49,011 nt of DNA from Paraphysomonas bandaiensis (taxonomy: Eukaryota; Protista; Chrysophyceae), in NCBI GenBank assembly GCA_965644295.1, contig CBFFRP010000206.1, positions 1 through 49,011 of the forward strand. The letters are read 5' to 3'. Shown here one piece after another: positions 1-49,011 of the stretch; the stretch's first letter is position 1, and every line of letters starts with the position of its first letter. The notes under the pieces were generated by a model, which was given only the letters and a program-made list of their open reading frames with translations, made no database searches and was not told the DNA's origin. The position numbers were made by a program, and so were the translations under genes.

Positions 1-1000
1 TATCTCAATAAGTACTAGAGTACCGTATACTCTGTACTCGAGTATGCGCTATAAAACTTGTGCAATTCAAGACATAGACATTCCGGTTTGCCCAAAGCTT
101 ACGGGTCTGCAGAACACATGCCCAGACGTAGCTCACGCTTGGCAACTAAGACCCCGCTTGCTAAAGGTGCTTTTCCAAGCCTGCCAGTCTTTATACCGAG
201 CTCAGAAACATGCTGTAAGTCTAAGTCTAGGCCTGGCAAGGTACGTAGGGGTCAACCTTCCCTGAAGGCTAGGAATCATGCACGCATACAGGCTTACAAT
301 GCTATGGCCATTGAATTGGATCTTGAAGCGCTTTTGTCTCGGTGTCCAGAAGGCAACGCTAAAGGTGTAGTCTCAGTACCTTTCTGCCACACGTCTAATC
401 CTGCTTCGTCGACTGAAGTGTGTTCCTTTTTCCTGGATTGGCATGCTGAACATGCCAATTCTGATAACCCCTTTGTCCACGTGATATCCGGTCCTAATGT
501 TGCTAACCCTGATGGCTCTGGTTCCGAGAAGGGAGTGGGGGCTTCCATTGCTCTCGCTCCTAGTGATACTGTGCCTGTATGTTTCTATGTGGGTGAGTTG
601 TATACTCGTGCTCGTAGACCTCCTCGTGGTCGTTATACTCTCGAGGTAGCACCTGGCAGTGGTATCTTTATTGATGCTGAATACGATTCCCGTGATCCTG
701 CGTACCATATGTTCCACGCACCCACTGAATATATGCGTGTGCCTCCTAATTATGCTCGCTATATCAATACTCTTAGCGAGGAGGATTTAGCCGCGGGAAA
801 GTAATTCAACTGCCGTTTTGCCGGTTGTCCCTGCGGTCATAATTGTATTGCTGTTTTTGTTACTCGCAATATAGCTGTTAATGAAGAATTGTTGATTCCG
901 TATCCCTTGTTGCGTTGACTCTCAGTAATTAATCTCATTGTCTTTTAATGCCTTGTACTATTTGTTCTTAGAAGCTACTCTATAAACCCCTAGGGTTACA
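1..1000 (-). mobile_element. Probable 3' LTR of a minus-strand Ty3/gypsy-like element; distal end not seen
   Basis: The minus strand reads A-tract, GGGGGGAAGAGGTAG (PPT, 1001-1045), then TGTAAC at 1000. The same PPT/TGTAAC arrangement occurs at 1516-1540 on the plus strand. Confidence 0.65.
118..918 (+). pseudogene. SET-domain lysine methyltransferase-like gene interrupted by one in-frame TAA (802-804)
   Basis: First in-frame ATG at 118 (MPRRSSRL...). SET motifs: KGVG, FYVGEL, IFIDA...NYARYIN. Reading through the TAA gives FNCRF...IAVFVTRNIAVNEELLIPY and a TGA at 916-918. TATAAAA at ~50-56. Confidence 0.8.
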
Positions 1001-1072
1001 CTACCTCTTCCCCCCTTTTTTTTTTTTTTTTTCTTTTTTTTTTTTCGAAATAGAATAAAAGTGAAGTCAAAA

Positions 1073-1195
1073 TTAATGCTGATTGACTTGGGGAAAACGT
1101 AGCGCAAAGTCGGAATCTACCAGTACCATAGTTGTCGGATCGAAGTCGCGATGTACGAAACATTTCACGTGATAGTTATCAAATCTGTATGTGGC
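1073..1195 (-). pseudogene. C-terminal fragment of a putative gypsy Pol (not in ORF track)
   Basis: Translates ATYRFDNYHVKCFVHRDFDPTTMVLVDSDFALRFPQVNQH*, homologous to ATYALDNYLVFAWGSVKTFDETYMVLVDADIAKRYPRIVE* of the plus-strand ORF. Followed by PPT and LTR start. Confidence 0.75.
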
Positions 1196-1199
1196 TTAT

Positions 1200-1509
1200 G
1201 GTCACAGCAGTGCAAGTAGGTGATAGAGTGTATGTGGATCTTCGTTTCTTTGGGGATCAGTGGTATCAGAGCTTGTTGGACCTTCCAGACTTTTCTACAA
1301 AATCGTATGTGGTGGTCTTCGAATACACGCATTGGTACCACAGGACATCTAAAAAGAAGATTAGCGCTCGTTTTCTGCTTAATGGTGCTACTTACGCCCT
1401 CGATAATTATCTTGTGTTTGCGTGGGGCTCAGTCAAGACCTTCGATGAGACCTACATGGTGCTGGTGGATGCAGACATAGCCAAAAGGTATCCCCGCATA
1501 GTTGAATAG
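1200..1509 (+). pseudogene. C-terminal fragment of a putative gypsy Pol (post-integrase region)
   Basis: ORF ends just before PPT AGAGAGGGGGAGGGGGCAG and TGTAAC. Its 5' end is truncated against the opposite-strand homolog. Confidence 0.65.
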
Positions 1510-1534
1510 CATAACAGAGAGGGGGAGGGGGCAG

Positions 1535-2317
1535 TGTAACGCCGAGGCGTCAAACTAATCACATACCACAAAAGACCAGTGAGGTTAATATGCTACAAGG
1601 GGGGCTCTAGTGGACTGTGTGTGTATGTACAGCCTGCATCTTATCTTCGGATGAAGACATACTTCACTCTCGGATTACAAGTGCCGCTGTTTTTGCTGTA
1701 TGGGCAATGGAGAGATCTGATTGGTGTACTCGAGTTATACTGTTTTGTATACTGTATGGAATACAGGCTGTATTGTCTATATGTATATGCTGTATAACGG
1801 TGTTGGAATACGGACTGTACTTGATTGGTGGTGATGTGTTTGCAGAGTGTGTTGTGTGACACGAGGTACATAAGTACGCAATGATGCAGTTATAGGTACA
1901 TGTAGGGAATATCATTATACAGATTATACAGCTGCTGTATTATGTATTACTGTTGAACGCTGATTGGCTAGTCACTGCATTTTTGGTCTGTGGCTGTTGA
2001 GTTGGTTTAAGGCTCTTCCTATAGGCCTCTACGTGAATCTTCCAGAAGGTGAATATCTCCACAAAATTGGTGAAATGTTGCTGAATTTTCTGCAGAATAT
2101 TGTTCTTTGTTCTCTGCTGTGTTTCTAGATAGTTCATAGAATGTAAATGGTTCTGTATGAGTTGTTTGTGTTCTATGTGCTGTCATTATTATGTTACTAG
2201 CCTTGCTGTTAACACGTTTGAGGAGGTGTCTTCAGATAAGTGCTTGAGGGTGCTCAGGCAGTTGCAGGGCAAAGTAATAAGCATTTTTATCTCTATATTA
2301 GCTAGTTACTTGTTACA
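1535..2317 (+). mobile_element. Gypsy-like LTR (TGTAAC...GTTACA) lying between a pol end and a gag start
   Basis: Preceded by a PPT, 6-bp inverted termini, followed by the gag ORF. The 3' end is inferred only from GTTACA at 2312-2317. Confidence 0.6.
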
Positions 2318-2462
2318 TTCGCACATTCATTTCATATACATAGCTGCACCCGGTGTGATACCCCGGGTTTGGTCATAGTAAATTTACTTCCGAAAGCAGC
2401 GAACAAATCTGCAGATTTAGAATTTGCATTAAAAGAACATTCATTATTATAATAATTTAGCA

Positions 2463-4022
2463 TTGAATAACGACATGGAATCTGCCAACTTGGAGGATAT
2501 ATTACGAACGATCATGCAACAATTGCAACAACAACAGCAGGATACGCATGAAATAAGGCAAGACATTCAAGAAATGAAACTGAGTATGCCTAGAAAACTT
2601 GAGCAAGTTGACCAGCGAGTGGATGCGTTGATAGAGGAAAAGCAAAAGAGCGATCAGAAAGTGAAGACTGTGCTGGAAAACATCAATGCCAGGCTGGAAA
2701 CTATGGAAACCAGAACTGCTATCCTGGAAGGGGAGAAAGAATTAACGGAGCAGCAGGACAGGGCGATTACCCATCCGAGCGCATCTAGAGAACGCAAGAC
2801 TATTTTCATGAAAGAGGTTGAGGAGACTACACATCTGGCGGAGAGAAGGCAAGTAGTTGTACAAATGCCTACTCCCTCTCATTCGCACATATTCCTAAAT
2901 TCAATGGACCTGGCGGACTATGCTCAATTTGTGACCAAGTGGTTTGACTGGCAGGTCAAATATGGTGTGAGACTAGAGCCGGCCCTCATTGTTTCCCAAA
3001 GCATTCGAAATCTACTAATTTTCAACAATGATATGACGGAATCTCAGTTTCAAGAACTCTCACCTGAACAATTTTGCAAGCTGATGGCTAAAGAAACTCA
3101 AGTACTGTCCAAGCTCGAGTTTTCCAACACGTTAAGGCATGCCCTAAGAGACATCAAAAGGTTAAACTGGGAAAGAGTTAGACCGAATACTCACGAGAGG
3201 TTCTTCCAAGGCATTCTGAGGCGTAGAGACATATACTTAAGGACCTTCAGGATTATTATGGAGAACAATAGCCAGTATTGCCCAGACCTGGAAGGCAAGG
3301 ACTTTGGATTAGCCCAAGTATTCCTAAATTTGATCGATGATACTTACAACAAGACTGTCTTGGCCGAAATACCCAAGGTCAAGGCAGGGAACTACTCCAA
3401 GGTTGAAGAGTTCCTGGAAGCTTATGTTAAGAAGGCTAAGGAGCACTATGACACGTCGAAGCGTATTAGACTGGTGCCATACAGTGGTGAGGACTATAGC
3501 ATGAAAAGTCATGACATGCGCAAGAACAAGCCTTACTCTTCACAGGAAGACAAGTACAAAGGACATGAGACAAAAACGTACCCGATGACCAGTGGGGAAG
3601 CTAAGCCTTTGCACCAGATAAATGACTTCAGTGACGATGAAGATCAGGAGCCACGGGAATCCAGAAATGCAGAGCCAGACTCAGATGACGACTCTGACTA
3701 TGAGGAAGATCCAAAGACCACTGCAGAAGGTCATGACACGAATCAGAGCTACGAGGACAAAGTGGACCAGCAGACGGCAAGAGATCAGGACACAGACTAC
3801 AGAAGGCTACAAGCCATAGAGGCATCTGCTACTGGGTTGGGATGTGTCAATTTCGCCTTGTATGGAAAGTGCTTTCGAGGAGACCAGTGCAAATATGCCG
3901 GAAGTCACAATGAGAAGTGTGCAAAGGACTGCAGACAGTGGATGATGAAGAAGTTGGCGACGATGGAAAGAGATGGTCCGGGACCTCCTAAGATAATGAA
4001 GCGTGATCCAACGAAATCTTGA
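2463..4022 (+). CDS. gag: Gag-like protein of a Ty3/gypsy-like retrotransposon (coiled-coil N-terminus, C-terminal CCCH-like finger)
   Basis: 519-aa ORF downstream of the LTR and in frame with an aspartic protease. First ATG at 2475. C-x8-C-x5-C-x5-H at 3843-3908. Confidence 0.7.
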   Translation: MNNDMESANLEDILRTIMQQLQQQQQDTHEIRQDIQEMKLSMPRKLEQVDQRVDALIEEKQKSDQKVKTVLENINARLETMETRTAILEGEKELTEQQDRAITHPSASRERKTIFMKEVEETTHLAERRQVVVQMPTPSHSHIFLNSMDLADYAQFVTKWFDWQVKYGVRLEPALIVSQSIRNLLIFNNDMTESQFQELSPEQFCKLMAKETQVLSKLEFSNTLRHALRDIKRLNWERVRPNTHERFFQGILRRRDIYLRTFRIIMENNSQYCPDLEGKDFGLAQVFLNLIDDTYNKTVLAEIPKVKAGNYSKVEEFLEAYVKKAKEHYDTSKRIRLVPYSGEDYSMKSHDMRKNKPYSSQEDKYKGHETKTYPMTSGEAKPLHQINDFSDDEDQEPRESRNAEPDSDDDSDYEEDPKTTAEGHDTNQSYEDKVDQQTARDQDTDYRRLQAIEASATGLGCVNFALYGKCFRGDQCKYAGSHNEKCAKDCRQWMMKKLATMERDGPGPPKIMKRDPTKS

Positions 4023-4765
4023 CTACTGCAGGGTCTTTCTGGGCCCCCTGTTGTCAGTGAAACAATAAGCTCACACAGCAGGAAGGCTTGCAGAAAGGCC
4101 CTGGAGCGAAGTTTCCTGCAGGCATGCGGCATAGGCAGGAGACTATGGACTGCTGCACACACTAAAGGGAGGATTGAAGTAGTAGATAGAAAGAATATGG
4201 AAATAAGAAGAGACGTAGAGACATCAGTACTGTTCGACACGGGAGCCCTCTGTTCGAACTACATCAGCATATAAGGAAGTTTAGAGATATCGAGAAACAC
4301 ATGCATACTAAGGACATAATACACAAGAGAACAAAAGTCGGATTAGCAGACAATAAGACAGTGGCATGGAGTGACATCATGGTGAGACTTACCTTGAAGT
4401 TCGAGGATCGTTCACTGAGCGCGGTTTCATGCAAATACTCTGGAGAATTTATTGTGTTGGACATGAAAGATAATGAGATCATAATTGGGTTACCTGCGAT
4501 ACTAGGGGACTTGTGGGACTTCTTTTGCTACAGTCTAAAAGGCAATGCAGAAAGAAAGATTAGAACGAGCGTGCCAGATGCGGAGGAGGAGATGTTGCAG
4601 TTCTTGGCATCCATGGACAACGTAGTGCATCCCTGGTCAAATAGTATGGAGGGAGAGCCACCGGAAGAAGAAATGTCTCCGTTGCCAGTGCAGTTTGGTG
4701 AGGTGATCAAGTTTTTGGGAAAAAGCAGAGAAGAATCAATACCAATACAGCATACAGAGTTATAA
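4023..4765 (+). pseudogene. pol: Pol N-terminus (aspartic protease), frameshifted and truncated before RT
   Basis: In frame after the gag TGA: ...SVLFDTGALCSNYIS. An apparent 2-nt AT duplication near 4270 shifts to the frame holding IIIGLPAILG, the second protease motif. Coding-like sequence stops at ~4740. Confidence 0.75.
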
Positions 4766-5026
4766 GTGTGAAGTGTAGTATGTATGCAATGATATATAAG
4801 ATGTATAATAATGTATGTCAAATATGTGTGGTGTGGTGTAATGTATTGTGAATGTAATGTGTATGAGGTGTGAGTGTATGGTATAGGTGATACATGCATA
4901 GCACTACTTCAATACACATGCCATGATAATAATAATCAGTGCAATCACATAGTGTAGTGTACAAACAAGTATAGATGTAACATAGTATGCATAAAATACA
5001 ACATATCACCGCTGGTGTGAGTCACA
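4740..5026 (-). repeat. Possible partial minus-strand LTR (TGTGAC start) truncating the gypsy pol
   Basis: Purine-rich GAGAATGAG precedes TGTGAC on the minus strand; composition is TGTA-rich like the 1535 LTR. No second copy in the window. Confidence 0.3.
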
Positions 5027-5189
5027 CTCATTCTCGACATCCGTAGTCCATTATATGCCCGCTAGAGAATAGAGAGTACGATGGAATAATAGTTGAACGC
5101 CACAGCGTTACACTACCCTTGCTTTCCTCTTTTACAGTTGGATACCGTTGATCAGTTGTTGCAGCGCCGCTGTACAGTAGGGCTCGAGT

Positions 5190-7320
5190 GATACTGCTTT
5201 GTATAGTAGAAACATACAATATATAGGATATAAAACCAGTATTATTTATGAAAATCGGGGGTTTTCATACGAACATATAGGACAGAAAAAGTAGACTGGA
5301 CTGATGCTGTATGAACCCTCTGAAGATACCCGCATAATTATCAGGATATCTCATGTGCATGGAGTGTAAGCACGGTGATTCAGTAATGTGTCTGATTGTG
5401 TGGATGGGGGTGCAGTGCTATCGATGAGGGTGCAAGTGATATCAAGAGTCGCATCAATTAAGCCTACATTTGATGAGAGTGTTTCCTCATGTAATGGATA
5501 TCTATCGATTATGCTCGACAGGTTGAAGAGTTCAACCATTTAATCGGACCATACCATCATGCTGATGAAGGCTTCCTGTTTAGAGCTACGAGAGTCGTAG
5601 TTCGGAAGGGTCTGATTGTGGCGTGTATAGAGCCTTAGTAGCTGCTGGTCGAGAGCAGTTGGAGGAGAACTCCATTGCATGTTGGGGATGTTGTATCTTT
5701 AACCAATATGTATGTGTAAACGCTGGTGGTACGAAAATCCTGCGATCCGTGACGATGGGGCAGGTGGTGAGAAGCGATCGATGTCGGCTGGGGGTGGGAC
5801 ACCCAAACAGTTTACGGCAGATGACTCATCAGGGAGTGAGCAGACTCCATGTGCCTTACCCGAGAGATGCGATAGCGCTATGTCTAGTAGAGAGTCAAGC
5901 GTGTGTGTCCCTAGCAGGAGTAACACTGCTAACCCGACTGCCTCAGGCAAAAGGGTACGCACCCGAAGAGTTGTGACTGATGTGTCCACTCTGGGTGAGA
6001 TCAACTACCTATGTGGGGAAGATGCCATTCACCTGTGGAGACCAGTGAGAAGACTGTGTGAGGCACATGTGTATGTACTGCATCGACGGCGTCTGGGGAG
6101 ACCAGTAAGAGTTGTGTTGGTACTGTGCGTATTATATCTAGTGAGATTAGTGTGAATCGTGTCTGTGAGACTGTATCTGCTGAGTCTAGGGAGACTTGTG
6201 TGGTAAGCGTATGGGTGTTGACTAGTGTGTCCACCCTGGTGGGTGAGGTAAACCTTTATGATGAGGAGATTGTCAATCTGTGTGATGACAGTGACTGTTC
6301 TAATAACTAACATAATATGTCTAATTTTAGAGAGACCAACAAGGCATAATATATGCGAAGTTCGTTAATTGCGTTGTTTCGTTTCAGCGTGTAAGTATCA
6401 GGCTATGACTGCTGGCATGCAAGAACTGGTGTGGCTTCGGGAGGTGTTGGTCGAACTGGGACTTCGATTGTTCGAACCCACTCCATTCTTCCTGACAGCC
6501 AGAGCACACGTAGCTTAGTACGTTGAATATTGTGGTGTGATTGATCTGACGAGGATCAGAAGTCATACGTGCTGGTTATCAGAGACAGAAGATCATACAG
6601 ATGTGTTGTCTATGATGAGGCTGAACGGAAGTGGTTGCACCTTGGTGCTTGCGGCGACACACAAGCAGCTTTCGTAGCGTTAAATAGTAGGATAAAAGAG
6701 TTTGTATTGATTAGTTACGGGTAGTGGTCTAACTAGTATGACTAGCATTCTTCTAGCCACTAATTGCTGCAAGGTCTCAACGCCTATTGCTAAATAATCA
6801 GACATTCACTATGATGAGGCTAGCTGAAACGTCGGAGCCATACGTCCACCTGTTTGTCCTATATGGTTTCGGTGGTTGCGTATCCGTCAGTTATGTCTTG
6901 TGATGTAAGGATTCAATCTACAGCGTATCCGTCAGTTATGTCTTGTGATGTGAAGATTCAATGTACAGCACATGAGGTCTTGGTGGTCGCGTATCCGTCG
7001 GTTATGTCTCGTGGTTTGACAATTCAATGTACAGCTTTGAATTGAGAGGGAGTGTTGAGTTTTGCTGTTTGAGCAATTAAAAGCTGTAATTCTAAGGTGT
7101 TGGAATTATGACGGTTACTGGAGAATACAGTAGTGATGAGCTGTATTATGAGAAGTGATATCATGACGATGTAAGATCGTACTAGAAATGAGTGGTAGTA
7201 GAGATAACGTGATATATTGCTTATTATATTTATTATAATCTTCTCTTATCTTAACTTGATTAATGAGTAAATACACGTCCAGTTAACTTAGTAATCATCC
7301 AATTGTGTCATACCTTGACA
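5190..7320 (+). mobile_element. 5'-truncated non-autonomous copia derivative (family A); 3' LTR 7053-7320
   Basis: Shares internal sequence with 20115-22607 and with copia C integrase/linker remnants. PPT TTGAGAGGGAG precedes a 268-bp TG...CA LTR. Confidence 0.8.
6878..7036 (+). repeat. Three tandem copies of a ~45-65 bp unit (GCGTATCCGTCAGTTATGTCTTGTGATG...) upstream of the PPT
   Basis: Visible repeats; about four copies at 22048-22321 and one at 27739-27785. Confidence 0.8.
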
Positions 7321-7564
7321 GGAGAGCCTAAAATGGAGGTTCATGACTCTAGCCTGATTCATTTAGCTCTGAGAAGGATCAGAGCAATGATTATTGAAGA
7401 ACTACAGTCGATATCGAGTGCTGATGAGCAGCGCGTCAGAGATATTGGACTCATTACTGTATTAGATGATGCTGACACCAATAGGAGGGTGTTACATTTA
7501 CAACAGTGCTGATATGATTGGCATATATATATTTAATTACTTAGATAAGAGTAAGACAAAGTGT

Positions 7565-9054
7565 TTACAATTTTACATTGTGATTTGTCATTGACATTGA
7601 TATATACTGGGGCAGTGTAGACGGTAACTTCTTTTCTTTCTGCGTTCTGTTCTCATCTCGTATCATTGCAGTACGTAGAGTACCTGATATCTGAGGAAAC
7701 CTATTGTATGTTGTTTTCCAAGCACAATCGGGGTCAAATTCTCCTTGTAGCATACTTTCCAAAGCGTTCGAATTGGGCACTGTGTCAGAGGCAGAATCAC
7801 TCGTTCGTTCTCTCGGGAAATTAACTTTTAATGCAAACGGTGATGAAGTGCCCTCCCCCCATTCAACTGTTGCCCACTCTTTCGAAGCTGCTTGATCTGG
7901 GTCAAGATCTACATTGGCAAGGTGGGAGCTTTGCGCACTGTGTTTCGCTTCTGCCTCCGCAACCGACCGAGCCACTATACTCCTCCCTAGCTTCAGTGCT
8001 TTCCAGCGGCATTTCTCCTTTTTATTATGGGCCTTTTTTAAGTCTTCGTAACCCTTTAGCATCTCCTGGCTCATCTCCATGCGCTCCTGAAGAATGCTCA
8101 GACTCCGGTTGAGCTCGTACTCCATATTTTCTAAGGCGTACTGGAGATTCATTTTTTTTCTAGGCAATATTACTGAACTCAGAAAAAGGTATAACCGCAT
8201 ACGACTTACCGCTCCTCCCGCTCTACCATCTCTTGTACTGACGCGATATGCTTTTCATAGGTTTCTGCAGCAGTCTGCATGACTTCATGCTCAATCATTG
8301 CCTTCTGGAGCTCATCGTAGCTCGATTGTTGACACTGAATCAAGTCACTGGCTAACTCTTGGCGTGTGGAAAGCTCTGTATAGAGTTCACGGTTCTCTAT
8401 CCGAGCTAAATTTGCTTCTTCCTCGAGATTTATAATCTGTACATGAATTACATTCATGCTATCGATATTTATCGAAGCGTTGACAGACACGTTGCTGCCT
8501 TAACTCACCGCTCTCCTTTTGAAGTTGGTATCAAGTGCTTGGATCTCCTTTCTTAAAACCATTTCCATAGTCATACGCGCATCAAACGCCCTCTGCTTTG
8601 AGGCTTCGCGCTCTGCAGCCCTGTCGAGGGCGTCATTATGATAATCAATTGCGAGCTGTTGAAGAGTTTTGTGGAGGTATTGATTTTCCTGCTCAATAAT
8701 GTCAAACGCAGAAATCTCATGCTGAAGTTCCGATTTTCTCTCATTTAGATATTTTCTCCTACGAAGATATCATGGTGAGCAGTGACAGCGCTGGTGAACA
8801 TACTTCGCTTTGTTTGACTGCTCAATATCTGCAGTTTCTTTAATAATCTGTTGTGACGCTTCAGAAAAACGCCCAGCTTCAGATTTAATCTCTTCATTCA
8901 GTGAATTCAATTGAACCACTTTGGTTTCCGCTTCATGAAGCAACTTAGCTTGAACTTTTCGTTCTTCACGGAGTTGTTGCTCAATATCACTAATTTTACT
9001 CGACAATGTTGATATCTCTTCATTTATCCTGAGGTCTGTCTTCACGCGAGGCAT
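7565..9054 (-). CDS. Multi-exon coiled-coil protein, possibly cilia/basal-body associated
   Basis: ATG at 9054 (MPRVKTDLRINEE). At least three GT-AG introns join E/Q/K-rich heptad exons. The 3' end is uncertain. Confidence 0.65.
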
Positions 9055-9166
9055 ATTAATTTTTACGGCAGTACTTCTTCTACTTGAAAACTTTTGTTGA
9101 TCACAACGATTTGTGATTATCATGCATATGAAAAGCGAAACTGCATTGTAGTGGCGGTATACCGAA

Positions 9167-12165
9167 TATGTACCGACAACAGCATCGGAGGGGCAGCACA
9201 GGGGCAACATCCGTAGTCCCGTTTTTCTGTTCTGTACGTGAATATTAGTATGATCGAATGGGGATGGCGGGCTCTTCATATCTACACACCACATCCAAAT
9301 AAGCATATCTTCATATTTAAACTATTCGGAATACACTGTTGTGTTGTTGTGCCCACTGTAGAAACTTAATTTCATCGATTTTATGCTGTAATGATGCAGG
9401 AAGTTCACCCAAATATTGACCACAGTTTGGACCACACAATCCCATTATCATGAAGTGCTCGTTACAATCATACATCCCTAGTAGATGAAGACTGTCCCCT
9501 GGATGATTTGTCATTAGATATATTTTGAAGGAGCTTCAGAAAGAGCTACCAGCGGATGATGCATACGACTAAAAGTGTTTACATGAAGCTCTTCTGCAGC
9601 AGTGCAGGGCAACTATGAAAGGAAGGATATATGCAAAGATATCCAAAGAGAATGGGGAAATGGAGGGAGAAACAAAACTAGGAGACAAGATTTGAAGATA
9701 GGTGGCATTGAATATATATCATTATGCTTTATCATGAAGACTTTAAAGCGAACTAGAATTTAAGGACATACATACTTCCCTTGCAGTAAGTTGTAAGACG
9801 AAGTTGTTTGTGAGTATGGATTTCATGATATATACAACTAATGTGGTGTACGTTGTAGATCGCCGTAATGATATTGCATTTCGGTCAATAGTACATACTT
9901 AAATCATCGTATGCCTTATTTGCATAAACCATTTGATGTAACCTAAAACTGTAATGATGTATGTTATACTTTCCGTGTAGTAAGCTATTTATGCATGTAT
10001 ATTGCATGATGTAACAAGTGTAATGTATACTGTAGGCCGCTGCAATGATATTCGAATTTGTTTTTGTTAATTGCACATACTCAAACCTTCGTATGTCACA
10101 ACTATTTGTCTAACGTTATCTCGCAGCAGCAATTTCTAGCGAGCGTGTGCAAGCAAGCTAGGGACTATTTATTATAGTTTACAGACAATCGTTTCAATAT
10201 ACTCATGCTAAGGTATAGCAAGTAGCTATGTAACGCTTGTAAAATGTTTATATGTGCGCGAATAATAAGACGAAGAGCCGTTGCATCTAACACTATTATA
10301 AAACGGGACAACCTCACTCCTGTACGTCATTTGTCTAAATTTTAAAGTCTAAAATTATTACTACCTGCCAAACTGTGTCTAGGTACAAGTAGGAAAAGGC
10401 TTGTTAAGCCCCTGATATAGTGGAGAAATTTTGCAAGGAGGAGGGGTGAGAAGAAAGAAATAATGCCGCAGCTTTGGCGAAACATGCGAAGGCGGCTTAG
10501 GCTCTGTTGGGAAGGTAATCAGAGAAGGACAGGTTTAATTCCTTATCTCCAGAGCAGTATAAGGCTGAGAAAGTGACCAAGAAAAGAGTAGAAGCTGAAG
10601 CAATAAGACAGAAGTTTGAAGCAGTCGCTGGAGAATTAGCTGAAGCTCTTGTTTTCCTTGAAACATATCATCGTTGAAGAGTATCTGAGTTAAACGTTTA
10701 TGAAGTATATTAGTTGAAACATGTTTTGTTTGAAAAGTGTTTCAGCTGTAACATGTCTTGTTTGAAAAGTGTTTTAGTTGTAACATGTCTTGTTTGAAAA
10801 ATATTTTAGTTTTAACATGTTTTGTATGAACAAATGAGAAGTATTCTAGCTGAACCATGTTTTGTTTAAAAAGTGTGTTAAGTAGAAACGTACTAACCTT
10901 TTTTAAAAGTATCTGAATTGAAACAACTTTTGAAACATCTACACGATGTATGAAATAAATTGCCCAGGAATAGTATGAGAAAAATTCCATGTACTTGCAC
11001 GAAACAGATTGCTTACGAGGCCAGGCAGCAAGCAGTATAACCGTTTTTCGTCTTATTATTCGCGCACATATAAACATTTTACAAGCGTTACATAGCTACT
11101 TGCTATACCTTAGCATGAGTATATTGAAACGATTGTCTGTAAACTATAATAAATAGTCCCTAGCTTGCTTGCACACGCTCGCTAGAAATTGCTGCTGCGA
11201 GATAACGTTAGACAAATAGTTGTGACATACGAAGGTTTGAGTATGTGCAATTAACAAAAACAAATTCGAATATCATTGCAGCGGCCTACAGTATACATTA
11301 CACTTGTTACATCATGCAATATACATGCATAAATAGCTTACTACACGGAAAGTATAACATACATCATTACAGTTTTAGGTTACATCAAATGGTTTATGCA
11401 AATAAGGCATACGATGATTTAAGTATGTACTATTGACCGAAATGCAATATCATTACGGCGATCTACAACGTACACCACATTAGTTGTATATATCATGAAA
11501 TCCATACTCACAAACAACTTCGTCTTACAACTTACTGCAAGGGAAGTATGTATGTCCTTAAATTCTAGTTCGCTTTAAAGTCTTCATGATAAAGCATAAT
11601 GATATATATTCAATGCCACCTATCTTCAAATCTTGTCTCCTAGTTTTGTTTCTCCCTCCATTTCCCCATTCTCTTTGGATATCTTTGCATATATCCTTCC
11701 TTTCATAGTTGCCCTGCACTGCTGCAGAAGAGCTTCATGTAAACACTTTTAGTCGTATGCATCATCCGCTGGTAGCTCTTTCTGAAGCTCCTTCAAAATA
11801 TATCTAATGACAAATCATCCAGGGGACAGTCTTCATCCACTAGGGATGTATGATTGTAACGAGCACTTCATGATAATGGGATTGTGTGGTCCAAACTGTG
11901 GTCAATATTTGGGTGAACTTCCTGCATCATTACAGCATAAAATCGATGAAATTAAGTTTCTACAGTGGGCACAACAACACAACAGTGTATTCCGAATAGT
12001 TTAAATATGAAGATATGCTTATTTGGATGTGGTGTGTAGATATGAAGAGCCCGCCATCCCCATTCGATCATACTAATATTCACGTACAGAACAGAAAAAC
12101 GGGACTACGGATGTTGCCCCTCCGATGTGGGTGCTGCCCCTCCGATGCTGTTGTCGGTGTACATA
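9167..12165. repeat. Long inverted repeat: arms ~9167-10274 and ~11047-12165, spacer ~770 bp
   Basis: Arms are reverse complements (mirrored ORFs 9885-10076/11245-11436 and 9317-9514/11807-12004). One SNP and two small outer indels were seen. Confidence 0.95.
10711..10880 (+). repeat. ~5 degenerate copies of a 32-bp unit (TAGTTGAAACATGTTTTGTTTGAAAAGTGT) in the palindrome spacer
   Basis: Units start at 10711, 10743, 10775, 10807 and 10847. Confidence 0.8.
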
Positions 12166-12409
12166 CAGGAGATATGTAAAATCAATAGCAGGATTTTTGA
12201 GAGTTGTTGGTTGGGTAAAATAAAAATAAACATCAGCAGCAGCAGCAGAGGAGTACCAATCGTAGTGCACCACACACAGTCGAAAAACACAAAAATACAC
12301 TTGCAATAACTCGATCTTCAACACTGAACCATATGGGCACCCACCACAATCCATGTAAGTCACAATCAGTCAGTTACATAGAGGCGCTTTACCAAGGTGT
12401 AGTATATCT

Positions 12410-13141
12410 ATGAGGATGATTAGAGCATTACGTCTAGCTGTGTTACAAACCCCGCGGAGCCTTTTTTATCGCGCCATGACATCTGGCAATTACCCGCACC
12501 ATGAGGTCGTAGGTATGCCTGCTCTCTCTCCCACAATGGTGGCGGGAACAATTGTGTCGTGGATTAAAAACGAAGGCGATGCAGTATCTGCCGGTGATAC
12601 TATTGCTGAAGTTGAAACCGATAAAGCCACAATAGTGCGTTACTATATGTTCTGCATCGATATTGTATTCACCGTTTATTGCGTGGTGTAGGGATTTGAT
12701 GCCGTAGATGACTTATACATTGCTAAGTTATTAGTTGAAGCTGGTTCAGAAGTAACTGTTGGAGCACCGATTATGATCACCGTTGAAAGCGAGGAGGATG
12801 TGTCCAAGTTTGCAGGGTATGAATTGCCTGCAACCAACTCCCATGAGGCCATGTTACCGAAGAAGGAACCCGTCCCTACAACAAGTAGCCCCCCACCAGT
12901 TATTTCAACCCTACCCGAGCGAAGAGATCCATCCTCAAAACCGTCCGCGCCAAGTCAACCTACCCCGATTGTGACCTCGGCATCTGTTGCGAACTCACCT
13001 TCCACCCGCTCTGCCTCTGTCCAGCCCGCCTCTATGTGGGGAACATATATCGCTAAGAGCCCTTTGAGCGTAAAATTCATTCGTGATCAAAAGAATTATG
13101 TTGCCAAATATGGGACATGTTGTCACAACCCGTTAGGTTAA
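12410..13141 (+). CDS. Mitochondrial lipoyl-domain protein (PDH E2/E3BP-like N-terminus) lacking the catalytic domain; ~224 aa
   Basis: Presequence-like N-terminus, MPALSPTM and EVETDKAT lipoyl motif. Intron 12635-12691 restores [15 protein letters not shown]. Pro/Ser-rich linker, then stop. Confidence 0.85.
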
Positions 13142-13334
13142 TAGAGATTGGGTATATTACCTTCTTGTGCACTGTTCACTTTTGTGGGCTCCTTTTGAGA
13201 TCGGCATTTAGCATGTAACTTATCTTATATTTAATAATGTGCCTATCTAAAGTAGTTTATACGTGTCTTACTGACTAAAAGCTGTAGCTAGCTCAATATT
13301 GTCAGATGTACGTTTACATGCATACCTTCTACAT

Positions 13335-13625
13335 AGAACATAACTATCATGCACAACGGAATAGTTAGAAGTGTAACTGATAATGACGACGTTATGATGG
13401 CGATCATGTATCTTCGACAGATACTCTCTCTAATTCAGTTCATGATATATTTCATTGAACATTATAACTCACAGATACAATCATGTATTAAGCTGAATCC
13501 TAATATAAAAATAGTGTGTACTGATTAGTTACAGGTAGAGGTCTAACTAGTTTGTCTAGCATTCATCTAGCTACTAAGTTGGTGCAGGTTTTTAACGCCT
13601 ATTGCTAATAATAAGACTTTCAATA
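13335..13625. repeat. Dispersed LTR-like repeat fragment
   Basis: 13335-13482 matches 40993-41119 and, inverted, 24765-24838 joined to 28126-28200. 13503-13622 matches 6690-6808. Confidence 0.75.
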
Positions 13626-13629
13626 TAAG

Positions 13630-16600
13630 TTATGCACACCAATTTGGCGCAATAATGCTTTCACAACGAGCGCATATATCAGTAAATTCGCCACTCCGAC
13701 CATCACCTACTACATCGGCACCTACACTTGTACTATAATACCAACATCGCTCGCATTTAAGACCTGATGCACGACCCACACCAATCGTAACTCCACTGGA
13801 AGATTCAGCTGCAGAAAGCACAGCATTGCTATTACGTTGAACCACTTGTAATGCGTCTACAATATAAACCTCAGACGCCATAAGAATAAATCTCAGATCA
13901 TCCACAGAATTAGTTTGGGAGTAACGAGGTTCACTTATTGCTTCTCCACCATTTCCTACCATAGAACGCAATCTGTCCTCCAGCTCTGGCTTTGCATTCT
14001 TATCTACGTGTATGAACACTTTGCATTCCTGTGGCGCTCCTATCTCTTTTGCAGCGCGCAGTACTTCCATACACCGATTTGTATCGTCTTTAATTAACTG
14101 AATCGTCTCCCAAAGTTCCATCTCGTGTAAATTAAACTGCGTAGCATTCTGTACCCATCCTCGCTCAAATATCGATCTTGTTGGAGCTGGGTAGGGATAA
14201 TTCAGCCATACGTCTTCTGCCATGTGGGGAAGTACGGGCGCCATCATCAGTACATACTGCTCAAGTACATACGAAAGGACTGTCTGGCAAGACTTTCTGC
14301 GGTAATCACACTCCTGTGATATATACAATCTGTCCTTCGAGATATCCAAGTAAAAGTTAGACAGATATTTGTTTCCAAAATTGGTAATAATCTGCATTGC
14401 ACGATAAAACTGGTAGGATTTGTACGCTTCATCCACATCACGAAACGTCAGAGACAGCAAACCCAATATGTACTTATCCAAGGAAGGCATGTCTTTAATG
14501 GCTACGACATCAGTCCTAGGGTTGAAACCACTGAGACTTCCCATTAAAAACCTCAGAGTATTGCGTAGCTTGCGGTAAGAATCTGAAACCCCTTTTATAA
14601 TATTGCTTCCAATGCAGATATCATTGCTGTAGTCAACTCCAGCAACCCAAAGACGTAAGGTATCCGCACCATATGCCGGGTCATTCTTAAGGTTTGAACC
14701 ACCATTGATAATTAATTCAGGATTTATGACATTCCCAAGAGATTTAGACATTTTGTAGCCCTTCTCGTCCAGCACAAAACCATGAGTGAGAACAGCTTTA
14801 TACGGGGCTTGTGCAGTGTTAGATTGAGCAACCGCGGTCAACAAGGAGCTCTGAAACCATCCCCTGTGTTGATCCGACCCCTCCAAGTATAAATCCGCCG
14901 GAAAAGTTAAGTATTCACGAGATTTAAGTACACCTGCCCACGAGGTCCCAGAATCAAACCATACGTCCATCGTGTCGGATCCCTTCTCGTATAAATGTGC
15001 AGGAATTCCGGAAGGCAGAAGTTCGTCGGTGCTCATTTCCCACCATGCATCAGCCCCATGCTCATATATCACACGGGCAATATGCTCAATTGTCTCGGGT
15101 GTAACGAGAGCTTCTCCAGACTCGACGTGGTAAAATACTGGGATAGGAACTCCCCACGCACGTTGACGAGAAATACACCAATCCTTACGAGAAGATACCA
15201 TGGATGATATCCTGTTGCGTCCGACAGCAGGTACCCACTCCACAGAATTAATCGCTGCAAGAGCATTATCGCGGCATGTGTCAACACTTGCAAACCACTG
15301 TGCTGTTGTGCGGAATATTGTGGGTTTCTTGGTCCTCCAATCATAGGGATACTTGTGAGTGTAAAGCTCTTCCTTGATGAGAGCACCTGATGACTTGAGA
15401 GCAGATATGACGGCTTCATTTCCCTCTTCCAGTACGCACAACCCTTCCAGATCTCTACCCGCCTCAAGAGTGAACCGCCCTAGTTCATCAACTGGAGAAA
15501 AAGGTTCTAAACCGAGCCGCTGTCCAACAATGAAATCCTCGGCCCCGTGACCAGGTGCCGTGTGTACTAAGCCTGTGCCACTGTCTGTATTTATGTAGTC
15601 TCCCCCAACAACCACCTGCAATTCTCTGGTAAGAGTGAGTGGGTGCTGATAACAAGTACCAGACAGATCACTGCCTCTAAGCGTACCGCATATCGATATA
15701 TATCTTGTTGATATATTAGATACAGCACAAAAGGATTCCACCAGGGCACTGGCCACAACATAGCACTTGATGGCTGCAGTGGAGCAATCTGCTAGTACAG
15801 AATACTCAAGGTCGCCACGCACAGCCACAGCCTGGTTGGCGGGTAGCGTCCATGGAGTAGTAGTCCATACCACCAAGAAAGTGTTGAGAGCACGTTTAGG
15901 TAGCATTGCAGCCAGCGGATCAGATGGACGACGCACAGACATACCAACATAAATTGATCGGGATACGTGTTGGTCATTGTACTCGAGCTCCGCTTCTGCC
16001 AAAGCAGATTGTGATGAGGGGCTCCAATGCACTGGCTTGCAACCACGGTATATGTGACCCTTGCTGATCATCTCTCCAAAAACTCTTATTTGTGCAGACT
16101 CGTATTCCTTTTGTTGTGTTTTATAGTGAGCGTCCCAATCGCCCCACACACCATACCGTTTGAACCCTTGCATTTGTGATGCGATAGCGTCATCAGCGTA
16201 TCTAGAAGCCTTTCTGCGAAGTGTAATCGGAGACAACTTTTCTCTCTCCTTGGCTCCCATGCTTTGCAGCACTTTCAACTCAATTGGCAACCCATGGCAA
16301 TCCCATCCAGGAATATACCGAACTTTCTTTCCATTTAGAATGTTATACCTATTAATAATATCTTTAAGAATCTTATTTAGTGCATGACCGATATGTAGAT
16401 CCCCATTGGCATACGGAGGACCATCGTGCAGTACAAATGGTTCGCCTCGGCTGGATTCATGAAGTTTCTCGTAAATACGATTCGTAGCCCAAAATTCCTG
16501 AATTAGAGGTTCTCTCTTTGCTGCGTGTGCTCGTTGTTCGAAAGTAGTTTTCGGCAGAATAACAGTGTGACTATATTTGCCTTCCTTGGGTTTGACATTC

Positions 16601-16680
16601 TTACGAGTAGTTGACGATAATCGCAAACAACGCAATGCAGTATAGGTTGGTGCTCTTGCTTGTTGCCCTAAGCGCATCAT
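13630..16680 (-). CDS. ileS: Isoleucyl-tRNA synthetase, type 1 (bacterial/organellar), intronless
   Basis: LHDGPPYANG, HIGH, GWDCHGLPIE, WTTTPWT, EGSDQHRGWF, KMSKS and a C-terminal CERCW zinc finger. Probable start at MMRLGQQ (transit-peptide-like). Confidence 0.95.
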   Translation of the reverse strand: MMRLGQQARAPTYTALRCLRLSSTTRKNVKPKEGKYSHTVILPKTTFEQRAHAAKREPLIQEFWATNRIYEKLHESSRGEPFVLHDGPPYANGDLHIGHALNKILKDIINRYNILNGKKVRYIPGWDCHGLPIELKVLQSMGAKEREKLSPITLRRKASRYADDAIASQMQGFKRYGVWGDWDAHYKTQQKEYESAQIRVFGEMISKGHIYRGCKPVHWSPSSQSALAEAELEYNDQHVSRSIYVGMSVRRPSDPLAAMLPKRALNTFLVVWTTTPWTLPANQAVAVRGDLEYSVLADCSTAAIKCYVVASALVESFCAVSNISTRYISICGTLRGSDLSGTCYQHPLTLTRELQVVVGGDYINTDSGTGLVHTAPGHGAEDFIVGQRLGLEPFSPVDELGRFTLEAGRDLEGLCVLEEGNEAVISALKSSGALIKEELYTHKYPYDWRTKKPTIFRTTAQWFASVDTCRDNALAAINSVEWVPAVGRNRISSMVSSRKDWCISRQRAWGVPIPVFYHVESGEALVTPETIEHIARVIYEHGADAWWEMSTDELLPSGIPAHLYEKGSDTMDVWFDSGTSWAGVLKSREYLTFPADLYLEGSDQHRGWFQSSLLTAVAQSNTAQAPYKAVLTHGFVLDEKGYKMSKSLGNVINPELIINGGSNLKNDPAYGADTLRLWVAGVDYSNDICIGSNIIKGVSDSYRKLRNTLRFLMGSLSGFNPRTDVVAIKDMPSLDKYILGLLSLTFRDVDEAYKSYQFYRAMQIITNFGNKYLSNFYLDISKDRLYISQECDYRRKSCQTVLSYVLEQYVLMMAPVLPHMAEDVWLNYPYPAPTRSIFERGWVQNATQFNLHEMELWETIQLIKDDTNRCMEVLRAAKEIGAPQECKVFIHVDKNAKPELEDRLRSMVGNGGEAISEPRYSQTNSVDDLRFILMASEVYIVDALQVVQRNSNAVLSAAESSSGVTIGVGRASGLKCERCWYYSTSVGADVVGDGRSGEFTDICARCESIIAPNWCA

Positions 16681-17211
16681 TATAATATGTATATCTCTAC
16701 GTGGTCCACATGAATACCTACAAAATACAACAGAGAAATCCGCATTCAATAAGGATAACAAATGATCGACTGTCCTTGTACACGATATTTTGTACTTGCT
16801 TTCAATGACATCGGGAGCCATATGTTGATCTCCAGATTTACTTCATACGATGTACGATCTCACTACAAATAGCGCACAAAAGGTCGAAAATTCATCGTAA
16901 ACCTCCGGATTTGATGAATTGAAAAAAACAAATAATCGCGATATACAGAGTATTTATATCGCACACCCTTTCAAAATAAAGCTATTTTTCACTAAACACC
17001 TGATATTTACGTATTATATTTAGCAACCCTCCAAAGATTCTGTACATTCCTGGCTATATATATACCAATACACGAGCAGTACGTACAGCAGTAGATGTTG
17101 TGGAAAGGTGCTATCATGAAGAATTTATTGTGATGTCGTTACATTGACAAGATTTCTAAGCTGGAACAGTAATAGAGATGTGATGGCGGTGTTAACGATC
17201 GAATATTGCTG

Positions 17212-19755
17212 ATGTTTGACCGGATACGACTGTTTCGAGTCCTTTTGTCGCTTACAAGAGAGAGTGATTATTTTATTCTCGCTCAAGACGCCTATGTGGT
17301 CTTACACAGCATATTGGAGCAACTTGCTAATCTTGATACAATCATAGATGAGTTTTATGAAAAAATCGATACCCTTATAGAAGAGGCAGCGAAAGATGTT
17401 GAGATTGAGGCCTATAAGTCTGCAGTATGTAGCCTCCAGATGCTGATGATGGAACGAGAATCCTGGTGTAATATGCTGCAGCCATTTCTTTGTGACTGTG
17501 AAGAGTTTTGGTTCTGTTCCCCTGTTGATCGTGTCACTGGGAAGTACAATGCTATTTCTCTGAGGAGCCTTCAATCGTCAGAAAAACGTTGGCATAAGTA
17601 TCACAATCTCAGAGAAGAAATTCCCACTGCAATCATACTTAAGCTGCAGCGATTCCGCTCCCGAGTAACGGATTTAGTTCAAGAACATTTTTCTGAGCTC
17701 TTGTCAGCGACACTTGTTGAAGAAGAGGCTGAGAGATCAGCAAGATCTCAACTATCTAGATTGTCTTGTAAGTATGCCAATATCATTTCTTGTGGCATCA
17801 CTGAGGAATTTGATGCCACCAACAATTCTGTTACTGTCGTATGTAATTTTCCGGTGACCCATTTTTTTGTTGCCGATCATAAGTTCGCGAAACTGTTAGG
17901 TTATTCAACGACGAGGCTTCTCGCTATACCATTTGTAAATTTTATTATCAACACAGGGACCACGACATCTGTGGTTCGAAATATAGTGGAGTTACAGTCA
18001 CCTACCCATGTGACATTATTCTACCGCACAGCTACATGTTCCGTAGTCGTAGTATCGTGGGAAATCTGCCCGAAGCCGATTGGAAGTCACGCAGTCGTTG
18101 CTCGAGGAATTAATATAACTCGTGAATTAGAGGAATCTAAACAATATCAAACAGCTAATATTCAGAAGATGCTTCGACAGTGGCTACACTCTATCCGCAA
18201 CGCAAGTTTCCAGCAGCAGGCACAGGTAATTCGCGACGATATTCAGGCCCTCGAGAAAAGTATTGATGATGATGAGTTCAGCAAGGGTTTTCAGCATGTG
18301 TACGATGGGCTGAGAACTCTTATATACACCGCTAAAGCTTCGGTTGGGCTTATCGGTAAGTCATCGTTATGATGGTGACATGTATCTACATTATGTGCAA
18401 CTGCTATGTATATATGTTTTGTACCACGATTTATTGACGCACGTTTTGAAATGACAGATCAAGCACTGAATTCTAAGGGTCTACTGCAGTATACCTCTCT
18501 TCATGATTTTGTGAATTCTATTGCAACTTTTTCCTCGGTATTTTCGAAGAGCGAAGGTATCGACGACATTTTGAACACATTTGACCTCCACTTTAACGAC
18601 AATGTGACTACCCCCGAGCAGTTGCGGTCGATATATGTCCAAGGAGACATGTGTAGTCTGCAATCTCTTATTGACAATATATACTCCAATGCCATAAAGT
18701 TTACAGACCACACACTTGGTGTAAATGTCGTTATGCATATTGAGCACCAAGGAGACTCAGTGCACTGCACTCTTCAGATCACGGACAATTCCCCTCTTGG
18801 CTTGCCCCAGAATGTGATTCGTTATTTTCAAAAACACATAAGTCCATGTAAAGTCGACGATCAGCGGTCCAGACGTTTTGGTAGCTCTGTAACGAGTACC
18901 GATTCAGATGATGCATGTATGGATTTTGATTACAAAGAATTACCTGACGATTGGCATGGAGGTTGGACAAATCCATCTCCACCAGTCTCAAGAGGAGTCA
19001 GCCGTAGCAACAGTAGGAAGGCGAGTATGTCAGCTCAATATGGCTCAAGATCCACTGTTGTAGACACAAAGGACGGTTCCATACACACTGGCATACCACA
19101 CATTGTTGAATTATTTCATAAGCTCACGGAAAGTGCCGAGTATAACTTTGATATGGTTGTGACTGCGAGAGCGAATGGTTCGTCGTACACATTGTCCTTC
19201 TCGTTGGGGGTACTGTCGGCAGCGGAGTTGGCATTAGACGTCGAAGACGACTACCCCGAGAATAATACGGCACTTCAAAATATCAGACCTATGGAGGGAA
19301 AAGAGTCTATACAGGGAATGGATGGAACGGAATTCCTGAGTGCCGAAAGAGACCATCTACTAAAACCAACTGAAGAACAATATATGCTGGTTGTGGATGA
19401 TAGTCATGTAATTCGGCGAATTGTAGGCAGATATCTTGAGAAATATGAAGTGCGATATCATGCGTGTGCAGACGGAACAGAAGCATTTGAGTGGTTCAAA
19501 GAACATAGTGACATATGCTTCGGATTAATTACAGATTTGGAGATGCCACGAATGGGCGGGGACGCATTGATACAGGAAGTCAAAGCCTTACGCCCGACGC
19601 TTCCCTGCGTTATTGTATCTGGAAACGAAATACCAATTGGCAGTAGACCCTCTGGAGCCGCTGCTTGTTTTATAAAGCCTATATCGATGACTAGCATGAA
19701 TGATCTCTTGCATGAACTCTACCGGTGTGCAGCAGCACTTCGTAGGGAGGCATAG
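17212..19755 (+). CDS. Hybrid histidine kinase-like protein (PAS-like, HisKA, HATPase, receiver)
   Basis: Intron 18356-18457 joins two ORFs. H-box WLHSIRN, N-box NIYSNAIKFT, receiver LVVDDS/ITDLEMP/KP. The start is uncertain. Confidence 0.8.
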
Positions 19756-20114
19756 TCGTATGACTAGTTTTTTATTGATTAGTTATATACCTATATTCTG
19801 AGTACACCGCCCACACACCCACTCCTTCTCTTACATGATGTCATTTTTATACAAAATCTTAGCAGTGAAATTACAAACTTCTGGCTTTTAATAAAAGTTG
19901 CATAATTAGATGTTGTTAAGAAGGAATTGTAACGGTGTCATATTTAAACCTACTGAATTTTCCATTTGCCTCTACTAAACAAAAAGGGTCATTTGTTCCT
20001 ACCAAATTCTGCAGATATATTCATGACAGATAAGCCATATTTAAATTTAGTATTTTAGAATATGGATTATATTCTTGTATATTCAGTGTGTCACTTATAG
20101 ACCATGTACGAGAA

Positions 20115-22607
20115 TGTTGAGTTTTGCTGTTTGAGCAATTAAAAGCTGTAATTCTAAGATATTGGAATTATGACGGTTACTGGAGAATACAGTAGTGATG
20201 AGCTGTATTATGAGAAGTGATATCATGACGATGTAAGATCGTACTAGAAATGAGTGGTAGTAGAGATAACGTGATATATTGCTTATTATATTTATTATTG
20301 TTGAGATCTGAAGATTCTATATACTTGCAATTGAGTGCAGTATTATGTGAGATGCAAGGATCGAAAGATATATATGTAATTAGTACATTATATTATGTAG
20401 TATGAAACTGAAGTAGAAGTGGATGACTATACAGGATACGATCACTGAGTGGGTGGTTTGTACACTATAGTAGTAAATGAATGGTGTTGAACACATCGAA
20501 CACAACTTAGGTTCTTTATCATGTAATGTTTATAATTTCATCTTATCAGTTGAGAATAGAAAACCTTAGCAAATAATGTCAACTTCTGTTAATTATAATC
20601 TTCTCTTATCTTAACTTGATTCATGAGTGAATACACGTCCAGTTAACTTAGTAAATCATCCAATTGTGTCATAACTTGACATGGTAGCGGATGGTAGTTG
20701 GAAGCAACTGCTGAAGTGTGACCATTGGAATGGAACTGGACAGAGAAGCAGGAGTACTGCTTTTTGTATAGTAGAAACATACAGTATATAGGATATAAAA
20801 CCAGTATTATTTTTGAAAATCGGGGTTTCATACGAACATAAGACAGAAAAAGTAGACTGGATTGATTATGTATGAACCCTCTGGAGAGACCCCGTATAAT
20901 TATCAGAATGATGTCTACTATCGCGTGTGGATGTAGTGTGAGCACGGTGATTCAGTTATGTGTCTGATTGTGTGGATTGGGGTGCAGTGCTATCGATGGA
21001 GGTGCGAGTGATCAGGAGTCGTGTCCATTGTGTTATATATGATGAGAGTAGTTCCTCATGAGATAGATGGAGTGCTATCGATGATGAGCTTGTCAAGAGT
21101 GACCCACTGGTTCGAGCTGTTGCAGAGTTCGGCCATCGTATAGTCGATATAGACGTGTATAACCGCCGGCTGTACTAAAAACCTCGTTCTTGTGACGACA
21201 AGAGAGGTGGGTCTTCATCTACGCCGGCTTCGTGGGGAACACACAATAAGTCTATTCGGCGGATGAGATTCCAGGGAAGAGAATGCCCCTTCGTACTTTG
21301 CCAGAGAGTAGTGCGGGTGCTGTATCTAATGAGACGGCTGTACTATAAAAACCTCGTTTTTGTGATGAAAAAAAGGGGTGGATCTTCATCTACACGCCGG
21401 CTTCGGGTGGTGCGCCCAATAAGTCTATACGGCGGATGAGATTCCAGGGAAGAAAATGTCCCTTCGTACTTTGCCTAGTGATACTGTGTATACTAAGTCT
21501 AGTGAGATCAGCGTGAATCGTGTCTGTGAGACTGTACCTGCTGAGTCTAGGGAGACTTGTGTGGTAAGCGTACGGGTGTTGACTAGTGTGTCCACCCTGG
21601 GTGAGGTAAACTTTCTCCATGATGAGGAGATTGTCAATCTGTGTGATGACAGTGACTGTTCTAATAACTAACATAATATGTCTAATTATAGAGAGACCAA
21701 GGCATAATATATGCGATGTTCGTTAATTGCGTTGATTCGTTTCAATATGTAAGTATCAGGCTATGTCTGCTGGCATGCGGGATCTGGTGTGGCTTCGGGG
21801 GGTGGTGTTGGTCGAACTGGGACTTCGATTGTACGAACCCACTCCATTCTTCCTGACAGCCAGAGCACTCGCGACTTAGCGTTGAAGTTGAATGATGTGG
21901 TGTGATTGATCTCAGTGACGAGGATAAGAAATCATACGTGCTGTTATCAGAGACAGAAGATCTTTCAATGTGTTGTCTATGGTGAGACTTGCTGAAACGT
22001 CGGAGTCATACGTCCACCGGTTTGTCCTATGAGGTTTTTTGGTGGTTGCGTACCCGTCAGTTATGTCTCGTGATATGAAGAGTCTATCTACAGCTTTGAA
22101 TTGAGAGGGAGTGTTGAGTTCTGCTGTTGGAGCAATTAAAAGCTGTAATTCTACCCATCAGTGATGTCTCGTGATGTTGTGAAGATTCAATGTACAACTG
22201 TTGAGGTTTTGGTGGTTGCGTATCCGTCAGTTATGTCTTGCGATGTGAAGATTCAATGTACAGCTCATGAGGTTGCGTATCCGTCAGCTATGACTCGTGG
22301 TTTGACAATTCAATGTACAGCTTTGAATTGAGAGGGAGTGTTGAGTTTTGCTGTTTGAGCAATTAAAAGCTGTAATTCTAAGATATTGGAATTATGACGG
22401 TTACTGGAGAATACAGTAGTGATGAGCTGTATTATGAGAAGTGATATCATGACGATGTAAGATCGTACTAGAAATGAGTGGTAGTAGAGATAACGTGATA
22501 TATTGCTTATTATATTTATTATAATCTTCTCTTATCTTAACTTGATTCATGAGTGAATACACGTCCAGTTAACTTAGTAAATCATCCAATTGTGTCATAA
22601 CTTGACA
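20115..22607 (+). mobile_element. Complete non-autonomous copia derivative (family A); LTRs 20115-20681 (interrupted) and 22339-22607
   Basis: TSD GAGAA on both sides, PBS TGGTAGCG at 20682, PPT before the 3' LTR. LTRs appear identical; no intact ORF. Confidence 0.92.
20299..20591 (+). mobile_element. Solo LTR of copia family B inserted in the family-A 5' LTR
   Basis: 293 bp, matching 43520-43812 except one SNP seen; TSD ATTAT. Confidence 0.95.
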
Positions 22608-22612
22608 GAGAA

Positions 22613-23203
22613 TACAGTGAAATATGGTGATGTACAAATAAATGCTGTGATGATATTGAGAAACTGAAATAGTTTGATCTTTCAAGATAATATGTTTAGA
22701 AACGAGAGGTTCAAAAATGTAGGAGATTATGCGTGGGACAAAATGAGATTGTGTTGTTTATTACAATTTCGTGTAAACGATATTAATTGATCTATCTACT
22801 GTAGTCTAACGACAAATAATTCTCTCTGAGATCTAGTTAAGAATGAGCAATTTCCAACAGGATGGTAGCGAGCAAGGAGGATAGAGAAGTAGCTCCGCAG
22901 TTCAACGAGAATAACGTTGAACAATGGATCGAGGATTTCGAGACATTCCTCATGAGAAAGGAGAATTAGCGGCGGAACTACTAAGGAAAGAGACTTCGGG
23001 GAACAGCCACTCACGCTAATGGAGAAGAAGGCTTACAGACAGGCTGTGAAGAAATACTGGAAGGCAAACGCCATAGCATATTCGTATTGCAGGGAAGCAA
23101 TGCAATCTTCTTCGAAGGCGCTTCAAAAGTTCTATCTGTTGCATAAAGGGTTCAAGGCCGATGGAAGTGGAAGTGTAACAGGTTTAAAGCACATGTTGTT
23201 ATG
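22613..23203 (+). mobile_element. 5' fragment of another copia element (LTR part, PBS, degenerate gag start)
   Basis: TGGTAGCG at 22863. MVASKEDREVAPQFNENNVEQWIEDFETFLMRK resembles the Gag starts of elements B and C. Confidence 0.55.
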
Positions 23204-23204
23204 A

Positions 23205-24605
23205 TCCAAAACCTCATCAGCTGTACATTGAACCTTCACAACATCACGAGACATAACTGACGGATACGCAACCACCAAAACCTCATAGAGGACAAACCGG
23301 TGGACGTATGACTCCGAAGTTTCAACTAGTCTCACCATAGACAACACATCTATATGATCTTCTGTCTCTGATAACCACCACGTATGATTTCTGATCCTCG
23401 TCGGATCAATCACACCACAACATTCAACGCTAAGTTACGAGCACTCTGGCCGTCAGGAAGAATGGAGTGGGTTCGAACAATCGAAGTCCCTGTTCGACCA
23501 CCACCTAAAGAAGCCATACCAGTTCCTGCATGCCAGCAGACATAGCCTGATACTTACACATTGAAACGAATCAACGCTATTAACGAACTTCGCATATATT
23601 GTGACTTGGTCTCTCTACAATTAGACATATATATTATGTTAGTTATTAGTGTACAGTTACTATCAACACACAGATTGACAATCTCCTTGTGATGGAGAAG
23701 GTTTACCTCTCACCCAGGGTGGACACACTAGTCAACACTCGTACGCTTACCACAAGTCTCCCTAGACTCAACAGATACAGCCTCTCACAGACACGATTCA
23801 CGCTGATCTCACTAGACTTAGTATACACAGTATCACTGGTCAGTCTACACTGAAAAGACTCGTCATAGGTCTCCGACTCTACATAGTTGCATTTTCCCCA
23901 CTTAGGAAATTGGTCACCCAGTGTGGACACATTAGTAACAACTCTTCGGGTGCGTACCCTTTTTGCCTGAGGCAGTCGGGTTAGCAGTTTGACTACTACT
24001 ACTAGGGACACACACGCTTGACTCTCTAGACGTAGCGCTAACGCATCTCTTGGGTAAGGCACTTGTGGGATCTCTAACCCCGATGAGTCATCTGCCGTAA
24101 ACTGTTTGGGTGTCCCACCCCCAGCCGACATCAATCGCTTCTCACCACCTGCCCCATCGTCACGGGTCGCAGGATTTTCGTACCACCAGCGTTTATACAT
24201 ATTGGTTAAAGATACAACATCCCCAACATGCAATGAAGTTGTTCTCCTCCATCTGCTCTCTACCAGCAGTTACTAAGGCTCTATAAGCCACAATCGGACC
24301 CTTCCGAACTACGACTCTCGCAGCTCTAAACAGGAAGCCTTCATCAGCTTGATGGTATGGTCCGATTAAATGGTTGAACTCTTCAACCTGTTGAGCATAA
24401 TCGATAGCAATCCATCGCATGAAGACACACTCTTGATCACTTGCACCCTCATCGATAGCACACTACAGCCCCATCCACACAATCAGACACATAATTGAAT
24501 CACCGTGCTCACACTCCATGCACATGAGATATTCTGATAAATATATGGGGTCTCTTCAGAGGGTTCATACATTCATCAACCACTATAACACAGCAAAACT
24601 CAACA
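23205..24605 (-). mobile_element. Inverted, deleted copy of the family-A non-autonomous element
   Basis: Reverse complement of 5300-6980-like sequence; LTR start TGTTGAGTTTTGCTG at 24605. Confidence 0.8.
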
Positions 24606-24838
24606 TGGTCTCTCAATATATGGCATCTCTGCAGTTCGCTTATTATTGACTAGTGACTGCTACTCTGGTTTTTACTCTCAGTGTGTATAAGTTCATATTC
24701 TCTCTATTATCTACGGTTCACTGATTATTTCATTGAGGGGTGTATTAGGATTAAGCTTAATACAAGATTGTATCTGTGAGTTATAATGTTCAATGAAATA
24801 TATCATGAACTGAATTAGAGAGAGTATCTGTTGAAGAT

Positions 24839-27800
24839 TGTTGAGTTCTGCTATATGAGAGCAATTGAAAGCTGTAGTTATAAGGTATTTAAATTACTGT
24901 AGTATACAGAGTTGTAGTCTTGTTAATCGTATTGTGAGAATGAATGACGATAAGCATATAGCGGTAAAACGGAATATAGTGACGATGCAAGTTGTAGTGA
25001 CGATGTAAGATCGTCGTACGAGAAATGAGTGGTAGTAGAGACAACATGATATTGATGAATGATAAGAGATATTGATTATAATTTATATTCTCAGCATTGA
25101 GTATAAGTTACCTTCTGTTGTTAAGTTAATACTTCTCATACAATGTCAAACCTTGATATGGTAGCGGACGGTAGTTCCGCAAGTAGTTCGGAATGGAAAC
25201 ACCTTCCGAAGTTCGGTCAGTTCGGTGTTGTGAACTGGACGAAGCGATTGAGAGTTTTTGGCTCATGAGAAAGAATCGGAACCATCTTGGGTTGGAAGAG
25301 CGACCGCATCGACCTGCTGACAATAATGCGTCCACAGCTGTGAAAAACAAGTATAAGGAAGACAGTTGTGTCAGTACATGTGTTATTCGACGAGAGCATT
25401 CCCCCCAGAGAGAAGGAGTACTTCGAGGAGCTGGAGGCTGCGTTAGTTAAACATGATCCCCAGGCTCGACAGGTTGAAGAGTTCAACCATTTGATTGGGT
25501 CTTACCATACCGATGAGGGTTTCCTGTTTAGGACTACGAGAGTCGTGGTTCGGAAAGGTCCGATTGTGGCTTATATAGAGCCTTAGTAACTGCTGGTAGA
25601 GAGCAGTTCAACTCCGATACATATAGCTGATGTAGTGAAAAACTAACTCAGTCGTATAATTTGCTCAGTGGCACGAAAATCCTGCGACCCGTGACGATGG
25701 GGCAGGTGGTGAGGAGCGATCGATGTCGGCTGGGGGTGGGACACCCAAACAGTCTACGGCAGATGACTCATCAGGGAGTGAGCAGACTCCATGTGCCTTA
25801 CCCGAGAGAAGCGTGAGCACTTCATCTAGAGAGACAAGTGTGTGTGTCCCTAGTAGTCAAACTGCTAACCCGCCGGTTGCTATAAGCAACAAGAGGGTAC
25901 GAACCCAAAGAGTGATGACCAACGTGTCTACTCTGGGTGAAATCAACTTCCTGTGTGGGGAAGATGCCGTTAATATGTGTAAGGCAAGTGATGACTCATT
26001 GATTACTGACCCGCCTGATTATAGGGAGCCTGAGTCGTACGAAGAGTCTCTTCAGTGTAGTGATGCAGACAAATGGAAGGAGGCGCGCAGATTAGAACGG
26101 AATGCACTTTTTCAGCGTGAAGTGTTTGAAGTAGTAGAAACTCCGCCTGATGCACGACCTCTTAAATCTCGTTACGTATATAAGCGAAAGTACAATAAGG
26201 ATGGCTCCATCAAGAAGCATAAAGCACGACTTGTAGCACGTGGGTATGGTTAACAATCTGGCGTCGATGTGGACAACACATTTGCCCCTGTAGTCAAGAG
26301 TATCTCTGTTCGGTTGATTCTGGCGTTGGCTCTTGTGTTCAGTATGATTGTGCATCAACTCGATGTTGTATCCAGTGCGTTCTGTTATGCCGATATTGAA
26401 GGCGACGTTTACATGAATCCTACTCCAGATTTTCAACTTCCACCTGGACATTGTTTTAAATTGAAGAAATCTCTATATGGGCTCCGTAGTTCACCACGAT
26501 AATGGTGGAAAACCATAAACAAGTTCATCAAATCTTTGGGATTTCGACCGTGTGTGTTAGAACCTTGCTTGTATCATGCTGTATATAAAGGTCATAAAGT
26601 GTATCTCACCATATATGTGGATGACATCGTCATCGCATGTGCTGACCTTAATATTACTACAGAAATAAAAGCTAGATTCTGCGAACGATTCAACATGACG
26701 GATATGGGAGCCGTTGAACATTTCCTGAATGTTCGTGTCACGCGAGGACAGGATTTCATTCAGCTGGATCAGCAGACATATGCGGAGAAAATTCTTCTCA
26801 AATTCGCTGATTTCCTCGGTCCCTCATCAAAAATTCGAAAGTCGCCGCTATCCCTCGATGCAAGCAATGGACAGAATTAATCAAGCAGACAGTGATCTCA
26901 CACCTGAGGAGAAAGAGGGAGTAGATAATTATCCTTATCGCAGCCTACTGGGTGCCATGTTATATCTATCTATGAATACTCGCCCTGATATTGCATATGC
27001 AGTTGGTTTGTTATCTAGATATGCATCTAAGCCTACCCGGGCTACATGTTATTTAATGACGTATCTATTGCAGTACGTTAGGGGTACAGTTCGAAAGGGT
27101 ATTCGGTTCAGTAGTAAGCACTTCGACATGCACATCTTCACTGATGCAGACTGGGCTGGCGATGTGGTGTCGCGCCGATCTACGACTGGATACATAGTAT
27201 TTGCCGCCGGTGGACCACTTATCTGGCAGTCCATTTTACAGGCTACCGTCTCAACGTCATCAATGAAAGTGAGTATTAGGCTATGTATGCTGGCATGCAA
27301 GAACTGGTATGGCTTCGGGGGGTGTTGGACGAATTAGGACTTTTTGTCTACGCGAACCCACTCCATTTTTCTTGGATAGCCAGAGTGCTCGTGACTTATT
27401 AGCATTGATACCGGTGTTCCATAAGCGTTCGAAACACATCGAGATCAAATATCATTGGGTTCGGGAACACGTAGATCCAGATGGCCTCTTTAACACTGCC
27501 ATATTGTACCACGTTGGAACTGATGATCAGACAGCAGACATATTCACGAAATCGTTGTGTGGTGTAACATTCGAGAAACACAGGAAGAGATGCCTAGGAG
27601 AGGATCGAAAATCATCTGTTGAGGTTATTAGAGAAAAGTCGTTCGAACGACGTAAGTGATCAGTTAACTGTGCAGTGAGACTAGCTGAAATGTCGGAGTC
27701 ATACGTCCACCTGTTGGTCCTGTTTGGTTTCGGTGGTTGCGTATCCGTCAGTTACGTCTTGTGATGTGAAGAGTCTATCTACAGCTTTGAATTGAGAGGG

Positions 27801-28120
27801 AGTGTTGAGTTCTGCTATATGAGAGCAATTAAAAGCTGTAGTTATAAGGTATTTAAATTACTGTAGTATACAGTTGTAGTCGTGTTAATCGTATTGTGAG
27901 AATGAATGACGATAAGCATATAGCGGTAAAACGGAATATAGTGACGATGCAAGTTGTAGTGACGATGTAAGATCGTCGTACGAGAAATGAGTGGTAGTAG
28001 AGACAACATGATATTGATGAATGATAAGAGATATTTATTATAATTTATATTCTCAGCATTGAGTATAAGTTACCTTCTGTTGTTAAGTTAATACTTCTCA
28101 TACAATGTCAAACCTTGATA
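24839..28120 (+). mobile_element. Internally deleted Ty1/copia element (family C); LTRs 24839-25158 and 27803-28120
   Basis: TSD AAGAT, PBS TGGTAGCG, PPT. The gag start is fused to the integrase C-terminus at ~25375. RT (YVDD) and RNase H (DADWAG) carry stops and frameshifts. Confidence 0.95.
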
Positions 28121-28200
28121 AAGATACATGATCGTCATCATAACGTCGTTATTATCAGCTACACTTCTAACTATTCCGTTGTGCATGATAGTTATGTTTA

Positions 28201-28370
28201 GATTGTTATGCATAATGCTCTCTCTATCGAGTTCATTACTTTACACCCTGATACCTAATAATCACAACACTGTTTTACTATTACTAAGATCAATTCTTTA
28301 TTCTGTATTCTTCATGTAACGGTCATTCTTCAAATCCTTTTTGATTGCTCTCAAACAGCAAAACTCAACA
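28201..28370 (-). repeat. Partial minus-strand copia-type LTR
   Basis: The minus strand starts TGTTGAGTTTTGCTGTTTGAG at 28370, like LTR-A. Confidence 0.55.
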
Positions 28371-28614
28371 CATTTTCAGCTATAGTCAGGTGTTGTCATC
28401 CTTTGACTATTATACGGTTACTGTATTCTGTATAGTTCTAAGTACAATACACATATTGTACTGAATTATGCACACGTGACAGCTGCTATGGAGTGAAACC
28501 AACACAAAATCAGGGCACTTAGCCTTTTACGGTGATAAAATTTCATGCCACATGTGCTGATAATACCAGCCAAAAACACAACGATTCATAGATTCTTTGC
28601 AAACTAACCATAAA

Positions 28615-30580
28615 CTACTCTTTGGTAACTTCATGAATTGCCTTTGCCAAGTATGCTACATTCCCCGACGTAACACCAGCAATGGATATACGACCATCTG
28701 AGGTACAGTATATATGGTACTCATCACGCAAGCGGTCCACCTATATGACGAAAACATGAGCTTAGCAATGAGTCACTCCCAGTATGATTTTCCACATACA
28801 ACAGACAAATATACGCAGTGCAAAGAAACACCTGCTCGCTATTGAGTCCACTATAGCAAAACATTCCAGATTGGTCCGTAATATGCTTCCATGACTTCGT
28901 TGACCCCGCTCCTTCAAGGTGGTTTCGGAGTGCAGATCGCATGCTAATAATTCTGTAGAGATATGTCAATCGCACCCAACATAAATATATATAAATTATA
29001 AACACCAACAGTGCGTAAATCACGTCAAACCATTTCTATAGTAAACTAGTATCAGCTGGAATGTACCGTTGAGTCATCCTCACACAGTCTCGTTGCCACA
29101 TTCGCTTCAAGTCTGGAGAAGTGAGTATCTCAGCAACAATACGTGCTCCATAAATAGGGGGGTTCGAATACATAGCTCTGCAGTCAGTCATATTATCACC
29201 AAATAATGATTACCGAAAATCGTACCTAGCATGACTCTTCAGTAGACTGAATACACGGTCTTTCTCATCTTCATTGGCAGTCACTACGGAAAGACTGCCA
29301 ATTCGTTGCCCATAAAGGCCAAAGTTCTTAGAAAAATAAACATTAAAAGTTCAAAATAGATACTTAATACCACGAACAACAGTGTGTCATGTATTCAAAA
29401 GTGCATTATATGTAGATCATGTGACATGCAGAGACAAGTTGGGAAAAATACATACTTTAGAGTAAGATTGACAAACCACTAAATTGTGTCCACTTTCAGC
29501 GAAATACCGTATAGTTTCAGCATCTCTCTCAGGGTCTCCACTCGAATACCCCTGTTGCCATTAATCATAGAACAAATTAGAATAACATTGTTGAATATAA
29601 TGCAGTATAAAGCGTAATTGTAAGAGAGTTACAGCTGCTACTTCGGATTAGTCATCGCACCTGATAGGCGTTGTCAAACAACACCACAAGATTTTTCCGC
29701 CTAACTGCATCTGAGATTATCTTCCACTGGTCCTTGGATGGATCACAGCCTGATATACATGTACATCGGTCAACTTTTGCCAAACAAGAGCAGCTATTTA
29801 CCAGTAGGATTGTGAGCACAAGCATGCATCAGAATAAGATCGCCTTCCTTCGTTTCGCTTATAGAATTAAGCATGCCGTCAATATCAAATGAACAACTAG
29901 TGGAATCATAGTAGTTGTACGGCACATGATTGAGGCCAGCAATACGAAATATATTAGTGTGGTTTGCCCAAGTAGGATTTGGAAGATATATATTTGCCCC
30001 ACGACCCTTCACCGATGCAAAACATTCCGCGAATAACCTCAGTGACCCAGTACCAGATAAGCATTGAACTGTTGCTACGCGATTATCCTAGTTGTAGCTG
30101 ATTAACACCCCAAGTATTGTAACACAATACAAAAATATCATGAATAATACATTTTTCACCTTCAATACAGTGGAGTTTTCGCCAAAAACGAACTGCTCAG
30201 AGAGTTTAATGAACAAATCATTCCCTTGGATTGCTGCATATCTAGTGACATGTAAGACCGGGAAAGTTTAAGTATATATAAGCCCTTACTCGTGATCGAC
30301 ATTCCGTTCAAATATACGCTTTTCAGCTTCCCTTACGGACGATAAAATAAAAGGCTTGCCGTTGTCATCCCTGTATGCCCCCACACCAAGGTTAATTTTC
30401 ATTTCAGCAGGGTCATTCTAGCACGTGATTAGACATTTAACGTTATCAGCTATTGTCATCAACCTTATACGCAGCTGTGAGTCCAAATATTTTATCAGGT
30501 GGAGCAAGAGGGACTTCTGCCCAGAGAGAAAATCGCCTTTTCGAGTATCTATGTAAGAGTGGAAGTTGGCACCTAAACAT
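28615..30580 (-). CDS. GOT2: Aspartate aminotransferase, mitochondrial type, ~9 introns
   Basis: MFRCQ...[72 protein letters not shown]. Confidence 0.92.
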
Positions 30581-30987
30581 CGATTCGATTGGAGCTCTTC
30601 AGTGGCCTACACACAAATCCTGTACAGCAATTATAATAATTGAGCTTTGTGTAACACGACCACTTTCAACAGACAGAAGTTGTTGATTGTAGGCGTAGTG
30701 TATAATACGCAGCAGTACATGATGCCGATTTTAGAAGGACGTACACAGTACAAATAGAGGTGGAATTGAATTGTGTAAATGAAAAAACTGCTAATTTTAG
30801 GTATCAAAATCAATAATAGTCCCCGTTTCTACAGGTCGAAAAATCCGTTTTTTCTAACATTTCTTCATTCTACACATCTTCATTTTCACTCTCTTCATGT
30901 GAATATTAACAACACTTCATATCGACTCAAAGTGACCTCAGCGAACTCCGTTTGAGCCATGTTTCCAAGTAAAAGACAGCTCCCATC

Positions 30988-31400
30988 ATGAATAATACAT
31001 CTGTTCCGAGCGAGAATCCGATAGCTGGTGCTGTTGACGATGAGGTATATGTTGCGACCTTCTCTGATCGGGTTATCAATGCTCTTTTGCCAACACAGGC
31101 AGCTGTATTACCTGAAAACACTAAATATCAGGCTGATATGAAGAAGTTTATATCAGGTACTGAACCACACTCTCTGATGGATGGAGTTCGCTGTCCAGGC
31201 TGCCACCAACACTACACAAGATATAAGGGTCTTGCGGGTCACTCCAAACAGACCAGAATGGATCAGCGACGAAAACCTCATACTAGCACCCTTGAGGAGA
31301 AATAAAACTGTTTTTTATGTTTGGCTGCTAAAATGGTACAAAACGAAGATGGCTTTCAATGCCTTCGCTGCCCTGTATATCAAACGGACGTAAACAGTTG
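30988..31400 (+). pseudogene. Small frameshifted ORF with Cys/His zinc-finger-like motifs
   Basis: CPGC-x12-H at ~31192-31245; a second CLRC motif in another frame at ~31359. Confidence 0.3.
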
Positions 31401-32836
31401 CAACAACTCATTCATCGTTGCTGCAAGGCTGGCAACTTGGAGGCATCTAACTGGAAGATGTATTTAATCTTGCATTTAATCACAGTTAAGTTGAATGGGA
31501 TCTAACTACACAAACAACTAAATGTAGTGTGTTGTACATATAACTTATAACATATTGGCAACATATTGTAATAAACTATATATACACATTCAGCTTCAAC
31601 ATTGGGTTAACAGAAACTCACTTCTATCCTAATTATTAATTATGATATTGACAGTCATAATGTATGTGATTTCATTATATTACACAATTATAGAGGAATC
31701 ACAATGATGAGTCAACTATCAAAAGGAGATCATCAAATAATCCAAGTCATCTTCCATCCTTTGTGGTAGATCATAATGATGTCAGTGAAATCAATCTATC
31801 TTCATAACCTGGACTTCGAATACAACTTCAAGAATATTACAGGAGAGTTTAAGTACCATATCTGATGCTGTATAGGTAGTTAAGAGCCGTAGCACCCAGC
31901 TCTTTCAGGGTTTCGGTCACTTCATGTTTATCAGGATTGTGTACCTCATCTCATACATACATAATTCAAATCAGGTGCACTCGCAGAGGTTAAGCGCGTT
32001 TATATAAATGTGATGGTGATGCTACTTAAGGTAATATAAAGCATCGTGCTTGAAACATTTGATACGGAAATCGAAAACGCGTTCTGAACTGCTTGCCTGA
32101 TGCAATGTGATATGTATATAATACAATACCAAAAGTCTAACTTGCATGAGTTATGGGGTCTCTTATCTTTGCACCCCTCAGCAGGAGTCCCCATGGCGTG
32201 TTGTCGTAGTCAATCCGTTCGTAGACATTTCTTCTTGCAATATACTATCCTCACTGGATGCTCGAGATTGCTTCATGAGCTGTTAGATCAAGGATATTCT
32301 CTTCTTTTTATGCACTGACAACTTTCGGAACAATGTACCCACGCGAAATATCATGCTACCAACTTTACACAGTCGTATCGGCATCCTTTGTATATTTTTG
32401 TTAAAAGATGCCTCATATATTGAGACAATAATTATCTGTATTACAGCCGTAGTTGTATATCAGTAATAAAGACATTATTTGCTTCAATTTATTCCCGAAA
32501 AATAAGATGCTGACTCAGTTGTGTCGATGAGCAGAAATTTATAATTCTAAAAAAAATCGCTGTTTTGTGTCGTTTTGTCTTTCTGTGTTTCTGTATACTA
32601 CGTACTGCTGTACACCACGCTACGAAGAGCAGAGTACCAAGCAGACTTTTGCTTCAATAGACATGCAATTACCAGACCTCGTTGGCAATTTACAGAATAT
32701 ATCCATCAGTACATATAGTGCGTATACAACACTGTGGACCTAGAGATCAAGTAACGTGGTTAGATTATGACTATGACTGATGTGATCATGAGTGTGCACA
32801 TATCAGACTTTAATAACCTCAGTATCATGTTTTAAT

Positions 32837-35800
32837 ATGAATATTTGTCTCTCCATATCTTTCCTTCTCTCTTTTTTCCTGAGAGCGAGGTGTGTATTCC
32901 ATCCATGGGGATTGATATCTTTAGGAGACACCGGGGTTACAGTGGAGTATGATGAAGCATTATTTTCAGTGAATTTCTACCAGCGGGACGCTAGGAAGTT
33001 CACACTCTCTCTACATTCCTCCCTTTGTTCCACGTCCATTTCTGAGATCTCTAGCAGCAGTGTCGGAGGTGCGGATGGAATCATCGTTTCGAGGGGAGAT
33101 TGTGGAGTGCGTGAACATGCACAGCATGCGCATGATCAAGGATACAAGTATGCACTGCTGCTTGATGACGTCGACAGAGATCCTCTCACGCCGCCGCTGG
33201 GTGTAAAGATGTTAGATATTCACACAACCCGAGTTTCCGCACAGAAATGGAAAGAGGCATATGCAGCGTATCAGCTGTCAGCGATGAATGACAAAGCGGA
33301 ACTCTTTTTGCATTTTTTGCCTCATATTACTTCGCCAATGCACACATGCCTCGTGAAGACCGAAGTGGCGCTGAATGTGTCGGCGCACTATTTTCTCCGC
33401 TCTTCTATCAAATTCTGTGTTTCCCGCGCCATATCTTTGTACTCTGACCTCAAAGTACAGTTCGATGCTGATGCATATCGAATTTCAGTCCGACTAGCCG
33501 AGCTATTATGGCAACATGATTACACTGATGATGCCTACGTGTTGATTAAGTGGTTGACCCATATGCACATATCACCAGCAACACAGAGCGAAATGCCTTC
33601 TGGAAGGGACCTCTTTCCCCTTAGAGTTCAGTTTGCATCCTTACTATTCACTATGGGTGAGTGGGCAACAGCGCGGACTATTCTTATGGACAATATTGAA
33701 GAGTTTGCACAGAATGTGCCCAGCCAGCAGGATGATGCGAACAGTTTGATGCGTGGCACATGTGCTCTAGCTGCCCTATCAACGTTTGCCACGCTTAACA
33801 CCTATTCGGGGATGCATGAGGGAAATGATCGCAGTGAACTCTACCAAGATGACTGGACTGTCCCGGGCAGTCGTCTTTCACATCCGTCCAGTCGCCAAGA
33901 TATTGTCCCCATGAATCACCCCGATCTCAACCTGAGTGTGTGTATAGATCTTATGCTAGCACAAGGCGACGAGGATCCAGATGAATTCTATGCTCAGTGG
34001 GTTACTGATATATCTTCGACATATTCTAATCACCCATCGTTATGGCTCGTCGCTGGTGAACTCGAGTTTGTGAGCAAACGGTATGGAATTTTGAATGTTG
34101 TAGGTTATATCGCTGCACTCTCAGCGTGGTTTACGGAATCAGAAAAAGGTCCCACAACTCACATGCGTAAATACTTGAGCTTGTTAGAATCGTCTATGGC
34201 TTGCAACGAAGATAACACTATCCAAACACAAAAGAAAAAGTGGTGCGATGGTTCTCTATTCTCTTTGGCAGGTATGCCCCGGTCTTCGCTTAATGGTATG
34301 AAAAAGCATTTGGGCGTGCGACGCAACACAGCCATACGCCGTATAGCCATACGGTACTTTCTGAACGATATGTCTGAGGTTCACGTCCGCATGGGAGTGT
34401 TTTGGGATGAATATGGGGCGTTCTCTTCTTCACAACGGCATTTTATAGCGCGGGTAGAGGGGCTTTCATGCCTCTACACTGCTGCAGGCAGTAATACGGG
34501 ATCATCGGAATGTATCACTAAAACAGCTTCTCTGGGATGTCTCTTTCCACGGGGAATTGTAACTACACCGGTTGTATTCAGCAACAATGATGAGTTTCTG
34601 GGCTTTCGGGAGGAACAACTACGAGCTATAGCTGCTGCTCACAACATACTAGCCAATGTGTTAGATGAATCAAGTGCAGATAATGCACAGGAGAGGAATA
34701 TGCTCATTGCTACGGAGCGGAAAGTGACATCAACTCCTCCCGGTATGATGGTGGGGTATCAGTATGAACTGCAGATGATGGGAGATCGCTCTGTGACAAT
34801 GCACTCCGTTGAGACGTCGGGCTTGGCGTTGCTAAAGGCTAGCAATATGCTACAAGACATGTGTGAAGTGTCTGGTATCGAAAGAGTTTTGGAAGTGTCA
34901 CCTGATGTGAAACACAACAGTCAATCTGGGTATATTCGTGTTGGATTCCTGTCACGATATTTCTATGATCATTCCGTTGGAAGGCTGATTTATAAAGTGG
35001 TAGAAGGGCTGAGCGTGTTACAGACTTTTGAGGTTAATCTCCTCTGCATATGCTGTAGTAACTTGGACGGAGATGATGCTGTGCGCCGCACGCTGAGGAA
35101 TGCATCTAATCTTGTCGTGACTGATTTAGGCGGTGAATATGATAGCGAATACCAATGTTCCCTTCGTTTCTCCTCTAATCCGCTGGAAATAAGATCTGCC
35201 CAACAGAGGGTTATAGACTTGCATCTGGACATTTTGGTATACCCTGAAGTAGGCATGGATGCTATCACAATGTCATTTGCTGCACGCCGCCTATCTCCCA
35301 TACAGATGGTGTTTTGGGGACATCCAGTCAGTCAGGTATGTTGTATCGATATTTTTTTCCTGATGAATTTCTCCTTATTGATGTCCTAGGGACTATCAAC
35401 AATAGATTACTTTATTTCTTCAGAACTTTTTGACGTCCATAACCCAAAGTGTCAGTATCCTAGGTTCGCACATGTCTACTATGCCCGATATGCATGCTCT
35501 TTTTTTTCTTTTGTGTCTAGTTATTGTGTATGCTTTTATAAAGAAGGCTGTTTTATGTAATATGCCCTGTGGAAACTGCAGGCTAGGACAAGAAAAATGT
35601 CCGGTAGGTTTTACTTCCACTGAACAAACAGTGTTGTTACCTGGACTCGGTACATTTTTTCTTCGTCCGGCAATTCCTGGTAATTTCAGCGTCGCCGATA
35701 ACGAGGCGCTCTTTCCGTATACTTCACTGGATGGCTTAGTGGCACCGGACACAGAAATGCATTTGTACATACTTCCACATACCATAATGAAATACAGTAC

Positions 35801-36788
35801 AGGTCATTTTAGCATTTTTTTAAATGTGTATTGCTTGAACTGCGTGGCTTTGATATCACACTAAGTATTTATGCAGCATTTATACGTACACTTGCGTACA
35901 TTCTGATCAAAGATAAAGGGGCGGTAATATTGATCTTGTATTCATCAAATCAAAGACTCTGGTTCGAAAAATTGCGACGGAGTGTCGAGTTACAAGTAAA
36001 GCGTTTGGTTTGCCAAACTAGCATTACACCAGAGGCTCTGTACGATTTTCCAGAAACAGATATATACGATAGCTTTGCTTGTGTGTCGGCAGGATGTGAT
36101 ATGTGCTGCGAATGTGTGGATTCTGCTGTGGTCCACCCCATATCCAGGAGATTGGTAATGTTGCCCAAGCTATCGCGAGAAAGCTATCACCGAGTTCTTC
36201 TGCAAAGGTGAGGTCACCCTATTTTGTCCATTATATATAGTGGACTTATTTTACAGACTGTATTGATGTTGTTTATGCATGTCAGGTCTGTTGTGTTAGA
36301 TCCTTTTCCATTTGGTATGGGAGTTACTGCTTTGGAATCCTTTTCATTGGGCGTGCCTATTATAACACTCCCGATGTACCAGGTATTATGGATACTCTTG
36401 TATCGTAGACTTGTGTATACGTAGATATTGTAAGTGCTGTAGTAATACTTCAATTTTTTGAATACTTGCTGATTCTGAGGTGCGCATCTTTTACTGTTCG
36501 TTATTGTTGTTATAGTCTGCCCCTCCACTGGTACTTGGCATGATCCGAAGAATGGGAGTTGACGGCTCTACGATGATTGCAGACAACATTACTGAATATG
36601 TCAACCTCGCCATAAGGATGGCTAGTTCTCAATTTTCTCGTGAAGAGATAGTTAGGTCAATATTATCCCGTGCTGATGTACTTTTCGAAGATTCTGCAGT
36701 AATTGGTGACTGGGAAGAAATGTTGAATTTTGTGTATACAACTGTTCGTAATGGGATAGAGAATATTGGAGCAAGGTCTATTGGGTAA
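32837..36788 (+). CDS. GT41 (SPINDLY/OGT-like) glycosyltransferase with N-terminal signal-peptide-like and PA-like domains; multi-exon
   Basis: IRVGFLS..FYDHSVG, LDILVYPEVGMD, RLSPIQMVFWGHPVSQ/GLSTIDYFIS, VLDPFPFGMGVTALES..LGVPIITLP. N-terminal SRGDC...HAHDQGYKYALLLD. Downstream exon borders are approximate. Confidence 0.85.
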
Positions 36789-37429
36789 TAGAATATTTTG
36801 ACTATCCGAAGCTGACATTAGGATGATAGAAATTTATCCACTGCACCTTTAAACTTACTCAGTAATCAATTATTAAAATTGTGATAAACATCTCTGAATT
36901 CATTGTCGCTCATTAAATTCATATTCTCAGTACTCACTACTACTAGTCAATACTATCATATCTTAGACACGATTTACATGCAATATATTTCAGATATAAT
37001 AGAATATTTCGACTATTCGAAGCTACTCCTACGTGTGTACTTAAAGCTTGTTGAAGCCTATCGCTAGTAGCCATCCTGTATTCTATGTAGCAATAAAATA
37101 CAGAACCAACAGGACTACAATATTAGAGTAACTATAAAAAGTATAGCTGTTAAATACATGATTTGTAGAATAGAATAGTGGTTTTGGTGATGTCTCCACA
37201 ATCAGAGTGCTATATTAATTTCGTAGAAAGAGCTCTGACACTTTTTGGGCTTCTTTGGACGTTGTACAATGAGTAATGTAACATGTCCTTTACTAGCTTG
37301 TTTGTTGTAGACACTCCATTGTCGCTAAAGTATTAATTAGCTAATATTGATGAGGTTAGTACGATTCTTACAGACGCAGTAATAGTAATTTTGTTGTGCT
37401 GAATACTGTTCTCGAATCATTCACAGAGA

Positions 37430-37735
37430 CAGATACATATTTGCAGTTATATATGACACAGACACATAGATGTTTGAAGTATATATGTGTCACAGACGTG
37501 TATTTGTGTGAAGTTGGCATATGGCACATATATATAAGTGCAGGACACTTGTGACAGAGGCATATGTATGTAGGTATGTATGTATGCGTGCAGCATGTAT
37601 GTAACTATATATGTGACACATATAATTCATACATATATGTGCATGCAGTACATATATAACACAGATATATATACTTTTGTGCAATATATGTAATTAAGAC
37701 GTCTATGTACAATACACATGTGACAGATAGATCTA
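37430..37735. repeat. Low-complexity TA/CA/TATG-rich tract
   Basis: Alternating purine-pyrimidine runs (ATATATGTGACACA-like). Confidence 0.6.
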
Positions 37736-38640
37736 TGAGGGTGCAATTCACATAATGAAGTATAGGGGAGGTGATATATGACTATAAGATGTCGCCACTT
37801 TTACAACACCCATCATTCACACCATAGCCCATCACTTAAAGACTGTCCCAGTTGGTTGGAATAGTGGAATTTCAGTTGCGGGAGCCATGAAGTATGAGGG
37901 ACAGATGATCGGAGCGGGATTTAGCTCAAACTTAAAAAATTCAAGAATTTGGAAGAGCAGCAAGATGTACATGAGGACATGCTGACACATGTGGTAGCTT
38001 GTATTGGCTGGTGGAGATGTGAGTAAGAGTGTTGGATATCATCATCAATATCTGAAAACTGAAAAAAGTGAACAACATGGTTTTGACTGAGAGTGGTGAA
38101 AGGTAACCCTTGTTGGGTATTCCAATCCACTCCTGTACATGGACTGGACTGACTATACATATCCTACATCATATTTCCTTGAGACTTATACTCTTGTGTA
38201 CTGATGTCATACTGCTGTCCACACGACGAACACTGTATGGCTGTGTTCAAGGATCTTTTGCTTCCTGTGTCCAGCTCCCTGACAGTCTTTTGTTTTTTTA
38301 GTGGGCGTCCGTGGTTTGCAAAAAATGTCCAGGTTTTGTTTTTTTTCCGCGGCGTCCGGACCACTAAAAAAGGTTTTCGCCTCCGGACTTTTGCATGCAA
38401 ATCCACCAAGAGTTTTTTAGCCGACCACAAGACCGAGGGCCAAAAAGATGGCCGTACAGCATCACATTTTCCCGCTAGGCAACAGGATATCCGATATGGG
38501 ATTTTATGTCCACATGCGTGCGGCATGGCTGTATTTCCTTTCGAATTTGCCAACATAATGATTATCTGTCTATAATAATCTACGACACTGGCCGACTGAA
38601 TTGATTACATATTGTATCCATTTTGTCCTCAATCTGTAAT

Positions 38641-39659
38641 ATGATCGAATTTAATTCAGGTGGGTTAAATAAAGATTATTTTCAATTGATGGTAATTTGT
38701 TGTGGCCAGAGAATGCCCCTCGGCGATCGTTTTCGAAGGATTTACCTCCTATTCATGTTTGCGGTATTGAACTGAGCAATCAGTTTCTCCTCCGTGTTGC
38801 AGCATTTAGCTTCCTTCTATTTGTTGTTGCTGAAATAATAGGAGCATTGGCATCCAATTCCCTTTCACTCTTGGGTGATGCAGGCGCGATGTCTGTTGAC
38901 GTATTCACGGTAAACTATTTGGTGGATCCATATTGGTCTTTTAATTTTGTGTAGTATTTTTGTAATATGTACTCAGAACATGTAAAAGCAACCAGAGGCA
39001 GTGTAGATAACACCACCAGATTCGTATTGGAAGTAGGTGTCCCGACATTTTCAATAACTGCACTACTTGCGGTTACTGCATGGATTACTTACGACGCCGT
39101 TCTGGTTTTGATGGATCCTGATGCAGATAATGTAAATGTATACTTTCTCTACGGTTTTGCGAGTGGAAATGCACTGGTAGACATAATCTGCGCTGTTCTA
39201 TTCTATCTTCGCCGGAGAGATGTACTGCAGCAGTCGAGTTCTCTGTATGAGTCTTTCGCAAAGAAGCAGGCGTCTAAAGATGTTTCATCAACTAGCAATT
39301 CTAGAGCTCGTGCGAGCTCGTTATCACTCATGCCCATTATGAATCTCAACATGGCAAGCGCACTAACCCACGTCGGTGGGGATACTCTCCGCACTGGTGC
39401 GGTTTTTATTGCAGCAGTGGTCGCGAGCGCGACTAACGTGAAGGGGGCAGTTTGTGATGCTTGGGCAGCGATAGTAGTCACCATAACAATTGTATTTCTT
39501 GTTGTTCCATTGACGAGTGAAATATGGACCCATGCGAAGAGCCACCCATTTCTCGCCGGAAACGATGTGCCAGAGGAGCGACCAAGTGAGGTGGCAACAG
39601 AAGTTTCTAACAGTATTCACCAGACTAAAACTATGGTTAATGGAGAATCGAAGGCTTAG
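38641..39659 (+). CDS. Cation diffusion facilitator (ZnT/CzcD-like) transporter
   Basis: Introns 38660-38709 (predicted) and 38910-38954. SNSLSLLGDAGAMSVD and NLNMASALTHVGGD; about six hydrophobic segments. Confidence 0.85.
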
Positions 39660-40363
39660 TACATTATAGGATATTAGGAGTTCTTTAGTATATATTTATA
39701 TCGTAGTAACTTGAAATAAGTGAGCCTGCTCCTGACATGCAATGGTTAGACTTGACGTGTATCATGAAATGAATATATGTGTCACAAAGCCATAACTTAA
39801 TTAATTAAATGAGTTTATGTATACCTGTCTTGAGTATTGCGTTGTTGAGCAATTAAGACCTGTATTTTGAATGACAACCATTATTAGAATAATACCGTAG
39901 TCAGAGACACTACTATATGAAAGATAGTATTATATGAAATTTAATGAAGTTTAAGTTTAGAAAAACTGAAATATTTGGATTGCATACTATGATCGTGACA
40001 ATAGAAGATTTGATAACATTAATTAGTAGTTCAAAAGATATAAATCTAGTGATTAATAAGTGAAACTTGTTAACTTATTTTCATATTGGGACTGTGAAAT
40101 AACTTATATATCTGAAATTGAACTCACAGTAGTGAACGCCTAATTATTTAAAATAGGCGTGTAAGCGTGTAAGGGTCAGAGCTAATGTAGTAAAACAATT
40201 TAACTAACTTGTGCTTAACTCCCATATTCTACTGTTTAACGCCACAAAGCTGCTTGTGCGACACCGCAAGCATGCAAAGACTTTCGCTCTATCACTCAAA
40301 GCAAACGCAGTTAGCAAGCAGAATGTTGATATCTTGGCATCTGCTGACTTCAGGCTGATATAT

Positions 40364-40499
40364 GGTGAACATCCCGGGTGCTTAACTTCAGCAGGCAGCC
40401 CAATACCCCGGTTACCCTTGAGGTGGGCCCATTCCCGGACGCCTATTTATTCGTCAAGCTCAAAGACGTTTACACAAGTGACACTAATTTGTGTCCCTT
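40364..40499 (-). repeat. 136-bp GC-rich repeat, inverted copy of 48869-49004
   Basis: Six mismatches counted over 136 bp. Confidence 0.9.
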
Positions 40500-40992
40500 T
40501 TATTTAGCTATGAGTGGGCAAAACATTTTCTGCTGACTGCTGCCTATATATGCGGCTCACCTTAGTTTCCCGGAGAACTATTTCCGGTACTTATCCTCCA
40601 GAACACCACGGAAAGGCGCGAGTCCGACTTTGTTGAGTGTGTTGTCCTCAATACGCTCGAAGTATATTGCCATATTTGTAGCTATTCTTTCCCCTTTAGT
40701 AACTGTCTTTCTGCAACAGTAGCTGGTAGCAGAAATGCTTTCTAAGCAACTATATATGCCTTTCTAAATTCTAAAAATATCAAGAACTGCACAGCCCAAA
40801 AGATCTGTACATGTAAGGCCCATCTATAGATCTATAGATCTATAGCCGTGAGTAACTTACTTAGCCAACAACCCAGAATACTTTTTTTTGTTCAATGCAG
40901 ATTTTAGCTTTTAGTATTAGTAAGAAGAAAGTTGTAATTATTAAAGCGTAAAGTGCTGAACACAGTAATGTAGAAATAGTGAATAATAATGC

Positions 40993-41119
40993 AGAACATA
41001 ACTATCACACACAATGGAATAGTTAGAAGTATAACTGATAATGACGATCACGTATATTTCAACAGGTAATTTCTCTAATTCAGTTCATGATATATTTCAT
41101 TGAACATCATAACTCACAT
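40993..41119. repeat. Copy of the 13335-13482 dispersed repeat
   Basis: Direct sequence match with a small deletion. Confidence 0.75.
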
Positions 41120-41486
41120 AAGATATATAATAATATGTTCTTTATGTCACTTAGATACAATTTGAGGTTATGAGATATACAGAAACTAAATGCTAGGTGC
41201 AAATGTTATTTAGAGTTAACTCATTTACCGTCGTTGCAGAGATATTGCTACTAAATTGCTTTCAAAGTTTTATCACCTTCTTAATAATACCCATTCGATT
41301 ACGACTTTACTATGACGTTTTCAAAGGAGCTGGCTCAGTAAAATATCAACATTAGACCCTTAGGTATCACACAAGGGTCAAAAGTAGATAATCGCAACGT
41401 TTCATATGCATTGGGGGTAATATGTTTATTAGCAAAACAGCAGCGAGTCAAGGCTGGATTACATTTTATGAATCAGCACTATCCAC

Positions 41487-41919
41487 TTAGTTGTTCTTGG
41501 GCTTTTGACGTACTGGAGGCTCACGAACTCTTCTTCCCTCAGCAGATCGCACACGGACAATTCTCTGGTGAACAGCTGCCTCAATGCAGTAATATTGCTT
41601 AATGTACAGTTTGGGTAGAGCGTAGTTCTCGTAGGCAGAGGCGTCACGGATATCTCTCAATGAAGAGGCATCAACAATATTTCTGAATTAAACGCAACTA
41701 AATTCTAGGCCATTAATTACACAATCGCAATCGTACCTGACTATGAATCTCTTGATGGCCTTATCCTTTGGGATAGCCTTGGCAGTAGACACGCATCTAA
41801 GTAAAGTATACAAGTAAAAATTATTTCGAATAATCCTGAGACACAAATACGCACCTGACACGATTGACGTGACCTCTGCCGTGCTTGTTGCGTCCGTGAT
41901 TCCTTCTCTTGACAGTCAT
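41487..41919 (-). CDS. RPS26: 40S ribosomal protein eS26, 106 aa, three exons (missed by the ORF track)
   Basis: Exons 41919-41855, 41796-41737 and 41682-41487 give MTVKRRNHGRNKHGRGHV...PKDKAIKRFIVRNIVD...LPKLYIK...IVRVRS. Confidence 0.97.
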
Positions 41920-42336
41920 GATCACTCACCCAAGTATTCCCGCCTTAACAGTGTGCAAGTATTATCCCTCCTCTCTATTTCACTGTGATTGGTACAAAAA
42001 TAATTATAGTTGCACCCATCAAATCACTGCCTCTAATCTCGGTATCATGAACAGGTTTTCAGTTTTAACCTCCATTCGTTGTGATATTGCTGTTTTTCCC
42101 AATTACCACATGTGTTTTTTGTGTACTGGATAAAATAGCTTTTAAAATATGCCACCATCACAAGCAGGCAGTAGGAGCCAGTAACTCTCATAGAAACAAA
42201 GAGTGCGATGTCCGAATAACACAAGGATGTTCTGGTGATGCACTATTGATATGTACGTGAATCTATAGGTTGGTGGTATTGTTTCCATAAGTAAGTGTTA
42301 ATTCCTTGTAAAACGAGCCATACAACCGTACTGCAT

Positions 42337-43224
42337 ATGCTACGTAATTGTTACAAGAAGGATCGAGAAGTTCTCGCTATGGATGCGGTGGAATGGTTGA
42401 TATCTTCTGACGCTGTATTCGAAGGAAGTGTTTTTACTGGGATTCCTGATATGTATGACGTGTATGATTTTGTATCGACAAAAGAAATCGGGATTGCTCA
42501 AAGAGCTATCGACTACCAAAATTGGTATATGACAGTAGTTGAAGCAATATTCCAGCGTCTTGCAACTGGCCAATGTGCTATATTTTCTCAAACTGATGCC
42601 AAAGTGATTGACAGAGAAGGAAATGTGTTGTGTTGGATTGATAAGAGTCATTTGTGTTCCGTTGCGGCTGAGAAATATGGATGTCGCCTATTGTGGCATA
42701 AAATTGCACTGAATAGTGATGCAGAGGTGTCTAGTCACAGGCCGTGCTACACGCATCTGGTGGCTTATGGGAGGAATTTTACTTATCGTACACAACTTTT
42801 CCGCACGCCGGATGTCATTGACCGTGGGCTCATGACATGGCAGAAGGCTACCGGTTTAGAAGCCTGCATTTTGTGTATTTCTTTTATTAAGTACATCGTT
42901 GGGGCACATAAGGTGATTAATCCTTTCTGTGGTTGGGGTACTGTGCTGGCTGTGGCAAATTGCTTTGGACTGGCGGCGCTAGGCGTAGAAGTTCTTCCTA
43001 AGCGTGCTAGACGTGCAATGACTCGAAATCTCCGGGAAATTATAGACAGAATTCCTGCAGAGAAACTAATTAAACTCGGGGTACAGTGTAACGAGGGGCT
43101 AGATGGCGTCGTTTCTGAGTTGAAAGAGGATATCCTTTTAGAGAATATGGATTCCGAGCAATATTCCGATGTAGATGACATCGGCATGGAAGATAAATAC
43201 CGGGAAAATAAGCCTTATAGCTAG
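42337..43224 (+). CDS. SAM-dependent methyltransferase, N4/N6-MTase-like motif order
   Basis: VINPFCGWGT SAM motif near the C-terminus, followed by ALGVE; DAVEWL...FTGIPD near the N-terminus. The start is uncertain. Confidence 0.7.
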   Translation: MLRNCYKKDREVLAMDAVEWLISSDAVFEGSVFTGIPDMYDVYDFVSTKEIGIAQRAIDYQNWYMTVVEAIFQRLATGQCAIFSQTDAKVIDREGNVLCWIDKSHLCSVAAEKYGCRLLWHKIALNSDAEVSSHRPCYTHLVAYGRNFTYRTQLFRTPDVIDRGLMTWQKATGLEACILCISFIKYIVGAHKVINPFCGWGTVLAVANCFGLAALGVEVLPKRARRAMTRNLREIIDRIPAEKLIKLGVQCNEGLDGVVSELKEDILLENMDSEQYSDVDDIGMEDKYRENKPYS

Positions 43225-43519
43225 TACTTGTTTTTATATTCCAAAGGACATTAGACAAGCTAATTATGTATAGATAATCTCATTTTGAACGTCGTATTTG
43301 CTAGACATGTAGCAATTTTTCGGTGAAATTACTCTAATTTTAGAGCTGCGAAGGAATCATTTGTCAGATATGACTTTACTTCTGCGAGGCCAGCATGTTG
43401 AATTCTGCTGTATGATACAATATATATTGTATAGTTGAAGTAAGCAAATAGTATGCAATAGTTTAATCAACTCGTTGGTGTAACGGGATGACTATGTAAG
43501 GCATAGGATTGACTGTCCG

Positions 43520-46500
43520 TGTTGAGATCTGAAGATTCTATATACTTGCAATTGAGTGCAGTATTATGTGAGATGCAAGGATCGAAAGATATATATGTAA
43601 TTAGTACATTATATTATGTAGTATGAAACTGAAGTAGAAGTGGATGACTATACAGGATACGATCACTGAGTGGGTGGTTTGTACACTATAGTAGTAAATG
43701 AATGGTGTTGAACACATCGAACACAACTTAGGTTCTTTATCATGTAATGTTTATAATTTCATCTTATCAGTTGAGAATAGTAAACCTTAGCAAATAATGT
43801 CAACTTCTGTTATGGTAGCGAATGCTAGTTGTAGGGATGGGGAAGATGACAAGAAGCTACGGTTTGACAAGAACCAAGCAGACTATTCAGCGAGAAAAAT
43901 CAAGATGCATCTAATGAAGAAAAACCGAAACCATCTTGGCTTGGAGGACCCGCCAGCCGGAGGAAGGAATTTAGAGTCATGGAGAGAGCGTAATGATACC
44001 TGTGTTAGTACTATTTGGGAGGCTTGCGAGCATGACCCTGATGTGTTGGAGGTAGCCAATCAATATTTGGAGGGGAAGGCAATTTTACCTGCTGATGATC
44101 CTGCTAAGGAGGTGTTATCCAGTGAGCTCCTTCAGACACTGGTTGATAGGTTCAGAGGCGAGATTGGGACTGTATTGGAGAAGACTACGGCAGAATACCA
44201 TTCGTTCAAAATAAGGCCGGGGGAAAAGGTGTCTGTTGGGGTAGATCGACTGAACGGTATAATCCAGAAGCTCATAAAATTGGGACAACCGCAGACAGAG
44301 GCAAGTAAATTAGCAAAGATAAAAGCAGCGCTGCAGATAGAGGAATTACATGATTTATGGATGTCGGTAGCGATGATGCCTAAAGCAACAACTACATTTG
44401 ATTCGGTGAAAGAGGCTTGTGAAGAGTATGACGAGGCTATGACGCAGCTGAAGAAACTAAAGGGAGACAAATCTGAAGAGATCAATTTTACGGCGTCGAA
44501 GGAGCCAGTGGTTTGTTCATTTTGTCGGAAGAAGGGACATGTAGCAGCGAATTGTTATGCTAAGGAACGACAAAGAAAAATGGATAAGTTCAAAAGAAAA
44601 GGGAAGACAAAGGAAAAGGCTTCGAAGAGTGTGCAGCAGCCAGGATCAAAGGATTATACTGGTTGTCATATCTGTGGAGATTTTAGTCATAAAGCCCGAC
44701 AGTGCAAGTCGAAAAAACGGAAGAACATAAAAAACCCGGATAATGAGAATCCTCGAAAATCGAACAGGAAATTCGAGACAGAATGGAAGAAATACGTCAA
44801 CGACGGAGAGTCGTCGGATGATGAAGCGAATATGTTTGGAGAAGAGGTTTTGCTATCGGTGGATACGTCGGAAGAACCTCGTGTATATCTGGACAGTTGT
44901 GCAAGTAAAAGACTGTTTATAGTAAAGGATAAAATTGCACTGGAGTCATTTACTCCTGAGTTTGGGGCAATCCAACTAACTAGAAAGGGTTCTCAATTGG
45001 AGACACAGGGGGCTGGTACATTCGGGGAATGGAGAGACATCAGAGTTAGTGAAGAAGCGGTGAAGAACATTGTGTCAGGAGGGATGCTGAGATCAATGGG
45101 ATACGGATTACAACTGCTTCGAAAGCCTAAAATCGTGGAATTGGACTCTGGAAACGAGGTGTTGACTGGAGAGTACGATGAGCATGGAGGGATGCCGTAT
45201 GTGGACTTGATGGAGGTGTTAAATCTGCCAAATGTGTCTATGTGCAATCAGATGGAGGAGGTAAATTTGTCGGATAATACAGGACAAGATGCGTTGGATC
45301 GCTTACATGAGCGTACTGGACATGTCTCGAAATCGAAGTTATTAGAAGCTCACCGACACATGTTATTCAGAGGATCAGGACTACAACGACATCACCTTTC
45401 GAAGGCAAAGGAGAAGAGTTGCAAGAAACCCCTGTGTAAATGGTGTGCCAAGGCGAAGATAACCAGGCATTCGTTCAAATCACGGGACAACGAAGAGCTA
45501 AGCGCAGTCAGGTTCCTGGAAAGAGTAACAGCGGACATCTCCGTCTATCTCAATTGTGAATCCAGACAAGGGTATAAGTACGTGCTCCTATTTACGGACT
45601 TAGCAACAAAGATGATATGGGAATATGGATTGAGGACTCGAAGCGGAGAGGAGGTGTTCAAATGTCTACGACACTTGTGCGAGGTCCACTTAGTGAAGTA
45701 CGAGGGGTGGAACCGTATAGTGGAGTATCATGCCGATGGAGGATCCGAACTTATTAGTCAGCAGATAAGAGAGTATCTGTTGCAGCGATATGGGACTCGG
45801 GTGTCACATACAACACGAGACACGCCAGAGCTCAACGCGGTGTCTGAGAGGAAATTCCGAACAATTGGGGAGATGACACTGACGATGTTGACGGCATCTG
45901 GACTTCCAAAGTCGTTCTGGTCTGATGCTTATCAAACTGCATGTTACATTGTGCGACGAATGCCAACTCGGACGTGGCAAGGATGGATGTCTCCATATGA
46001 GTGTGTCCCAGGGGGAGCGTTCCCAGCCTATCGTGGCTACGGAAATGGGGGTGCAAAGCATATGTGCTAACACCCAAGGCCGACAGGAGGAAGGACTGGG
46101 AGGACAAAGCAATGACAGGTTATTTCATAGGGTATCCAGCTGATCGAAAAGGATACAAGGTGCTAGTGGGGGACACCGTAGTACACTCTGTACATGTATT
46201 ATTTGATGAATCGGTACCTGAGAGGTCTCAGGATTATTATAGAGAGCTGGAGGAGGCTCAAGTGGCTATAGATCCCGAGGCTCGTCAACCGGGTGAGTTT
46301 GAGTATCTTATCGGAAAGCACCATGAGGATGGTGGTCTGCTATACAAGACTAACAGAGTGGTGATAAGGAAGGGACTTATTGTGGGATACCGGTCGTTGG
46401 TTACTGGTAACCAGGTTCAAGTGGAGGATAAAACTCCTATTCATATTGCTGACATCAAGAAGATGACAGAGGATCTTGCGCAGAGGGTGGTTAGGGCCAG

Positions 46501-48812
46501 AGTTACTGACAACCGTGACGGCGGTATCAGCGGAGTGGTGCCACAGCAGTCGGAAAGTGGGCAGGTGCAGCCCCAGGCTGACTCAGCATTACCTTCGGGG
46601 GAAGGGACCCCTGCCGAGAATCATCCGCACGGCAAACGCGCAAGAACTCCAAGGACGGTAACGAATGTGTCGGTGTTAGGACAAATCCATCATTTGAGTG
46701 ATGAGAGTGATGTGAGTGACCTTTTACAGGAGGCAGACTCAGTGTGGATGTCAGCGGAAGAGTCGACAGTGCCTCAGACACATCGTGAGTCCTTGGAGAG
46801 TGCCGAGCACAGGGAGTGGAGACGAGCTCGCCGTGTAGAGCGAGAGGGTTTGGCGAAGCGAGATACCATGGAGGTGACTCGTATACCGGACGGAGTCGTC
46901 CCACTGCACTCCAAGTACGTCTATGGAAAGAAGTACGATAAGGAGGGAGAGGTCCGCCGATATAAGGCTCGTCTTGTAGCAATCGGTTGTGGACAGCAGT
47001 CGAGTGGTTGGGCGAACCATTTCGCACCCGTTGTTAAGGGGGTAACAGTGCGACTGTTAATCGCCATAGCTTTCGTGATGAACATGGTAATTCATCAACT
47101 GGATGTGTCTAACGCATTTCTATATGCAGATATAGAGGGGGATGTATATATGAAGGCAACTCCGGACTTTCAGCTGCCTGAGGGGTACTGCTTTAAGTTG
47201 AAGAAGTCGTTATACGGGCTTCGGAGTTCCCCGCGGTCGTGGTGGAAAACATTGGATAAATTCATACGATCTATGCATTTTAAACCATGTGTATTAGACC
47301 CGTGTTTGTATTATCAGTATAAGGGCGATGAATTGATATTATTAACGATATATGTGGATGATATCCTAGTGTTAGGTCGTGATGTCAACATAGTGAAGGA
47401 TATTAAAGCTCAACTGTGTGCCCGGTTTGATATGAAGGATATGGGCGAGATGGAACATTTTCTGAATGTTCGAGTCACAAGAACGCCAGAGTATATTCGT
47501 CTTGACCAATCAGTATATGCGGCTAAGATCTTAGAAAAGTTTGAAAAGTATCTTGGGCCACCGCGAAAGGTACGGAAGAGTCCTCTACCGGCGGAAGCAA
47601 TGGATTTAGTGGCAAAAGGGGCGCGGCATGAGCATACCGAGGAGGAACAGCTTATAGTAGATAACTTCCCATATCGGCCGCTGATAGGTGCATTACTATA
47701 TCTATCGATGAACACGAGGCCGGATATTGCCTATGCAGTGGGAGTACTGTCTCGGTTCAGTAATAAGGTGAATATTGAAGTATGCAAGCTATTAACACAT
47801 GTATGGCAATATATTCGTGGTTCTATTGACAAAGGGATTCAATATGGGAGTAGACGGTTCGACTTCCATATGTTTACTGACGCGGATTGGGCGGGAGATC
47901 AGCTCTCCAGGAAGTCCACGTCGGGGTACGTTGGGTTTGCAGCGGGAGGGCCTATAGTCTGGCAGTCCAAACTGCAGACGACAGTGGCAACGTCAAGCAT
48001 GCAGTCTGAGTATCAGTGTATTTACTCGGGTCTCCAAGAAGTGCTATGGGTTCGGGGGGTGACGGGTGAGATTAAGTTGAGGCTCATCAAACCCACACCA
48101 TTCTTCATCGACAGTCAGAGTGCCCAGGATTTGGCCGAAAATCCAGTGTTTCACAAGAAGTCGAAGCACATTGAGATTAAGTATCACATGGTGAGAGAGC
48201 ACGTGGATCCCAATCAGTTCAATACGATTAAGTTAGTGCATGTGCATACATCGCAACAAGCAGCAGATATTTATACAAAGTCATTGGTTGGTTTATCATA
48301 TATGGAGCAGAGAAAGAGAAATCTTGGAGAGAAAGTTAAGAGTTCCACTGAAGTGATTAATGAGGGACCAAGGGATAAAAGAAGGCGCAAGTAGGTACTG
48401 AGTTTTTTAGACAGAGGTTTAGACTTAGAGATGAGTCTATTTTACTGTCAAGAATTTTTTTATCTCAGGCATTCAATAGCTGGGAGGCGTCATAAGTACA
48501 ACACTCAATTGAGGGGGAGTGTTGAGATCTGAAGATTCTATATACTTGCAATTGAGTGCAGTATTATGTGAGATGCAAGGATCGAAAGATATATATGTAA
48601 TTAGTACATTATATTATGTAGTATGAAACTGAAGTAGAAGTGGATGACTATACAGGATACGATCACTGAGTGGGTGGTTTGTACACTATAGTAGTAAATG
48701 AATGGTGTTGAACACATCGAACACAACTTAGGTTCTTTATCATGTAATGTTTATAATTTCATCTTATCAGTTGAGAATAGTAAACCTTAGCAAATAATGT
48801 CAACTTCTGTTA
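43520..48812 (+). mobile_element. Full-length Ty1/copia retrotransposon (family B), 5293 bp
   Basis: 293-bp LTRs 43520-43812 and 48520-48812 appear identical; TSD GTCCG; PBS TGGTAGCG; PPT GAGGGGGAG. Confidence 0.98.
43797..48394 (+). CDS. Copia Gag-Pol polyprotein with one -1 frameshift at ~46010-46016
   Basis: Two CCHC knuckles, protease YLDSCAS, HHCC (HERTGH..CKWC), integrase D-D-E, RT YVDD, RNase H DADWAG, in PR-IN-RT-RH order. Confidence 0.93.
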
Positions 48813-48868
48813 GTCCGCAGATAATGTTTTGCCTACTCATAACCAAATGCTTGCGTAGTGTGTGGTAC

Positions 48869-49004
48869 AAGGGACACAAATTAGTGTCACTTGTGTAGAC
48901 GTCTTTGGGCTTGACGAATAAATAGGCGTCCGGGAATGGGCCCACCTCAAGGGCATCCGGGGTATTGGGCTGCCTGCTGAAGTCAAGTACCCGGGATGTT
49001 CACC
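48869..49004 (+). repeat. 136-bp GC-rich repeat with a long hairpin
   Basis: Inverted copy of 40364-40499. Confidence 0.9.
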
Positions 49005-49011
49005 TCAAACC

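Follow-up and report, generated by a model that had tools for sequence, protein, structure and literature searches.

Retrotransposons are usually viewed as passive targets of silencing by histone methylation. Accessory genes associated with LTRs are known from several systems. The superantigen ORF sag of MMTV lies wholly inside the U3 of an LTR of about 1.3 kb, so that it is present at both ends of the provirus. HBZ of HTLV-1 and ASP of HIV-1 are antisense genes driven from the 3' LTR; their coding regions are internal to the provirus, and neither is an enzyme. The antisense ORFs of Retand/Tat-type elements lie between pol and the 3' LTR, occur in a single copy per element and have no known function. 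Extra antisense ORFs at the 3' side have been described for these plant Ty3/gypsy elements (PMC11963269).

The window analyzed here is the whole stretch of 49,011 nucleotides of contig CBFFRP010000206.1 from Paraphysomonas bandaiensis. Its first 1,204 positions probably hold the 3' end of a Ty3/gypsy element with an antisense SET accessory gene in the U3 of the LTR, a reading in which the structural claim carries the most weight. Like MMTV sag, this is an accessory coding gene inside U3 that is present in both LTRs; unlike sag, which is a sense gene for an immune superantigen in a vertebrate retrovirus, it is antisense, has a SET fold and belongs to a protist Ty3/gypsy element. With HBZ and ASP it shares the antisense accessory arrangement, but its coding region lies inside the LTR and its product has an enzyme fold. 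Both its position inside the LTR and its recognizable enzyme fold set it apart from the Retand/Tat ORFs.

Small SET proteins are also known outside cellular genomes. The giant dsDNA virus PBCV-1, which infects Chlorella, encodes vSET, a protein of 119 aa with demonstrated H3K27 activity that is thought to act on host chromatin. The protein predicted here is likewise a minimal SET domain without pre- or post-SET regions in a mobile or viral genome, although it has an additional N-terminal helical part (residues ~46-112). The Legionella proteins LegAS4/RomA (PDB 5czy, 8sr6/8swi) are the best PDB match of the family profile (E 1.5e-8), and RYIN(F/T) without the canonical His is found in both; however, they are secreted bacterial effectors with ankyrin repeats, and the similarity amounts to ~20% identity in the SET core only.

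As for retroelements that have acquired an enzyme modifying nucleic acids or the epigenetic state, de Mendoza and colleagues reportedly described in 2018 retrotransposons that captured DNA cytosine methyltransferases. An orchid Ty3/gypsy element contains an ALKBH m6A demethylase domain (PMC9289625). The present element resembles both in having acquired such an enzyme, but their enzyme domain forms part of the internal coding region or adjoins it, and they have neither an LTR-embedded antisense gene nor a SET domain. In another stramenopile, Phytophthora infestans, a proto-Helentron includes a stand-alone SET ORF that is short and lacks introns (Thomas et al. 2014, PMC4067079) and that is canonical and Clr4-like (smart00317, E 3e-24); such elements also carry OTU proteases (PMC4067079). 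That element is a rolling-circle DNA transposon with occasional SET cargo, whereas the SET described here is divergent, of an NT type, and has co-diverged with a retrotransposon pol. A full-text literature search returned no account of an LTR with a SET gene in it, and the Phytophthora Helentron ORF was the nearest precedent that it returned (PMC4067079).

Structure of the locus

The features of the locus are as follows.

1-1000, minus strand: inner 1000 bp of the 3' LTR (1395 bp) of a minus-sense Ty3/gypsy element, 97% identical to positions 20187-21383 of contig C656
1-34, minus strand: end of the LTR block (U5/R/promoter side), common to all LTRs of the element family
35-973, plus strand: SET cassette, the U3 segment peculiar to the SET-bearing LTR variant
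50-56, plus strand: TATA-like box TATAAAA in the sequence, 62 nt before the SET ATG, a candidate antisense promoter
118-918, plus strand: SET-domain ORF of 266 codons in U3, antisense to the element (ATG at 118, TGA at 916-918)
802-804, plus strand: premature stop TAA at codon 229, the sole in-frame stop of the window copy; a sense codon in the C656 copy
974-1000, minus strand: conserved 27-bp 5' terminus of U3, TGTAACC on the minus strand, also found in SET-less LTRs; similarity to at least 14 other copies begins at 974
1001-1047, minus strand: polypurine (A-rich) tract belonging to the minus-sense element; the plus strand shows pyrimidines here
1073-1195, minus strand: last 40 pol codons and stop (integrase C-terminal extension)
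1197-1204, no strand: breakpoint at which the SET-bearing element is cut short and meets the C-terminus of a plus-sense gypsy pol; C656 and C491 remain similar up to 1204

The contig starts inside the LTR, at about LTR position 396 counted from the U5 end, and the end of the SET ORF lies 82 bp from the LTR edge at 1000. From this edge onward the minus strand reads TGTAACCCTAGGGG, with the LTR start TGTAAC. The same strand encodes, from 1195 to 1076, the 40 residues ATYRFDNYHVKCFVHRDFDPTTMVLVDSDFALRFPQVNQH; the stop codon occupies 1075-1073, and this pol tail is 97% identical to residues 1227-1264 of the pol of C656 (1266 aa, RT-RNaseH-integrase). Beyond the breakpoint, pol-like sequence continues on the plus strand at 1201-1500; in contigs from public runs, the loose ends at 1197 and 1201 carry on as intact families do. 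A first-pass annotation made from the letters alone had read here a Pol-like C-terminus, a polypurine tract followed by an LTR start, a compact ORF on the opposite strand 82 bp inside the LTR, a TATA-like box, an N-terminus beginning MPRRSSRL and one premature TAA, all of which were found again at the same places. The window copy itself is dead, since the element is truncated and the SET ORF contains a premature stop.

Copies of the SET gene in the genome and in metagenomes

Contig C656 carries a young, complete element with an intact copy of the SET ORF (C656:20304-21104), open for 266 aa; lineages B and C also have naturally intact ORFs. The C656 element encodes a 549-aa gag containing a CCCH finger and a pol with the Pfam domains RVT_1 (325-453), RT_RNaseH (546-652) and rve (801-887), and by these domains and their order (RT-RNaseH-IN) it belongs to Ty3/gypsy. 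Its LTR of 1395 bp is delimited by the polypurine tract and, at the element's opposite end, by a direct repeat (385 bp assembled, 100% identical); it encloses the entire SET ORF and extends across it. In both long copies, C656 and C491, the 5' LTR is cut by the contig end. The same layout of a polypurine tract followed by TGT(A/G)AC recurs in C656, C378, C599 and metagenome elements.

Far from being single-copy, the SET ORF has 57 matches in the genome by tblastn and 63 by profile, and an exhaustive phmmer search, from which the homologue set was taken, revealed relatives in 51 clusters among 1.8 billion representative proteins (a word-index search gave just two matches). An ORF with so many relatives is far beyond chance. 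The exact cassette, by comparison, is present in only three genome copies (the window, C656 and C491), all of them 3' LTRs of what we call lineage A. In SET-less LTRs of the same family, an unrelated, ORF-less segment of 668 bp takes its place (~30 scored LTRs), and positions 94-522 of the C656 LTR match ~30 scored copies at 88-97% (353 first-look candidates). The cassette is therefore a minority U3 variant of its element family in this genome, and since most LTRs of the family lack it, SET is not needed in cis for that family's spread. The 668-bp segment was also considered as a decayed SET gene and rejected, as it has no tblastn match and contains stops throughout all six frames. A match on contig C234 (63-72% identity to residues 185-265) was likewise rejected as a host source gene, being a short, internally deleted relic of lineage A. 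SET domains also lie within giant open frames on contigs C566, C644, C408 and C476.

The first-pass annotation had also proposed that the gene is duplicated at both ends of the element, and this was borne out by complete elements of related lineages. The LTR pair on C378 (1059 bp, 100% identical) is flanked by the target-site duplication (TSD) CGGT and that on C599 (1.43 kb, 98.4% identical) by ATGG, and each LTR of the two pairs holds a SET ORF or its remnant. The TSDs of these complete elements are 4 bp long; lineages C and F have the ORF in both LTRs, and seven same-strand SET pairs with a spacing of 5.5-7.9 kb occur in the genome. For lineage A, the window, C656 and C491 provide the 3' LTR copies, and the 5' LTR copy is seen via metagenome contig L076 only, where the ORF lies in a 5' LTR adjoining a gag 98% identical to that of C656. 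In three further metagenome contigs (L079, L080 and L100), the sequence runs round through one LTR only, with gag on one side and the polypurine tract and pol on the other. SET is antisense to pol or gag at every genome locus with pol, and antisense to gag-pol in all 13 informative marine metagenome contigs. A repeat pair on C338 (lineage D) could not be confirmed as a clean LTR pair: its unit, 1.1-1.7 kb long and interrupted by an insertion, lacks TG..CA ends, and its flanks contain no pol.

Assignment to the SET fold and sequence motifs

Pfam SET (PF00856) matched 39 of the 41 family members, with a best E-value of 1.1e-13. Taken alone, both the window pieces (17.9 bits) and the intact C656 ORF (19.8 bits) score below the Pfam cut-off of 22.4; in the window pieces, the sub-threshold match covers the 37-aa tail only and there is none on the first 228 aa. 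The SET assignment thus rests on the family and the fold. The family profile matches ~95 SET chains in PDB with E-values down to 1.5e-8, including LegAS4 (the best), EHMT2, KMT5A, KMT2C and PRDM9 at ~1e-8. An AF2 (AlphaFold) model with a pLDDT of 87.1 gave Foldseek probabilities of 1.00 to G9a, Clr4, MLL1, SET7/9 and SET8, and VIA alignment superposed 117-120 residues on MLL3, Set1 and MLL1 (Z 11.5, rmsd 2.3-2.9 Å). Every one of the nearest structures is a histone KMT (MLL/Set1, SET8, ATXR5, G9a).

The SET core spans approximately residues 103-262. Across the 41 sequences, the mean column identity is 22%, while GxG, YxG, N211..R214-Y215-x-N217, N231 and E257..Y262 are kept, with G139, Y157, G159, N211, R214, Y215, N217, N231, E257 and Y262 invariant or nearly so. 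The window protein reads RYINT in place of the canonical RFINH. The first-pass annotation had correctly read this NH motif as NT but had listed it with the premature stop as a peculiarity of this copy; the His is in fact replaced by T, S or G in all family members. Lineage A additionally has P for the D of ELxxDY, and the protein ends four residues past the Tyr at the catalytic position, with no post-SET region. By profile and model, members of this family are SET-fold proteins in which, except for the His, the motifs for SAM binding and catalysis are retained. With that His gone family-wide, and with P for D in the DY of lineage A, the sequence by itself does not assure activity.

The N-terminus of the protein is basic and, in the AF2 model, disordered. 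MPRRSSRL is identical in P0001, an orthologue with 75% identity (residues 11-20 share 2 of 10), and is absent from every other lineage; those lineages share a basic RRGxxS(L)K stretch instead. RRSSRL had been likened to the HMGN nucleosome-binding motif (HMG14/17 profile, RRSARLSA core). This gained no support: residues 1-228 gave no match to any Pfam family at E ≤ 1, and the motif is conserved in one orthologue only. We therefore treat RRSSRL as a lead towards a possible arginine-anchor motif and not as a sign of HMGN membership.

Selection and transcripts

A dN/dS comparison among copies, as suggested in the first pass, gave a value below 0.1 between lineages C and D (dN 0.22, dS > 2.3). Over all inter-lineage pairs, pS ranges from 0.72 to 0.85 versus 0.19 to 0.53 for pN. 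Ten full-length SET frames are open, and contigs of at least 10 metagenome samples encode the SET protein with 100% identity. Identities of pol and SET are correlated (Spearman 0.76, over 15 non-independent pairs). Judged from these comparisons, the SET ORF is under purifying selection and co-diverges with pol, down to a pol identity of ~50%.

Two MMETSP transcript contigs correspond to family loci: L077 to the window locus (99.5% identity) and L078 to the C338 paralogue (98.8% identity, 915 nt). The 3' end of L078 has six A's that are absent from the genome, ~20 nt past AATAATAAT, in the SET sense. As the C338 repeat is unconfirmed as an LTR, L078 represents a paralogue expressed as mRNA and not strictly an LTR copy. 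L077 skips 47 nt (1349-1395) that are bounded by GT..AG when read on the minus strand, a hint that this contig is at least partly minus-sense RNA, antisense to SET. In one transcriptome-sized run (X1), a single contig from a strandless assembly covers window positions 1-1002 with no differences. At the TATA-like box, C656 carries TATAAGA where the window has TATAAAA.

Proposed mechanism and alternative explanations

It is very probable that the cassette is an LTR-borne accessory gene for a SET-fold protein maintained by selection. Its predicted product, 266 aa long, combines a minimal SET lysine-methyltransferase domain with an N-terminus that is basic and disordered. We lean slightly towards an active methyltransferase; a chromatin target is a plausible but more tentative suggestion. 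A gene at this position is duplicated during reverse transcription, so that each new insertion has it at both ends, and each LTR is a self-contained gene.

Enzymatic activity, substrate, benefit to the element and a divergent promoter are what we infer beyond this point. In element sense, the LTR would consist of the U3 start TGTAAC, ~80 bp, the antisense SET ORF, and then ~510 bp with the promoter region, R and U5. Such a layout would place the transcription start of SET back-to-back with that of the element, and the 5' LTR may then act as a divergent promoter, with genomic RNA running toward gag and SET mRNA away from it. Polyadenylation of the SET mRNA would occur short of the LTR edge. Its product would most likely be nuclear and methylate a lysine of a nucleosomal histone or of another chromatin protein, by which the element might counter or steer host silencing, or restrain its own activity.

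Among other explanations, the one that survives best is that the gene is selected but encodes a pseudo-enzyme, a SET-fold binder of nucleosomes or histone tails that serves as a decoy, tether or integration-targeting factor. The family-wide NT/NS/NG, the P in ELxxDY of lineage A, the early end without post-SET and the basic, disordered N-terminus would all suit such a protein, but GxG, YxG, N...RYxN, FN and E...Y262, (near-)invariant in the family, form the pattern required for SAM binding and catalysis. Moreover, the His is missing as well from LegAS4 (aligned as RYINF), which gave the best PDB sequence match and is an active histone methyltransferase. We consider a pseudo-enzyme rather unlikely.

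It is less likely still that an active SET enzyme acts outside chromatin, for instance on Gag or integrase of the element or on a host restriction or RNA-silencing factor. The nearest structures are histone KMTs without exception, and the conserved basic RRGxxS(L)K region fits nuclear or nucleosome targeting. On the other side, non-histone substrates are common among SET enzymes, the structural matches include SET7/9 and SETD-type enzymes, and the sequence offers no clue to specificity.

We disfavor, as very improbable, the explanation that the frame is kept open by a constraint on LTR DNA or RNA (regulatory sequence or antisense RNA) and not by protein function. U3 is regulatory DNA and non-coding antisense LTR transcripts are common, but lineages that have reached saturation at synonymous sites still share their amino-acid motifs (dN/dS < 0.1 between C and D), the frame is open in ten or more diverged copies, and the predicted fold has a pLDDT of 87. 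Finally, chance adjacency of a host SET gene to a truncated LTR, to which the mere three copies of the exact cassette in the assembly and the end of similarity to at least 14 family copies at 974 might point, is refuted by the present data, as LTR sequence shared by the family lies on both sides of the cassette (1-34 and 974-1000), the cassette has moved with the element to three loci and is found in the 5' LTR of L076, and paralogues occupy both LTRs of TSD-flanked elements.

The preferred reading, a selected SET-fold accessory gene within the LTR, can be extended to a broader scenario, which as a whole is somewhat doubtful. An old clade of marine-protist Ty3/gypsy elements would have a bidirectional LTR, with genomic RNA made in one direction and a mobilome-specific, His-less SET KMT in the other. 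Anchored to nucleosomes by its basic N-terminus, this enzyme would alter histone marks and in this way escape or steer host silencing. This SET subtype would have been exchanged with LINE-like and Pol-fusion retroelements of the same genome as a shared counter-defense module.

Implications

For genome annotation, ORFs of this kind in marine protist genomes and Tara Oceans metagenomes will be labeled as small host "SET domain proteins", and LTRs that contain a gene will confuse LTR finders. For the biology of these elements, the finding means that a retrotransposon lineage has kept its own SET-fold gene, and every insertion, even a solo LTR, delivers a copy with a putative promoter. An active protein would count as a histone writer encoded by a transposon, and it would allow a direct test of whether mobile elements manipulate host chromatin in the way that vSET and the Legionella SET effectors do.

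Structure of the window copy

Positions 1-1204 of the window represent the 3' end of a minus-strand retrotransposon, and the pol stretch within it shares 97% identity with residues 1227-1264 in the 1266-aa pol of the intact reference copy on another contig of the assembly, C656. The pol end, PPT, LTR start, ORF and TATA-like box located by the first-pass annotation were rechecked in the sequence, and all coordinates proved correct.

Features at the start of the window
1195-1076 (stop 1075-1073), minus strand: last 40 residues of the pol C-terminus, by translation
1047-1001, minus strand: purine-rich tract, from the sequence
From 1000, minus strand: LTR start TGTAACCCTAGGGG, from the sequence
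118-918, plus strand: SET ORF (ATG at 118, TGA at 916-918), interrupted in frame by TAA at 802-804
50-56: TATAAAA, from the sequence
1201-1509, plus strand: pol C-terminus of a second, abutting gypsy element, with PPT at 1515-1534 and LTR from 1535 (starting TGTAAC)

The LTR is already under way at the contig start (window position 1 corresponds to LTR position ~396). Similarity to the C656 and C491 copies ends at 1204, where the plus-sense gypsy element begins, and thus the element in the window is cut short and its ORF interrupted. The premature TAA reported earlier is indeed present at 802-804, its C656 counterpart being uninterrupted over 266 aa; the two ORFs differ by five synonymous, four non-synonymous and one nonsense change. 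The plus-sense fragment (1201-1540 and 2463-4022) has a pol C-terminus with 53% identity to residues 1164-1261 of C656 pol, and its 519-aa ORF at 2463-4022 resembles gag and includes a CCCH zinc finger; no SET-like ORF was found in the LTR of this fragment (from 1535).

An intact SET gene within a gypsy LTR

Genome-wide DNA search (62.6 Mb, 669 contigs) found window 1-973 three times, here and on C656 and C491 (96-98% identity), and window 974-1197 in at least 14 copies (87-89% identity). On C656, a 385-bp direct repeat (C656:19792-20176 and C656:27161-27545, 100% identical, the second copy cut by the contig end) brackets gag (549 aa) and pol, both open, and the element is complete. Its pol domains are ordered RT, RNase H and integrase, as in Ty3/gypsy elements. 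The LTR adjoining the PPT is 1395 bp long (C656:19792-21186) and encloses the whole uninterrupted SET ORF (C656:20304-21104), which bears out the proposal that the ORF is carried within a gypsy LTR.

When the whole C656 LTR was used as query, ~30 scored LTRs (353 first-look candidates) proved to share the 429 bp on the U5 side and the initial 27 bp of U3, and the intervening 939 bp (window 35-973, the SET cassette) were restricted to the three copies. Typical LTRs have an unrelated 668-bp segment in its place, in which neither an ORF nor tblastn similarity to the SET protein was found. The two long copies of lineage A (the lineage of the window, C656, C491 and the metagenome contig L076), C656 and C491, have their 5' LTRs absent from the assembly, and L076 provides this missing evidence: next to a gag 98% identical to C656 gag at the DNA level come the PBS region and then an entire 5' LTR, which holds a 266-aa ORF (75% protein identity to C656) and keeps ~120 bp more of the typical U3. 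Since the cassette occupies few LTRs, the other segment fills the rest and L076 retains extra typical U3, the cassette acts like an exchangeable module of U3. The C656-type family can spread without it in cis. Most C656-type LTRs (the locus C12:14008-15342 and ~30 others) lack the cassette and contain the ORF-less 668-bp segment, with internal regions ~96% identical to C656; such SET-less copies may derive from the SET-bearing form and outnumber it.

SET-bearing LTRs in a wider clade

The genome contains 57 matches to the intact protein (tblastn) and 63 to the family profile, among which seven same-strand, equal-score pairs lie 5.5-7.9 kb apart (C599, C338, C70, C378, C645, C153 and C226). Both copies of the C378 pair reside within 1059-bp LTRs that are 100% identical, with a 4-bp duplication (CGGT) at the flanks. 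Those of the C599 pair reside within 1.43-kb LTRs (98.4% identical) flanked by ATGG, one adjoining the PPT and the other a PBS-like GTAATTAATTAC. Duplication of the ORF at both element ends, as had been suggested, is shown for related lineages by these two LTR pairs with their 4-bp duplications. The sequence GTAATTAATTAC is a palindrome at the primer-binding-site position, adjoining the 5' LTR in lineages C and F (the complete elements) and in L076 (loci L069/L074/L076); in appearance it is unlike the usual tRNA-complementary PBS.

Wherever a neighbouring pol was visible in the genome, the ORF lay on the opposite strand, converging on the pol C-terminus. It was likewise antisense in all 13 public metagenome contigs with detectable gag or pol, lying upstream of gag or immediately beyond the end of pol. 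Three metagenome contigs (L079, L080 and L100) wrap around via a single collapsed LTR that is bordered by gag at one end and by PPT-pol at the other. Compared with C656, metagenome SET-bearing elements are 50-71% identical in pol and 25-41% in SET. An LTR-borne SET ORF characterises an entire clade of elements. In a Tara Oceans contig (L085), a SET LTR of lineage C (742-1479) is immediately preceded by a C-terminal fragment of a lineage A SET (2-154, 82% identical), an arrangement that reads as SET-bearing LTRs nested within or next to one another in wild populations.

The protein is a divergent SET domain

Single proteins fall just under the Pfam SET threshold (19.8 bits for the C656 protein, against 22.4), so the assignment rests on family, profile and structure evidence. 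An exhaustive search gave relatives in 51 clusters (81-372 aa), and SET clusters were also returned by a language-model feature search. PF00856, the model on which the SET call had been staked, is matched by 39 of 41 aligned members (best E 1e-13), and the PRDM PR-domain model by 20. The family profile detects PDB SET enzymes at E ~1e-8 (LegAS4, EHMT2, KMT5A/SET8, KMT2C, ATXR5 and PRDM9). The AlphaFold model built from the family alignment (mean pLDDT 87.1) has a Foldseek probability of 1.00 to G9a, Clr4, MLL1, SET7/9 and SET8, and VIA-align superposes it on MLL3, yeast Set1 and MLL1 (Z 11.5, rmsd 2.3-2.9 Å, 117-120 residues).

The GxG motif reads KGVGA in this protein and GKGVFA in the family, the YxG motif is FYVGE, and FN231C and E257-ELLxx-Y262 are conserved. 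At N211..R214-Y215-I-N217 the protein has RYINT where the canonical form is RFINH. The first-pass annotation read this NT correctly but took it as peculiar to the window copy; the His position is T, S or G in all members, so it is a character of the whole family. LegAS4, the best PDB sequence match and an active enzyme, likewise lacks the His (RYINF). The protein ends four residues past Y262, and hence there is no post-SET. Residues 1-40 are basic and predicted to be disordered. The N-terminal MPRRSSRL, previously likened to HMGN, does resemble arginine-anchor motifs such as that of HMGN, and it is identical in the lineage A orthologue P0001 (75% identical protein), in which the following ten residues are not; however, the region has no profile match in Pfam and the motif is confined to lineage A. 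This lineage also has a four-cysteine cluster, NCRFAGCPCGHNC, at C656 residues 231-244 (window 808-849), where the family has 'DESGxDV'; P0001 retains this cluster, as in part (AGCPCGYDC) does a relic on C234, and it may form a small metal site.

Selection, history and expression

Pairwise Nei-Gojobori estimates were obtained from a handful of copies. Between element lineages, pS is 0.72-0.85 (synonymous sites saturated) and pN 0.19-0.53; lineage C versus D (C338) gives dN 0.22, dS >2.3 and dN/dS <0.1. Ten full-length open frames exist in the genome, and metagenome contigs from at least 10 samples encode the lineage C protein at 100% identity. Pol and SET identities co-vary (99/91, 85/54, 65-69/31-44 and 51-57/29-34%; Spearman 0.76 over non-independent pairs), a pattern that fits one old acquisition followed by co-descent in which SET has evolved at about twice the rate of pol.

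The MMETSP and EukProt transcriptome collections include a 228-aa product identical to that of the truncated window ORF. Its transcript, the 1628-nt MMETSP contig L077 (unstranded over the SET ORF), matches window 1-1633 at 97-99.5% and spans the locus-specific junction at 1204, and therefore derives from the window locus. It skips 47 nt (1349-1395) whose ends are CT..AC on the plus strand, that is, GTAAGT..AG on the minus strand. This looks like a minus-strand intron, so that at least part of the L077 RNA would be antisense to SET; the sequence suggests a small intron in RNA antisense to the pol of the plus-sense element. The skip occurs in contigs of three public sequencing runs (X1, X2 and X3), with the unskipped form also in X3 and alone in X6. 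A second transcript contig, L078 (915 nt), shares 98.8% identity with the C338 paralogue, whose repeat is not confirmed as a true LTR, and contains only the ORF and a 104-nt leader. Its last six nucleotides, ~20 nt past AATAATAAT, are A's in place of the genomic TTTATG, which marks them as a poly(A) tail on RNA of the SET sense. In lineages B and C, similar AATAAT-rich motifs are found after the stop codon.

Other SET loci and host context

The family profile, mostly along its whole length (E down to 5e-25), also picks up SET domains that lie inside very long open frames; these are probably LINE-like or Pol-fusion retroelement polyproteins.

SET domains in long open frames (family profile)
C566:51-728, frame of 1960 aa
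C644:3368-4045, frame of 3731 aa
C408:261873-262544, frame of 1116 aa
C476:5065-5406, frame of 1947 aa (only E 9e-6)
C505:4172-4684, frame of 614 aa

Other features of the window
13630-16821, minus strand: host gene, intronless bacterial-type isoleucyl-tRNA synthetase (1062 aa, FPG/IleRS zinc finger)
18406-19755, plus strand: host gene, 449-aa protein with a response-regulator receiver domain
43797-48394, plus strand: Ty1/copia-type element, with an integrase core in ORF 43797-46070 and an SH3-like domain and RVT_2 in ORF 46001-48394

Genome-wide, at least seven intact silicon-transporter genes (PF03842) and no light-harvesting chlorophyll a/b-binding candidates (PF00504) were found. Together with the MMETSP transcriptome, this gene content suggests a heterotrophic, non-photosynthetic silicifying marine protist.

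Proposed role of the LTR-borne SET gene

A SET ORF has been described in a Phytophthora proto-Helentron (PMC4067079), and other accessory domains in LTR elements (PMC9289625, PMC5408684 and PMC11963269). Accessory genes in LTR retroelements are already known, as are SET proteins carried by transposons or viruses; no SET gene inside an LTR was found in the full-text literature searched.

In element sense, lineages A and C share a layout of U3 start, 80-190 bp, antisense ORF and ~510 bp to the U5 end. Because only this ~510-bp end block and the first 27 bp are common to SET-less LTRs, the element's promoter, R and U5 must lie within the block. Transcription of SET would then start back-to-back with the sense start of the element. 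The 5' LTR would fire divergently, with genomic RNA in one direction and SET mRNA in the other; SET mRNA from the 3' LTR would converge on pol, and the genomic RNA would include the antisense of SET. Most simply, the predicted SET protein would be a nuclear lysine methyltransferase acting on nucleosomes, which may counteract silencing, set a mark that guides integration, or damp the element.
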